Shown here: piece after piece, positions 1 to 64,000 of the stretch | Numbering within the stretch: position 1 is the stretch's first letter | Layout: every line of letters starts with the position of its first letter | NCBI RefSeq assembly: GCF_006345805.1 | Contig: NC_043000.1 | Span: 56,420,001 to 56,484,000 of the forward strand | Direction of reading: 5' to 3' | Length of the DNA stretch: 64,000 nucleotides | Source of the DNA: Octopus sinensis | Lineage: Eukaryota | The notes under the pieces: generated by a model | The model's input: only the letters and a program-made list of their open reading frames with translations | The model's database searches: none | What the model was told of the DNA's origin: nothing | Translations under genes and position numbers: made by a program

Positions 1-479
1 GACCGAATTAATTTATTAAGCCAAACGCAACAATACTGGTTCCTTGTTAAATGATTTATACAAGAGATAAGTAGATTTATTAAAAATATCTGTACACACA
101 CACAAAGCACACACATATATAGGTACATAGGTAAGAGAATATGCTCATGTGTGGGTCTGTGAGTAGCAAGAGGGTTGATATAACAATGGTTTAGATGATA
201 GAGGGCGGATCATTAAATATTAAAGAACATTGCATTACGAAGGAGAAAAAAATATAGCATTCGTGATAATGACTGTTGTGTGTTTTGTCTAGATATGTGC
301 ATATACGTCCATACATACACGAAGGCTTGCATACAACACACACAAACACACAAACCAAAATACACCGTGCCAGTTTCTGTAAATACTTGTAGATGATATT
401 TATGAAAGTTTCAACATCATATGGTCATGTCTTCATAAACGACTTTGTGACTTTGTGCCAATGTGTACATACACAAACA

Positions 480-560
480 TATATATTCATATACACACAC
501 ATACAAACATACATATATGTGTAGTATGCATGTATGTATATATATATATATTATATATAT

Positions 561-651
<91 letters not shown>

Positions 652-809
652 ATGTATACATACATACACATATATGTATAATATATACACACAAACTTAT
701 ACCTATATAATTTTTGAATAAAGGTGCATAAAGTATTTGATTGTATTCATATATAAAATGACATATGTATATATCTATATATGCATAACTGTACTGAGAT
801 ATATATGTA

Positions 810-860
<51 letters not shown>

Positions 861-1006
861 ATATATATATGTAATATATGTATATATATACACACACAAA
901 TATATCATATGTACATATATATCATCTATATACATATATTTATATATATGTATGTATGTATACATATATATATATACACACATATATATATATATATATA
1001 TGTATA

Positions 1007-1037
<31 letters not shown>

Positions 1038-1270
1038 TGCATATATATATATATATACACACACACATACATGCGCACATATACATACATATGAGTGAGT
1101 ATGTGTGTGTGTGTGTGTGTATGTATACATACATACACATATATGTATAATATATACACACAAACTTATACCTATATAATTTTTGAATAAAGGTGCATAA
1201 AGTATTTGATTGTATTCATATATAAAATGACATATGTATATATCTATATATGCATAACTGTACTGAGATA

Positions 1271-1351
<81 letters not shown>

Positions 1352-1805
1352 TATATATATATACACACACAAATATATCATATGTACATATATATCATCT
1401 ATATACATATATTTATATATATGTATGTATGTATACATATATATATATACACACATATATATATATATATATATATGTATATATTATATATACATATATA
1501 CACACACATATGCATATATATATATATACACACACACATACATGCGCACATATACATACATATGAGTGAGTGTGTGTGTGTGTGTGTGTGTGGAAACATG
1601 ACTGTTCCCTATTTACACACACAAGCATACACACATGAGTATATATATATATGTGTGTGTGTGTTTTGTTGGATTCTTTCATTTTTGACATTTTTATCTT
1701 TTTATCACATCAGAAAATATTGCTTCCAGTTTCAAAATCAGACATCTAACCAACATCTGAAAGCAAATAAATGTGATCTCCTACACACAGACATATATAT
1801 ATATA

Positions 1806-1861
<56 letters not shown>

Positions 1862-1900
1862 ATATATATAAAATATTGAATATATATGTACTTATATGTT
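480..1900. repeat. (AT)n/(AC)n compound microsatellite field containing a ~470-bp tandem duplication
   Basis: The block TATGTATACATACATACACATATATGTATAATATATACACACAAACTTATACC...GTACTGAG starts at ~651 and again at ~1120. ATGAGTGAG occurs at 1091 and 1562. Confidence 0.9.
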
Positions 1901-3074
1901 TGTATCTGTGTGTATATATATTATATATACATACGCTTCTGTTTATCTATATATATATATGCACACATACACGCTTGTATGTGTGTGTGTACAATATATG
2001 GGCCTTCAGGAAGTGACAAATATACAAATATATACAGACAGATTTAATCATCGTATATTGATATAAGATGTTAACATTTTACAGAAGAGAGTTTATTTGC
2101 TTGCTCGGTTGCTCAAAATAAAAAAAAAATTCCTATCAAGAAAACCATTACAGCATCTAACTGGCATGTAATCACACAGACAAACCTTGTGGCTAAAAAT
2201 AATGACACTCATTTGTAGTACAAAAAAGTAAGTTGGAACAAGATGTAGTCAGATCACTCACTCAAAATCTACGAACGAGTTCTAAACAAGGCCAAGTATC
2301 TGAATCGGTAAAATTTGTTTCCTTTACTAAACGCACAACGAATTTTATTTGAAGAAACAATAAAGTTTATACCAGCCATTTCCAATCTTTTCTGCAGTAC
2401 AGACTGGTTTCATACAACTATTTTATTCTGCTGGTCTTCACACATCAAACAACTGACCTACAGGACATAATCAAACGTCACAGCAGACCTAGTCCTCTAA
2501 TGTTAATGCTAAGACACATGGAGACAATTACATATATATGCATACACACACACACACACACATACACACAAACACACACACACACACACACACACTATGT
2601 CTTTGCTTTATTGAAATTAGTTCAATCAAAGTCAATTACTTTTATATATAGTACACAATAAAAAATACAAGTGTAGAGTTTCCTATTTTTTATTCAATAG
2701 TACACATTACAATTGTCCAGATTTCTGGTTGCCTTTGGATGCTAGGGGTCAATATGATCATAATATAAACTACATAAATACTTACATAAACACACACACA
2801 CACAAGCGTGTGTGTGTATATGTGTGTGCATGCGTGCATGCGTGCGTGTGTGTGTGTGTCAAACAGGCTTCAGTTTGGTTCCCATCTACTAAATGTCATT
2901 CAGAAAGCATTAGTCAACCCAAAGTTGTAAGTGAAGACTCTTGACTGATGTACCATGCAGTGGGACTGAACTCAAAACTACAAAGTTGCTTAGTAATGCT
3001 GTTACCTACACAACCCATCTCTACACCTGCGTATAAACATTTTCTGTTAAGGCTTCCTCTTTTTAGTAGCAGCT

Positions 3075-3238
3075 GACATTAACCTCAGTGCTCAACTAGT
3101 ATTTATTTTATCGACCTTGAAAGGGTGAAAGCTAAAGTCAACCTTGGCAGAATTTGAACTCAGAACATGAAGACTGACAAAATCCCGCTTAGCATTTTGC
3201 CCAGTATAATAACAATTCTGCCAGCTTGCTGCCTTAAT
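3075..3238 (-). mobile_element. tRNA-derived SINE, family B here (GAGCTGGCAGAA head; GTCGACTTTGCCTTTCATCCTTTCGGGGTCGATAAA core), diverged copy
   Basis: Reverse complement matches the younger copies at 61124-61357 and 58211-58442. Confidence 0.7.
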
Positions 3239-4244
3239 AAATGTATGTATACATATATCAACATGAATAGTGTTTGTTTGAAAGATGCCTGTTTCTAACA
3301 GATATTTTGAAACTGAAGGCATGTTAAGATATAGATCTGCCTGATCAGTGCTGATTTACAGCTAAACAACAACTACAATCTGAAAAATTTACTAAGAACT
3401 CTCCATTCTAAAAACAGAATACACAGCATCCCATCTCTCTAATATTTGAAGGTGTATGTCAGGGTAACTAAATTTGTAGTCACAGCTGACAATTCAGTTC
3501 TTCTAGTGACTATATAAGGGCGGTGAATTAGTAAAGTAATACTAACAGACTCTACTTCAGAACAGAATCATTGAGTAAGAAGCTTAAGGTCAGTGAAAAT
3601 TCATTTTTGATCTCACACAGCATTGCTCAGACATTGGCATAAAAAAGGTTTGGTAAGGGATGGAATTAAGGAAGATGTCAAATGAATTAATTCAACAGCA
3701 ATACTTGGCTGATACTCTATCTTATGACATTAACCCATTCATGCCGACTGTCTGTTTAAACTGACACTTAATTTATAAGGGTATAAAACAAATACTTCAT
3801 TCAGTTTGTAATTTTTGTATGATCTGTATCAAAGAATGAAACATGTGCTTAACACGAATGCAGTCTGTTTGAACAAATGCTTGCATCATAACTTGTAACA
3901 ACCACAGCTGTGCAACATGGTGAGAACAAGCAGGACGCACAGTAAATGGTAAGCCAATTATTTCCAATTATTACATTCTGTAGGCATTATTGTGGTTTCT
4001 TATATGTTTTTTTATGATCATAGATGAGATGACAAATATTATTTGTCTGAGATTTATGCCGTAAATAAAATAACTTATAACACCCTGTCTGTTATAATAG
4101 ATATCAGGCAACTTAGACATAAAACAACACACCTAATATTTCATGCATGTTGATATAGCTTCATGATATAAATAGCTAAAATAATATATATGAAATAAAT
4201 TTTGTGTCCACACATCCCTATATCATTGTAATTTTTTCTTTCGG

Positions 4245-5927
4245 TCTTACAACAGCAGAAGCCCTAGCATTATTGGAAGAGCTGAGCAACAGAGGCGATG
4301 TTCACATGGGTCTTCCTCACAATATATATTTCTTTACTACCCACAAGGGGCTAAACATAGAGGGGACAAACAAATGGATTAAGTCGATTACATCGACCCC
4401 AGTGCGAAACTGGTACTTTATTTATCGACCCCGAAAGAATGAAAGGCAAAGTTGACCTTGGCGGAATTTTAACTCAGAATATAGAACTTTCCAATGGCGA
4501 TAGTGATGCTTCAGATGATGAGGCTCTAGTTTCCTCAGTTTGACTGAAAAGAGGGCTTTTGGAAACTGGTGCACAAATTTCTTGTCAACAGGATAAACCT
4601 AAAGACATTGAGGAAGTTGCAGGACATTTAAAACAAATTAAATTCAGTAAAACAAGAAACTGGAAGAAAAACAAAGCGGTGAATCATGTTTGAACTTCAT
4701 GTGAGCCTGTAGATACATCTGAGGAAGCAAAATCTTGCTCAAATCCAGTAGATTTCTTTAGTTTGCTCTTCACAGATGAATTACTGGATGACATTGTAGA
4801 ACAAACAAACTGAAATGCTGTTCAAAAAGGTAAAGTTCTGAGTGTATGCAAATCGTAGCTGTATGTATTCTTTGGTGGACTGCATTCAAACTCAGACTTC
4901 TACTTGACCACTTACAAAAAAAAAATTCAAGGAACATGGTGGCTTAAGAGAACATCTCTCTGTTGATGAAAGTATGATTCCATATTATGGCAAGTACCAT
5001 ACCAAACAATTTATAAAAGGGAAACTAATTTGGTTTGGTTTCAAAGTTCGGGTCCTTTGTTCTCAGCATGGATATATGCATGCTTTTGACTTCTATACTA
5101 GAAGAAAGACAGTCCTAACTAAACCGAAAATGCATTTGGCCTTGGTGGGAACATTGCCTTGATCTCATTGATGCTGTAGGAGTACCAGACAATAAAGGTT
5201 TCAAACTATTTTTTGATAACTATTTCACACGTATTCAATTGATGCCGAAACTTTTTGAGAAAGAAATATGTGCATCAGGAACCTGCAGAGAAAATAGGAC
5301 AGCTAGATATCCTTTCAAAACGAAAACTGAAATGAATGCATGCCCCAGAGGAACAGCTGAGTTCAAGTCTACTTCAAATATAGTCGCTGTGAAATGGAAA
5401 GATAATGATGTTGTTCTGCTATCAAACTTTGAAACCTATAAAATGTCCATTGTTAAATGCTATGATAGGCCTCAAAAGAAATATGTTCTAATTCCACAGC
5501 CTGAAAGCATCCAAAATTACAACAAATATATGGGATTTGTTGACCTTCTGGATCATAACATCGCTTCCTATAGGATTCAAATGCTGCAAAATAAACGGTG
5601 GTGGCCTATTTTATCATATTTTGTATCTGTAGCAATCCAAAACACATGCATCTTGATGAATAGAGCAAAGTACAAAATTACATTATACAATTTATCGAAA
5701 ACATTTCTCTAACTCTATTCAAAATGTATGGCACTCCAAAGTTTCAAAGAAAATGCACATCTGCTCATTTGAAAGACAATGCAGGATATGATGGTGTTGA
5801 GCATTGGATTGAATATATTCCAAATCAAAGGAGATGCAAAGAGTGCTCTGGGAAAAGTCATTTCATACGTGAAAAATGTTATGTAGGAGTTCTTCGCAAA
5901 TGGTTCAAGAAGTACCATGTTCAGTAA
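4245..5927 (+). pseudogene. piggyBac (DDE_Tnp_1_7/PGBD2-3-like) transposase pseudogene with stops, frameshifts and an internal deletion
   Basis: Motifs LTTAEALALLEE, NGDSDASDDE, PVDFFSLLFTDELLDDIVEQTN, VDESMIPYYGK..KQFIKGK..FGFK, FFDNYFT, GTCRENR, KWKDN, YNKYMGFVDLLD and a C-terminal RRCKEC cysteine-rich domain. Confidence 0.88.
4327..4480 (-). mobile_element. SINE family B, 5'-truncated, inserted into the piggyBac transposase N-terminus
   Basis: TATTTCTTTACTACCCACAAGGGGCTAAAC...GAAAGGCAAAGTTGACCTTGGCGGAATTTTAACTCAGAAT interrupts GLPH|ELSNGDSD. Confidence 0.85.
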
Positions 5928-8900
5928 AGCTATATAGTTTCATTTCAAAAGGATATATTTTACTAAATAAATTTTCAGTTTTCATTGATATCTTATTTTT
6001 GTGAACAGGAATTAATATGATAGAGTTATGGTCAGATACGATACTTTTATTAGCCTCTAAATAAGTAAATTGCACAGTTAACAAGCTTATTAAATATTCA
6101 TATGCACAGTGCCTAATGTCTGTTGTAACTGACAGTGATTAATTCAGGAAATATCATACAGATTTCAATGAAATTTTTTTTCTCTTGTTATTTAGGTCAA
6201 AATAATATTATCTGTGAATTTTCAGGCAATTTCATCCTCTAGAAAAATTTCGGTACGAATGGATTAATCCCAGAGAGATGAAAAGCTAAGTCTATGGATT
6301 TAAACATAGCGCTAAATATATATGTTCCAGTACCTTAATACAGGTGCCCCAGTATGGTCACAGCCAAGAGTCCAGAGTGAATAAAAGAATAAAGGAATAT
6401 ATGATATTTCATTGCCCAAATATTTTTAGTAAGGTCTGTAAGATTTGGTGAGAGTAAATTATCCTGTAACTGGATAGCTGGTCCATGTACTCGCAACAGA
6501 TTGAATTCCATTAAAAGCACCCAAGAACCAGGTGGCTGTGTTAAACTGAACAAAAGATTGCATCTATCACCCAACATGAATTATGATATACGGCAATGGA
6601 ATGAATACTATATTTTATATACAAATTGAGCAACAGCTTACAAGCTGGAATCTAGCCTTTCTAGACATAGCTGTATTATAAAAACATTAATATATTGGAT
6701 AAAGATATCTCTGAGAAATGCCAGAACAAATACTGCAAGGCATTTTGTACAATCTATAACTATTCTACCAGTTTGTTGCCTGACAAACTTTGTATCACTT
6801 GTTGATGTGTGATTATCTCACTTTTATTTACGCATAACAAATATTTATGATGGCAGTTTTATATCACTGGAGAGAGATATCCTCCTGAATGACAGAAATA
6901 CTCTGTACTAACAAGAGAAAAGAAATAGATTATCACAAAATGTGTTATAAACAAAACTAAAAATAAAGGCTTTTAAAACACAAAGCTGTATTACTAAATA
7001 TCAATAATACAGAATCTGTGTTTTTTTCTTTCTACCACAGATATTTTGCAACATATTTTAGATTATTAAAAAGCTTTTCTAATTCTTTCGTTTATAACAT
7101 ATCTTGTCTAACGTTCTTGTCATCATTTTCGTCAATGAGGAAATGAGATGAGATGTAGTGAGTGTACATCAAATCTTGTGCAGATTCTTCATACAATTCT
7201 TCATTAGAGTCAGTGGCTACTTCCCAAAATTTGTCATGAAATTCAATTCATACCACAGTGAAACTGTCATCAACATGTAAGGTCTTCTTAGTTCTGCACC
7301 AATCAGTGCTTAGTCGTTGTAAAAATGACCAGAATGTTTCCAAGTGTCACTTTAAATACTTGTGACATGTAAAGAAAAGGTAGAATAAGTCACACATCAA
7401 CAATTTTGTAGGATTGAATTAACAGAATCAATAGAACATTGCACAAAATGCCTTGCCATATTTGTTCCAGCAGATTTTTATGTTCCAAGTTCCAATCTTG
7501 AAAAGGTGATTTCTATATTACCTGCCTCTAGAGGGTTGATAAAATATAATACTGGTCCAGGACAGCAGACTGACACAATTGTTAGAGTATAAGAGAAAGA
7601 TTTTACACACTATTTATTTTAGCCCTTTATATTTCCAGTGTCCAAGCAGGTATGGCAAATTTGTCCCAACTAACAATATGATGCATTGTAAAAAAAAGAG
7701 AGAGAGAGAAAGAAAAAAGAAAACCTAAAGTGAGGCAATAAGAAAATAATCTTTACATTTTCCCATGAAAATTCCATCCACCATAAAGTCCAATCTTTGT
7801 TGTAGTGTGGTGTCTTGTGTGCTTCACTGGCTCTAAGAGTCATACCAGTAAGAGTGCAAGTTCCTAGTGGAGTTTTCCATGATGGAAAGGCCAGGATAAT
7901 ATGGACCATCTCTTCCCAGTGGTAAAAATGGGTTGGCATAGGGCCAACACTCCTACCTAGCAAACAAGCAAAATTACAGAAGAATCAATGACAATTCAAA
8001 AACCAACAAGACCCAGGACAGGAAAGAATTCTCTCAGGAAATCTGAAAAGACAGCCAAGAGTTGAGAACAGATGACAAAAGTCAATGATTGATTATGCCC
8101 TACGGGGAGCAAAGGACTTACTTAACTTTGCTTTTGTATCTGGTTTGCTTCTATAACAGACTAAGTCATTGAGAAGATTGCAAGAAGCACTGAAAGCGAT
8201 TTGACAAAAACAAAACAATTGGATATTTAATGAGTGGAAGTAAACCAGTGTGTGTGTGTGTTAATTATATTGGTATGATGACCCTCTCTAGACAGAACAA
8301 AAAAGGGGCCTATGTAAGTTAAGTAAGTAATGAAAATTCCATGACAAACACACAGTAATTGTTAAAGTTGTCACTAAGGATCATTCACCTGTCTGACGCA
8401 GAAAAAGAAGAGCCTAGTTTGTGTGTAACACATAACTCATGTAACCAGTATTTTTCAAAACTTCTGTAACACGTTTACCTTTATCTAAAGTAAGATGCTT
8501 TTAGAAGAATTCATAAGATTGCCAAAATGAATTTACAAAACACACCATTCATTTAGAATTCCTCTACAGACTTCAAAACAAAGAACATGGGTAGAACTTG
8601 TCAATTAAAACTTTTTTTTTATCAAATGCAAGTGACACAAAAGAACCAACACATTTCTCCAGGATAGAAAACACAAAAAAAACATAGTTTGTGTTAAATT
8701 TGGCTAATTGCCTCATATATACAAACATAAATAAACTCAAAAAAATAAAAAACAAAGATGTATAAAGATGTATATATTTATAGAAAACACAAAAATTTAC
8801 AAATAATTTGTAGAGCATGTAGCTTTTACATCTCGAATGTGTTTTATTGTTAGCCCCAAATTAGATGCGACGTGATTCATGGGTTTGGGGGATGTGATTT

Positions 8901-9066
8901 TTTGTCTTCTGTTTTTCCTGCTTGTTTACTTGCTTAGCTCAAGGTTAGACGTGATTGAGCAGAACTTGATCAAAGGTATTGTAGCAATGATCACCAATTT
9001 TTTTTCTATTTCTCTTCTTTCTAAGGTATGTTGTATCTAATTACATTATCCAATGCATATGTTTAA

Positions 9067-9285
9067 CCCTTTAGCTTTCAAACTGGCCATATCCGGCCAA
9101 AATATTCAACCTGTTTTATGTTCAAACTGGCTAGATCTGGCTTGTGCCATCTATTCATAATGTCATTCTAAAAATAAACAATCACATCATCAAAACCACA
9201 AAGCTACAAGATAATGCACGATTAATTCAAAACAATATGAATAAATAAGCATTACATTTGACAGAATATTTTGAATGCTAAACGG
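9067..9285 (+). mobile_element. ~220-bp piggyBac-type MITE (TTAA TSD, CCCTTTAGC TIR), intact copy
   Basis: TTAA|CCCTTTAGC...GCTAAACGG|TTAA. Homologous copies at 16.0, 20.7 and 50.3 kb. Confidence 0.85.
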
Positions 9286-10193
9286 TTAACTTGTAAGATG
9301 TCATTTGACAGAGATTTGGCAGCATTTTTTTTTATATAGCAGAAAGTATAGCATAGCAGCTCTCTCACTGGCATGTGCCATTTAGGATTAATTCTATTCT
9401 ATTCATACACTAATGAAATACCCTGTTTATGCATGTTTCAATTAATTTCAAAAAATCATTTCAAAAGTTCGGAATTTCTTAAGTTGAGATCTGTAACATG
9501 GTAAATGGATATTTGTAATATGGTAAGAACATTGGATAGAATGTCTTCTGGTATTCTTTATGGTTCTTGGCATTCGAAACCCAGATCCTACAGAAGCCAA
9601 CTTTGCCTTTTATCCTGTCAGAGTTTGCCTGTGTGGTTAAGAAGCTTGCTTTGCAACCATGCTGTTTTGCTCTCGGTCCGTAGTTTCCATCAACCAAATT
9701 CACTCACAAGGCATTGGTCAGTCCAGGATTATAGAAGATACTTGCTCAAGGGGCCATGCAATGGGACTGAACCCAAAACTCCATGGCTGCAAGGCAAATT
9801 TTAAATGCCTTAAATCCACTAAGGTCAAATTTGTCTTTTGACCTTTGAACTTTCATGAATACAGAACCAGTCTAGTACTGGGGTCAATTCCTTTTCTGTC
9901 TGCATTTCGCAATTCGTTGTGGTCAGAACTAGGAAGGATTTGAGCTTTAGCAGATCTAGATACTTCAGACATGCTGTATAGCATGATGGAGACTCTATGT
10001 CTCTAACAGGAGCTGATGAATGAAGAAAGGAAGATAGAGTTCAGCAGAGAATGGAAAGAAGATCTTGAACGTGTTTGTGACCCACTAATTTTGATAATAA
10101 TTCAGTAATACAATCCATGAATATAGTAAGTAGTTTGGTTGGATGGTTACTTGGTTATCAGTTGGTTGATAGGCAAGTGGGTAAGTAGATAAA

Positions 10194-10227
<34 letters not shown>

Positions 10228-10297
10228 AGCATATGTGTGTGTCAGAGAGAGAAAGAGAAAGAAATAGATATGGACTAACAACATAGACATACAAACA

Positions 10298-10337
<40 letters not shown>

Positions 10338-10340
<3 letters not shown>

Positions 10341-10714
10341 TAGCAGTATCGCCCGGCGTTGCTCAGGTTTGTAAGGGAAATAACTATAAAGCATTTTTAG
10401 AGAGTTATAGCCAAAAAATAGCCAAAAAATGGGAAAAAAATGATGGTAAATTTTTTTGAGAGTAAAAAAAGTTGGAGTTGCGTCCCCTAGACAGTTTGCG
10501 GTTTGTGTTTCTGATTCTCGACCCCATGTCGAATTTATCGATTTTTTTCAGAACTGGGGGAACTTTTCAAAATTTTCGCTGCGTTAGTTTTGAATTATGA
10601 CATTGGGCTATGTGTGTGTCAAGTTTCATCAGAATCAGTTGAAAGCCATGGTCAGGGTGAGGGTACAAGCAAACAGACACACAGAAACACGCACAGACAA
10701 ACTGCCGTTTATAT

Positions 10715-10718
<4 letters not shown>
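10338..10718 (+). mobile_element. Non-autonomous Helitron/Helentron-type element (Lep1/DINE-1/HINE-like architecture)
   Basis: 5' TACTAGCAGTATCGCCCGGCGTTGCTCAGG imperfect hairpin, AAGTTTCATCAGAATC block, (AC/ACAG) microsatellite, 3' AAACTGCCGTTTATATAGAT, flanked by (AT)n. Classification is by architecture only. Confidence 0.55.
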
Positions 10719-10784
<66 letters not shown>

Positions 10785-10807
10785 TATATATATAACACAC
10801 AAACACA

Positions 10808-10861
<54 letters not shown>

Positions 10862-11653
10862 GCACACTCAAACAATAGACACTCACATAGTTTCCTTCTA
10901 CTGAATTCAACTCAATTCAAGTCTATGGTTGAAGACACCCAATGTCCCCGCCCATGGTTCCAAAGTGAACTTCTTTACCATACAGCCATGTCTGTACTTC
11001 AACAAAGGAAGTTTCTTTCTTGCAGATGCTTATTTACAAGGTTATTGAATTCTTGAGAGAAGAAGAAGAAAATTGAAACATACATAGAATTTCAAAAATC
11101 TCCAAAACTTTTGTCTAGTCTTTCAAGGAGCTTGTCACTCACTAACTGGCTTCATTGTATTCAAGAAAATAAGAATAAATTTTGCAAATAGCCTATGTAT
11201 ACACACACAGCATATACACATATATGGGTGTAAGTTTGAGTGTGCATATATATATATATATATATATGCACACATACACACATGCATACATTTATTCATA
11301 CATGCTATGCATATCTTTTTTTATTAAATATATTTTTAATTTTTATGACATACACTCATATATGTGTATGTATATATATACATATATATGTATGTATGTA
11401 TATGTATATGTGCATATATATATATACATATGTTATATATACACACACATGCACATAAATATAGATATTTATATATGTGTATGTACATATATTCAAAAAA
11501 TACATTGTGACACATATACATACATATCTATATATATACTGTATACATACATATACACAAACACACATGTCCATGTACATATACATATATATATACACAC
11601 ACACATATATACACACATACATACATACATACATACATACATACATACATACA

Positions 11654-11684
<31 letters not shown>

Positions 11685-12234
11685 GCACACATAATTGTAC
11701 ATTACTTGAAGAATATTTGAAAGACAGCGAATTTTTGACTTTTATTTATTTCTATATAGTTGCATGGTTACTTATAATACACGAAACAAACTTTTCAAAA
11801 GTAATAGGTCATTTTTCTATAGAATATAATTTTCTAAGTTATACATTTGACCTATAAAAGTTAAAGGTCAAACAATGGTTTTAAACTATACAGAGGACTT
11901 TGTAGAATGCTACAATTATTATTTTTTCATTTTTAAAAAATTTTGTGTGAGTATTTGTCCTTTTATAGGTTGTGGGTGGTGAGCAAGGTATTGAGATAAG
12001 AATTATACATATTCCAAATTTGGAAAAATACAATACAGATCATAATTATTTAGGTATTAATAGCAGAACCACAGGATGATGCTAATTTAATATATTAAAG
12101 TGGGAGACATATTCAAATGCTATTTTCGGAGCAGATGGTCACTCTATGCTAAATCTAATCTTTAGTAATTTCTAAATTGTAAGGATTCATCTCTAGTTGG
12201 CACCTACCACTAGTTTTCAATTAAAGTAAGAAAA

Positions 12235-12730
12235 TAGGTGCAGGCATAGCTATATGGTTAAGTAGCTTGCTTTGCAACCATGTGGTTTTGGGTTCAGACC
12301 CATTGCACATCACCTTGGGTAAGTATGTTCAACTACAGCCTCAGGTGAACCAATGCTTATGAGTGAATTTGATAGATGGAAACTGTGGAAGCATGTCTCA
12401 GTGGTTAGAGCATTGGGCTCACAATTATGAGGTAGTGATTTCAATTCCCAGACAGGCTGTGTGCTGTGTTCTTGAGCAAGACACTTCATCTCATGTTGCT
12501 CCTGTTCACTCAGCTGTAGAAATGAGTTGTGATGTCACTGGTGCTAAGCTGTATTGGACTTTGCTTTTCCCTTAGATAACATCAGTGGTATGGGAAGGAG
12601 AGACTGGTATGTATGAACAACTACTGGTCTTCTATAAACAACCTTGTCCAGACTTATGCCTCAGAGGGGAACCTTCTTGATGCAATCCCATGGTCATTCA
12701 TGACCAAATGGGGTCTTTACCTTTTTTATA
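12235..12730 (+). mobile_element. Adjacent diverged tRNA-SINE heads/bodies (family A head followed by a family C-like copy)
   Basis: GGTGCAGGCATAGCTATATGGTTAAGTAGCTTGC...GGGTTCAG, then CTCAGTGGTTAGAGCATTGGGCTC...TTCAATTCCCAGAC, with A/B-box-like motifs. Confidence 0.6.
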
Positions 12731-14976
12731 TATACAAGTGAGTGAACAAACAAAAGGGCACTCAACACATTTAATGGGAGTTATATATATTACTTATAAC
12801 AGTTTGATATGGTTCCATATGACTTAAAGTTTTGCAGGCCTCAAACAGAAGCCTGACTCTTTCAGGCTTTGGGTTGCTATACAGAGAGATACAAGAAGTC
12901 CAAGATGGCTACCGGAAGGTAGGCTGTTATAGTCAAGACAGATCAATGATGTTATCAAAGAATACCAGCTGCTCAGTGATAACAGTTCCTTTAGAAAGGG
13001 GTATTTCTTTGACCACATGGTTGAGCAGGAAGATGGTCTTTCTTCTATTCTGCCACCAAGCCCATTCATATTTACAAAATGTTAGAAAAGAGAATTCCAA
13101 AGGCATATGGGATGTATATATGTGATAATAGAAAATAAGGTATCAGCCAAGAACATTAAACATTATATTATGATATAATAAAATGTTTTAAATTTGCACA
13201 AATAAGGAAATGAATATATGAATACATGGATAACAGATTTAGGAGTGGAGTTAGTTAATTAGATTCCAGAACATACTATATATTTTAACCTTGGGAAGAT
13301 GAAAGACAAAGTCAGTCTTGGCCTGATTTGAATTAAAAACATAATGAGCCAGACTGCAAGGGATTTTGTGAGGTGCTTAATGATATTACCAATTAAACAA
13401 TTCCTCTATTCAGATATAAATTAAAGAATATAAATAAAATGCAAAAACAAAACCAAGATGAGAAGCTTTCATTTTGGTTGGATCAGAGCAACAAATATTA
13501 CCTTCCTCTAATAATGGATGACTTAAGATAAAACTCAACATCCTCTTTGTAGTTAAACAATATAGTTGTTCATAGGCTGTTGATGTAGTTTTCACTATTA
13601 ATCTCTACAATCAAGTGCTGAAGACTTGAACTACCCTATTTCCTACTCTTTCAACAAAGTGTTTCTTTCTTTTTCATATATACTATCCAGTATATCCATT
13701 AGCTCTTCATTTGTGATTTGAAGAACCATGAATCCCACATCATCTTGGTGGTGGTGGTGGTGGTGTGGTTGGGATGAACCATACAGGTGATGATGAACCA
13801 AGGATTAATGTTTCCATTAATATCTCTTGTTGTGACTCCCATGTTATGTAATCCCACATTTTATGGTACCAGGTGTGTGAAGCTTTTGCTCACAATCTGG
13901 TACAATACATGGGGAAGACTTTCTGGATGCCGCACTTTGCACTCAGTTTTGAAAATGGAACACATTTACACATTCCCAACTCATGTGAAAGGAAGACGTG
14001 TTATGGTAAACATGATCTAGGATTTCCTTTGGCTGTTCCTTTGAGGTCATATCAACGACTTCTTTGACTTTCATAAGGAGACACAGGTCATTATCCTTCT
14101 TGTCTGTCCTTTGAAAAAATTCTTCAGACAAAGAGGTACACATTTTTCATGACATGTCTGTTTCTGGGACTGGATTTGATCCACATACTAAATCTTACTA
14201 TGGCTTGTAATGCTAGCAAAGGAGCCATTTTTAGTACTTTTGTTAACAATGTACAAGCTTGTGTTATTGTTATAGTTGCTGTTGTATATTGTTGTTGTTG
14301 TTGTTGTTAGTACTTTGTTTGATGCTATTAAATATGCATTCTCAGATGTCAAGTTGTGACTGTCTGTGTTTGTAAGTATAATTCTTTGTTTCATTGAAAT
14401 ATTCTTTTAAATTCTGTTTTTCTATAATTTTAAATTCATTTTTGTCAATTGAAAATACATTTTGAGGTATTGTTTTCAGCGGGTGAGAGTTATATTAAAT
14501 GCTTCTCCCATTTTTGTGATTATTTGTTCTATCTCAACCACCACCACCAATATAGAACGGAGTGTAAATATAAGAAAAAAATCTTTCGGATAAATAAAAC
14601 TAATGTCTAAGAGACAGACTTTCTGTCTACCAAAGGTATTGGGATGGACATCCAAAACATTTGGACATCTTCTTCTTGTTTGTAAAATAACCATAAAAAA
14701 AATAGAAAAACAAAAAAAAAGCAAGAAAGAAAATGTTCATCCAATAAAACTTGGTAATAATCCAATTTCTGAGAACAGTCTGAATAACACATCCGTTCAT
14801 GTCAAAATACGATAACAACACCACCAACAACAGCAATGATGATGATGATGATGATGATGAGGAGGAGGAGGAGGAGGAGGAGGAGAGGAGGAGGGGGAGG
14901 GCAATAATGATAATAATAATTATAGTAATGGAAATGGAGGGAGAGAGAGAGAAAGAGAGAGACAGTGAGAGAAAGT

Positions 14977-15007
<31 letters not shown>

Positions 15008-15230
15008 CAATGAAAATTTGGAATTAGGTCCTATAATGTTCAGCAAGTAATTTCCTTATTTCATCATCAGGTTTAATCAGTAATTTCATGGAGTACTGAT
15101 GCTAAAGGTGTGTGCTGTAGGAAATTAATAACCAAACAACTGCACATACTGCATGAGTGAGGTGTAGTATACCTTGTGTGTACAGGTGTATGCTGTATGT
15201 ATGATATAGATGTATGTATGTATGTATATA

Positions 15231-15276
<46 letters not shown>

Positions 15277-15312
15277 ATATATATATATGCACACATACAT
15301 ATTTACATACAT

Positions 15313-15356
<44 letters not shown>

Positions 15357-16009
15357 AGAGAGGGAGAAAACAGACAGATAGAAAAAATAGTAAAATAGAT
15401 ATGATAGATAGATCCAAAGATATTCATATATGCATCAACAGTACATGTGTATATAAACTTGAGCACACACACGTATGTACTTACATATTTGTATGTGAGA
15501 GTATATACATACATAGATATATATATATAATATATATATATATATAATTTCACATATATGTAAGTGATATATATGTGTGTACGTACACACATACATGATG
15601 TATACATATGTGTATGTATGTGTGTGTATGTTTATCTGTATTTCATTTGTAGTAGTCAGATCTAGGAAAGGGATTGAATTTTATTATTTGAAAAGGTGAG
15701 AGGAGAGAGAGAGAGAAAGAGAGAGAGAGAGACATTGAAAGGGAAAAGAAAGTGCAATTTTAATGAAAAAATCACTGATTCCAATACTTGACATCTGATA
15801 TTACATATAGAGGAGTGTTGTTAGAGTTTAGGGTTTAAATACTGAAGTTCATGTTAAATGAAATAACAATTTCCAGTTTCAGGAAAAAACTTAACCAGAA
15901 ATGTGTTTTATTTCCAGTGACTATATATATATATTAACACCAATGTTGCTGCTAACCATGAAGGTGAGATTTTAGTGTGGGCGAACAAAAGATGAGTACG
16001 TTCAAATGT

Positions 16010-16480
16010 TTCACTTCAGCAGTTAAACCGATCATATCCTGCCCAAATATTCTGTGTTCTATGTTCAAACCAGCTAGATCCAGTCTCTTGTGCCTATGCT
16101 ACAATGTTATTCTAAGATAGTCAATTACATCATCAAAATCTCAAAGCAACAAGGTAAGGTGTGCTGCTTGCTTGCTGCTTGCTTGCTCTTGCTTCATGGG
16201 ACTGGGATCATCCCAGATTAATGGTCCCAGAAACATCATCCTGCGTAGAGTCAACCAGGTCCACCCAGTGCTTTCCATTGCTGGTGCTCCCCTGCCAACC
16301 CCTTTGCATCCTCCAAGGTGATGTTGAGCCTCTGGAGATCTTCCCCAATCATGTCCAGCCATTTGGAACAGGGTCTGCCACATGGCCTATTCCAGCCTGT
16401 GGCTGCTGCATTGAGTGAGAGTAAAGCCCTGTGAATAAATAAGCATTACATTTGACAGAATAATCTGAATGTTAAAAGGG
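16010..16480 (+). mobile_element. piggyBac-type MITE copy interrupted by an RTE LINE 3' fragment
   Basis: Matches the 9067-9285 MITE on both sides of 16158-16429. Right end ...GTTAAAAGGG|TTAA; left TIR degenerate. Confidence 0.75.
16158..16429 (-). mobile_element. 5'-truncated RTE-clade LINE 3' end with (CAAG)n-like tail
   Basis: Minus-strand translation GWNRPCGRPCSKWLDMIGEDLQRLNITLEDAKGLAGEHQQWKAL fits the RTE ORF2 C-terminal RPxGRP...W.D.I..DL...A...R..W motif. Confidence 0.75.
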
Positions 16481-17006
16481 TTAAAGCTAATTGACTCTTT
16501 AACACATAACCCTTTAGTTACCATATTTCTGTTGAGATATTCTGTCCTTCAATTAATTTTGAAAATAATGAAGAATTTAGCAAAATAAATTTGGTGTTTC
16601 ACGTACATATGTACATACAAAAAAAGATGTATGTGTTTGTATTGATGTACGTACATATTTCATTTTCTCCTCTCACTTTAAGACAAAAGTAAATAAAAAT
16701 TTTTTTACAGAAATTAACGAACGCAGATGACAGCTCTGCAAGTCAAAACAAAAGATCGCCTAAGCAACTTTCTTTATTATAATACAGATGTAACTAATTC
16801 GGAGAAACATTACTTTCATTATTCACTCATCATCAGTCTCATAATCGAACACTGAAATTTCAGTTGAAATTGAAAGTGTGATACTATTTTCATTCTCTAA
16901 TGAAACCTAGTCATTGTACAGTTCTATATTTAAGAGATGAGGAATTATGTACATTATTTACATTATTTACAATTGACGGATATTTGTCCTCATCTTGTTT
17001 GTTGTT

Positions 17007-17049
17007 AACACGTTACAGCTGCTATACCTTCCAGCCTTCATTAGGTGTC
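17007..17049 (-). ncRNA. Degenerate minimal hammerhead ribozyme motif
   Basis: RNA GACAC CUAAUGA AGGCUG gaagguauag CAGCU GUAA CG UGU. Stems I and II can form, but the core has G5>A and A13>U, so it is probably inactive. Confidence 0.45.
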
Positions 17050-17101
17050 TTGGGGAAATTTTGAACCTGGGTTCTAATTCCTAAATTATTTTTCGATGTT
17101 G

Positions 17102-17160
<59 letters not shown>

Positions 17161-17161
<1 letters not shown>

Positions 17162-18641
17162 GTAGTCTTATTTTTATAGTGTGCTTTCACTTCACTACCG
17201 AGCGCAGCTCTGTGTGCCTTGGGTATGTGCTGTGATTTGTTGTGATGCTCTGATGGTTACTGTATTGAAAGTGTTTTGCGTAGGATGTGTGCAGTGCCTA
17301 GTAGTGCAATTTTCTGGATGTTATGTGTAAGTCCTGGTGTTTTTGTTATGTATTTGTCTGAATATTTTTTATCATGCCTAATGCATGATACTGTGATAGG
17401 AATTGTTTCTGTTTTTAGATTCCACATTCTAGTTACCTCTATTTCCAGGTCTTTGTATTTTGAAAGTTTCTCCATTTCTTTTAGAGACACGTTGTCATCT
17501 GCTGGTATTGATACATAAATTAAAAAACATTTTTTTTCTTCATGATCTCTGACAACTATATCTGGTCTGTTGGCCTTAATTTCTCTATCTGTGTGTATTG
17601 GCATATCCCAGAGCATGGTTGCTTTCTCGTTTTCTGTGACCTTTTCTGGTGTGTGCCTATACCATCTTTTTTCTGTTGTTATTCCATAATGTTGGCATAG
17701 CTTCCAGTGTATGTAGGTCCCAACTCTGTCATGTCTGTGAATATATTCCTTCTTAGCCAGGACTGAGCAGCCAGAGATTATATGATTTATTGTTTCTTGT
17801 CCATCTCCACATATTCTGCAGTTGTTATATTTCTTTTCATAATATGTTTTTGGTAATTTCTGGTGGGGAGGCTTTGGTCTTGTGCTGCAATTAAAAATCC
17901 CTCTGTCTCCGCTTTGAGTCCTGAGCTACTCAACCATTGCTGGGATTTTTCTTCGTCTATTTCTTTTGCATTTAGTTTAGTCCAGTATTTGCCATGAAGA
18001 GGCTTTTCTTGCCATCGTTGTATCATGGTCCGTTGCTGTTCTAGTTTTAGTTTGGATTTCATTTGTTTTATAGCTTTTGTTTCTTCTTCTTCTTCTTCTT
18101 CTTCTTCTTCTTCTTCTTCTTCTTCTTCTTCTTCTTCATATTTGTTAGGTGGTATGATTTCTTGCTTGTATTTGTCAGCTTCCTTAAATATTGAGAACGG
18201 TTTTTTGTTTTGCTCGTGTTTTGCCGCTATTTGTATTAGTTTTCCTTCCTTCTGAAGTAGAAATTTTTGCACTCCTATGGTGGTTATTTTATAATAGTCT
18301 TCCAGCAGTATAAGGCCTCTACCACCTTCTATACGTTGTATATTTAGCCTTTCTGTCAGATTTTGGGTGATGCATCCTAGATCCTGTCATTATTTTTCTT
18401 GTTTTCCTATCTATTTTGGTTAGTTCATTTAGTGTCCAGTTAAGGATATAGTAGCTGTAACTTATAACTGGGACAGCTAAAGTGTTAATACCTATTATCT
18501 TGTTTTTAGCATTGAGCTCTGTTTTTAGTATTGATCTAACTCGTCTATAGTATTCTTTCTTTATTTTCTCTTTCATTTGTGTGTGTTGTGTCTTATCTAG
18601 TTCATGGATTCCTAAATATTTGTAAGTTTGGCTTTGGTCTA

Positions 18642-18644
<3 letters not shown>
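17161..18644 (-). mobile_element. 5'-truncated R4-clade (Dong-like) non-LTR retrotransposon inserted in a (TAA)n microsatellite
   Basis: RT end YKYLG...KEKIKKEYYRRVRSILKTELNAKNK...HHPKSD, a zinc-knuckle region, and an RLE domain LWD..IHTDREIKANRPDIVV..LIYVSIP..KEMEKLSKY with the catalytic D changed to Y. (TTA)n lies on both sides. Confidence 0.9.
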
Positions 18645-18685
<41 letters not shown>

Positions 18686-20037
18686 TATTATTATTATTAT
18701 TCAGGTCACTGCCTGAAATTGAACTCGGAATCTTGGGGTTAGTAGCTCATGCTCTTAACCACTACACCATATGCCCACGGGCATATGGCATAGTGGTTAA
18801 TTGTAACTTTCAATATCAGCATGTTTCACTGTTGGGTGGGGGGAAAGCCACACACACATACTAAGACACACACACACAAAGACATACATAAACGCACACC
18901 TCAAGCCTATCACTGTCCCTCTGTGTGTCTGTCATTAGATGTGTGTGTGTGTATGTGTGTGTGTGTGCTAGTTGTCACAAAAATGTATGTATACTGAGAG
19001 ACATAAACACTATCACACACGTATACTTGTCAGTCATCGGCCTAACATACGTAATGAATGCGCAAACACATATAAAAAATGTGACATCATCATCATTGTG
19101 GTGGTGGGAAAAGATGTCATTTACGATAGGTGACGAAAAGGAAAATGATAATCTTAAATTTTTGTAATGCAAATGAGTGAATGAAAATATAGCTTAGTTG
19201 GTAGCCAAAAGCTTACTGAATCTTTTGATACTCCATATGTCAAAAATGGCAATTCAGTTTTGGAATGCATAAGGTACATACACACACACACACACAAAAT
19301 CTCTTTTATAAATATATATATATATATATATATACACAGATAGATTATTATCATGTAAGTATTAATGGTGTCTTTACTGATAATGCTGATATCCCCCATT
19401 TACTCCATGGAAATTCCTTTGCCATTCCGTGTTTTCTTTGGTTTCTTATCTATTTCGCATTTGTACTATCTCCAAAGCTTTGGCCCTTGTGGCAAATGAA
19501 ATCATCATCATCATCATCAACATCATCGTTGTTGTTGTTGTTGTTTTCATCATCATTATTATCAACATCATTTTTCAGGAACTCAAACTTTGAGAAAATG
19601 TCTTTTGCATCGTCTACATGAATATGATAGTGTATGTATATAGACACACAAAGAACCTATAAGTTTGTATGTGTGCGTGTATTACACACACACACACACA
19701 CACATACTTTTATTACAACAGACACATCAGGTAAGTATTTGCATTTATGAAGACGGATAAATCTTGAAAAATCTGTCATTTCCGTATTCCTGTTATATTA
19801 ATCTTATTTTGCTTCATGATTTTATTAACTCTTCCTCCTTCTTATCTCTTTCTTCCCTATTTCCTTGATTTCTTTCTTTCCTTCTTTCTTTCTTTGATGA
19901 TTTTACTCAAAGAATTCTACTCTTGTTGAATAAGTGATTTAAGACTGCATCTTTGATAAAGTATGCGTGTGTGAAGTGAATGTGTGTGTGCGTTCCTGTG
20001 TGTGGATATGAATTTATGATTGATAGTCAGAATATCT

Positions 20038-20094
<57 letters not shown>

Positions 20095-20657
20095 CACACA
20101 CTCATATATATATATACACACACAGACACACATTTATATATATTTATATACATAAACACATACATGGACATATACATACATATGCAAACATACACTGCAA
20201 AAAATCCAACATACACATACAGACATATACACAGAAGAATATAAACATACCAGAAAATAATTTTATATATTTACCTGTGATTATTGGAGATTATGTAACT
20301 ATCTACCTCAGTTCCAATTTTGAGAAGCTAAGCTTCTCTTCTCAAAACCAGAAAAGACAGGAATAATTAGAACAGAAAAATGACACACCATTGATGAGCT
20401 GGAAAATTATGTTAAAACATTCTAGAAGTTTAGCCTATATTATGTAAAAGTGATGATGGTGGCGGCGGTGGTGGTGGTGGTGTGGTGGTGGTGGTAGCAG
20501 TGGTGGTGGTGCAGATGGTAGTGATGGTGATGGTGGTAGGATAGCATAATATTGACAGTAGTCATGGTATGGTAGTGATGGCAGAGTTAGCAGTAATCAT
20601 GGCAATCAATTTGTGTCCAACAACAATCCCTTCTTAGAATTCTATCAAACTTCTTAA

Positions 20658-21408
20658 CCCTTTAACATTTAAACTGACCATATCTGACCCAAATATTTTA
20701 TTATTTTATCTTGAGACTGACAAGAATGGCCTCTTACACCTAACCTACAATGTCTTTCTAAAAATATACAATTACATCATTGAAATCACAAAGTTATAAG
20801 ATAATGCACGGTTAATTCAAAACATCGTCATCATCATCATCATCATCGTTGTCGTTTAACATCCATTGTCCATGCTGGCATAGGTTGGATGGTTTGACAG
20901 GAGCTGGCCAGCTGAGAAACTCCAATTGTTTGTTTTTGCATAGTTTCTACAGCTGGATGCCCTTCCTAATGCCAACCACTTTACAGAGAGTGCTGGGTGC
21001 TTTTTACATTCTACTGGCATGGGAGTGTTTACACAGCATTAGCTCGAGTGCATCCCATGTGGCACCGGCATCTGCAAAGGATAAGCCTATATGTATGGAA
21101 GACAGCGATTTTACTTGGCTTGACATATCTGCTCAAGTACAGTAAATCACCACAACTCCCGGTCCCTTGTCATTTACTCAGTGAGGCCCAGCATCTGAAA
21201 ATCCCTTCTCACCACATCATCCCACGTCTTCCTGGGTCTACCCACTTCTACAGGTTCCCTCCACAGTTAGAGATCAGCACTTCTTTATGCAGCTGTCCTC
21301 ATCCATGCACATCACATGACCAAACCAGCACAGTCTTCTCTCTTGCACACAACATCTGATGGAATAAATAAGCATTACATTCAACAAAATAATCTGAATG
21401 CTAAAGGG
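20658..21408 (+). mobile_element. piggyBac-type MITE copy interrupted by an RTE LINE 3' fragment
   Basis: TTAA|CCCTTTAAC...GCTAAAGGG|TTAA, with an insertion at 20825-21361. Confidence 0.85.
20825..21361 (-). mobile_element. RTE-clade LINE 3' end with (GAT)n tail
   Basis: Same 3' UTR (GGCATTAGGAAGGGCATCCAGC...CCATGCCAGCATGGA..(GAT)n) as the copies at 27.7, 47.8, 52.6 and 61.6 kb. Confidence 0.8.
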
Positions 21409-23793
21409 TTAAACAGCAGCCACAACAAAGTACTCAACTACATAGGTGACCAGAAAATCATGACTGTTACCACCAATGTTACCTCACAAGATCAAATTAC
21501 ATGTGGTAGGTTATGTATTTCTATGACTCTGAGAACTATGCCAGCAAAGCACAAGCTCTTGGTACGATGCTAGAGAGGTCAAAGGATAGGGTCCAGGCTA
21601 CATGTGGACCATCTCTTGCTAGAGCTAAAATTGGATTTCTGAGTGTCAACAATTCTATCTAGAAAAAAAAAACAAAGTTACAGAAGCACAGATGATAATT
21701 CCAACAAAACCTGGGAGTTAAGTAGGGACAGAAGGGTTTAATGCTAACACACCACTTTATGTTACCCCTACTGTATACCCTCATGAGCTAGAGAACTATG
21801 GAAGTGGCAGTATATCATCATTGCAGATAGGCATGATGTAACAATTGCAAAGTCAATGACCGTTTACAAAACATCTGATCTGTTGTCCATTTGTGGTCCA
21901 AAGAAGTCTCTGATCGAAATGAATGAAACATGTGCAAAACCCACAGACAAAAGCTTTCCTTTCAGTAGCCTGAAATGGCTTAGGACAACCAGTGACTGAC
22001 TCATCCTCAGGTTTTACATCATAATTTTCCATCTTCTTCTTACATAGATGTTCAGACAATGATTAGAGGTTTTGCAACATATTCATTTGCTATTTCAAGT
22101 ATTTTTGTGCCTCTTCACACTATTGCTAGTTGTTCACAGACCCTAAGCTGGGTTTATCTGTCCTTTTGCTAGACCTTGATTTTGTCTTGCCGGGCTTCTA
22201 GAAGCCCTTCTCACCAAGCTAGGCTGGTAAGGTGCCAGTTTATTTATCAATAACCCAACCTTGTAATAAGTAAAACTGGATTGTGTATCACCAGTAGCAT
22301 GCAAAGTGACCTGATATTGTACATACATAAACACAGATACATACACACACCAATATGCATACATACACATAACTAGACAAACATATGTATATGCACACAT
22401 GTGCATCAGTCAAAAACATACAGATTCATGCATGCAAATAACATATACACACACATGTGTGCACACAAACACATACATAGACAAAGACAAACAGACAGAC
22501 AGACTACACAATATTCAGTGGGAACAGCCACATGCTTGATGCAGGAGACTATTCAGTGAATTTACAATGAATATTATCTCCAACATTAATATCACAGTGT
22601 GTTAAATAACCAGCTTTTCTTCTGATTACATGCACTAAAGAAAGCTTTCATTCATTCAAAACCTGAATTTGCCATGCAGAAAATTACTACAAGTAATATG
22701 GCTGGACATAGCAGCATTAACATCAGAGATGAAATGAAGGAAAAACAACACTGAAAAAGGAAAATACTATCTTATCAGTTGTAGTTTGAGAAGAAATTAA
22801 AATTATTTGAAATTATAAATTACATTATACTTGGGGTAGTGAACTCAATAATGACTTATGTAATTGCTGTAAAATGGCAAAAAATATCCTTCTGTAGGAA
22901 TAAATGAAAATTTACTGCAACAAACTTTAACCAGATAGTTAGATTTATTTCATGAGAAAATAATTACAATAACAACCAACATCATTTTAATGTAATATAA
23001 GGGTCAGTGATTGTAATTTTTTTCTCAGCAGTGAAAACATTGCACAAAAAAACGGTAAACAAACATTCCTAAAACAGGCAAGCCAATATTATGTGTGACC
23101 AGAGCAGAATCCTACTGCTACAATTCAGTAAGGTCCACCATTATCATTTAGCTGCTTGTGATCATAGAAATAGCCAAAATTAGCAAATAAATTATGAACT
23201 GAAAGAGCACAGAATATGAAAGGGAAATGTATTTTTAATGAAATGTTTTCATGAAAGAGTATTTCAGTTTTAAAGTTCCCCTGCAACACAAACCCTAGTT
23301 GACTAATATTGATAGTAATTAATGATAGAGAGAAAGATTAATGATAAGGGGAGAGAACAATTTGCAACAGTGTAATGAACCATCATTCCGGCAAATAAAC
23401 ACCTGTTTATATTCCCTCTCCACAAATGCTAAACAGCATTATGAGCACACTGAAGAAGTAAACAAAGACAAAATAATGAAAGAAATGTCAACAAATTTGA
23501 TGATATCAAATGCAACAAAATAAATTGCTACACTTCTAACCAAAAAAGAACTAAAGAAGAAAATGGAGAAAATGAACAGAGATGATAACAAAAAGAAAAC
23601 CTGAATATAAATTGACTACTCTCAAACAGGAGCTAAAACATTTCAGTAAAAAAAATAAATTGTCACCAAGAAGAAAATAACTGAAAGAAGATTTAGTTGA
23701 AATGTGTGTTTGTGTAAATGTACACGAGAAGATGTATCTATATATGCATACACATATACACAAACATATATACATATATATATATATATACAC

Positions 23794-23826
<33 letters not shown>

Positions 23827-23985
23827 GATATAAATATAAAATAAATATAAGAGAGTGGTCACTATATTGCTCACTCTAGCACCAGTTAATCCAAAAGGTT
23901 TCAACCACGAAAATACATGTTTCCCATGAAAGCCAGTACGACTGTTAGCTCACACGGACAGGGCAAGTAAAAAATAACAAAAATA

Positions 23986-24081
23986 CAGATTATTTTGGGA
24001 CAATTGTTTCGCTATTAATGAATTAAATGTAATATTACTTACAAAAAAATCCATTTGTAGCTCGTCAGCCAAGACTATCTG
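23986..24081 (-). ncRNA. Type I hammerhead ribozyme (inverted copy)
   Basis: Reverse complement of the 24206-24300 motif, differing only by one extra U in the loop II U-run. Confidence 0.85.
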
Positions 24082-24205
24082 GATGAAATCCACTCAATCA
24101 CTCGCCAGATTTTACCATAACGATAAATACGCGTGGTTCAAATTGAACCACACGCGTATTTATCGTTATGGTAAAATCTGGCGATGTGATTGAGTGGATT
24201 TCATC

Positions 24206-24300
24206 CAGATAGTCTTGGCTGACGAGCTACAAATGGATTTTTTGTAAGTAATATTACATTTAATTCATTAATAGCGAAACAATTGTCCCAAAATAATCTG
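24206..24300 (+). ncRNA. Type I hammerhead ribozyme, predicted cleavage after GUC at 24287
   Basis: Stem I CAGAUAGUCUUGG/CCAAAAUAAUCUG (11 of 13 paired), core CUGACGA, stem II GCUA/UAGC with a 42-nt loop, GAAA, palindromic stem III ACAAUUGU, C17. Confidence 0.88.
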
Positions 24301-24720
24301 ATTTTTGTTATTTTTACTTGCCCTGTCCGTGTGAGCTAACAGTCGTACTGGCTTCATGGAAACATGTATTCGTGGTTGAAACCTTTGGATTAACTGGTGC
24401 TAGAGTGAGCAATATAGTGACCACTCTCTTATATTTATTTCGTAAAAATATTATAATAGTTATAAAATTATAATAATCCAGGTTTCTCGTAGCACTAGGC
24501 CACTTGGTGTTGAAAATATATATTAAATTAGTATCTAATTCTCTCACCTTATTAATTAATTATAATATGCTGCATTTATTTCTAAATGTGTATTTGTTTT
24601 CCGTGAAAGTTTGGCGCGCTGTTGGTTGGGGCATTTGATTATAACGTCGGATGTAATCAATTGAACCACCGCGTATTTATCGTTATGGTAAAATCTGGGT
24701 GTGATTGAGTGGATTTCATC

Positions 24721-24814
24721 CAGATAGTCTTGGCTGACGAGCTACAAATGGATTTTTTTGTAAGTAATATTACATTTAATTCATTAATAGCGAAACAATT
24801 GTCCCAATAATCTG
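24721..24814 (+). ncRNA. Type I hammerhead ribozyme (second tandem copy), predicted cleavage after 24803
   Basis: Same core and stems as 24206-24300. Two A's are missing in the 3' strand of stem I. Confidence 0.82.
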
Positions 24815-25098
24815 TATTTTGTTTTTTTTACTGCCCTGTCCGTGTGAGCTAACAGTCGTACTGGCTTTCATGGGAAACATGTATTTTCGTGTTGAAACTT
24901 TTGGATTAACTGGTGCTAGAGTGAGCAATATGTGACCACTCTCTTATATTTATTTTGTAAAAATATTATATATGTTATAAAATATTATAATATCCAGGTT
25001 TCTCGTAGCACTAGGCCACTTGGTGTGAATAAATATACTATTAAATTAGTATCTAATTCTCTCACCCTTATTAATTAATTATAGATATATATATATAT

Positions 25099-25159
<61 letters not shown>

Positions 25160-25173
25160 TATGTGTGTGTATG

Positions 25174-25263
<90 letters not shown>

Positions 25264-26104
25264 TACATAGCAGCTTGACCAGGTATATCTGGCATTTGGG
25301 AATAATGCCAGCAGCAGAATGGCATCCTAACCTAAAAAGTTTTTATCTCTCATCATCTGCATTTATATAGATAGATGCAAATGAGAGACCACACGCAGAC
25401 ACACATGCACGCACACACGCACACACACACACACTCACACACACACACACATGTGTGTATGTGCGTGCGCATGTGTGCACACATGTATCAATTGACACCT
25501 ATGCATATATCTCGATAAATAGATTTAAATAAATATATTTAAGTAGGGAGGAACAGCTCACCATTGCAGCAAATAGCAGCACTGCTGATTTGATGAGTGA
25601 TTTGTTAGTTTGCCATGGCAAGTTCAACTGCCACTGTCTGAAAGGTTACCCACGAGAGACTAGCAATCTATGCAGAAGAATGTTGTCTCTCATCCTCACT
25701 TAATCCAACAGAAATCGGAAATAAATACCAGGTCATTTGGATTATTCTAATTCAGAAGGGATTAACTTTTTAACATAAATTTGCATATATATTTCTAACA
25801 GTGGCACAAGGGTATAACTTTTGGGAGAAAGACTATATTAAGCCAATATATAACAGGTACTTTATTTTATAGACTTTAGAAGAATGAGAAACAAAGTTGC
25901 CTGCAGTGTAATTAAACACAGGATTCAATTAGATACTACAAAGCATATAGTCTGACTTGCTATGATTCTGTCAATCTATTACACTTGTATACATATAAGC
26001 ACTGGCATGGCTGTGTGGTTAAGAATTCCATCTTACAGCCATGTATGGCTTCACATTCAAAATCACTGCACAGTAACTCAGGCAAATGTTTTCTGATATT
26101 TATA

Positions 26105-26634
26105 CAGGGTGGACCAAAATTAGTGCCCAAACTTTGTGTCCCAGTTATATGTGTCTATTAGTTCTGTAGTTTCTGGATGCATGCAGTTATTATTTCTATA
26201 TGACATTGATTATTCGATGTGTCGGATTTTGTGAAGCCAGACAGCCAGGATTTTTTTATCAATTCATTTTCTCTGATGAAGCGACCTTCCATGTTTCTGG
26301 TCACATCAACTGCCATAACAGCTTCAGAAGATGACCCTGAAGTGGTTTGAGAAAAGCACGTCAATTCACCTTCTCTTGTCATTTGGGCAGCAATATCATC
26401 TTCAGGAATTTGTGCATTCCATATTCAATGAGAGACAATGAATGGTGATCAATACCTAGCAGTGTGTGAAAACATTATCTGGCCACATTTTTGATACCGT
26501 CATTCCAAAATCTTTGTGCAAGATGGAGCAACTCCTCATTATGACAAACGTGTAAGAAACTTCCTCCATCAGCACCTACAAAATCGTTGGATTTTCAAAA
26601 ATTCAAGTTGGGGCACTAATTTTGGTCCACCCTG
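26105..26634 (+). mobile_element. Internally deleted Tc1/mariner-superfamily element
   Basis: TA TSDs and perfect 24-bp TIRs CAGGGTGGACCAAAATTAGTGCCC. Transposase remnants FSDEATFHVSGHINCHN and QDGATPHYDKRVRNFL...NRWI. Confidence 0.9.
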
Positions 26635-27649
26635 TATATACAATAATGCTTCGATATACGAGTTAATTTGTTCCTGGAGACCACTCGTAAAGCAACACCT
26701 TATAAAGCAGAGCAATAATTTCCCATGGTAGCAACAAAATTTTATGCCGTCACTTTACTCTGTTGCTATGTAGATACATCAGAACCAGTGTGGCAACATT
26801 GCCACACACATACACAAAAGGGATGTTTAACCTTTTATATTTATAATAAAATAAAACTTGTAAACCTGGGGTCTCATAAAGCGGGTCCTCATAAAGTGAG
26901 GTGTTATTGTATATACATATATATTTGAAAAAAATTAATAGAAATGGCTTTTCTGATAATGCTTCCACTTTAATAATTAGATATTTATAAGTTTACAAAA
27001 GGTTCATTTCTCTATAAATCTGAGTTTTTTGTTCCATTTCATGGAAAGCATTATTTAGAGATTCATATCAATTTATCATGATTGGAAGTTTTTGGGAGAT
27101 CTCTAATATCCTCAGATTTCAGCAATTTGGCTGCCAATTTTGATCTTGTGTAAGCCAAGGATAATAAATATATCCAGCGATAATATATTAGGCAGGGATA
27201 ATATATGTTCAAGCAGTCTAGTATAATCCAAGTTCTGGCTAACTGCACCGAATGACGGAATAAACTAGTACTATTTAAAGTAGACAATCCCAATGTATTT
27301 CTATCGATGGGTAAATCCTGGATTCACGTCTTTGAATTGTAAACAGCTTATTAAGAGTATATTCGGGACAATTCAAATAAATAAGGAAAATTATACATCA
27401 AGCAGAATCAAATCTGGATGCAGATGAACCCAACAGAAAGCAAATAAAAACCACATTGCAAGATATCCATACAGTAGAAACATATGTCAGACAAAGGTTT
27501 AAATTGAATATATTGTATAAATGACTGTAATACAAACTGTGGTGATGTATAATATACAAATAAATACATGCGTGTGTGTACACACACATCATCATCATCT
27601 CACTTTAATTTGTTGAAGCAGATTTTTCTATGGCTGATGCCTGTTTCCA

Positions 27650-27880
27650 ATCATCATCATCATCATTTAATATCTATTTTCCATGCTGGCATGGGTTAGA
27701 CAGTTTAATTGGAACTGGTAAGCCAGAGAGCTACACCAGACACCAGTCTGTTTTGGCCTGGTTTCTATAGCTTGACACTCTTCCTAATGCTAACCACTCC
27801 ACAGAGTGTACTGGGTGTCTTTATGTTTCACTGGCACAGGTGCTCTTTATGTGTCACTGGTATGGGTGCCTTTCATATCT
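27650..27880 (-). mobile_element. RTE-type LINE/SINE 3' end with (GAT)n tail
   Basis: CATCATCATTTAATATCTATTTTCCATGCTGGCATGGGTT...CTTCCTAATGCTAACCACTCC matches the other RTE tails. Confidence 0.7.
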
Positions 27881-29471
27881 ATGGGTAGAAGATAATATTT
27901 CCCCATGGCCAAATACATATTCCCGAAATATTGGAAATGAATGACACTGCTTGTATGACAGTGACACTCATTTACAATTATCACACAAAGTCAAGGCAAT
28001 GAGTCGGTAACACACACAATCGTATACATTTATATACAGCAAGCTTCTTTCCGTTTCCATGGCTTTGGTCTGTCCAGGGCAACAATAGAAGATACTTGCC
28101 CAAGGTGCCATTCAATGTGATTGAACCCAAACCTATGTGGTTTGGAAGCAAACTTCTTACCACACAGCCATTCCTGCTTTTAAGTGTGTGTATTAGTTAG
28201 CTTTCTTCAGATATATTTGAATAAATACAAACCCTCGCGCATGTATGTTTGTTCATTTCTCACCCATTCACTTCTGCGCATAAGTGAATGAGTGTAACTA
28301 TTTGTATGAGGGGTTGCATGTGGGGAAAGGGTGCATGTGCGCACATGTGTGTGTATCTGTGTGTGTGTGTGTGTTGATTGCCTCTTTTTAGTATGCACAT
28401 ATGTGTGAAAGAAAAAGAAATAGTGCAAAAGGAGAGGGAGTAGGAGATATTCCCTGAGAGGCAAGACAAAATTCACTGTCTTATTTATATCAGTATTTCA
28501 ATTCCATCTACCATAAACACCTTATATTCCAGAGATAAACAGACCCTATATAAACAGTGTGAGGAATTACGATTCCCAATGGAGACAATCATTGCTTCCT
28601 TCAAAATGGATAATTAGGCAGACACTATTCGTTTCTTTTTTTTTATTTTTTTCTCTTTTGTTAAGAGACAAGGACATACAAGATTTCATGTCCCAGTTAG
28701 AGCTGTTTACTACATGAATTGCATTTCACACCAGCTTCAACTGTCAACATATTGATGTGTTCTAAAGAAAGTGAAAAGCTAATCTTTAAGAATAATAGCT
28801 TGGGTGAGGAATTTGCTAGGGATATCTTCTGCATAAAGACCATGCATTTAAATAAAGGCTAACACAGTTTTATAGTCATAAGAGTGCCTGATTAATTAAA
28901 ATTATATTTGTAGTGAAGTAAAAAAAAAAGTCATTAGCTTCTGTGATAATTCTGATTAAGACAGGCAAGAGTGACATTCCAAAGTAGAAACTAATTACTA
29001 ATTACAGATTCACTTCCCACTGCATGCACTTATCCAATAAGAAACTGAATAAAGATTTGCAGTGGGAAGCGAGTTTGATCTTCAGTAAATAGTGACAACT
29101 CCACACATGTTTCAGCCTTATTAAACCTCCACAAAGCATAATCTTACCAGTAGTCACTAAGATTTAGGTGTTGTTGTTGTTACTGTAGCTGCTGCTGTTG
29201 CTGTTGTTGGATTTGTTACTGTTGTTGTTTAGCTCCTGTTAGCCATGAACAAATATCAAATATGCAGCACGGAATTTTTTCAGTGAACAGGTCGCGGTCT
29301 CAAAGCGATGAAAATATTTTGGTAAATTAAATCTAAATGTTAAAGTGAATCTAATGGTTTTTGTGTGTTTCTTAAATAGCTTATAAACACCTTCCACGCT
29401 GCAATTGCTTTCATTCCAGTACACGATCTCAGATCAGGTCACTTGCTATGCAAGTACATCTCCATAAAATA

Positions 29472-30704
29472 TCAGATCATTAAAAATGAAATGTCCAATT
29501 TGCTTATGCACCAAGTTTGTCAGTCATTAACTCTAATGCTAATTCTTTGTTTTACAACATTGAAGCATTACGTCATCACTTTTTGAAATGCAATTCATGG
29601 TGTCTGATTATATTGTGAGTTTTCTTTTGTAAATCAATTTTTGTGAACCCATAGAAAGATCAGAAATTCGTGTTGCTTATGAATATGAGTTCCATCATGG
29701 AACCAATGAATCTCAGACAGCTTGAAACATCAATGTGGTGTTTGGTAAATTAGTGCACTGTACATCGATGGTTTGAGAAGTTCCAGTCTGGTGAATTTAC
29801 TCTTGAGAATCAGCCCCATGGTAGACCTAAGACCAAGGTAGATAATGATAAGCTGGAAACTGTAGTGGAAGTGAATACATCTCAAACTACATGTGAGTAA
29901 GCATTGAGGTTTGATGTTTCGATTCCAATTATATTGAACCATCTGAAACAAATCAGCAAGGTAAAGAAGCTGGACAAATGGGTACCACATGAACTGAACA
30001 AGCATCAAACGACACCTCATCTTGAAACTTGCTGTTCTTTGTTGACACGGCATAAAAGCAAACCATTTTTGCATTGTATTGTTGAGTGATGAAAAATGGA
30101 TTCTTTTCAACAATAACAAGCATTCTACACAGTGGTTGGATAGAGACGAGGTGCCAAAACACAATCCAAAAAGGAATATTTACCAAAAATAGTGCTGGTG
30201 TCATTTACAACAGCTTTGTGAGACTTGGTAAGTCAATTACAGCAGATGTTTACATAAACTAGTTGGATGAAACGATGAGTGAACTTGCAATTAAACAACC
30301 AAGATTGGTCAATACAGACAGGCCAATTCTCTTGCAAGACAATGCTTGACCACATGTTGCACAAAGAATGCTACTCAAGTTACAGGAACTGAACTTGGAA
30401 GTACTCTGTCATCTACCATATTCACCAGACCTTGCACCAACTGATTACCATGTTTTCCAAGCATTAGACATTTTGGAAGGAAAAAAATTTGAATCTGAAG
30501 AAGATGCAAAAACAACCTTTCGTGATTTCAACACCTCTCGCTCTCCAGAATTCTTCGCTGCTGGCATAAATAAGCTACTGTTAAAATGGCAAAACTGTGT
30601 TGATAATCTAGGTGCAAACTTTGATTAACTGCATTGCTTTTTGTTGAGATAAAGTAAAATAAACTTTCAGTTCAAAATCAGACATTTCATTCTTAATGAC
30701 CTGA
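29472..30704 (+). mobile_element. mariner element (cecropia/Hsmar1-like), full-length and decayed
   Basis: TA TSDs and ~30-bp TIRs TCAGATCATTAAAAATGAAATGTCCAATTT / AAATCAGACATTTCATTCTTAATGACCTGA. Confidence 0.92.
29651..30628 (+). pseudogene. mariner DD34D transposase pseudogene
   Basis: Motifs WVPHEL, DEKWI, LLQDNA*PH, HLPYSPDLAPTDYHVFQAL and KWQNCVD...G..FD. Multiple stops and frameshifts. Confidence 0.9.
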
Positions 30705-32239
30705 TAGATATATTATCAAAAGTATTCAAACTATGATTGTTCCATACCTATTTTTAAAACACACATTGTATGTAGAACTACATTATCCAGTGTGCACTTT
30801 CATTTTTTAACACAATACAGTGCAATATGAGGGAGATTTAACTACTATTTCAGCAATCAAAAAAGCATTCCTTCACTGACTTATCATGCTGGTATTGATG
30901 TTATTTAGGTTCTAATCAAACTTAATGGAAGAGATCTTTTAGCAAACACAACTCAATTTTTTCCTCAGGCATAGTTTACCTTCGACTATACTATCTAGTA
31001 CGTCTTATTTTAATAATTCTTATATGATCTTCTTTTGTACAGTTTCTTTTAACAAGTGTAATTTTGTAAATTGTTAGTAAAGAAAGCTTATGACATAAAT
31101 TGCTTCCAGAAAAGACCACCACTGGACAGCACCCCTGTAAGTGATGAAGAGATGTCCAAAATCCAAAAGTCAATGGAAAATGAAATAACTTTAATACCAT
31201 CAGTTTATCAATATTTTTCAATGATGTAGAAAATGAAGATTAGAATGGATCTGGTTTTTAGTCTGCATGACAGTGTAGTTAAGAAATTTGCTTCCCAACT
31301 TTGTGATTTGGGGTTCAGTCCAACTGCATGGCCCCTTGGGCAAGTGTCTTTTGCTATAGCTTTGGGCCACTACACCTTATGCGTGGATTTGGTAGATGGA
31401 AAAATGAAAGATACCTGATGTGTATACACATATATATATATATATATATGCAAAGAAGAAAAAAATACAACAAATTACCAAGTCCCTACAAGGAAGTCAA
31501 CCAAGCAGAATGCTGAACCTTACCAAAACAAAAATATGTTGTCCAAAATGGAAAATATTTTTGATCAAAATAAAATCACAAAACCTACAACCAATCAGAA
31601 CCTGTTCCTTGACCATGGTCGTCACCAGGAAGCCAACCAACCAAAACACTAAAATTTGTCAAAAGAAAGATTTTTTTTTTTTACCAAAATACCCACAAGA
31701 AAAGAATAAAATGCTATCAAAATTATAGCCAATCGAAAATTAGATCCTTTTCCGTAAAAACATGTATATACTAAAAAATTGAACCCAAAGTATTTTCCAA
31801 TTACAACAGTCCATGAAAGGTGAAGAGACCAGTCAAGTGACACTGAAAAAAATGAACTACTTGAACCACGACAGGAATTGTAAAATAAAAACTTTTTTCT
31901 TTCTCTTTCTTCACTTGTTTTATAAAAATTCAATATGACTGAACATTCAAAAATGCACATTTGTAATGATAATACTATCTATCCCTATGAAACTTACTGA
32001 AATCTCTGTGAACATTTGAACATATGATGGTTTGAACATTTTTCATCAATTTTCACCATGTAATTTTAAACTCTCCCAAACCTCACTTTTTTCACATATA
32101 TTTGTACCACTGATAAGCAAAAATATTATCGAAACTAGTTTGGTATGTGAATAAATCTATTTAAAAATGACTATACTGTTTTCAGATTCAGGTACATTTT
32201 AAAACCCCAAAAAACAAATTCTCCTATATATATATATAT

Positions 32240-32373
32240 AAAGAAGCAAGGTACCTGACTGGCAAGAGAAGACATAGCATTTCCAAAGATAGTTGCTGAA
32301 AATATATATATATTCAGCAACTATCTTTGGAAATGCAATGTCTTCTCTTGCCAGTCAGTTAACTTGCTTCTTT
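32240..32373. repeat. 61-bp inverted repeat (58/61 matched) with an AT spacer, abutting (AT)n
   Basis: AAAGAAGCAAGGTACCTGACTGGCAAGAGAAGACATAGCATTTCCAAAGATAGTTGCTGAA and its reverse complement from 32313. Confidence 0.9.
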
Positions 32374-32632
32374 TTTCTGGGTTTTTAACTACATTTGGCC
32401 TCTTGGTTTCCCTACCTTCTACTGTTATACTAGCAGCTCAACAAAATGTCCACACTATTACATAGGAGGTTATATCTACCCTAACTAACTCTACACAGTC
32501 TCCTCCTGATATTAAACCTCAACCATCTTCCTTTAAAGGTAAAAACAATCTTGCTACTCCTACTCTATGATGAAGTCTTCCATTCATATTGAATTCCTTC
32601 CTAGTTTTTCTCTCTCTTCCTTTCTTCTTCTT

Positions 32633-32674
<42 letters not shown>

Positions 32675-33539
32675 GCATTCATCACTATAATCATTATTTT
32701 TTTTAAATTCTAGAAAGTCAAATACTTTTAATATCAAGGAAACTTTCTGAGATTAATTAATTGTTATTTTCTTTTGGGTGGAGTTCCCTCATATTATTTT
32801 GACATGAAGAGGTGTCAAAGATGATTCTGTTTTCCAATTAAAATGTCTGAATTAATGACAGTCTATAATGATAATACTTCCAAACAGTTTACATCTATAT
32901 TTCAATGTTCAATATCCAACATTATTTTCCTTTATTTTGGTTTTTAATATCCTAGAACACATCAACATTTTGCTTCTTAGAGTACATTATTCTTTCCTTG
33001 AATGCACATTATCTTTTATGAGAGCCTTATGGATATTCTTTGCACATCAATATGCATTATGGTTGACCTTCCAGTCAAGGTTTTCCAAATCATCTCAAAT
33101 GATTTGACAGCTAATTGAGCCAAGGCATACAGAATTAAATGCACTGTCCAAATATGCTGTAGAATGCATTCAAATTTTTCATTTTTTTTTTCTTTTTTTC
33201 TTTTTGAACTCAAGACCTTTGCATTGATAACCCAATATCCAACATAGATTTCTGACAAAAACACCATACACAATAATGATGGGATGTTTATATCCTAAAA
33301 ATCCAATCAAATACTTCGTTAATTGACTAGCTCCATAAACATATGTATATTCAAGTGAAACAGATGGCAAATCACCAGAACACAGCAGCACCCAACCTAC
33401 ACAGTCTCTTCTACTATATGAGTAATCATCTCCAAAAATTCATACACATACATACAATATCTCAAAACAATACAGCAGCAGCTATAATGTTACAATGCTG
33501 TTTCTTCCTTTCAGTACAGAGAAACATTAAAAATATATA

Positions 33540-33726
33540 CGATAAGGCACTGAAAAGTCCCTGGTTTTGGGTAAGAGAAAATACAGGAAGATCAGTTAAT
33601 TATGATTTTATTCAACATATTCCCCACTCAGATCCACGTGCTTATAGCAATGGTCCTTCAGTTTTTCTAAGCCTTATATAAGGGATTGGAATCCCTTAAA
33701 GCCAGGAACTTTCCAGCACCTCTTTG
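33540..33726 (+). mobile_element. mariner-type MITE (~190 bp)
   Basis: Imperfect ~28-bp TIRs CGATAAGGCACTGAAAAGTCCCTGG / CCAGGAACTTTCCAGCACCTCTTTG. Second copy at 55875-56080. Confidence 0.7.
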
Positions 33727-35584
33727 AACATACAAGAATAAATCTAGCTTCATTAGTCTCACTGTGTTGAGATGAACAACACCAATGAACGACACCAATG
33801 TTGAATACAAAGAGACAGTAACTGACATATTCCAACCAAGTCCACTTTCCCCGTCTCTGTTATAATCACCACTGGAATCAGATGCAGAAAAACAGAATGA
33901 ATTTCATACAATCCTTCACTGCATGTCAGTATAAGAATTGTGGTTCTCAGATAGGAAAAAGCAAGGTATATGCAGAGCATTAAATATGTGGATCATGCCA
34001 AGGTGTTCGACCAACTATTTGCATGCATACATGCCATGCCACAGGCCTTTTTAATCAGAGGTGACCTGGGTATTAGACAACAATAGCAACCAGAATGAAA
34101 GCAAATTATTAGCAGTTATTCTTTTCCTTCACCACCACCACCAGAACTGTCATCATCATCATCAATGAATTGTTATACTATGTACAACTGTGTAATCATG
34201 TACGGTAGTTCCAGTTGCCAGTATTCCAAACACAAAGAGGTTGATGTGAGGAAAGAAGGAAGAAATTGCAGTTGGTTCAGGGTCAAATGAAAGCAGAAAT
34301 ATTACTCTTAGAAGTTCTAGTAAGAAGAAATCCTCCCACAGCCTTACAAGCGACAGGTTAACCTATGGAAGACTACATATTTGTCAAGTAGTCCTTTTTT
34401 GTCTTTTTGTTTTTATATTGATCTTTCAGTAGGTGGAAACAATCAAATATGGTTAAGCTCAGCACAAAGACGTGCCACACATGACCTGTTATATTAGGAA
34501 AAGGATAGGGAAGAAAATTCTAAAAATAAGAGGCAAAGGGAGAGATCTATGTCCACAGACAACCAGTAACAGATCTATTATTAGAGATTTAGAATTCAAG
34601 GGCCAAAAGATAATATATAAATTAGCAGGCAGACATACACACAACATGGATAGCTGGGTGGATGAACAGCCAGAGAGAAAGACAGACAGAGAGGTAAAGA
34701 GATGATTTATTTGTTAAGATATACTACAAAACTATAAAAGCTTACAGTAAGAGGTTCTTGATTAAGAAAGCAACATCATATATATTTTAGTAATTTATTT
34801 ATCTTCAAAATGGTATATTAAAGATAATGCTCAATGGTTGTATACAGACACAGGGTTGTTGAAGTTAGCCAGACAATCACAAAAGAAAGCTAATGTTTTT
34901 AAATTTAGCTGTCTTCCAGAACATTTCTCTTTTAGAAGAAATAAAGAATGGACAGCGAAAAACTAGATGATGTTTATTCTATGAAATATATTATCTTTTA
35001 TCTGTTTTATTTATTAGATTGTGGCCTTGCTGAAGTACAGTCTTGAAAGATTTAATCAAACAAATTTACCCTTGCTACTTTATTCTATTGCTCTTTACTG
35101 CTGAACCACTAAGTTACAGGGATGTAAGCAAGTCAACAGCAGTTGTCCAGTAGTTGGTGGGGCAAACACAAACTCAGACACACATACATATATAGATATA
35201 CATACATATATAGATTACACAATAAGCTTCCACAGTTTCATCTACCAAATTCAATCACAAAGCATCGGTCAGCTTGAGGCTGTACTAGAAGACACTTTGT
35301 TCAGGTGCCACACAATGGGACTGAACCCAAAACCACATGGTTGCAAAACGTGCTTCATAACCACACAGTCATGTCTACACCTATGACATGATAAAAAATT
35401 GTTAACAAATATAGGCGCAGGAGTGGCTGTGTTGTAAGTAGCTTGCTTACCAACCACATGGTTCCGAGTTCAGTCCCACTACATGGCACCTTGGGCAAGT
35501 GTCTTCTACTATAGCCTCAGGTTGATCAAAGCCTTGTGAGTGGATTTGGTAGACGGAAACTGAAAGAAGCCCGTTGTATACATG

Positions 35585-35626
<42 letters not shown>

Positions 35627-35832
35627 GTGAAATAGAAAGATGAATAATCTTGTAGTAGATTAATCAAAAGTTTAACCGATACCTTAGTAGCAAAAATCAC
35701 AGCAGTAAACAGCACGGTTGGAGGTACAACCATATGGTGTTGCAACCGTGCGTTGGTGCGGATAATTGAAATTAAAACATTATTGGTGAATTGAAGAAAT
35801 GGAGCTGAACGCAGATTGAACAGAAATCGTTT

Positions 35833-35926
35833 TATTTCATTCTACACGTGTTTCGAAAGGCACAAATTACCAAAATCCGATTGAATAATGGGACCATATT
35901 GTGTCTTTCTCTTCAGGAAGAAAATA
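35833..35926 (-). ncRNA. Type I hammerhead ribozyme
   Basis: Exact reverse complement of 36020-36113. Confidence 0.85.
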
Positions 35927-36019
35927 GGAAATCCGTTGGAAACACAAAAACAGAACAGAGGCGGAGCAATTTGTTTTTGCTCCGCCTCTGTTCTGTTTTT
36001 GTTTTTCCAACGGATTTCC

Positions 36020-36113
36020 TATTTTCTTCCTGAAGAGAAAGACACAATATGGTCCCATTATTCAATCGGATTTTGGTAATTTGTGCCTTTCGAAACACGT
36101 GTAGAATGAAATA
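36020..36113 (+). ncRNA. Type I hammerhead ribozyme, predicted cleavage after GUA at 36103
   Basis: Stem I UAUUUUCUUC/GAAUGAAAUA, core CUGAAGA, stem II GAAAGACACAA/UUGUGCCUUUC, GAAA, palindromic stem III ACACGUGU, A17. Confidence 0.87.
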
Positions 36114-36169
36114 AAACGATTTCTGTTCAATCTGCGTTCAGCTCCATTTCTTCAATTCACCAATAATGT

Positions 36170-36234
<65 letters not shown>

Positions 36235-37160
36235 ATGTTTGTATGTCTGTGTTTGTCCCCTAGCATTGCTTGACAACCAATGTTGGTGTGTTTATGTCCC
36301 CGTCACTTAGCGGTTAGGCAAAAGAGACTGATAGAATAAGTACTGGGCTTACAAAGAATAAGTCCCGGTGTCGAGTTGCTTGACTAAAGGCGGTGCTCCA
36401 GCATGGCCGCAGTCAACTGACTGAAACAAGTAAAAGAGTAAAAGAGTAAGAGTAAATAAATGATACTCCAGTATCTGTATAAGATGTGGTGTATTATAAA
36501 ACATGCCACCAAGTTGTAGCAATGGGAGACAACTCTGTTTCATAGAAGCTGTGTATCTTTATTGAGCATTACAATTCTTTTAAACACATACAAACAATTT
36601 GAGCAAATATGTTTACAAATGAATATCTCAGAAGGCCTACAAATAGCTATAAGCTAGTTTAAAAGTCCCTAATCATATTGATTTGCAGTCTGGCACCTTA
36701 ACCTGACAACTACTGAATGACAAGGATGTCCCATTGAAGATTAAAATGAGATTTATAGCCGGTTATTCTCAGGGGAGGAAATTACAGAAGTTTTGGAAAC
36801 TAATTGGCAAAGGAATATAAGAGTTACGGAAGATGATCAATGTGATACAGGGTCGAAATGAAATTAATATCAACAGCATAAACAATTTGGTTTGGTGCCA
36901 GAACATGACACAACAAACGTTGCTTTTCTGATATGAAAACTGCAGAGAAAATGTCTGATGTAAAATTCTGATGCAAGAAGAATTAGTCAAACAACTTTTG
37001 CTGAGTTTGTCTGCAGATACAACAGTTCAATCAATATGCACATATACATACACAAGGCAATGCACACAAGCAAACAGACAGACACACACATACACACACA
37101 CATATATATACATACACACACATACATTATATATATATATATATACATACACACACATAC

Positions 37161-37216
<56 letters not shown>

Positions 37217-37366
37217 TACATATGCATGCACGCAGGTATAGCAGTGTGGATACTAACTTTACTTAGTAAGCATGTGATTGCAAGTTCTATCTTACTGTAT
37301 GCCACCTTCGGTAAGAATCTTCTACAATAGCCTGAAACCAGCTGATGATTTGTGAGTGGAACTTGA

Positions 37367-37503
<137 letters not shown>

Positions 37504-38932
37504 CACGTGTATGTGGTCTGCGAAAATGATTATGTTCTGCCTCTTGCCATGAAACCATTTGTGCAAAAACAGCGACGTTATTATGACATTCCATATGAAC
37601 AAATCATTCTCTAATTCTGCATTTTCAAAGACAACAGGGGACACACACACACAAAAAAAATCCCTTACTTATAACATAGATTGTGGTTAATGACAATTAA
37701 ATCTACCTCAAATCACACACCATCATCTTGCAAAAAAAAAATGAAGAGCAGATGGGCTAACATATCCCTGAATGAAGGCACCTAACTTAGTGGTTAGGGT
37801 ATTCGGTTTCTGAGCATGGGGTCGTCAGTTCAATTCTCAGTGGAGTGTCGTATCTTTGAGCAAAACACTTTATTTCATGTTGTTCCAGCCCACTCAGCTT
37901 GCAAAACTGAGTTTTGCCAGTAACTCAAAGGATCTACACCTTGTAACATCCTGTATCACACTTAGTCTCCCTGAGGACTACATTAAGGGTATGCATCTCT
38001 GTGGAGGCCTCAGTCACTTGCACATTAATTTCATGAGCAGGCTGTTCCATTCATTGAATCAAGTGGAACCCTTGTTGTCATAAATGACAGAGTGCCAGAT
38101 GTCCCTGAGCAAGCAGAATGGTCATGGATGTGATTTAAGAGTTATTTCACTCTCATTTCTAGTAAGTCATGCAACTGTATAGTGGCACCTTTATCAGCTC
38201 CAAGTTTGTGTATGTTTTAAGTCACTCCTCTGGCTTTATCACAACGCATCTGATAGAATTTGAATAATTATTTCCAGTTCTAAAGATTGGAAAATACTTC
38301 TTTCTAAAACCATTTTCTTCATGTCAAAGAATTAAAAATATTGAATTCAAAAACATTTCATGAACTTGATTTTGAACTTAGTTTTCTATTTGTTTGTTGT
38401 TAGTTTTCTATTTATTTATTACTGGGCTAATATGTATGAGATGGCACTGAGGTGTTTTCTGCATTACAGCTAAGATTTCTGTTCTGCTATCTGAAGTGAA
38501 GAACTATTCATTTATTGATAATGTTTATCAATCAACATAGCTGCTAATTTTTTTTAAAGAATGCTATATTTATTATTTATCAAAGAAAACATCACATGCC
38601 AAGCCTGTCTATTCCTCTGATGCATTTAACCACTTAAATATAAACATAAGTACATACATATAAACATGTGTGTGTGTGTGTGTGTACATACATACATACG
38701 CACATACATACATACATACATACATCTACTTATCAATATTATGCATGTGTGAAAATATTAAAATATATATGAGGATAGGCACAGGGACAGCTGTGTAGTA
38801 AGAAGTTTGCTTCTCAATCACACGATCTCAGGTTCAGTCCTGCTGCATAGTACCTAGGGCAAATGTCTTCTTCTATAGCCATGAGCAGATTTGTGAGTGG
38901 ATTTGGTAGACAAGACCTAAAAGGAGCCCATC

Positions 38933-39005
<73 letters not shown>

Positions 39006-39371
39006 GAGAGAGAGAGAGAGAGACTGTATCCAAAACTCTGATCTCATGTAATAGTTATAAATGCATGTTACAATCATGCAAGGAGTGTCTTGCATTTCTG
39101 GTCATCCGTGAAAATATGTTTGGTCTGGGGGAAATATTATCTTACTTGGAAAAAGGTGAGGCTCGGCAACAGAAAGGGAAAGTGGCTGTGGAAAATCTGC
39201 CTCAACAAATTGTGTCCAGCCCATGAAAGCATGGAAAAGTGAACTTTAAATGATGATCACAATAATGTATGTCTATGTATGTGAAGATGTATGTCTATTC
39301 ATACCAGTATGTGTGTGTGTGTGCACACGGGTGCATGTGCATATGCATGTATGTGCATATGTGTGTGTGCA

Positions 39372-39408
<37 letters not shown>

Positions 39409-39570
39409 GTAAAATATGAAAAATCAATGAAAATGCACATTGCAAATAAAAAAAGGCTTTTTATGACAGGTAACGATAAATATATACATTTAGATGGACT
39501 GAGGTAGTAATAAGAGTCATAAAAGTCATTATTATGAGATGATTATAAGATGATAATAAAGTAAGAGAAC

Positions 39571-39611
39571 AAAGCGAACCATGGTTTCGGCAAAAAGCTA
39601 TTCATCGCTTT
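39571..39611 (-). ncRNA. Variant hammerhead-like motif in the Penelope 3' region
   Basis: RNA AAAGCG AUGAAUA GC UUUUU GCC GAAA CCAUGG UU CGCUUU has a 6-bp stem I and palindromic stem III ACCAUGGU. The core is non-canonical (A3/U8). Confidence 0.55.
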
Positions 39612-39781
39612 GAAAACACCGGCTAATACACGGTGTCAGGTCTAATAGTTCCTGAGAAAAAAGATTATTTGTAAGGGAGGTAAGTAGTTCTGGATTATTT
39701 GTAAGGGAGTTAAGTAGTTCTGGATTTAGAGATGTGAGTGGTGTAAGAAGTGTATAGGGGTTAGTGGTTTCAATTGAAGAG

Positions 39782-40075
39782 TTAGTGGTGTTCTGTATTG
39801 AGTTGTGTGTTCATATTTAGTTGGGGGAGATATTTATTGATGAAAAATGCCTCTTTATTCAACCTTTGTTGAATTGTGGTGTTCTGTGAACATTGATAAA
39901 AGGGAAAGATTTGGAAATTGGGAGTAAGATTCCTGGCACACCTTTCTATGTGTTCACTCACCTTTAACTGTCTGTATTGAGGGTGGCGGATTTGCTCTTT
40001 GTGAATGGTGGTTCTTTGACAGAGAGAAATTCCTGTTTGTCCAATATAGCGTTTACCACATCCTATGCATGTCAT
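39782..40075 (-). pseudogene. Penelope-like GIY-YIG endonuclease C-terminal fragment
   Basis: CIGCGKRYIGQTGISLCQRTTIH...VSEHIERC...FQIFP...RLNKEAFFINKYLPQLN fits the PLE GIY-YIG pattern C..C...YIGQT..L..R..H..H..E..FI...P.LN. Confidence 0.88.
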
Positions 40076-40726
40076 GACAAATTTGATTTGATCTTAAATT
40101 TATTTGCAATGTGCATTTTTGTTGATTTTTCATATTTTACCCTTCCATTTCCACGTGTATTTTATATTTTCTTTTTGTAACATATTTCTACTATATATAT
40201 ATATATATATAGTTCTGAAGGAGATTCAGCATGGCACCCAGAATGTAGCAATGCTGGCCCTTTGAATTACAGGTACAACTTACTTTTGCCAGCTGAGTGG
40301 ACTGTAACAATGTGAAATAAAGTGTCATGCTTAAGGACACAATGTGCTACCAGGAATTGAACTCATGACATTATGATCATGAGCTGAATAGACCTAACCA
40401 CTAAGCCACACACCTTTACAATAGTAAATAGGAGAGTGATGGAGGGATAAGCATTAAGATGATAAGGAGTGGAGTTAAAGGCTACATGTGGGAGGAGAGT
40501 GAGAGACAAGTATATGCAAGGGTGATGATGGTTGATATTATGTATGAGGAATGCATGTCAACACTGGATCATGGTGGCAGACCAGAAGCTTGGGTGAGGA
40601 GACAAGAAGAAGAAGCATCAGTTGTAGATTTGGCAGGGGCACAGTTGTGCACATACACATTATGCGTTGAGAGCATACTGTATCGTATCACCAATCATTA
40701 TGGTCCTTTGTCACTCCTTTCATGAG

Positions 40727-41033
40727 GTGGAGGCACATGGCCTAGTGGTTAGAGCAGTGGACTCGTGATCGTGGGATCGTGGGTTCGAATTTCAGACTGG
40801 GCGATGTGTGTGTTTATGAGCGAAACACCTAAGCTCCACATGGCTCCAACAGAAGGTAATGGCGAACTTCTGCTGACTCTTTCGCCACAACTTTCTCTTG
40901 CTCTTTCCTCCTGCAACTTGCAGTTCACCTGCAACGGACCGGCGACCTGTCTAGGTGGGGAACCTATACGCCAAGGAAACCGGGAAACCAGCCCTTATGA
41001 GTCAGGCATGGCTCGAGAAGGAACAAACAACTA
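40727..41033 (+). mobile_element. tRNA-derived SINE, family C here (GTGGAGGCACATGGCCTAGTGG head)
   Basis: A box TGGCCTAGTGG, B box GGTTCGAATTTC, TSD-like CTTTCATGAG. Homologues at 46305, 55264 and 59022. Confidence 0.85.
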
Positions 41034-41456
41034 ACTTCTTTCATGAGTCTCAACATCCTAAGATCAGCCTTCACCATCTCATCCTGTTATTTTCTGGTCT
41101 TCCTCTTCCATAGATTCCATCTCCCATAAGCTCTTGACATTTCTTTATACACCTATCCTACTCCAAATACATCACATACCAAACCAACACATTCTTCTTC
41201 ATTGCATACTACAGCTGATTCCTTTTATTCCCCGTTTTCTCTTAAAACATTTCCAAAGGTTCAAGAACAGGGGGTGCAGTGGATGCATTTGCACACCTAA
41301 AATTTGGTGGGAGAGGCAATTTAACATTTTCAACATTCTCCTGAATATCTTCATTACCAAAACAAATGAACATACAAATATTTTGGAGGCTGATTTTAAA
41401 CATTAATTTTCAATTATTGGATTCCTCTGATTTGATTGATGTACAAATACAATATT

Positions 41457-41828
41457 AACAAGAGCACTTAGGGAGTACAAACCTCCTACAAGGTAACACC
41501 AACATCTTCTCAACGATTAGCCAGAGATGATTTTTAAAATGAGAATATCTTAAATAAACTTGACTGCTCTCACAAATGAGAATACTAAAAATGAACCTGA
41601 CTGCTCTCAAAAGTTAGGTAAAAAAACAAGAAAACTAATCCAGAATCCTTGTCCAGTGCTTGATTGATCCCAAAATTTAATCAGTTCATGCCAGTCATGA
41701 AGCTAAACATCACTGAAAGTTTCATCAGTATCCATCCAGCAGTTCTAGAGATATCTTGTCCACAGACAAACAAACACACTAACACGACTGAAGCAATACC
41801 TCCACCTTCACTAAGGCAGAGGTAACAA
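41457..41828 (+). mobile_element. HINE/Helentron-like non-autonomous element
   Basis: Subterminal ACCTCC at both ends, 3' hairpin ACCTCCACCTTCACTAAGGCAGAGGT (CpG-decayed palindrome), AAGTTTCATCAG block and (ACAA)n. Confidence 0.55.
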
Positions 41829-43599
41829 CAACATTGCTGAAGGTGTTGCTCTGAAAAAACTAAAAGATAGTAAAAGACATATGCAGTAATTCTCAGGATA
41901 TCTCTATACCCTGCATGGAAAATATATAATAGGGAGTAACATTGAGTAGAATCATTTATGAAAGGATCATTCAAAACATCGAGATATTCCTTCTTGCAAA
42001 GTCTTGATCAGTTTTCATGCTGGATGAGGAATCAATGACATCATATTTTCCATACATCAACTACAAGAGAAATGCATTGAGTAGAGGCTTGACTGCTAGT
42101 GTTGTTTCATTGACCTAATGACCCTAATGAGATCAATGAAACACTGATATATGTTCAAATCTGCCGAATTTTCTTGAGAACAATTTTTCTTAGTGGTCAG
42201 ACCATATGGGATCTACCTTTAGCATATCAGAAATCCACCTAGTGATCATTCCTCTTATATGTATGTAATATAATTTTCTGAATCTTCAGATTTTTTTCAA
42301 TATGCTAGGCCACTGGTTTAAATTGATATTAATCTAATGAAAATCAATTTTTACCCTTATCATTTAATTTATATATATGTATATATGTATGTATATGTGT
42401 GTGTCCTTGTGTTTATGCCTGTCCTTGCTCCCATCACTTGCTAACTGGTGTTGGTTTATTTATGTCCCTCTAACTTAATAGTTTGACAAAAGAAACTGAT
42501 AGAATAAATACTGGATTTACAAAAATTGCTACTAGGGTTATTTGCTCAACTTAATGGCCACAGTCTAATGACTGAAACAAGTAAAAGATTAAAGGTGAAA
42601 TATGAACGAAGTGTTCACAAATTACAAAACAAGTGATGAACTTGTTATTAAAAACCTCATCAGACAGGATACAACATGAAACACACTCCCAATGATAAAT
42701 TAGCATTAATAATATATTACAAAAACAAAAATTAATATATACATACATAAAAAGCTCTTCATAAGAACTACAAAGCAAAAGTCTTTCAATGTCTGAACAA
42801 ATTAACCTGAGGACTATTGTAATTTATAAATTGAGATGTAAACATGAAAGCCGTATACTTCATGACTGTAATCTTATATAAGACATACAAGTAACACGCA
42901 CTCTTACTGTCTGAGTATGCTTCTACAATAAAGAACCATTACAAAGTACTATAAAAAAAATACCCTTTGCAAAATAATATATTACACAAAACAAAACATT
43001 AGTTGATAAAGCAACTATTTTAAATAGAAAATAAAAAGACAGCAAGCAATAGGTTATAGAAACTGTAATAGCAGCAAAATCATTAAACAAAACTTAAAAC
43101 AAAGATAGCACATTTTAATGACAAACTAATGTCAGATACCATGACCAAACTATTTAGTGTTTGCTGAAAGGAACTTGGATGCCAACAGGCAAACATTTCA
43201 ACTCTCCAATGATGTAGAAATAAGAATCTCACATGTTCCATGATGCACAGCCTACAATAGCATAATAATGGTTACAAATTTTGGCACAAGGTCAGCAAGA
43301 TTGTAAGAGGAGGTAAGTCATTTTCATTGACCCTAGATTTTAACTGGTACTTATTTTATAGAACCTGAAAGGGATAAAATGCAAAGTGAAAATTGAACTC
43401 AAAATGTAAAGACAAACAAAATGCCTTAATAATAATAACAATAATAATAATAATAATAATCCTTTCTGTTATAGGCACAAGGCCTGAAAATTTGGGGGGA
43501 GGGGGGAGTAAGATTGCATCAACCCCAGTGTTTAGCTGGTACTTATTTTATAGGCCCTGAAAAGGATGAAAGACAAATTCGACCTCGGTTGAATTTAAA

Positions 43600-44260
<661 letters not shown>

Positions 44261-45274
44261 TAAAAAAGACACTGAGAGCACTATACTGGCAGCACAAGAC
44301 CAAGCTTTGGTCACGAACTGGAGGGTCAACCTTAGGAATAAGCAAGTGTCTCTGCAATTGAGTGAATGAAACCATTGCTCATATCATGGACAAATGATCA
44401 CAATACACAATACATATTGTGGCAATATGATCACATAGCAAAAGTGCTACATATACATATATATTATATATATATATATATATATATGTATACACACACA
44501 CACAGATACATATATATACACATATATCATAAATATATGATGTGTGTGTGTCTATATATATATATATATATACATATACATACATATAAACTGACATACA
44601 TAAATATATACACATGTTTACAAAGTTCTACATGCATGAATAAATTCTGAACAATAACATAATCCCAAAATTAATCAATAAGAAATTCTCCACAACACCT
44701 CTCCATCACAACCCAGCCTACAACTTAATTGCCATTCAACTGAACCTCACAAACCCCAGAAGAATTTTATCTCAATAGAGACTATATAAAGCCAAGATTA
44801 ACTTAAAGAATTACAGTCCAATGATGGCTTAGCTGACCGATGCTTCGAAGTCACTGTCAAAGCATTCTCACAACAGAATAATACGCACACACACACAGAC
44901 ACACACACACACTCATCAAACAAATATATTATACCAGTATATAGAGGATTTTGAACACAGTTAGACTTTAAGATTCATGGAAGACAGGAACATGAAGGAT
45001 TTAACTTGCATGACTTATTCGAGAGCATTAGTGATATAAAGTAATATATCTCTCGTTCTTTCCCCCTTCTTTCTTTTACTATATCTTTTACATACACAAA
45101 TACACATCAAATAGCTGTATGTAATTTTGCCTGTGTTTATTGTTCAGATGCTTTTAATAACAAAACAACATAACTTTTGAAATGTGTATACCTGTGTATA
45201 TTATTCACATGTTTATATTTCTTTCACTCATGTGTGTTTGTTGTGTGTATTTGTGTGAGCGTGTGCATATAGGA

Positions 45275-45389
<115 letters not shown>

Positions 45390-45830
45390 GTGTAAGTACA
45401 GATCTGACTAACTTTCTAATCATCTAGGTATCTATTCTATTCTATTGTATCTTTTCTATTCTAAGAGTCGGCACAATTCAATTCCGTAAAGTAAAGGATT
45501 AGAATGGAAAACAGCCATAAACATCTGGAGGTTTTGGTGAGATATATTTCTCGACTACACCATAATCCTAATCTACATCTCAGAAAAGACAGTATTTTAG
45601 CATAATGAATTTAGAACTTCTCCATTAATAGCTTGACAATGAATTTCCTAGATTTTTCAGCAAAACATTACTCTGAAGTAGACTGTATCATAGAACCCCA
45701 CCCCCTTTATTACGTACTTAACCTACAAACACACACGCTATACTTCAGAAGTATGTTGTCACACTGTTTGACATGAGTATGAAGGGTGTATTTTCCCACT
45801 GAACATTGAATGCTACTGCATACAGCAATA

Positions 45831-46247
45831 TATTTCTTAACTACCCACAAGGGGCTAAACACAGAGGGTACAAACAAGAACAGACAAACGGATTAAGTCT
45901 ATTACATCGACCCCAATGCGTAACTGGTACTTAATTTATCGACCCCGAAAGGATGAAAGGCAAAGTCGACCTCAGTGGAATTTGAACTCAGAATGTAAAG
46001 ACACGAAATACCTATTTCTTTACTACCCACAAGGGGCTAAACACAGAGGGGACAAACAAGGATAGACAAATGGATTAAGTCAATTACATCGACCCCAGTG
46101 CATAACTGGTACTTAATTTATCGACCCTAAAAGGATGAAAGGCAAAGTTGACCTCGGCAGAATTTGAACCCAGAATGCAACGGCAGACGAAATATGGCTA
46201 CACATTTCGCTTGGCGTGCTAACGTTTCTGCCAGCTCGCCGCCTTAA
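45831..46247 (-). mobile_element. SINE family B head-to-tail dimer with a 16-bp TSD
   Basis: TSD ACTGCATACAGCAATA at 45815-45830 and 46248-46263. Internal junction GAAATACC|TATTTC at 46012/46013. Confidence 0.9.
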
Positions 46248-46304
46248 ACTGCATACAGCAATAATATACTCTCTAGGAATAGGGCAGGAGATATATGTCA
46301 CACT

Positions 46305-46533
46305 GTGGAGGCACATGGCTTAGTGGTTAGGGTGTCAGCATCATGATCGTAAGATTGTGGTTTCAATTCCTGAACACTTCATTTCACATTGTTCCAGTCC
46401 ACTCAGCTGGCAAAAATGAGTAATGCTGCGATGGACTAGCATCCTGTCAGCTGTTGAACACATATGCCATTGAAACCGGGAAAACAGGCCCATGAGCCTG
46501 GCTAGGCTTTAAAAGGGCGCATTTATTTTTTTT
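46305..46533 (+). mobile_element. SINE family C with a 14-bp TSD
   Basis: ATATATGTCACACT at 46291-46304 and 46534-46547. Confidence 0.88.
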
Positions 46534-47013
46534 ATATATGTCACACTATGTACCATAGATGTATGTTGCTATGCAGTCTGATATGGGTATGTATAGAGTA
46601 TTTTTCTGCAAAACATTGAATGTTACCATATACTGCAATAATATACTCTCAAGAAAGGAAGCTGGATATCTTTTTGTCATACAATATATTACAGAAGTAT
46701 GTTGCCATACAATCTGACATGTATGGATATGTATAGACTGTTTAACTGGCAAACACTGAATTTTACTATAAGGAAATGAAACTGGATATCATTATGTCAC
46801 ACTTTATATATGCCCTAGCTGTATGATATGCTACAAAATTTCACACAGAGAATTGCAAGGATCTACAATCATACAGAAAATTGTAGTCAATAATTACTTT
46901 GATCATACTACAGTATGTCACAGTATTCCAATGTCATTCAATGTATCATAGTATTAACCTACACAGATACCATACACACAATGTATGTATGTATGTATGT
47001 ATGTATGTATGTA

Positions 47014-47057
<44 letters not shown>

Positions 47058-47759
47058 CGTGTGGTTATGTGGTAGATTGAGGTTATGGTGCTAGTCTACT
47101 GACGATATGGTTGTAAGCTCATATCTTACAAAACAATCACATTCTGCATCTTGCAAGGTGCAAATTTTTTTTTTTTTGCTATAAACTATATAACTCACAA
47201 AAAATATGCTCCACATTTGCTGCATTAGGAGGAAAACCAGAAGCAGGATTGCTGTTTCAGAATACTCTATCTATAAAAACATAGCAAAATGAATGGAAAA
47301 GAGTAAAACCAAAATCTGCAGTGCCATTTCTCTCTTTGCTATAAGGGAAGCAAATCTGAAATTGGAGGACAGCGACTTTCTAGATCTTAGTACTTGACAG
47401 GCCCCAGAGCCAGAATTATGAATAGGTCAATATGGGCCACTAAGTCTAATCTGGCCCTGACTGAGACTTATTTTGTCAACTCCAGAAGGATGACAAAAGC
47501 ACTAGAACATGGTGAGGTTTGAATTGAGAATATAAGTGAATGTCATGTACCATTGTTATTAACTAGCCTTCACAATAGTATTTTATGATGTAGCCAGTAG
47601 ATGCACAGTGTTCATAATCTTTCTGAGACTTATTAAGATAAGGGAGTACAAACCATGAATTACCAGTTCATCAGATGGGCTTCCACACAGTTTCCAACCA
47701 CATAATTTCACTCATCTTTAGATGTTGAGTCTTACAGGGGTGATGACAAGTGATTGAGA

Positions 47760-48090
47760 TCTTTGGCAATGTGTTGTACTTGAGAAGACACACCAAGTCA
47801 AGTACAATCATAGTTGTGGCAAATGCCAGTGACACAAAGAAGGCACTCACACCAGTGACATGTAAAAGGCACCCATGCTGGTGACATGTAAAAGGTACCC
47901 CCTACACTCTTGGAGTGATTGGCATTAGGAAGTGCATTCAGCTGGAGAAACCAAACTAAAACAGACTGGAACATGAGGCAGTTCTCCAGATTATCAGTCC
48001 AAGTCAAACTGTCTAGCCCATGCCAGCATGGAAAACAAATGCTTGATGATGATTATGATGATGACGCCGACGCCGATGACGACGATGAGT
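47760..48090 (+). mobile_element. RTE-type LINE/SINE 3' end with (GAT/GAC)n tail
   Basis: GGCATTAGGAAGTGCATTCAGCTG...CCATGCCAGCATGGAAAAC...GATGATGAT. Confidence 0.7.
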
Positions 48091-49233
48091 GTCACCTCAA
48101 GTTTACCAGAGGAAACACTTCCACAATGTGCTGTATTGTGAGATCAAAGCTGGGACCGATTTGACTTTAAAAGAAATTTCAACACCTACTGAATATACAA
48201 GTCTCAACAGTCACACAGAATGACACACAATTCTTTCTGTTTCAGTGCCATAATACAAGATAATATTACTGGGAATACGGCTAAAGGCAACAGAGTAAAT
48301 GACACAGCTACTTGATGATGTCTGTTCAGCTAGATTCTCAGCATTGTCTACAGAAATCCTACTAACATCATCAACGTCATCATAATCATTATTATGAGGT
48401 ACTTCAAAGAAATTAGGTCTGGAACACAGTAAAGACAACAACATATATGTCTGCTAATCAGTAAATAATTATCTTAGTGGAGTCAGAAGATGTGAAGACA
48501 GAAAGTAAACAAAGAAAAAGAGAGATGTACGGAGACTTTACGGAACTTGTTGTAAGAAATATGCCACCAGGTAATCCAAAGAGGCAGTCTTCAGTAACGT
48601 GACACTGGGAATAATATATTAGAAAATACTTTACTAATATCTGTTAATGGGAAAAAGTTGTCATTGTAAAAATACTTAGCAGCAAAACAACACACACACA
48701 CACAGACATGCACACACATATATCATCTGAAATCTATATTTGAAGCAGTTGCGTGTGTGTGTGCTTGCACAGACATGCATGTGTGTATGTGTAATGCATA
48801 TGTATGTGTGTATTTGTGTGCATGCATGTTGTTACCACCACCACCACCACCATCATCATCATCGTAGTCATTATCATCATCATTGTTCCACTTTCTTTGC
48901 AAGTAAGTTTTGAAAGGATCATTGTTGCTCATGTATGAACGTACGTATGTATGTATGTATGTATGTATGTATGTATGTATGTATGTATGTGTGTGTGTAT
49001 GTAGGTTTGTATGTATGTATGTATGCATGCATGTACGTATGTATGTATGTATGTATGTATATATATATGTATGTATGCATGTATATATGTATGTATGTAT
49101 GTATGTATGTACATATGTATGTGTATGCATGCTTGTATCTATGCACATATACATGCATGTGTGTATGTCTACATATGTGTACATACGCACTAATCTATGT
49201 ATGTGTGTGTGCACACGCACAAGCATGGTTATA

Positions 49234-49291
<58 letters not shown>

Positions 49292-49677
49292 TATATACAC
49301 ATACTGCAGGCAGAGCTGTGTTGTTAAGCAGTTCACTTCATAGCCACATGATTTCAGTTTCAGTCCCACAGTGTGACACTTTGAGCAAGTGTCTAGTATT
49401 ATAGCCTGAAGCCAACCAATGGCTTGTAAGTGAATTTGGTAGAGGGGAAACTATGCAGAAGCCCATCATGTGAGTGGGTGTCTCTATGCATGTGTACATG
49501 AATATGCATGTGTGTGTGTGTGTGTATGAGTGTGTTTGTATTTATCTCTTACTGCTTCATAACCAGTGCTAGTCTGCTTATACCATATCATCTTAGTGGT
49601 TTAGTCAAATAAAAACTTCTAGAATATGTGACAAAACTTTTCAAGGTAATCTCCCCAGTATAGCAACAGTCCAACGA

Positions 49678-50061
49678 CTGTGGCTGTGTGGTAAATAGAC
49701 TGCTTACCAACAACACGGTTCCAGGTTCTCATCCCACTGCATGGCACCTTTCTACTAAAGCCTCAGGCCAACCAAAAGCCTGTGAGTGGATTTGGTAGAT
49801 GGAAATTGAAAGTAGCCTGTCGTGTGTCTGTCTGTCTGTCTGTCTGTCTGTGCCTGTGTGTGTTTGTGTCTATGTTTGTCACCGAATAATCAGTTGACAA
49901 CTGCTGTTGGTCTGTTTACATCCCCATAACTTAGCAGTTTGGCTAAAGAGACTGATAGAATAAGTACTAGGATTACAAAGAATAAGTCCTGGGGTTGATT
50001 TGTTTTACTGAAGGCAGTGCTCCAGTATGGCTGCAGGCAAATGACTGAAACAAACAAAAGA

Positions 50062-50062
<1 letters not shown>
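49678..50062 (+). mobile_element. SINE family A, diverged
   Basis: Collinear with the family A copies at 35414 and 62682. Confidence 0.8.
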
Positions 50063-50115
<53 letters not shown>

Positions 50116-50325
50116 TGTGTATATATATATATATATATACAGGGTTGGCCAAAAGTCACCAGTCAGTAAATCAAAATTCCATAAATACTTAATATTCAAT
50201 TTTATTTATTTATTTGAATTATGAATATTTGATAATCGAATGGTGTGAGTTAAAATCACCATTTTGTTTTTCACCATTTGTCTATTTATTGGCGAAGTCT
50301 CATATAAAATCATTTTTTGCTTTAA

Positions 50326-50546
50326 CCCTTTAGTGTTCACATTATTCTGCCAAAATTAATCCTTTTTTATCCACATGGTTTTGAACTAATCATGCATTAT
50401 CTTGCAGCTATGAGATTTTGATGAGGTACCTGTTAATTTTTAAAATGATATTGTAGGGTTGGTGTGAGAGACCAGATCTGGCCAGTTTGAACATAAAACA
50501 GGCAGAATACTTTTGGCCGAATATGGCCGGATTAAATGCTAAAGGG
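50326..50546 (-). mobile_element. piggyBac-type MITE (same family as 9067-9285), opposite orientation
   Basis: TTAA|CCCTTTAGTG...ATGCTAAAGGG|TTAA. Confidence 0.85.
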
Positions 50547-50843
50547 TTAATCTTGAAATTATATATATATAATAACTGACGGTTAGTAAGGAGAGACACA
50601 CAAATAAGAAAGAAGAAAGCAAAGGACCACTGATGCGGTCACAGGAGTGTGACGAAAGAACTCTGACCGAAATAAGATTAAGATTAATGTAAAAAATACA
50701 TAACACTGAAGCAAAGTAAGACCAAATATATAGTGCGTGTGTTTTTATTGGCTAAACTGGCAAAATGACCATTCCTAAATACAACAATATCTGTTTCAAC
50801 ACACGTCTTCACATCAAAAATCTTGCAAAACAAATATATAAAC

Positions 50844-50890
<47 letters not shown>

Positions 50891-50900
50891 GTATATATAT

Positions 50901-52732
50901 GTGGAAGAGGTAGACCCAGGAAAACCTGGGACGAGGTGGTGAAGCACGACCTTCGAACTTTAGGTCTCACTAAGGAAATGTCTAGAGACCGAGACCTATG
51001 GAAGTATGCTGTGCATGAGAAGACCCGGCAAGACTAGTCAGGCCATAACCCGTGGCCCCGACCTGGGACGTAGTCAGTCCTGTGCATACCTTCCTTCTTG
51101 TGACACTTATGAAGACCTGTTGAGGCAAGTGAAAATCAAATCAAATCAAAACAAATCAAAATAGATGAACATCAGTGGAATTGTATTCTTTGTGGTACCA
51201 GTGCCGGTGGCACACAAGAAAACCACCCAAACGTGGCCGTAACCAGTACCGCATCGACTGGCCTCCGTGCTGTGGGCACAACAAACACCATCCGATCGTG
51301 GCCGTTCGCCAGCCTCATCTGGCACCTGTGCCGGTGGCACATAAAGACACCATCCGAAGACCCGGCGACGTAGTCAGTCCACCTGTGCATACCTTCCCTC
51401 TTATGACACTTGTGAAGACCTGTTGAGGCAAGTGTGTGACACTTGTGAAGACCTGTTGAGGCAGAGGCAAGTGTGTGACACTTGTGGAGACCTGTTGAGG
51501 CAAGTGTGTGACCCTTGTGAAGACCTGTTGAGGCAAGTGAAAATCAAACCAAATCAAAATAGATGAATATCAATGGAATTTGTATCTTTGTGGTTCCAGT
51601 ACCGGTGGCACACAAGAAAACCATCCGAACGTGGCCGTAGCTGGTACCGCATCGACTGGCCTCCGTGCTGTGGGCACAACAAACACCATCTGATCGTGGC
51701 CGTTCGCCAGCCTCACCTGGCACCTGTGTCGGTGGCACATAAAGACACCATCCGAAGACCCGGCGACGTAGTCAGTCCACCTGTGCATACCTTCCCTCTT
51801 ATGACACTTGTGAAGACCTGTTGAGGCAGAGGCAAGTGTGTGACACTTTGTGAAGACCTGTTGAGGCAGAGGCAAGTGTGTGACACTTGTGGAGACCTGT
51901 TGAGGCAAGTGTGTGACACGCGTGACACTTGTGAAGACCTGTTGAGGCAAGTGAAAATCAAAACAAAATCAAAATCAAACCAAATCAAAATAGATGAACA
52001 TCAATGGAATTTGTATCTTTGTGGTTCCAGTACCGGTGGCACACAAGAAAACCATCCGATCGTGGCCGTTCGCCAGCCACATCTGGCACCTGTGTCGGTG
52101 GCACATAAAGACACCATCCGAAGACCCGGCGACGTAGACAGTCCACCTGTGCATACCTTCCTTCTTGTGACACTTGTGAAGACCTGTTGAGGCAAGTGAA
52201 AATCAAATCAAATCAAAACAAATCAAAATAGATGAACATAAATGGAATTTGTATCTTTGTGGTACCAGTGCCGGTGGCACACAAGAAAATCATCCGAACG
52301 TGGCCGTAGCCAGTACCGCATAGACTGGCCTCCGTGCTTTGGGGACGTAACAAACACCATCCGATCGTGGCCGTCTGCCAGCCTCGTCTGGCACCTGCCA
52401 GCCTCATCTGGCACCTGTGTCGGTGGCACATAAAAACACCATCCGAGCGTGGCCGTCTGCCAGCCTCGTCTGGCACCTGTGTCGGTGGCACATAAAAACA
52501 CCATCCGAGCGTGGCCGTTCGCCAGCCTCGTCTGGCACCTGTGTCGGTGGCACATAAAATCACCCACTACACTCTCGGAGTGGTTGGCGTTAGGAAGGGC
52601 ATCCAGCTGTAGAAACACTGCCAGATCTGACTGGCCTGGTGCAGCCTTCGGGCTCCCCAGACCCCAGTTGAACCGTCCAACCCATGCTAGCATGGAAAAC
52701 GGACGCTAAATGATGATGATGATGATGATGAT
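50901..52732 (+). mobile_element. RTE-clade LINE 3' end whose 3' UTR is amplified into nested tandem repeats
   Basis: ORF end GRGRPRKTWDEVVKHDLRTLGLTKEMSRDRDLWKYAVHEKTRQD*, four ~240-430-bp units and a (GAT)n tail. Confidence 0.88.
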
Positions 52733-52808
52733 ATATGTATATATATATATATATATATGTAGAGGTAAGATCCAAGGATCCAAGTGTAGGAAGTTAGTAG
52801 GAATTTAT

Positions 52809-52856
<48 letters not shown>

Positions 52857-53056
52857 TATATACATGTATATATATACACAGAGAGAGAGAGATTTATAAT
52901 AGTATAAAATACAATTATAATTAAGGGCGCAGAGGGCACTATACCTATATGCTGAAAATAGATGCTAAATCATCAAACTACTTTAAATCACTTATAATAC
53001 ACACATGTTGAAAGCGAGGGAGTAGGCTGAGAGAAATTTATAAAATAATTCAGATA

Positions 53057-53112
53057 GCCTTGGATTGATCAATTTCTGGATTAGTCTAATGACTTTTCCT
53101 CATCAGCAAAGC
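53057..53112 (-). ncRNA. Type I hammerhead-like motif (one extra A before GAAA), predicted cleavage after AUC
   Basis: RNA GCUUUG CUGAUGA GGA aaAGUC auua GACU aa UCC a GAAA UUGAUCAA UC CAAGGC, with palindromic stem III AUUGAUCAAU. Confidence 0.65.
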
Positions 53113-54059
53113 AAACGAGGGAAATAAATGAGACATTTATACATACCCACAGAAAAACAAACAAAGCTGCAATTATACATAAATACCACAGATATATCAA
53201 ATTTCATGGTCTACTTTAACACGTGTATTTCGTCAGAGTAGTATGGAAGTAACTAAACTGTCCCAAAGTGAATGGAAAATATTCAATTATAATAATAAAA
53301 GATAAAATCATCAAAAATTTTATCAGTGGCCAGCATATAAAATATAATTGAATACTGAGTGGCTAATCAACCCAATGTCCTTAGTTCAAAAGCAGCTGAG
53401 AAGATGGTCAGTCAGTGAGACACCTAGAGGTTTCTTGAAGCAACATGTAGTAAGCGTTTCATATTTTCTTTAGTGGTACATTTAACTCTTATTCTTCCCA
53501 GCTATTTAATAAATATAGACATAAAGTCATAGCACTAATTACCTGTTGAGTTATTGTGCACTCCAATATGTAGGAGAACTAAAGTTGTACTGATTAACAA
53601 CATTTGTATCTTTCCTCCACCTCTGCATCCTCTCCTCTCTCTCCTTATTTATATACATACATACATACATATATATATATATATTATATATATATATATA
53701 TCTATATATATATATATATATGAGACACTATCACTTACATGCCATACACACATACATTCATGTGATTTGATTTAGAGTAGGAATATCACGTTCAGTAGTG
53801 AATTAGCCTTAAAATCAGTCATTATTATCAGGGAATAGGAAGGCAGGTATTAGAAAAAAATTACAATATCAAAAAAAAAATTTGCATTGAAACATCAGGT
53901 GATCAAACGAAGAGTGAGCTAATCTGAAGGAAAAAAATTTGCAACGAAATAGGGAAATCACCAAGTACAAATAAAGTAATTATTTTGATTGATTTGTAAG
54001 TTCATGTATGTACAACCATACATACATACATGGTGTGTGTGTATATATATATATATATA

Positions 54060-54176
<117 letters not shown>

Positions 54177-54479
54177 TTATGTATGATTGTACATGCATGA
54201 ACTTACAAATCAATCAAAATAATTACATATATATATGTATACACACACATATATATATATATACATATATGCACATACACATACACACACACATACCGAT
54301 ATAAATATATACATAGGTATTCATACACATACACCTAATCATAAGAAGTGCATCCACAATTGAAATAAAGGAGTCACTAGAAGCAATATATAGAGCATAT
54401 AATAGAAATATTTTTTTTTATTATTCCAACAATTTCCAAAGCATTCTGGCTACTTGGCCTTTTCAAAATAGACCACCTA

Positions 54480-54860
54480 CTCATTCAGGTGAACACGGGA
54501 GCAAAAGCTATCTAGTTTTCACCTGTAGACTTGATGGAAAGAATGAAGGTGAATCTAGAGAAGGAAAATATGAAAGCTGAAAGATCTCTTGCCAAGATTT
54601 AGGTTCAATGACAAGAAGGAGATAGAGACTTATAACAGAAAATAATAGAGTTTCTCCAAGACAATTCTTTGAGAGACACAGACCAAATCTGTAAATGGTT
54701 CAAGGTTCCAACCAGATGGAAGGTGATATGGTGATGGAAAGATACACTAGAGAGAGGTTTAAAAGCTAAGCGAGATGCCAAGAAAGATTGGAGTTTAAGA
54801 CTGGTTATCCACTGCAACTACTCTATGCAAATGACTTATTGGGTGAAAGAGTGGAAATAT
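54480..54860 (+). pseudogene. Decayed RTE-type reverse transcriptase fragment
   Basis: FKTGYPLQLLYANDL resembles the RTE P.ELLYADDL catalytic motif. The surrounding frames are broken. Confidence 0.45.
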
Positions 54861-55263
54861 AAATAATATAAAAACATTTTCCAACTGCAGTTATGTACAT
54901 TTATCATGTACAAACAACCTATTGTGAGAAAATATGGAAATATAATGTAAAGTGATATTTTTTAATAACTACAGTCGTGTATAATTTCCACAGCCTTAAA
55001 CTGATATCAATGAATATATTGTATTAATTTCCCTATACAGGTATTACCTATGCTACAGAAACATTGTATTCCTACAAATGTCATTCATTGATTTTTATAC
55101 AGCATGGAAATCAATGCAAAATAGGTTTCACATAATAGAATTCCATATCACACTAAGACTTCTAGGAAAGAAATGCTTCCATAACATCATGAAGGTGTAG
55201 TATCTTGTTTGTTTTTATTTTTTTTTTTTACACCCAGGTTTTGTGGTCTATAGAACAATTATA

Positions 55264-55571
55264 GTGGAGGCGCAATAGCCCAGTGGTTAGGGCAGTGGAC
55301 TTGCAGACGGAGGATCATGGTTTCAATTCCCAGACCAGGCGATGCATGTGTTTATTGAGTGAAAACACCTAAAGCTCCACGAGGCTCCGGCAGGGGGTGG
55401 TGGCAACCCCTGTTGTACTTTTTTGCCCCAACTTTCTCTCACCCTTTCTTCCTATTTCTTGAGTAACGCTGTGATGGACTGGCGTCCCGTCCAGCTGGGA
55501 GGAACACATACACCATAGAAACTGGGAAACCGGGCCCATGAGCCTGGTTAGGTTTAGAAAGGGCATATAAA
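55264..55571 (+). mobile_element. SINE family C with TSD AGAACAATTATA
   Basis: A/B-box head and a 12-bp direct repeat at both ends. Confidence 0.85.
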
Positions 55572-55667
55572 AGAACAATTATAAAGTCTTTGCATGATTT
55601 TAAATTTGTATGATTTTGGTTCTTTATATGATAGAATTCATCTGTGGGGAAGATAAGTGAGACACTC

Positions 55668-56245
55668 TTATCTTTTACTTGTTCCAGTCACTAGACTGGA
55701 GCACCACCTAGAAGAACTTTTAGTCAAATGTATCGACCTCAGTACTAATTTTTCTTTTCTCTCTTAAGCCTGGCACTTATTCTATCAGTCTCTTTTACTG
55801 AGCCAGGGATGTAAACACAGCATCACTCATTGTCAAGTGGTACATGGGAAGGGGAAGATACAGACACACACACACAAGGGGGTGCTGGAAAATTCCTGGT
55901 TTTGGGTAAAAAAAAATACAGGAGGATCAATTAGTTATTGATTTGATTCAACATAATCCCTTCTCAGATTCACACACTTATTGTAGTGGTCCTTCATTTT
56001 TCTAAACCCTGTCAAAGAACTCAGAAGGTTCGGCCTCCAACTAGGCCTTTCGAGATACCCTTAAAGCAGCAACCCCTTGTATATACAATGAGCTTCTTTC
56101 AGTTTCTGTATGCCAAATCCACACACAAAGCTTTGGTCAGCCTGAGGCTAGAGTAGAAGACACTTGTTCAAGGTGTCATATAGTGGGACTGAACCCAGAA
56201 CCATGTGGTTGGTAAGCAAACTTCTTACCATATAGCCAAACCTGC
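55668..56245 (-). mobile_element. SINE family A carrying a mariner-type MITE (55875-56080) in its central microsatellite
   Basis: SINE tail and head flank a segment homologous to 33540-33726, with ACAAGGGGGTGCTG / CAGCAACCCCTTGT ends. Confidence 0.75.
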
Positions 56246-56650
56246 TTTATATATTTTTTAAATAAATCCACAAACCAAGATGTGATTCTGAAATTTTGGA
56301 AATATATTGTGCAGCAGATTTTCAGTAATTATACCCTAAATCAAATTAGACATCTTATCCAGCATGTTATCTGTAAAATGTTTATTTACTTGAATTAACA
56401 GTAGCTTTAGCATATACTCATGAAATAAAGTGGAAGTAATAATTAATTTCTTTTTAAATTAATAAACAATTATGAGAAATCCTTTGATTGGTAATGACAA
56501 AATAGATGCAATAGGCTTGTAAATGTACTTTAAAGATTAACTCCATCATATACTGAATAAAAAATTGGAAAAATTTCCAATTTAAAATTGTTCAAGGACT
56601 TTAAATTGATGCTGAATATTTCTACTCCCATGTTGATGATTATGTTACCA

Positions 56651-56732
56651 TCAAGGCAAGATTCTTGGCATTTTCACATCAGATATCCAATCCTTGTGTC
56701 CAAAATAATTAACACGAATGGCAAAATGTAAA
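56651..56732 (-). CDS. Candidate terminal coding exon of an unidentified host gene (xLHFAIRVNYFGHKDWISDVKMPRILP*)
   Basis: Strong acceptor TTCTTCTTTTAAAATTTCAG. The phase-2 start matches the exon at 60921-61007. AATAAA lies ~260 nt downstream. Confidence 0.42.
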
Positions 56733-57229
56733 CTGAAATTTTAAAAGAAGAATTAAATAAAAATGGTGAAGCTTTATACATAGATTTAAATAAGTTAATC
56801 ATGCCATAATATCACCACAGTTCATTGGAATTAATTTCAGTTTTTTCTAGGAGTCTTCTTTCTTTCATTTAACATTTTCCTCCCATTTGTTTTTCAATTT
56901 CCCATACAGTCCTTTCTGTTTGTTTTTTAATAACTTTTTTCTCTTCACACTTCATGTAAGGACTGTTGGGAAAATAAATGCATTTTTCAAGCTGAAGAGA
57001 TTATTTAAACAATTGAGTTGTGAGTGAGTAACCATATCTGAAAACAGCTTAGAAACAGCAATCGTATTTATTTATTTACTTTATTTATTTATTTATCTAT
57101 TTAGAGAGGTGGTTAAGTTTCTTTTTCAATTTCCATTTTTTTTACCTCCTCCTTTCTTTTCCTGTGAATGTATTGGTTGACTAAGCTTGCTACTACTACT
57201 ACTACTACTACTACTACTAATTATTATTA

Positions 57230-57260
<31 letters not shown>

Positions 57261-57447
57261 GTTGTTGTTGTTGCTGTTATTATTATTCTACTACTACTAC
57301 TACATCAGCAATTTTAAGCTGTAACTGTTTCCACAAGCCAATAATAAACAATATGTCCAACAAGAAGAATATCTCCTGCTGTGATCTTGCATTATATCCT
57401 GAAATACTTGATTCACATACTGAGATGCCACATTATCTTATGAGGAA

Positions 57448-57485
<38 letters not shown>

Positions 57486-58210
57486 GAGACAGACATAGGA
57501 AGAGAGAAAGAGAGACTGAGAGTGAAAGACAGAAAGAGAGAGAGAGAGAGAGTCATTCAGAACATATGAATGAGCTACATTTAAAGTGATAGGGAAAATA
57601 CTGTAAAACAGCAACCTGCTTCTTTTACACCACAGCAGAGATAGCTGGTTGATAATGTATATTGGTCTTGTAATGCTACTAAAAGTGTTTACAATGACAA
57701 ACTTTTCTCCTTAACGCTGGTCTCTTTCTTCAGAATATACTTCTGAATACAGACTTTTCATTTCCATTCCGACAATGGATTCTTTCAAAACAAATTCTTT
57801 TCAGTCTGTTGTTTTGTTGTCGCAGGTACATTCTAGAAGGTGTCCCATTTAAAGACAGTGTTTAAAAGGTGCGCTATGCTCAAAAGTCTGATTGAATTGT
57901 GGGACACATGGTGGTTTAGCTTGTTTCTTCCTTTTCTGATATGTGTAAGAAATAAGTATTAGTTCGAACACTAAACCATTCATTCCAAGGATAAATGCAA
58001 ATATTTTATGCATCTTGCATATTTCTAGAGCCTAAACAGCATTCATGATGTATAATATTATCAGAGATGTATAAAGGGTCGATGAAATGAGTATACCACT
58101 TGAAGATGGTGCTCAGTTTTAATATGGTTGTGTAATTAAGAAATTCACGATTCATTCATGATGTATAATATTATCAGAGGTGTATAAAGAGTCAGTGAAA
58201 AGAGCATACC

Positions 58211-58442
58211 TATTTCTTTACTACCTATAAGGGGCTAAACACAGAAGGGACAAACAAGTACAGACAAACAGATTAAGTTGATTATATCGACCCCAGTGTG
58301 TAACTGGTACTTATTTAATCAACCCCGAAAGGATGAAAGGCAAAGTCGACCTCGGCAGAATTTGAACTCAGAACGTAACGGCAGGCGAAATACCGCAAAG
58401 CATTTCGCCAGCGTGCTAACGATTCTGCCAGCTCACTGCCTT
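58211..58442 (-). mobile_element. SINE family B, near full length
   Basis: Collinear with 61124-61357. Confidence 0.88.
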
Positions 58443-58698
58443 ATTCATGATTCATTCATGATGTGTAACATTATCAGAGATGTATAAAGAGCCGGTGAAA
58501 AGAGCATACCACTTGAAGATGGGGCTCAGCTTTAATATGGTTGTGTAATTAAGAAATTCACTTTGGAACTACATGGTTTCAGGTTCAATCTCATTACACT
58601 GCACTTCAGATAAATACTTTTTACAATAGCCACAAACCAACCAAACTTTGTGAGAGTGAATTTGGTAGACAGAAACTGAAAGAAGCTCAACATGTGTA

Positions 58699-58756
<58 letters not shown>

Positions 58757-59021
58757 TATGTGCATACATATATGTATATGTGTGTTTGTCTCTGTAGCAC
58801 TTTATTTTGACATTGTGCTCTGAAATGAGGTCACCATTCATAGTAAAATGGTGCTGTTTAGCTGCAGTCTTCTATGAAAATACATCCCGTCATTGATCTG
58901 TTTGTATTCAAAAGACTAGAAGATATATTACCTCACCTATGAGAAACAGGTGAGAATTGATGACAAGGAAAGCATTCAATTGCAGGACTTTGTCTTTAAG
59001 AATTTCATCTGTGACCCCCAT

Positions 59022-59320
59022 GTAAGCACATGGCCTAGTGGTTTAAGCAGTGGACTCGCAGTCGAGGGGTCATGGGTTTGAATCTCAGACCAGGTGATGT
59101 GTGTGTTTATGAGCAAAACACCTAAGCTCCACGCGGCTCCAGCAGAGGGTAATGGCGAACTTCTGCTGCCTCTTTCGCCAAAACTTTCTCTCACACTTTC
59201 CTCCTGCATCTTGCAGCTCACCTGCGATGGACTAGTGTCCCATCCAGGTGGGGAACCTATACGCCAAGGAAACCAGGAAACTGGCCTTATGAGCCAGGCA
59301 TGGCTCGAGAAGGAACAAAC
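59022..59320 (+). mobile_element. SINE family C with TSD CCCATGTAAGCA
   Basis: Homologous to 40727-41033. Confidence 0.85.
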
Positions 59321-60101
59321 CCATGTAAGCATGAAAAGGTGAACATTAAAATGATGATGATTTATGATGGTGATGGTGGTGGCAGTAGTGGCAGTGGTGG
59401 TGATGATGATGATGATGATGATATCAATGACAGTGACATAAATTCACTTAGCCTGCTATGTAGGAGTGTATGTGTCTTTTAATTCTTTGGATTACAGAAG
59501 CATTGCTGAAGACTGCTGTTGTTGTTTTCCTAGCTGTTTAGCCACCAGTCACTTGAACCTTGACCAAACCTATTTATGACTGAAAGATATTCCATCCTTG
59601 ACCAGAACTTCTTTTCACAGTTATGTAGATGAACTACATTATCTAATCTATGCTTTCCTTTTTTTTTTTAAGCCAGTATGCAGGCACTAACTTGAAAGAG
59701 ATCTGGTTACTATTTCTAGCAAGCTGAGTGTGACTGGACCATGTAGAAGCACCCTGGTTGGCCTGTCATCTTAACATAGCATACATAATGCAAATCAGCA
59801 TGTCAGAGCTGAAATGTAGCACAAAAGAAACAACACAAATGCTTCAGGAGAGTTGACCAAAGGTAAGAAAAGCAGCTACAAAACACAAATATAAACTACA
59901 ATTACATCAAGTCATATTATAATAATACAATTCTCCATTTCTCAAAAAAAAAAAAAAATCACTCAACATATGTGTCAATACAGAGGCCACAGCCTGTCAT
60001 ACCATACAGAAGATATTACTAAATAGATGTTGCCATAGAGACACATACAAGTGGAAAAGCGTAAAGTTAATGTTGGGAGAATTAATAACCTTCGCATGTA
60101 T

Positions 60102-60313
60102 TTCTTCTTCTTCTCCTTCTTCTTTTTCTTCTTCTTCTTCTTCTCCTTCTTCTTCTTCTTCTTCTTCTTCTTCTCTTCTTCTTCTTCTTCTTCTTCTTCT
60201 TCTTCTTCTTCTTCTTTTTCTTCTTCTTCTTCTTTCTCTTTTATTTCTTCTCCTTATGTACAGTACATCGTTACTGTCTTTCTTCATATTTCCTCTCATA
60301 TATTATTCGTTAA

Positions 60314-60351
<38 letters not shown>
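60102..60351. repeat. (TTC)n and (TTA)n microsatellites
   Basis: Direct inspection. These repeats produce the poly-R/E/S/F ORFs in the track. Confidence 0.95.
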
Positions 60352-60352
<1 letters not shown>

Positions 60353-60920
60353 CTTCCTTCCCTCCTCTAAACTGTACTGTTATTTTTCTTTTTTTTTTCT
60401 TTTTCTTCTAATTGTCTGATTCTTCTCATTGTGTTCTTTATCTTCTTCCTCTTCTTTATATTCTCACACTCACCTTTTCTTACATTTCCAAACAGAAGAA
60501 TAAAAAAAAAAAAAAATGAGTACGGAAAACAAACCAAAAACAAAAACAAAAACAAAAACAAAAAACAAGAAAATGGAGGTAAAGAAACTTGTATAAGCCA
60601 ATAGATTTTGTGGGGTTGTAAGGGTAAAACCATGAGATTATAGAAGCTGACGCTACAACATTACCCTCCACCCTCCACAATAAACACAAACACTTTGTCC
60701 TTTAATAAATATTGCAGCTTTTATTATACTTTTTTTAAACATCAGTTTGGTTGCACATGCGAAGTATTACAACGGTATACACATAAATATTGATTTTTCT
60801 CTTCCAGCAACTTTCTGGATTGATTCCAGTTAATAGACTTCTCACTGCAAGAACTTTGCTTTTATTATGGTGAACTATATAATGCCTTTCGGCAATAAGG
60901 TGTCCTTAAAATGGTCTTAC

Positions 60921-61007
60921 CTTATGCAGTCAAAATAAGCAAGAATTAATTGAAACATCATATGACAGACCAAGTCTGCTATAGCATCTATATTTTTTTT
61001 TTCAAAG
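60921..61007 (-). CDS. Candidate internal coding exon (xFEKKNIDAIADLVCHMMFQLILAYFDCIx), 87 nt, phase 2/2
   Basis: Acceptor TCTTACTCCTCCCTGCTATTTTAG, donor AAG|GTAAGA, open frame. Confidence 0.45.
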
Positions 61008-61123
61008 CTAAAATAGCAGGGAGGAGTAAGATTTTATTTTCGAAAAATCTGTGTGTGTGTCTGTGTGTGTGTGGGGGGGGGGTGCCTGTGTGTGTATGCA
61101 TGATTGCATGCATGTATATATAA

Positions 61124-61357
61124 AAGGGTGGTGAGCTGGCAGAAACGTTAGCATGCCGGGCGAAATGTTTAGCCGTATTTCGTCTGCCGTTATGTTCTGA
61201 GTTCAAATTCCACCGAGGTCGACTTTGCCTTTCATCCTTTCGGTGTTGATAAATTAAGTACCAGTTATGCACTGGGATCGATGTAATCAACTTAATCCCT
61301 TTGTCTGTCCTTGTTTGTCCCCTCTGTGTTTGGCCCCTTGTGAGTAGCAAAGAAATA
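61124..61357 (+). mobile_element. SINE family B, full length
   Basis: GGTGAGCTGGCAGAAACGTTAGC (A box), GAGTTCAAATTCC (B box), conserved core and AAAGAAATA tail. Confidence 0.9.
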
Positions 61358-61379
61358 TATATATATAGGCATGTAAAAA

Positions 61380-61695
61380 GCACCATTGAAATGTTGGGCC
61401 TCACAGAGACAGTGACATGCGACTGAAACCTTTCTTCAGTAATATACCAAGCTTGAGAAAAACTGTCAAGCCAAGTGAAGTCATAGTTGTGGCTGATACC
61501 AGTGTTATGTAACTGACACCTGTGCTGGTGGCACATAAAATGCATCCACTACACTCTTGGAGTGGTTGGCATTAAGAAGGGCATCCAGCCATAGAAACCA
61601 TATCAAATCAGACGGAACCTGGTGCAGCTCACCAGTTTTCACTCAAACTGTCCAACCAATGCCAACATGGAAAATGGACGTTAAATGATGATGAT
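61380..61695 (+). mobile_element. RTE-type 3' end with (GAT)n tail
   Basis: GGAGTGGTTGGCATTAAGAAGGGCATCCAGCC...GGAAAATGGACGTTAAATGATGATG. Confidence 0.7.
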
Positions 61696-61723
61696 ATATA
61701 TATATATACGTATGTATGTATGC

Positions 61724-61794
<71 letters not shown>

Positions 61795-61904
61795 CACGCC
61801 AGCTTAATTTAATTCATCCTTAGTCGAAAGACACCTGTTGTTATGTCCTGTTGTCTAGATTTGTGTAACACTTCTGTTTTTTTATTCCATCTTTGTTTTA
61901 TATA

Positions 61905-62150
61905 CTTTCGCTGCATTCTTCCAAGGAATGTAATGTTCTTAGCTTATTTTTCCCTGGGGCTGGCCAGATTGGAGCAATCTCGAGTATAACCAGCTGAAAT
62001 TGCAAAGATAATCTGGAACTTGACTGAGGATTGAAAACTCCGAATGATCTGTCCTTTGTTTTCCTTGTATCATCTCTAGATATTTTGTTTTCCTTTTTTT
62101 TGTTTCACCTAACTGTTTGGATGTTTTGCGTTCTTGTCCCATCTTTGCAT
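61905..62150 (+). repeat. Unclassified interspersed repeat, related to 63215-63636
   Basis: Shared GGCTGGCCA.ATTGGAGCA.TCTC.AG...CAGC.GAAATTGC.AAGAT.ATCTGG..CTTGACTGA.GA. Confidence 0.6.
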
Positions 62151-62610
62151 TATATATATATAAGTTCAGTAAAAATTTAGATTCAGTTGAATATGGTACT
62201 TGAGTTAAAGGCACCAGAATTTAGTATGGTATTATCCATATAATTCAAAATGGGGTGATTATAATCAAAATAAGCAACAAGGATATCCAGATATCCATAT
62301 ATATATATATTTACAGTACATAGATTAAAGACAGATAAAGCCAGTCTATGGGATTACCCTAAACCTGTTGGCCTGTAACCTCTCTAGCAAATTAATAGAA
62401 ATATTTTTATGACATCTGTGTTGGTGTTATTGGTGGCCATCCTGTATCTGCTATCAGCGGCAGCCTTGTGTAGTGGTGGGTTTAGTTCCAGGCTTGTGTT
62501 TGTAGCTAGGTTAGCTGCTGGACAATTTTTTGTGTCAAGCACAAAAAATGTTGTTCAACTGCATCCCCTTTGATATCTGGGTAAAGCTGGCCATTTGTTG
62601 AGCCATCAAC

Positions 62611-62652
<42 letters not shown>

Positions 62653-62681
62653 ATTTGTAGAAATACATAAATCTGGAGAAG

Positions 62682-63090
62682 TACTCTTTTACTCGTTTAC
62701 TTGTTTCAGTCATTTGACTGTGGCCATGCTGGAGCACCGCCTTTAATCGAGCAACTCGACCCCGGGACTTATTCTTTTGTAATCCCAGTACATATTCTAT
62801 CGGTCTCTTTTGCCGAACCGCTAAGTAACGGGAACATAAACACACCAGCATCGGTTGTCAAGCAATGCGAGGGGGGAAAAACACAGACACACAAACACAC
62901 ACACGCATATATATATATACATATATATGACAGGCTTCTTTCAGTTTCCGTCTACCAAATCCACTCACAAGGCTTTGGTCAGCCCGAGGCTATAGTAAAA
63001 GACACTTGCCCAAGGTGCCATGCAGTGGGACTGAACCCGGAACCATGTAGTTGGTAAGCAAGCTACTTACCACACAGCCACTCCTGCGCC
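62682..63090 (-). mobile_element. SINE family A, full-length and young
   Basis: CpGs retained. tRNA-like head, central (AT/AC)n and (GAGTAAAA)n tail. Confidence 0.92.
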
Positions 63091-63171
63091 TATATATATA
63101 CTCATATATATATATACATACACGCATATACACATACACACACACACACACATATATACACATATACACGC

Positions 63172-63214
<43 letters not shown>

Positions 63215-63216
<2 letters not shown>

Positions 63217-63636
63217 CACAACTTCACAAGCCAGCCCCATACTCAAACTCGTCCTGTCGAAAGACCCTTGTCCTACGTCCTGGTTTTGTTTTGTTGTTTA
63301 TTTTTTATTTTTTATTTTTACCGTTATTGTTTTTACGTTTTGTATTCTTATTGGTGTCACGTATTCTGTATTTTGTTTGTGTACTCGTTCGTTTTCCGTC
63401 CTTTCGTTGTATACATTCGAAGCTTTCTTCCAGGGGATCTAATGCGCTTGGCTTAGATTTCCCTTGGCGGGCTGGCCATATTGGAGCATCTCAAGATTAA
63501 TCAGCCGAAATTGCTAAGATGATCTGGTTCTTGACTGATGACTGAGGGCTTCGAATGTCCCGTCCTGTGTTCTTGTGTCGTCTCTGTGGTGTTTCATGTT
63601 CTTGTCCATGTCTGTAATTATTTTTACTGTTTACCT
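63215..63636 (+). repeat. Unclassified CpG-retaining interspersed repeat between two (AT)n tracts
   Basis: Partly homologous to 61905-62150 and flanked by (AT)n on both sides. Confidence 0.6.
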
Positions 63637-64000
63637 ATATATATATATATATATATATATAGCAGTGTCATCTATAAATCAGCTAGTTTTTTTTTTCATT
63701 CCATGCAGGTTTTTACCTACAATTACTCATGCTAGCTTCAGGTTTTCTGACATTTGCATTTTCATTAACACGTAAAAAAAGAAGTAAATACGAAGCTATG
63801 GAATTAATAAAATTCGCTCAGGTGATTTAAAGAAAAATAGTTTATCACATTTCCATGATAAGAGCTAACAAAGAAAATTAAGAAAATTACCACCTTCAGA
63901 ACAATAATCCAGTTTTAACGTTATTTGAGAGACATCACTGTCTAACAGACCAGCCAATGTCGAAAAGAAATTATCGTATGTCTTTTAATTTTAAGTCATT

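What the first reader, a model, noticed from the sequence alone, without database searches (positions are those of the whole stretch)
23838..25083. Retrozyme-like element: three hammerhead ribozymes in an inverted-plus-tandem array defining a 516-nt monomer
Seen in sequence: a non-coding, CpG-retaining unit arranged as inverted X (23838-24141), then X-Y-Z-X-Y (518-bp period), with both ends in (AT)n. X contains a canonical type I HHR (stem I 11/13 bp, CUGACGA, GCUA/UAGC stem II with a 42-nt loop, GAAA, palindromic ACAAUUGU stem III, GUC site). The two plus-strand sites (24287 and 24803) would release a 516-nt RNA. Established: tandem HHR-bearing non-coding units that give circular RNAs (non-LTR retrozymes) are described in some metazoans, HHRs with palindromic stem III associated with Penelope-like elements can cleave as dimers, and PLEs make partial tandems with 5' inversions. 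Inference: a cephalopod retrozyme/circRNA family mobilised by a PLE. The copies differ mostly by homopolymer indels, so part of the structure could be long-read error.
Basis: partly seen in the sequence, partly recalled or inferred. Interest (0 to 1): 0.92.

Follow-up and report, generated by a model that had tools for sequence, protein, structure and literature searches.

The report
Octopus hammerhead-ribozyme retroelement insertion
A young, non-coding mobile element carrying three self-cleaving hammerhead ribozyme motifs sits in a (TA)n microsatellite of an octopus-like genome, with the insertion signature of Penelope-like retrotransposons; it is a new example of a known kind, and its RNA circle is still unproven.

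Summary
Window 23838-25083 is an inverted 0.6 copy followed by 1.8 tandem copies of a 516-519-bp non-coding unit. It lies between two halves of an (AT)n/(ACAT)n microsatellite and is flanked by a 9-bp direct repeat, ATAGATATA.

Each copy has a complete type I hammerhead core, with cleavage sites after 24287 and 24803 on the + strand and 23999 on the - strand. Helix III is 2 bp inside an 8-nt palindrome, so a double hammerhead is favoured.

Rfam models do not detect the motif. My descriptor finds it far above chance. It also finds a second, sequence-unrelated element (35625-36173) with the same ribozyme architecture and a head-to-head inversion in (TA)n. A Penelope-like endonuclease fragment with the same insertion signature lies at 39385-40208. 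The host is an octopod.

Best reading: a non-autonomous, Penelope-dependent hammerhead element, called a non-LTR retrozyme in current usage. Cleavage, the 516-nt circle, copy number and the autonomous partner could not be tested.

The copies differ almost only by indels, so the local consensus is poor and raw reads should be checked. New member of a known kind; moderate-low interest.

The parts
23754..23832 (.). Left half of the target (AT)n/(ACAT)n microsatellite. Its last 9 bp (23824-23832, ATAGATATA) form the left copy of a candidate target-site duplication.
   Evidence: TRF. ATAGATATA occurs once in each flank and 7 times in the 64 kb.
23838..24141 (-). Inverted 0.6 copy (unit positions 1 to ~300), joined head-to-head to unit 1. 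Its outer end lies in an AT-rich stretch of the unit.
   Evidence: BLAST 96.4% identity. Alignment A1. 0 substitutions and 10 indel events against unit 1.
23985..24082 (-). Hammerhead motif of the inverted copy. C3 is at 24068 and C17 at 23999, with cleavage 3' of 23999 on the minus strand.
   Evidence: Descriptor hit; sequence check.
24134..24149 (.). Inversion centre GGTTCAAATTGAACC. It coincides with the natural 8-nt palindrome TCAATTGA of the unit, which is seen intact at the tandem junction 24659-24666.
   Evidence: Sequence.
24142..24660 (+). Complete unit 1 (519 bp), non-coding, 33% GC, CpG observed/expected 1.14.
24205..24301 (+). Hammerhead 1. Stem I 5' strand 24205-24218; CUGACGA 24219-24225; helix II arm 24226-24275 (GCUA/UAGC plus an 8-bp and a 5-bp extension); GAAA 24276-24279; palindrome ACAAUUGU 24279-24286; C17 24287; stem I 3' strand 24288-24301.
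   Evidence: MFE z=-5.37 for the motif and -5.55 for the helix II arm.
24288..24803 (+). Predicted 516-nt RNA monomer released by cleavage at both + strand ribozymes.
   Evidence: Cleavage positions. The + strand fold is -134.6 kcal/mol (z=-4.87); the - strand fold is -94.6 kcal/mol (z=-2.60).
24661..25080 (+). Partial unit 2 (unit positions 1 to ~427), ending in the AT-rich stretch TTAATTAATT(ATA).
   Evidence: BLAST 92.9% identity. 5 substitutions and 20 indel events against unit 1.
24720..24817 (+). Hammerhead 2. The core, helix II and helix III are identical to hammerhead 1. C3 is at 24734 and C17 at 24803. The stem I 3' strand carries a 2-nt deletion (8/13 ungapped).
25081..25253 (.). Right half of the target microsatellite. 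Its first 9 bp (25081-25089, ATAGATATA) form the right copy of the candidate target-site duplication.

Best explanation
This is one recent insertion of a short, non-coding retroelement with a unit of about 516 nt. Its RNA carries a type I hammerhead ribozyme, and it is copied into DNA by the enzyme of a Penelope-like element (PLE). In current usage that makes it a metazoan non-LTR retrozyme, meaning a non-autonomous PLE derivative. The host is an octopod genome.

Shown here:
- The architecture: an inverted 0.6 copy joined head-to-head to 1.8 tandem copies.
- The (TA)n target and a 9-bp flanking duplication.
- A complete hammerhead core in all three copies.
- A long, stable helix II arm.
- A 2-bp helix III embedded in an 8-nt palindrome.
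- Strand-asymmetric RNA stability favouring the ribozyme strand.
- Unusually high CpG content and near-zero substitutions between copies, which together indicate youth.

Inferred:
1. A multimeric + strand transcript folds so that two neighbouring ribozymes pair through ACAAUUGU into a double hammerhead. Each half then cuts the other's GUC|C site and releases a 516-nt RNA. That RNA may be circularised by a host tRNA ligase.
2. A PLE RT/GIY-YIG dimer cuts both strands of a (TA)n tract. Both 3' ends prime cDNA synthesis at internal AU-rich sites of the RNA, at unit positions ~427 and ~300.
3. One cDNA runs 1.8 unit lengths on a multimeric or circular template.
4. The two cDNAs are joined head-to-head at the palindrome TCAATTGA, which gives the inverted-plus-tandem structure in a single event.
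For: Architecture and flanks. TSD-like ATAGATATA at both borders.

Hammerhead core and helices in three copies. Chance is 0.05 per 64 kb (loose) and 0/400 (strict). The minimal descriptor with an 8-nt palindrome gives 0.003 per 64 kb expected against 5 hits in two unrelated sequence families.

Helix II arm z=-5.55 and whole motif z=-5.37.

The double-hammerhead fold is about 9 kcal/mol better than two constrained monomers, and within 4 kcal/mol of the unconstrained dimer optimum.

Monomer RNA z=-4.87 on the ribozyme strand against -2.60 on the other strand.

No coding capacity. GC 33% and CpG observed/expected 0.99 against 0.43. 0-1 substitutions per ~305 nt between the X copies.

Same window, independent cases:
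- Element 35625-36173 has a hammerhead of the same architecture and a 197-nt head-to-head inversion in (TA)n.
- 39385-40208 is a (TA)n-flanked fragment with a GIY-YIG-like ORF, a 44-nt inverted end and a ~45-nt extra tail. The GIY-YIG call rests on my own knowledge of the motif.

Literature:
- PLE insertions are partial tandems with an adjacent inverted 5'-truncated copy, carry the hammerhead in the pLTR, and prefer (TA)n (PMC8557442).
- A purified PLE protein cuts and extends both DNA strands at AT-rich sites and starts reverse transcription internally (PMC11167929).
- Metazoan type I hammerheads with short palindromic helix III act as dimers (PMC4209133, PMC7229834).
- Animal non-LTR retrozymes are related to PLE pLTRs, with consensus lengths of 51-972 bp (bioRxiv 10.64898/2026.07.22.740005).

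Octopod host.
Against: - Rfam hammerhead covariance models give no hit at gathering score or at E<=10.
- The three ribozyme copies are identical, so there is no covariation within the family.
- No second copy of the unit was found in the window or in any collection I could search. Copy number and an autonomous partner are therefore unknown.
- There is no similarity to the PLE-like fragment in the window.
- The 516-nt monomer exceeds the 170-400 nt RNA size range of PMC7229834.
- In vitro, PLE insertion did not need hammerhead cleavage and used uncleaved RNA (PMC11167929), so the circle is not required by the data.
- The copies differ by 39 indel events against 6 substitutions, while the arms of the neighbouring element differ by 2 substitutions and no indel. 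The local consensus is therefore poor.
Confidence: 0.7

Rival explanations
1. The same non-autonomous PLE derivative, but it moves only as a linear, uncleaved multimeric transcript. The hammerhead is a passenger or a protein-assisted processing signal, and no 516-nt circular RNA accumulates.
For: In vitro, hammerhead mutants did not change PLE insertion, uncleaved RNA was the main substrate, and no RNA-seq reads ended at the cleavage site (PMC11167929). PLE min-hammerheads cleave poorly in vitro (PMC4209133). The tandem here is only 1.8 units, which a dimeric linear template explains as well as a circle does.
Against: The ribozyme is a complete canonical core with a stable stem I and helix II. 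The monomer RNA is markedly more structured on the ribozyme strand. Retrozymes with comparable hammerheads do give circles in coral, mussel and axolotl (PMC7229834).
Confidence: 0.3
2. Part of the structure, either the inverted arm or the second tandem copy, is an assembly artefact. It would come from noisy or chimeric long reads used to bridge an (AT)n-rich gap.
For: The copies differ almost only by single-base indels, about 3% with 39 events against 6 substitutions. That is the spectrum of an unpolished long-read consensus. The nearby inverted element has clean arms, so the problem is local. The spacer at the inversion centre is close to zero.
Against: - The left flank beyond 23838 is not the mirror image of the right side, as it would be for a missed-adapter palindromic read.
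- The whole complex is bracketed by one interrupted microsatellite and a 9-bp direct repeat.
- The inversion point is a natural palindrome of the unit.
- Two other elements in the window show the same head-to-head design with clean sequence.
Confidence: 0.12
3. A local tandem or inverted duplication, or a satellite-like repeat, that happens to contain a hammerhead-like string. It is neither a ribozyme nor a retroelement.
For: There is no Rfam hit, no covariation within the three copies, and no other copy in the window.
Against: The strict descriptor gave 0 hits in 400 shuffles. The palindrome-bearing descriptor gives 0.003 per 64 kb, yet two unrelated sequences satisfy it. All invariant core positions are present, along with the G10.1-C11.1 and A15.1-U16.1 pairs. 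The TSD-like flanks and the (TA)n target fit an insertion.
Confidence: 0.05
4. A foldback or MITE-type DNA transposon with long inverted repeats inserted at a TA target.
For: There are long inverted repeats: 23973-24101 pairs with 24701-24829 at 92%. The flanks are TA-rich.
Against: The two termini are not inverted repeats of each other: the left end is unit position ~300 and the right end is ~427. The inverted arm abuts its partner with no internal region. The direct tandem part has no counterpart in foldback elements. No transposase is present.
Confidence: 0.03

Closest known systems
Metazoan non-LTR retrozymes (Cervera & de la Pena 2020, PMC7229834; Li, Clavereau & Pollet 2026, bioRxiv 10.64898/2026.07.22.740005)
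   Same: Non-coding, low-GC tandem repeats in which each unit carries a type I hammerhead on one strand. The target-site duplication is longer than 4 bp. Helix III is short and palindromic, which implies action as a dimer. A dependence on Penelope-like elements has been proposed.
   Different: Only 1.8 tandem units plus an inverted arm are present here. The 516-nt monomer is above the 170-400 nt RNAs of the 2020 paper, although it lies inside the 51-972 bp range of the 2026 preprint. Helix II is a ~50-nt, 17-bp arm rather than 4 bp plus a loop. The host is a cephalopod, and the searches run in the held paper library turned up no paper linking retrozymes to cephalopods. RNA circles and copy number are untested.
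Hammerheads in the pseudo-LTRs of Penelope-like elements (Cervera & de la Pena 2014, PMC4209133; Craig et al. 2021, PMC8557442; Frangieh et al. 2024, PMC11167929)
   Same: Type I motif with a palindrome at helix III and a larger-than-usual helix II. Insertions are partial tandems with an adjacent inverted 5'-truncated copy. Targets are AT-rich or (TA)n. Both target strands are cut and extended. The two ends are unequal (the 'tail').
   Different: There is no RT/GIY-YIG ORF. The repeat period is 516 bp rather than about 3 kb or more. The end-length difference is 127 nt, not 30-40 nt. Unlike the min-HHRs, helix III is present (2 bp plus a tetraloop) and stem I is long (11/13).
Hammerhead-bearing satellite/SINE-like repeats: newt satellite 2 and Schistosoma Sm-alpha (own knowledge; both families are discussed in PMC7229834 and PMC4209133)
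   Same: Short non-coding repeats with a type I hammerhead whose weak helix III makes dimeric cleavage the efficient mode.
   Different: Those repeats form long arrays or very high copy numbers of ~330-bp units. Here a single short insertion is seen, and no tRNA-like part was detected.
Plant LTR retrozymes (PMC4918200)
   Same: Non-autonomous retroelements whose hammerheads delimit an RNA that circularises.
   Different: The plant elements have type III hammerheads inside true LTRs, a PBS and PPT, 4-bp duplications, GC above 55%, and are mobilised by Ty3/Gypsy elements. None of these features is present here.

Membership tests
Hammerhead ribozyme, type I | Invariant core C3 U4 G5 A6 N7 G8 A9 ... 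G12 A13 A14 ... H17 (not G) | tested here: met
   CUGACGA, GAAA and GUC are present in all three copies.
Hammerhead ribozyme, type I | Three helices around the core, with the G10.1-C11.1 and A15.1-U16.1 closing pairs and helix I open | tested here: met
   Stem I is 11/13 (8/13 in copy 2). Helix II is GCUA/UAGC extended to 17 bp. Helix III is AC/GU plus the AAUU loop.
Hammerhead ribozyme, type I | Scores at or above the Rfam gathering threshold of a hammerhead covariance model | tested here: not met
   No hammerhead family is reported at gathering score over the window, nor at E<=10 over 23700-25200 or 35550-36250. The ~42-nt insertion in helix II and the 2-bp helix III are the likely cause; that is an inference.
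Hammerhead ribozyme, type I | Helices supported by compensatory changes among relatives | tested here: inconclusive
   The three copies are identical across the motif. A second, sequence-unrelated element at 36018-36115 keeps the core and the design with different helices: GAAAG/CUUUC, the palindrome ACACGUGU, and a 9/10 stem I (Smith-Waterman not above shuffles). That is two families only.
Hammerhead ribozyme, type I | Site-specific self-cleavage giving 2',3'-cyclic phosphate and 5'-OH ends | not testable with these tools
   This needs in vitro transcription of monomer and dimer templates.
Metazoan non-LTR retrozyme | Head-to-tail repeats, each with a same-strand type I hammerhead | tested here: met
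   Two + strand motifs lie 516 nt apart in 1.8 tandem units. This is the minimal dimeric case.
Metazoan non-LTR retrozyme | Non-coding, low GC (<45-50%), no LTR/PBS/PPT | tested here: met
   The longest ORF is 77 aa without a homologue. GC is 33%. No tRNA-like part was detected.
Metazoan non-LTR retrozyme | Monomer size within the described range | tested here: inconclusive
   516 nt is above the 170-400 nt of PMC7229834 but inside the 51-972 bp of bioRxiv 10.64898/2026.07.22.740005.
Metazoan non-LTR retrozyme | Dispersed multi-copy family with independent insertion sites | tested here: inconclusive
   There is no other copy in the 64-kb window. Nothing was found in the metagenome, viral or prokaryotic collections; 3 chance 20-mer matches were rejected. 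No cephalopod genome collection was available.
Metazoan non-LTR retrozyme | Monomer-length linear and circular RNAs in tissues | not testable with these tools
   This needs northern blots, RNase R treatment, divergent RT-PCR, or RNA-seq of the host.
Penelope-like element (insertion signature and dependence) | AT-rich/(TA)n target, partial tandem, adjacent inverted 5'-truncated copy | tested here: met
   features as defined in PMC8557442 and PMC11167929.
Penelope-like element (insertion signature and dependence) | 30-40-bp 'tail' present at one end only | tested here: inconclusive
   The two arms end at different unit positions, ~300 and ~427, a 127-nt difference. The neighbouring elements show 148 nt and ~45 nt.
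Penelope-like element (insertion signature and dependence) | ORF with telomerase-like RT and GIY-YIG endonuclease | tested here: not met
   There is no such ORF in 23838-25083, so the element is not itself a PLE. At most it is a non-autonomous derivative.
Penelope-like element (insertion signature and dependence) | Sequence similarity of the unit to the pLTR of an autonomous PLE of the same genome | tested here: not met
   There is no similarity to the only PLE-like fragment in the window, 39385-40208.

The most novel reading that the evidence does not exclude
Octopus genomes may harbour active families of Penelope-dependent retrozymes with an unusual hammerhead. The ribozyme has a ~50-nt, 17-bp helix II arm and an 8-nt palindromic helix III, which obliges it to act as a double hammerhead, and current Rfam models miss it. 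These families would produce abundant circular RNAs of about 516 nt.

Their head-to-head insertions would also create perfect 200-300-bp hairpin transcripts. Such hairpins would be ready-made substrates for ADAR editing or small-RNA pathways in an animal known for extensive RNA editing. The editing link is my speculation.
Probability: 0.3. Interest if true: 0.5.

Novelty: new member of a known kind. Interest (0 to 1): 0.33.

Why it matters
If confirmed, this would extend hammerhead retrozymes and their link to Penelope-like elements to cephalopods.

It would also provide a very young insertion in which all the junctions are still readable: an intact-looking target duplication, both priming sites, and the head-to-head joint at a palindrome. 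That makes it a useful natural record of the both-strand cleavage and internal-initiation mechanism so far shown only in vitro (PMC11167929).

The finding also flags a blind spot. Hammerheads with long helix II arms escape the Rfam models, so genome annotations probably undercount them.

None of this overturns current views. Specialists already expect type I hammerheads, retrozymes and PLEs across invertebrates.

Tried and rejected
- **Rfam.** The gathering run on the whole window and E<=10 runs on both elements gave no hammerhead. The only hits were sub-threshold miRNA-like matches caused by the long hairpins, which I rejected as spurious.
- **Relatives by DNA pattern.** Two 20-22-mers from the ribozyme were scanned against metagenome, viral and prokaryotic collections. 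The only result was three metagenome hits to one 20-mer. They lack the rest of the motif and lie in unrelated sequence, so they are chance matches.
- **Relatives through pseudo-ORFs.** I tried exact look-ups of the 77-aa and 47-aa ORFs and a homology search with the 77-aa ORF. All came back empty.
- **More octopus DNA through piggyBac homologues.** Searches returned only a 1-kb Logan contig.
- **Confirming the GIY-YIG fragment at 39785-40093.** The homology search, Pfam at E<=10 and PDB sequences all gave no hit. The assignment rests on motif recognition from my own knowledge.
- **Structural alignment of the two hammerhead families.** The MAFFT alignment is out of structural register, so I built no covariance model and ran no pair-count statistics.
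- **Element 1 against element 2, and against the PLE-like fragment.** No similarity above shuffles.
- **tRNA-derived SINE idea.** ARAGORN finds no tRNA in the window.
- **MITE/foldback idea.** Rejected because the termini are not inverted repeats of each other.
- **Missed-adapter palindromic read idea.** Rejected because the left flank is not the mirror image of the right side.
Full report
**1. What is in the sequence**

Window 23838-25083 is a composite of one repeated unit. BLAST of 24142-24660 against the window finds three things:
- the unit itself (519 bp);
- a second, partial head-to-tail copy at 24660-25088 (92.9% identity);
- an inverted copy of unit positions 2-299 at 24141-23839 (96.4%).

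The repeat finder and the three-way alignment A1 give the same picture.

The centre of the inversion (GGTTCAAATTGAACC, 24134-24149) falls on an 8-nt palindrome. The unit carries this palindrome anyway: TCAATTGA is seen intact at the tandem junction 24659-24666.

Both sides of the composite are the same kind of microsatellite, (AT)n interspersed with ACAT. The 9-mer ATAGATATA occurs exactly once in each flank, directly at the two borders (23824-23832 and 25081-25089). It occurs only 7 times in the 64 kb. This looks like a target-site duplication around one insertion event.

The element has no ORF longer than 77 aa, and that ORF has no homologue. GC is 33%. CpG observed/expected is 0.99, against 0.43 for the rest of the window. 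No tRNA-like part was detected.

**2. The ribozyme motif**

Each copy carries the following string:
- 5'-CCAGAUAGUCUUGG (stem I)
- CUGACGA
- GCUA, then a 42-43-nt insert, then UAGC (helix II)
- GAAA
- C-AAUU-G (helix III, with A15.1 and U16.1)
- UC|CCAAAAUAAUCUGA

All invariant hammerhead positions are present, as are the G10.1-C11.1 and A15.1-U16.1 pairs.

C17 lies at 24287 and 24803 on the + strand and at 23999 on the - strand.

Stem I is 11/13 in two copies and 8/13 ungapped in the third, which has a 2-nt deletion.

The '42-nt loop' is not a loop. It folds into 8-bp and 5-bp extensions of helix II, giving a 17-bp imperfect arm (z=-5.55 against dinucleotide shuffles; whole motif z=-5.37).

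Helix III is only 2 bp within a monomer, but A15.1-U16.1 and its surroundings form the palindrome ACAAUUGU. With the core kept unpaired, a dimer joined by this 8-bp helix is about 9 kcal/mol better than two constrained monomers. It lies within 4 kcal/mol of the unconstrained dimer optimum. Its topology is the classical double hammerhead, in which each half cuts the other's site.

**3. Is it more than chance?**

A loose descriptor gives 0.05 hits per 64 kb on both strands in Markov shuffles. The strict version (stem I at least 11/13, helix II at least 4 bp) gave 0 hits in 400 shuffles.

Rfam does not help. There is no hammerhead family at gathering score or at E<=10. The long insertion in helix II and the minimal helix III are the likely reasons, but the formal test is negative and I report it as such.

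Relaxing my descriptor produced two further hits. The relaxed version needs no stem I, a helix II of at least 4 bp, and an 8-nt palindrome starting at A15.1. The new hits, at 36030(+) and 35916(-), lie in a different element. That descriptor is expected 0.003 times per 64 kb.

The second motif reads: CUGAAGA, GAAAG, a 45-nt insert, CUUUC, GAAA, the palindrome ACACGUGU, then A|GAAUGAAAUA, with a 9/10 stem I. Its sequence is unrelated to the first (Smith-Waterman not above shuffles). The design is the same: a long helix II arm and an 8-nt palindromic helix III.

Two independent sequences meeting such a rare descriptor is the best available substitute for covariation. The second motif is thermodynamically weak as a monomer (z=-0.43) and gains about 14 kcal/mol as a dimer.

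**4. Context in the same window**

Element 2 (35625-36173) lies between (AT)n and (TA)n(TG)n. It consists of two 197-nt arms joined head-to-head with a 7-nt spacer. The arms are 99% complementary, with 2 substitutions and no indels. The minus-strand copy continues 148 nt further.

Element 3 (39385-40208, minus strand) is also flanked by (AT)n. It contains an ORF with a GIY-YIG-like string (CIGCGKRYIGQT...R..H...VSEH...E.FFI), which I recognise from knowledge of PLE endonucleases. Its 3'-terminal 44 nt are repeated in inverted orientation near the other end, followed by about 45 nt of extra sequence. Pfam, PDB and the homology search gave nothing for that ORF, so the assignment is a lead and not a result.

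All three elements share three features: a (TA)n target, a head-to-head inverted copy, and arms that end at different internal positions.

The host is an octopod. A piggyBac ORF at 5119-5709 is 85% identical to an Octopus bimaculoides UniRef protein.

**5. Mechanism**

The literature supplies the frame:
- PLE insertions are partial tandems (pseudo-LTRs), often with an adjacent inverted 5'-truncated copy and a one-sided 'tail'. They carry hammerheads in the pLTR and prefer (TA)n (PMC8557442).
- A purified PLE protein cuts and extends both target strands at AT-rich sites and starts reverse transcription at internal sites of the RNA (PMC11167929).
- Metazoan type I hammerheads with short palindromic helix III work as dimers (PMC4209133, PMC7229834).
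- Tandem hammerhead repeats give monomer-length linear and circular RNAs in coral, mussel and axolotl (PMC7229834).
- In vertebrates these retrozymes are phylogenetically tied to PLE pLTRs (bioRxiv 10.64898/2026.07.22.740005).

Applied here, a PLE enzyme cut both strands of a (TA)n tract. Each 3' end primed cDNA at an AU-rich internal site of the element's RNA, at unit positions ~427 and ~300. One cDNA ran 1.8 units on a multimeric or circular template. The two cDNAs were then joined at the palindrome TCAATTGA.

All of this is inference from anatomy. What is shown is the anatomy and the youth of the insertion: 0-1 substitutions per ~305 nt between X copies, and intact CpG content.

The ribozyme strand is also the better-folding RNA strand, at -134.6 kcal/mol (z=-4.87) against -94.6 kcal/mol (z=-2.60). 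This fits a functional + strand RNA.

Whether a 516-nt circle is made is open. In vitro PLE insertion did not need cleavage (PMC11167929).

**6. Caveat on the assembly**

The copies of element 1 differ by 39 indel events and 6 substitutions in total, and many of the indels lie outside homopolymers. This is an error spectrum, not a mutation spectrum. Element 2 has clean arms, so the consensus is locally poor around 23.8-25.1 kb.

I consider a wholesale artefact unlikely, for four reasons:
- the left flank is not a mirror image of the right side;
- the composite is bracketed by one interrupted microsatellite and a 9-bp repeat;
- the inversion point is a natural palindrome;
- two clean neighbours have the same design.

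Only raw reads can settle it.

**7. Comparison and verdict**

The element works like, and most likely is, a metazoan non-LTR retrozyme, meaning a non-autonomous PLE derivative.

Membership features met:
- same-strand type I hammerheads in tandem;
- non-coding;
- low GC;
- a long target duplication;
- the PLE-type insertion signature.

Not met or untestable:
- Rfam score;
- covariation within the family;
- copy number;
- RNA circles;
- similarity to a PLE pLTR.

It differs from described cases in four ways: the long helix II arm, the 516-nt monomer, the host group, and the minimal 1.8-unit array with an inverted arm. The library searches I ran surfaced no paper linking retrozymes to cephalopods.

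This is a new member of a known kind. It is of moderate-low interest in itself. It is useful as a young, fully legible insertion, and as a sign that hammerheads of this design are under-annotated.

Noticed in passing
window 35625-36173: A second hammerhead-bearing element lies between (AT)n (35586-35624) and (TA)n(TG)n (36170-36235). Its 197-nt arms (35773-35969 and 35977-36173) are joined head-to-head with a 7-nt spacer, and the minus-strand copy extends a further 148 nt. The hammerheads have C3 at 36030(+) and 35916(-): CUGAAGA, GAAAG, a 45-nt insert, CUUUC, GAAA, the palindrome ACACGUGU, then A. The sequence is unrelated to the reported element.
   Followed up: yes
window 39385-40208 (minus strand): An ~820-bp insertion flanked by (AT)n. 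ORF 39785-40093 has a GIY-YIG-like motif typical of Penelope-like endonucleases; this is my recognition, and Pfam, PDB and homology searches were all empty. The 44-nt terminal sequence is repeated in inverted orientation with ~45 nt of extra 'tail'. The 3' UTR has CGAAACCAUGGUUC (palindrome ACCAUGGU) between CAAAGCG and CGCUUUG. That looks like the 3' half of a hammerhead with a non-canonical 5' core (AUGAAUA, possibly A3/U8 in place of C3/G8). Unresolved.
   Followed up: partly
window 23838-25083 versus 35773-36173: Consensus quality differs sharply between two similar repeat structures. Copies of element 1 differ by 39 indel events and 6 substitutions. The arms of element 2 differ by 2 substitutions and no indel. 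This suggests a locally unpolished long-read patch around 23.8-25.1 kb.
   Followed up: partly
window 24232 and 36049: In both hammerhead families an AUG with G at +4 sits a few nucleotides into the 5' strand of helix II (AAAUGG and AUAUGG). In the Anolis PLE the ORF starts at stem II (PMC11167929). Here the reading frames are short (about 21-34 codons), so this may be a relic of a PLE start codon or a coincidence.
   Followed up: no
window 24659-24666 and 24279-24286: The unit contains CAATTG twice: in the palindrome at the inversion/tandem junction (TCAATTGA) and in helix III of the ribozyme (ACAATTGT). The two could pair in RNA. Significance unknown.
   Followed up: no
window 43600-44259: A very long (GAC)n trinucleotide array of about 220 copies with 97% matches. 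It gives the highest CpG observed/expected in the window (~2.8).
   Followed up: no
window 4908-5924: A piggyBac transposase remnant (Pfam DDE_Tnp_1_7, E=4e-21), broken over several frames. It is 85% identical to an Octopus bimaculoides UniRef protein, which identifies the host as an octopod.
   Followed up: partly
window 17260-18684 (minus strand): A LINE-type remnant broken over three frames. The only domain evidence is a sub-threshold zf-RVT match (E=0.0023, 19 bits against a 27.5 cut-off), and one ORF contains a poly-Glu run.
   Followed up: no
window 51100-52700 (minus strand): Several consecutive ORF-like stretches with near-identical peptides (…FMCHRHRCQ.RLANGHDRMVF…) spaced about 400 bp apart. 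This suggests a tandem array of a ~400-bp repeat. Related peptides occur at 47.7-48.0 kb and 60.9-61.5 kb.
   Followed up: no
window 533-1591: A complex microsatellite with a 469-bp higher-order period (2.3 copies, 92% matches) built from (TA)n, (CA)n and (TG)n.
   Followed up: no

What the first reader, a model, noticed from the sequence alone, without database searches (positions are those of the whole stretch)
35625..36170. Second, unrelated hammerhead family as a near-perfect 395-bp hairpin nested in a SINE
The 194-bp arms (one mismatch) each carry a canonical type I HHR (CUGAAGA, 11-bp stem II with one mismatch and a 33-nt loop, ACACGUGU stem III, GUA site). A further 150 bp extends the minus-strand copy. 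The element is inserted in the central (AT)n of a family A SINE, so it is younger than that SINE. A transcript through either strand would contain one sense and one antisense ribozyme and could fold into long dsRNA, a potential ADAR substrate in an animal group with extensive A-to-I editing (inference).
Basis: partly seen in the sequence, partly recalled or inferred. Interest (0 to 1): 0.85.

Follow-up and report, generated by a model that had tools for sequence, protein, structure and literature searches.

The report
Hammerhead-bearing retroelement inserted head-to-head
The near-perfect 395-bp hairpin with a hammerhead ribozyme motif in each arm is real. It is most likely the usual head-to-head insertion scar of a Penelope-like/retrozyme retroelement that landed in a SINE's (TA)n repeat, so it is a good example of a known kind rather than a new system.

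Summary
Arms 35776-35969 and 35977-36170 (194 nt) differ by one mismatch and are separated by a 7-nt spacer. The left copy runs 148 nt further, to 35625. The insert sits in the (TA)n core of a SINE whose paralogues lack it. Each arm carries a complete type I hammerhead core (CUGAAGA, GAAA, GUA; cleavage after A36103 on + and after 35843 on -).

This motif class is expected 0.02 times per shuffled window and is found 4 times. Rfam Hammerhead_1 aligns end to end but scores only 14.8 bits (threshold 34).

Helix III is the 8-nt palindrome ACACGUGU. That is the metazoan design that works only as a dimer of two sense copies, and this locus cannot supply a second sense copy.

A second hammerhead family (23848-25084) and a 5'-truncated Penelope-like element with a GIY-YIG endonuclease remnant (39407-40192) share the same architecture: (TA)n on both sides, copies head to head with 3' ends outward, and unequal 3' ends.

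The best explanation is therefore target-primed reverse transcription from both strands by Penelope-like machinery. This rests on architecture and literature, not on homology. The dsRNA fold is supported; ADAR editing is untested. No other copies could be found, but the collections searched do not hold the host genome.

Verdict: new member of a known kind, modest interest.

The parts
35408..35582 (+). Left (tRNA-derived head) half of the host SINE copy
   Evidence: Aligns at 93.6% to 62924-63095 (-) and to other copies.
35583..35624 (.). Left part of the SINE's central microsatellite ((TA)n); target DNA at the left junction
   Evidence: Sequence. Perfect (TA) run 35589-35624. Uninterrupted in SINE paralogues.
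35625..35772 (-). 3' extension of the longer, minus-sense copy (148 nt), with no counterpart in the right arm. Contains a stem-loop GCACGGUUG...CAACCGUGC (35712-35751) around the palindrome AACCAUAUGGUU.
   Evidence: Unique in the window. The stem-loop is seen in the folds. The sequence was read directly.
35776..35969 (-). Left arm: the 5' part of the minus-sense copy. Sense runs from the centre outward.
   Evidence: One mismatch to the right arm, at 35943/36003.
35833..35926 (-). Hammerhead type I motif, minus-strand copy. CUGAAGA at 35916-35910. Predicted cleavage after 35843, giving a new 5' end at 35842.
   Evidence: Descriptor scan. Identical in sequence to the plus-strand copy.
35970..35976 (.). 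7-nt non-palindromic spacer TTTGTTT at the centre: the junction of the two 5'-truncated copies
35977..36170 (+). Right arm: the shorter plus-sense copy. Its 3' end (...CACCAAUAAUGUU) abuts (TA)n.
36020..36113 (+). Hammerhead type I motif, plus-strand copy. Stem I 36020-36029 / 36104-36113; CUGAAGA 36030-36036; stem II 36037-36047 / 36081-36091 with a 33-nt loop; GAA 36092-36094; palindromic helix III ACACGUGU 36095-36102; A17 at 36103; cleavage 36103|36104.
   Evidence: Descriptor scan. Rfam RF00163 full-length alignment at 14.8 bits. Folding and cofolding.
36171..36232 (.). Right part of the SINE microsatellite: (TA)n 36171-36188, then (TG)n
36233..36452 (+). Right half of the host SINE copy
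   Evidence: 90.7% identical to 62682-62897 (-).
23848..25084 (.). Context: the other hammerhead family, with the same architecture. Inverted partial copy 23848-24140 (-), about 1.8 tandem direct units of 516 bp at 24145-25084 (+), (TA)-rich microsatellite on both sides. Hammerheads (CUGACGA, helix III ACAAUUGU, GUC) at 24219-24287 (+), 24734-24803 (+) and 24068-23999 (-).
   Evidence: Rfam RF00163 27.5 bits, E 2.9e-5.
39407..40192 (-). Context: a 5'-truncated Penelope-like element between two (TA)n runs. [quoted passage not shown]
   Evidence: HMMER found 748 relatives, best E 2.5e-29, always matching at their C-terminus. Full-length relatives carry RVT_1 plus GIY-YIG.

Best explanation
The 546-bp insert is a dead-on-arrival integration product of a hammerhead-bearing, non-coding retroelement RNA. 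That RNA is a non-autonomous derivative, or pLTR fragment, of a Penelope-like element (PLE), i.e. a 'non-LTR retrozyme'-type sequence. It was copied into the (TA)n core of a SINE by PLE-type target-primed reverse transcription.

Inferred mechanism:
1. The GIY-YIG endonuclease cut both strands of the AT-rich microsatellite.
2. Each exposed 3'-OH primed cDNA synthesis at a different internal site of the template RNA. One site is at ...CACAU. The other is 148 nt further upstream, at ...AAUGUU.
3. Both cDNAs ran toward the RNA's 5' side. They were joined head to head at the same template position, either by template switching between the two cDNAs or by snap-back of one of them. This left a 7-nt junction.

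The result is two sense copies pointing outward from the centre: a 194-bp perfect inverted repeat plus a one-sided 148-nt 3' extension.

The hammerhead is cargo of the source element. Its 8-nt palindromic helix III (ACACGUGU) means it is built to cleave as a dimer formed by two sense copies in a multimeric transcript. At this locus any transcript has one sense and one antisense copy and collapses into a duplex of about 194 bp. The ribozyme is therefore predicted to be inactive here, and the only likely activity of the locus is as a source of long dsRNA if it is transcribed.

Shown: the structure, the motif, the target, the nesting, and parallel architectures in the same window, one of them with PLE coding sequence. 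Inferred: the enzyme responsible, the two-strand priming, the joining step, and the dimer requirement.
For: 1. The structure is as described.
2. The complete hammerhead core and three helices occur twice. This motif class is expected 0.02 times per shuffled window, and 4 hits are observed, from two sequence-unrelated families. The Rfam type I model aligns over its full length in the same register.
3. Two copies are predicted to pair through an intermolecular 8-bp ACACGUGU helix: -44.9 kcal/mol against 2 x -16.3. The literature states that metazoan type I hammerheads have a short helix III with a palindromic loop and act as dimers (PMC4209133, PMC7229834).
4. Three independent elements in this one window share the architecture: family 2 (35625-36170), family 1 (23848-25084) and a PLE fragment (39407-40192). 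Each has (TA)n or TA-rich repeat on both sides, copies head to head with sense 3' ends outward, and unequal 3' ends differing by about 148, 125 and 50 nt. Sense is defined independently by the ORF in the PLE fragment and by the ribozyme in the two hammerhead families, and the two definitions agree.
5. [quoted passage not shown] Its full-length relatives are RT plus GIY-YIG proteins of about 750 aa, the PLE hallmark.
6. Perfect (TA)>=6 runs cover only 2.87% of the window, yet five of the six junctions abut one and the sixth (family 1, left) lies in TA-rich repeat about 20 nt from one.
7. These features are published as typical of PLEs: 5' truncation, partial tandems, an adjacent inverted 5'-truncated copy, a one-sided tail and microsatellite (TA)n bias (PMC8557442). 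A purified PLE protein cleaves and extends both DNA strands, prefers AT-rich DNA and starts reverse transcription at two internal RNA sites (PMC11167929). Hammerheads on opposite strands 100-700 bp apart were noted in PLE-rich genomes (PMC4209133). Animal retrozymes are related to PLE pLTRs (bioRxiv 10.64898/2026.07.22.740005).
8. The only long non-microsatellite inverted repeats in the window are the two hammerhead elements.
9. GC content is 36.4%, within the <45% described for non-LTR retrozymes (PMC7229834).
Against: - No second copy of this family was found anywhere. Its unit length, its tandem form and any homology to a PLE pLTR are therefore unknown.
- The insert shares no detectable sequence with the PLE fragment in the window.
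- The 148-nt asymmetry is much longer than the 30-40-bp 'tail' described for PLEs.
- Helix II (11 bp plus a 33-nt loop) is longer than in described PLE mini-hammerheads (7-8 bp) or canonical ones (4 bp).
- The Rfam score is far below threshold (14.8 against 34 bits).
- My relaxed scan found no hammerhead core in two fetched full-length PLE relatives, which come from other, unknown organisms.
- No target-site duplication can be read inside a microsatellite.
- Ribozyme activity and the joining mechanism are untested.
Confidence: 0.7

Rival explanations
1. The hammerhead-bearing unit is a retrozyme or satellite monomer mobilised by some other machinery. Candidates are a microsatellite-targeting LINE with twin priming, or DNA-level repair or template switching at a fragile (AT)n hairpin. 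The similarity to PLE insertions would then be coincidental.
For: There is no sequence link between the insert and any PLE. LINE-like fragments are present in the window (17260-18684). From general knowledge, (AT)n tracts are prone to breakage and palindrome formation, and L1 twin priming produces 5' inversions. The 148-nt asymmetry is unlike the 30-40-bp PLE tail (PMC8557442).
Against: From general knowledge, twin priming yields inverted non-overlapping segments, not two copies of the same segment. A coding PLE remnant shows the same geometry 3.2 kb away. Hammerheads with a palindromic helix III are a documented PLE/retrozyme feature (PMC4209133). A PLE protein is the only retrotransposon protein reported in those papers to extend both strands (PMC11167929).
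Confidence: 0.13
2. The palindrome is an assembly or library artefact, for example a long-read chimera, an unrecognised hairpin adapter, or an amplification snap-back. The true locus would hold a single copy.
For: From general knowledge, near-perfect palindromes with a short spacer are a classic artefact. Craig et al. note that complex PLE insertions cause assembly problems (PMC8557442). Copies of family 1 differ mostly by 1-nt homopolymer indels, which suggests a noisy long-read assembly.
Against: The palindrome is internal, and both halves of the same SINE flank it in the correct order and orientation. The arms carry one substitution and are asymmetric by 148 nt. Two other elements with different geometries show the same head-to-head arrangement. 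No other long palindromes occur in 64 kb.
Confidence: 0.07
3. It is a foldback or MITE-like DNA transposon with long inverted repeats that inserts at TA. The hammerhead motif would be incidental cargo or a chance match.
For: Long inverted repeats and a TA-rich target.
Against: The inverted repeats are not terminal. The left end (ATGTGAAATAG...) is unrelated to the reverse complement of the right end (AACATTATTGG...), and 148 nt are unpaired. Family 1 combines an inverted copy with direct tandem units, which a cut-and-paste element does not produce. The motif is expected only 0.02 times per shuffled window.
Confidence: 0.05
4. The hairpin is a selected RNA gene, such as a hairpin-RNA/endo-siRNA or miRNA-like precursor, or a dedicated ADAR substrate, rather than a by-product.
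For: Extremely stable fold. Sub-threshold matches to long plant miRNA hairpin models.
Against: All Rfam matches are far below gathering scores and match both strands equally, so they reflect generic hairpin similarity. The locus is a young insertion inside a SINE, with no conservation data. The same architecture arises in a coding PLE fragment.
Confidence: 0.03

Closest known systems
Penelope-like element (PLE) insertions with pseudo-LTRs and hammerhead motifs (Penelope/Poseidon, Neptune, Nematis, Hydra clades)
   Same: A type I hammerhead with a minimal or palindromic helix III. A 5'-truncated copy with an adjacent inverted copy forming an inverted repeat. Unequal ends. Insertion into AT-rich or (TA)n DNA (PMC8557442, PMC4209133, PMC11167929). 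A coding PLE remnant with the same geometry lies in the window.
   Different: The insert has no ORF and no detectable similarity to the PLE remnant. The one-sided extension is 148 nt rather than 30-40 bp. Helix II is 11 bp with a 33-nt loop. The arms are almost the whole element, which gives a near-perfect hairpin.
Metazoan non-LTR retrozymes (tandem 150-450-bp repeats with type I hammerheads expressed as circRNAs; coral, mussel, axolotl)
   Same: A non-coding, low-GC (36%) unit of at least 345 nt carrying a type I hammerhead of the dimeric design (PMC7229834). Family 1 in the same window is a tandem array of this kind.
   Different: At this locus there is no tandem repeat, only less than one unit plus an inverted partial copy. 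Circular RNA and expression are untested. The unit RNA has no unusually stable fold (z = -1.2).
Rfam RF00163 Hammerhead_1 (type I; Schistosoma, newt and cricket satellite ribozymes)
   Same: The same core, the same topology and the same zero-loop palindromic helix III as in the model consensus. The alignment is full length.
   Different: 14.8 bits against a gathering score of 34. There is a 51-nt insertion in stem-loop II and a mismatch in stem I. The loop-loop tertiary contacts are not recognisable.
L1 twin priming (5' inversion) products
   Same: Two cDNAs primed from both sides of a break, meeting in the middle (general knowledge).
   Different: Twin priming joins different segments of one RNA. 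Here both arms copy the same segment.

Membership tests
Hammerhead ribozyme, type I (Rfam RF00163) | Conserved core C3 U4 G5 A6 N7 G8 A9 ... G12 A13 A14 ... A15.1-U16.1, with H17 at the cleavage site | tested here: met
   CUGAAGA 36030-36036, GAA 36092-36094, A36095-U36102 pair, A36103. Identical on the minus strand.
Hammerhead ribozyme, type I (Rfam RF00163) | Three helices around the core with helix I open (type I), and a G10.1-C11.1 pair | tested here: met
   Stem I has 3 + 6 bp around one mismatch. Stem II has 11 bp with one A.C mismatch and starts G-C. Stem III is 2 bp, or an 8-nt palindrome. The HHR-consistent fold is 1.5 kcal/mol above the MFE of the isolated segment.
Hammerhead ribozyme, type I (Rfam RF00163) | Score at or above Rfam's gathering threshold (34 bits) | tested here: not met
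   No hit at gathering. 14.8 bits, E 0.48, when one arm is searched alone. Family 1 scores 27.5 bits.
Hammerhead ribozyme, type I (Rfam RF00163) | Covariation in the helices across homologues | tested here: inconclusive
   No homologous copies were obtainable. The two arms are identical in the motif. The unrelated family 1 keeps all three helices with different sequences, for example ACAAUUGU against ACACGUGU. That shows shared architecture, not covariation.
Hammerhead ribozyme, type I (Rfam RF00163) | Site-specific self-cleavage | not testable with these tools
   Needs in vitro transcription of monomer and tandem-dimer constructs.
Penelope-like element insertion / non-autonomous PLE derivative | Adjacent inverted 5'-truncated copy, giving head-to-head copies with 3' ends outward | tested here: met
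   Both sense copies, defined by ribozyme polarity, run from the centre outward. The PLE remnant has the same geometry, defined there by its ORF.
Penelope-like element insertion / non-autonomous PLE derivative | Insertion bias for AT-rich DNA or (TA)n microsatellites | tested here: met
   Both junctions abut perfect (TA)n runs. Such runs cover 2.87% of the window. SINE paralogues with an empty site confirm the insertion.
Penelope-like element insertion / non-autonomous PLE derivative | One-sided 30-40-bp 'tail' reflecting two internal RT start sites | tested here: inconclusive
   A one-sided extension exists but is 148 nt long. The extensions are about 50 nt in the PLE remnant and about 125 nt in family 1.
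Penelope-like element insertion / non-autonomous PLE derivative | Sequence homology of the unit to the pLTR/UTR of an autonomous PLE of the same genome | tested here: not met
   No similarity to the only PLE fragment in the window. The genome outside the window is not available, so the test is very incomplete.
Penelope-like element insertion / non-autonomous PLE derivative | RT plus GIY-YIG ORF (autonomous members only) | tested here: not met
   The insert has only short chance ORFs. It could only be a non-autonomous member.
Metazoan non-LTR retrozyme | Tandem repeats (dimer to multimer) of a 150-450-bp unit, each with a type I hammerhead | tested here: not met
   There is one sense hammerhead per strand and no direct repeat at this locus. 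Family 1 does form 516-bp tandem units.
Metazoan non-LTR retrozyme | Low GC (<45-50%), no LTR/PBS/PPT, non-coding | tested here: met
   GC 36.4%. No ORF of note. No direct terminal repeats.
Metazoan non-LTR retrozyme | Expression as linear and circular RNA of unit length | not testable with these tools
   No transcriptome data available.
Foldback / MITE DNA transposon | Inverted repeats at the very termini of the element | tested here: not met
   The left terminus at 35625 and the right terminus at 36170 are not complementary. 148 nt are unpaired.
miRNA / hairpin-RNA gene families in Rfam | Score at or above the family's gathering threshold | tested here: not met
   Best hit is MIR8562 at 111.6 against 211 bits. 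Hits occur on both strands, so they reflect generic hairpin similarity.

The most novel reading that the evidence does not exclude
Head-to-head insertions of hammerhead-bearing Penelope-type elements may be a regular source of long, perfectly paired hairpin transcripts in this genome. Such transcripts could feed dsRNA pathways (ADAR editing or RNAi) and so influence control of the element family. In addition, the two families here, with greatly enlarged stem-loop II and an 8-nt palindromic helix III, may represent a distinct protein-assisted or dimer-only hammerhead subclass that current models (Rfam RF00163) miss.
Probability: 0.1. Interest if true: 0.55.

Novelty: new member of a known kind. 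Interest (0 to 1): 0.3.

Why it matters
The locus is a compact natural record of how Penelope-type retroelements integrate. Both DNA strands of an AT microsatellite were used as primers. Reverse transcription started at two different internal sites. The two cDNAs were then joined at a common point. These steps have so far been seen mainly in vitro for one lizard element (PMC11167929).

It also shows that sub-threshold hammerheads with long stem-loop II insertions are missed by Rfam at default settings. HHR censuses in such genomes may therefore undercount them.

If the locus is transcribed it is a ready-made 194-bp dsRNA. That would be relevant to RNA editing or silencing, but this is not shown.

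For genome annotation, the lesson is that perfect palindromes at (TA)n sites in this genome are likely transposon scars rather than new RNA genes.

Tried and rejected
1. Rfam at gathering thresholds on the whole window gave no family at all. With E-value thresholds on 35500-36300, the palindrome attracts many sub-threshold plant miRNA and other hairpin models on both strands. I rejected these as generic hairpin similarity.

2. Searches for other copies of the family all found nothing:
- blastn within the window.
- Exact-pattern scans of metagenome contigs and viral contigs.
- A protein-space search with the 72-aa stop-free translation of the unit.
As a control, a 25-mer from the host's high-copy SINE is also absent from the metagenome collection. 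The negatives therefore say nothing about copy number. No eukaryotic genome collection was available.

3. Pfam on the endonuclease-like ORF remnant gave no hit, and so did the word-indexed protein search. Only the exhaustive HMMER search recovered relatives. Pfam on the full-length relatives then showed RT plus GIY-YIG.

4. I looked for hammerhead cores in two fetched full-length PLE relatives from unknown organisms (L001, L002). My relaxed scan and Rfam both found none. A direct link between a PLE pLTR and a hammerhead of this design was therefore not obtained.

5. I tested whether the 345-nt unit folds like a viroid or retrozyme rod. It does not (z = -1.2).

6. ARAGORN finds no tRNA in the SINE heads.

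7. I considered that the 3' UTR of the PLE remnant keeps a hammerhead 3' half (GAAACCAUGGUU at 39588, minus strand). About 7 such GAAA-plus-palindrome strings occur elsewhere in the window, and no intact CUGANGA lies upstream, so I left this as a weak note.

8. The host organism could not be identified with the tools. The cephalopod inference remains untested.
Full report

Yes. The repeat finder reports one outstanding inverted repeat: arms 35773-35969 and 35977-36173, 197 nt, 99% complementary, 7 nt apart. A base-by-base check finds mismatches only at 35775/36171 and 35943/36003. The outer three bases are already part of the flanking (TA)n.

The left copy continues for another 148 nt (35625-35772) that has no partner on the right. 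As RNA the region folds at -381 kcal/mol against -119 +/- 6.5 for shuffles.

Across the whole window, the only long inverted repeats that are not microsatellite are this one and the other hammerhead element.

**2. Is the hammerhead real?**

I wrote a type I descriptor requiring:
- CUGANGA.
- A helix II of at least 4 bp starting next to the core.
- GAA.
- An A15.1...U16.1 helix III followed by H.
- A helix I that closes across the motif.

It hits 36030-36103 on the plus strand and 35916-35843 on the minus strand, plus a second family near 24 kb. In 200 dinucleotide-preserving shuffles of the window the mean number of hits is 0.02, and no shuffle gave two.

- CUGAAGA.
- An 11-bp helix II with one A.C mismatch and a 33-nt loop.
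- ACACGUGU after GAA.
- A GUA triplet, with cleavage after A36103 (new 5' end at 36104) and after 35843 on the other strand (new 5' end at 35842).

The single arm mismatch (35943/36003) lies outside the motif, so both ribozyme copies are identical.

Rfam is less generous. Nothing reaches gathering in the window, and with the palindrome present the hammerhead models do not even appear. When one arm alone is searched, Hammerhead_1 (RF00163) aligns over its whole length in the same register, but at 14.8 bits and E 0.48 against a threshold of 34. The loss comes mainly from a 51-nt insertion in stem-loop II. The other family scores 27.5 bits, E 2.9e-5.

So the motif is a complete hammerhead by core and topology, statistically unexpected, and formally sub-threshold. 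Its activity is untested.

**3. What kind of hammerhead is it?**

Helix III is ACAC/GUGU with no loop. As a hairpin it can form only 2 bp. As a duplex between two copies it forms 8 bp. Folding the isolated segment gives an MFE of -16.3 kcal/mol, with the hammerhead-consistent structure at -14.8. Cofolding two copies gives -44.9 kcal/mol with the intermolecular ACACGUGU helix.

This design is described for most metazoan type I hammerheads and for those in Penelope-like elements. They have a short helix III with a palindromic loop, poor cleavage as monomers, and cleavage as dimers when two copies sit in one transcript (PMC4209133; PMC7229834 for axolotl dimer constructs).

It follows that the palindromic locus is a bad place for this ribozyme. 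A transcript of either strand has one sense and one antisense copy, so no dimer can form in cis, and the sense copy is sequestered in a perfect duplex of about 194 bp. I therefore predict no self-cleavage from this locus. This is an inference.

**4. Is it an insertion?**

The flanks are the two halves of a tRNA-derived SINE with a central (TA)n(TG)n microsatellite. Copies at 62682-63095 (-), which are 91-94% identical to the flanks, and at 49680-50064 (+) run straight through a short microsatellite where this locus has the 546-bp insert. The insert is therefore younger than that SINE copy.

The arms differ at 1 of 194 positions. The SINE differs from its closest paralogue by 6-9%.

**5.

The descriptor's other hits belong to a second family (CUGACGA, helix III ACAAUUGU, GUC). 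Its locus at 23848-25084 has three parts:
- An inverted partial copy (23848-24140, minus).
- A palindrome centre at about 24141, lying on a natural short palindrome of the unit (TCAATTGA in the next repeat).
- About 1.8 direct tandem units of 516 bp (24145-25084), each with a hammerhead.

The whole element is bounded by (TA)-rich microsatellite.

A third element at 39407-40192 also lies between two (TA)n runs. It has 44-nt inverted termini (39407-39450 / 40099-40142, 95%) and a one-sided extension of about 50 nt (40143-40192). It contains an ORF remnant (39785-40093, minus) reading ...CIGCGKRYIGQTG...R...H...E..I...LN followed by a stop.

Pfam and the word-indexed protein search miss this ORF. 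An exhaustive HMMER search finds 748 relatives, best E 2.5e-29. They always match at their C-terminus, and the long ones are 738-773 aa. Pfam finds RVT_1 plus a C-terminal GIY-YIG domain in those relatives. That domain order defines canonical endonuclease-positive Penelope-like elements (PMC8557442, PMC4209133).

In all three elements the sense strand runs from the centre outward, so the 3' ends face the flanks. Sense is defined by the ORF in one case and by the ribozyme in the other two. In all three, the two outward 3' ends are unequal, by about 50, 125 and 148 nt. Five of the six junctions directly abut a perfect (TA)n run, and the sixth (family 1, left) lies in TA-rich repeat about 20 nt from one. 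Perfect (TA)>=6 runs make up only 2.87% of the window.

**6. Mechanism**

These features are the published signature of PLE integration (PMC8557442):
- Strong 5' truncation.
- Partial tandems forming pseudo-LTRs.
- Often an inverted 5'-truncated copy adjacent at the 5' end.
- A tail at one end only.
- Microsatellite, notably (TA)n, insertion bias that hides target-site duplications.

[quoted passage not shown] It prefers AT-rich DNA and starts reverse transcription at two internal sites of the RNA, which explains the tail. Its hammerhead is not needed for insertion in vitro (PMC11167929). Cervera and de la Pena also noted pairs of PLE-type hammerheads 100-700 bp apart on opposite strands (PMC4209133). 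Here the two cores are 114 bp apart.

I therefore read the locus as follows:
1. The endonuclease opened the (TA)n.
2. The top-strand 3'-OH at 35624 primed a cDNA from an RNA position ending ...CACAU.
3. The bottom-strand 3'-OH at 36171 primed a second cDNA from a position 148 nt further upstream (...AAUGUU, followed in the RNA by the AU-rich UUAAUUU).
4. Both cDNAs proceeded toward the RNA's 5' side.
5. They were joined at the same template position, by template switching or snap-back, leaving TTTGTTT.

The structure is shown. The enzymology is inferred from the literature and from the parallel PLE remnant.

The template was most probably a non-coding PLE derivative of the 'non-LTR retrozyme' kind. 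Animal retrozymes are reported to be related to PLE pLTRs (PMC7229834; bioRxiv 10.64898/2026.07.22.740005). Family 1 in this window actually is a tandem array of that type.

**7. What argues against this reading, and what remains unknown**

- I could not obtain a single further copy of the family. It is unique in the window. It is absent from the metagenome and viral contig collections and from the protein-space search with its longest stop-free translation.
- A control shows that the host's own high-copy SINE is also absent from the metagenome collection. These negatives reflect the databases, not the genome.
- Consequently the unit length (at least 345 nt), any tandem form, covariation in the ribozyme helices, and homology to an autonomous PLE all remain open.
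- The insert has no similarity to the PLE remnant nearby.
- The 148-nt asymmetry is longer than the classical tail.
- Helix II is unusually long.
- Two full-length PLE relatives fetched from other, unknown organisms showed no hammerhead core in my scan.
- The 345-nt unit has no unusually stable fold (z = -1.2).

**8. Rivals**

- Another retrotransposition or repair route at a fragile (AT)n tract is the main rival (0.13). It explains the palindrome but not the three-fold recurrence with a PLE coding remnant.
- An assembly artefact (0.07) is disfavoured by the correct SINE halves on both sides, the asymmetry and the arm mismatch. Only reads can exclude it.
- A foldback or MITE transposon (0.05) fails because the inverted repeats are not terminal.
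- A selected hairpin RNA gene (0.03) has no support beyond the fold.

**9. The dsRNA/ADAR idea**

The fold is certain if the locus is transcribed. Whether it is transcribed, edited or diced cannot be tested here. The one arm difference is a G/T difference in sense terms and says nothing about editing. The host organism was not identified, so the premise of 'an animal group with extensive A-to-I editing' is also untested.

**10. Verdict**

The element is a new member of a known kind: a hammerhead-bearing Penelope-type or retrozyme-type retroelement, caught as a head-to-head insertion in a SINE microsatellite. Interest is modest (0.3). It is a clean natural example of two-strand priming, and it shows that long-stem-II hammerheads escape Rfam thresholds. 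It is not a new system.

Noticed in passing
window 23848-25084: The other hammerhead family (CUGACGA, helix III ACAAUUGU, GUC) is also a head-to-head structure. It has an inverted partial copy (23848-24140), about 1.8 tandem units of 516 bp and three hammerhead copies, with (TA)-rich microsatellite on both sides. The palindrome centre lies on a short natural palindrome of the unit.
   Followed up: yes
window 39407-40192: A 5'-truncated Penelope-like element between two (TA)n runs. It has a C-terminal GIY-YIG ORF remnant (39785-40093, minus), 44-nt inverted 3' termini and a one-sided tail-like extension of about 50 nt. Pfam misses the ORF remnant. Exhaustive HMMER finds 748 relatives, and the full-length ones have RT plus GIY-YIG.
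   Followed up: yes
window 39577-39588 (minus strand): The 3' UTR of that PLE remnant contains GAAACCAUGGUU: GAA plus the 8-nt palindrome ACCAUGGU plus U, the same design as helix III of the two hammerhead families. No intact CUGANGA lies upstream, only CGAUGA. About 7 comparable strings occur elsewhere in the window, so this is only weakly suggestive of a decayed hammerhead.
   Followed up: partly
window 24141-25040 vs 23826-24144: Copies of hammerhead family 1 differ from each other almost only by single-base indels in homopolymer runs (96% identity). This looks like long-read assembly noise rather than divergence. The family 2 arms show no indels at all.
   Followed up: partly
window 5239-5712 (+): An ORF fragment matching the piggyBac-type transposase domain DDE_Tnp_1_7 (PF13843, E 9.6e-16).
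   Followed up: no
window 17260-18684 (-): A series of ORF fragments that look like the C-terminal part of a non-LTR (LINE-like) retrotransposon ORF. There is a weak zf-RVT hit (E 0.0023), interrupted by a poly-Glu/(TTC)n run.
   Followed up: no
window 43600-44259: A nearly perfect (GAC)n array of about 220 copies (97% matches). It creates long spurious ORFs in several frames.
   Followed up: no
window 35408-36452, 62682-63095, 49680-50064, 56082-56261, 12227-12385 and others: A high-copy SINE family with a tRNA-like head (A/B-box-like GGCTGTGTGGTAAG...GGTTCCGGGTTCAGTCCC) and a central microsatellite ((TA)n(TG)n in most copies). There are at least 10 partial or complete copies in 64 kb. ARAGORN calls none of the heads a tRNA. 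The central (TA)n makes the SINE itself a target for Penelope-type insertions.
   Followed up: partly
window 533-1591: A 469-bp-period tandem duplication (2.3 copies, 92%) made largely of (TA)n/(CA)n microsatellite.
   Followed up: no
window 30350-30625 (+): A stop-free stretch containing ...LPYSPDLAPTDYHVF.... From memory this resembles mariner/Tc1-type transposases. Pfam gave no hit at E<=1.
   Followed up: no
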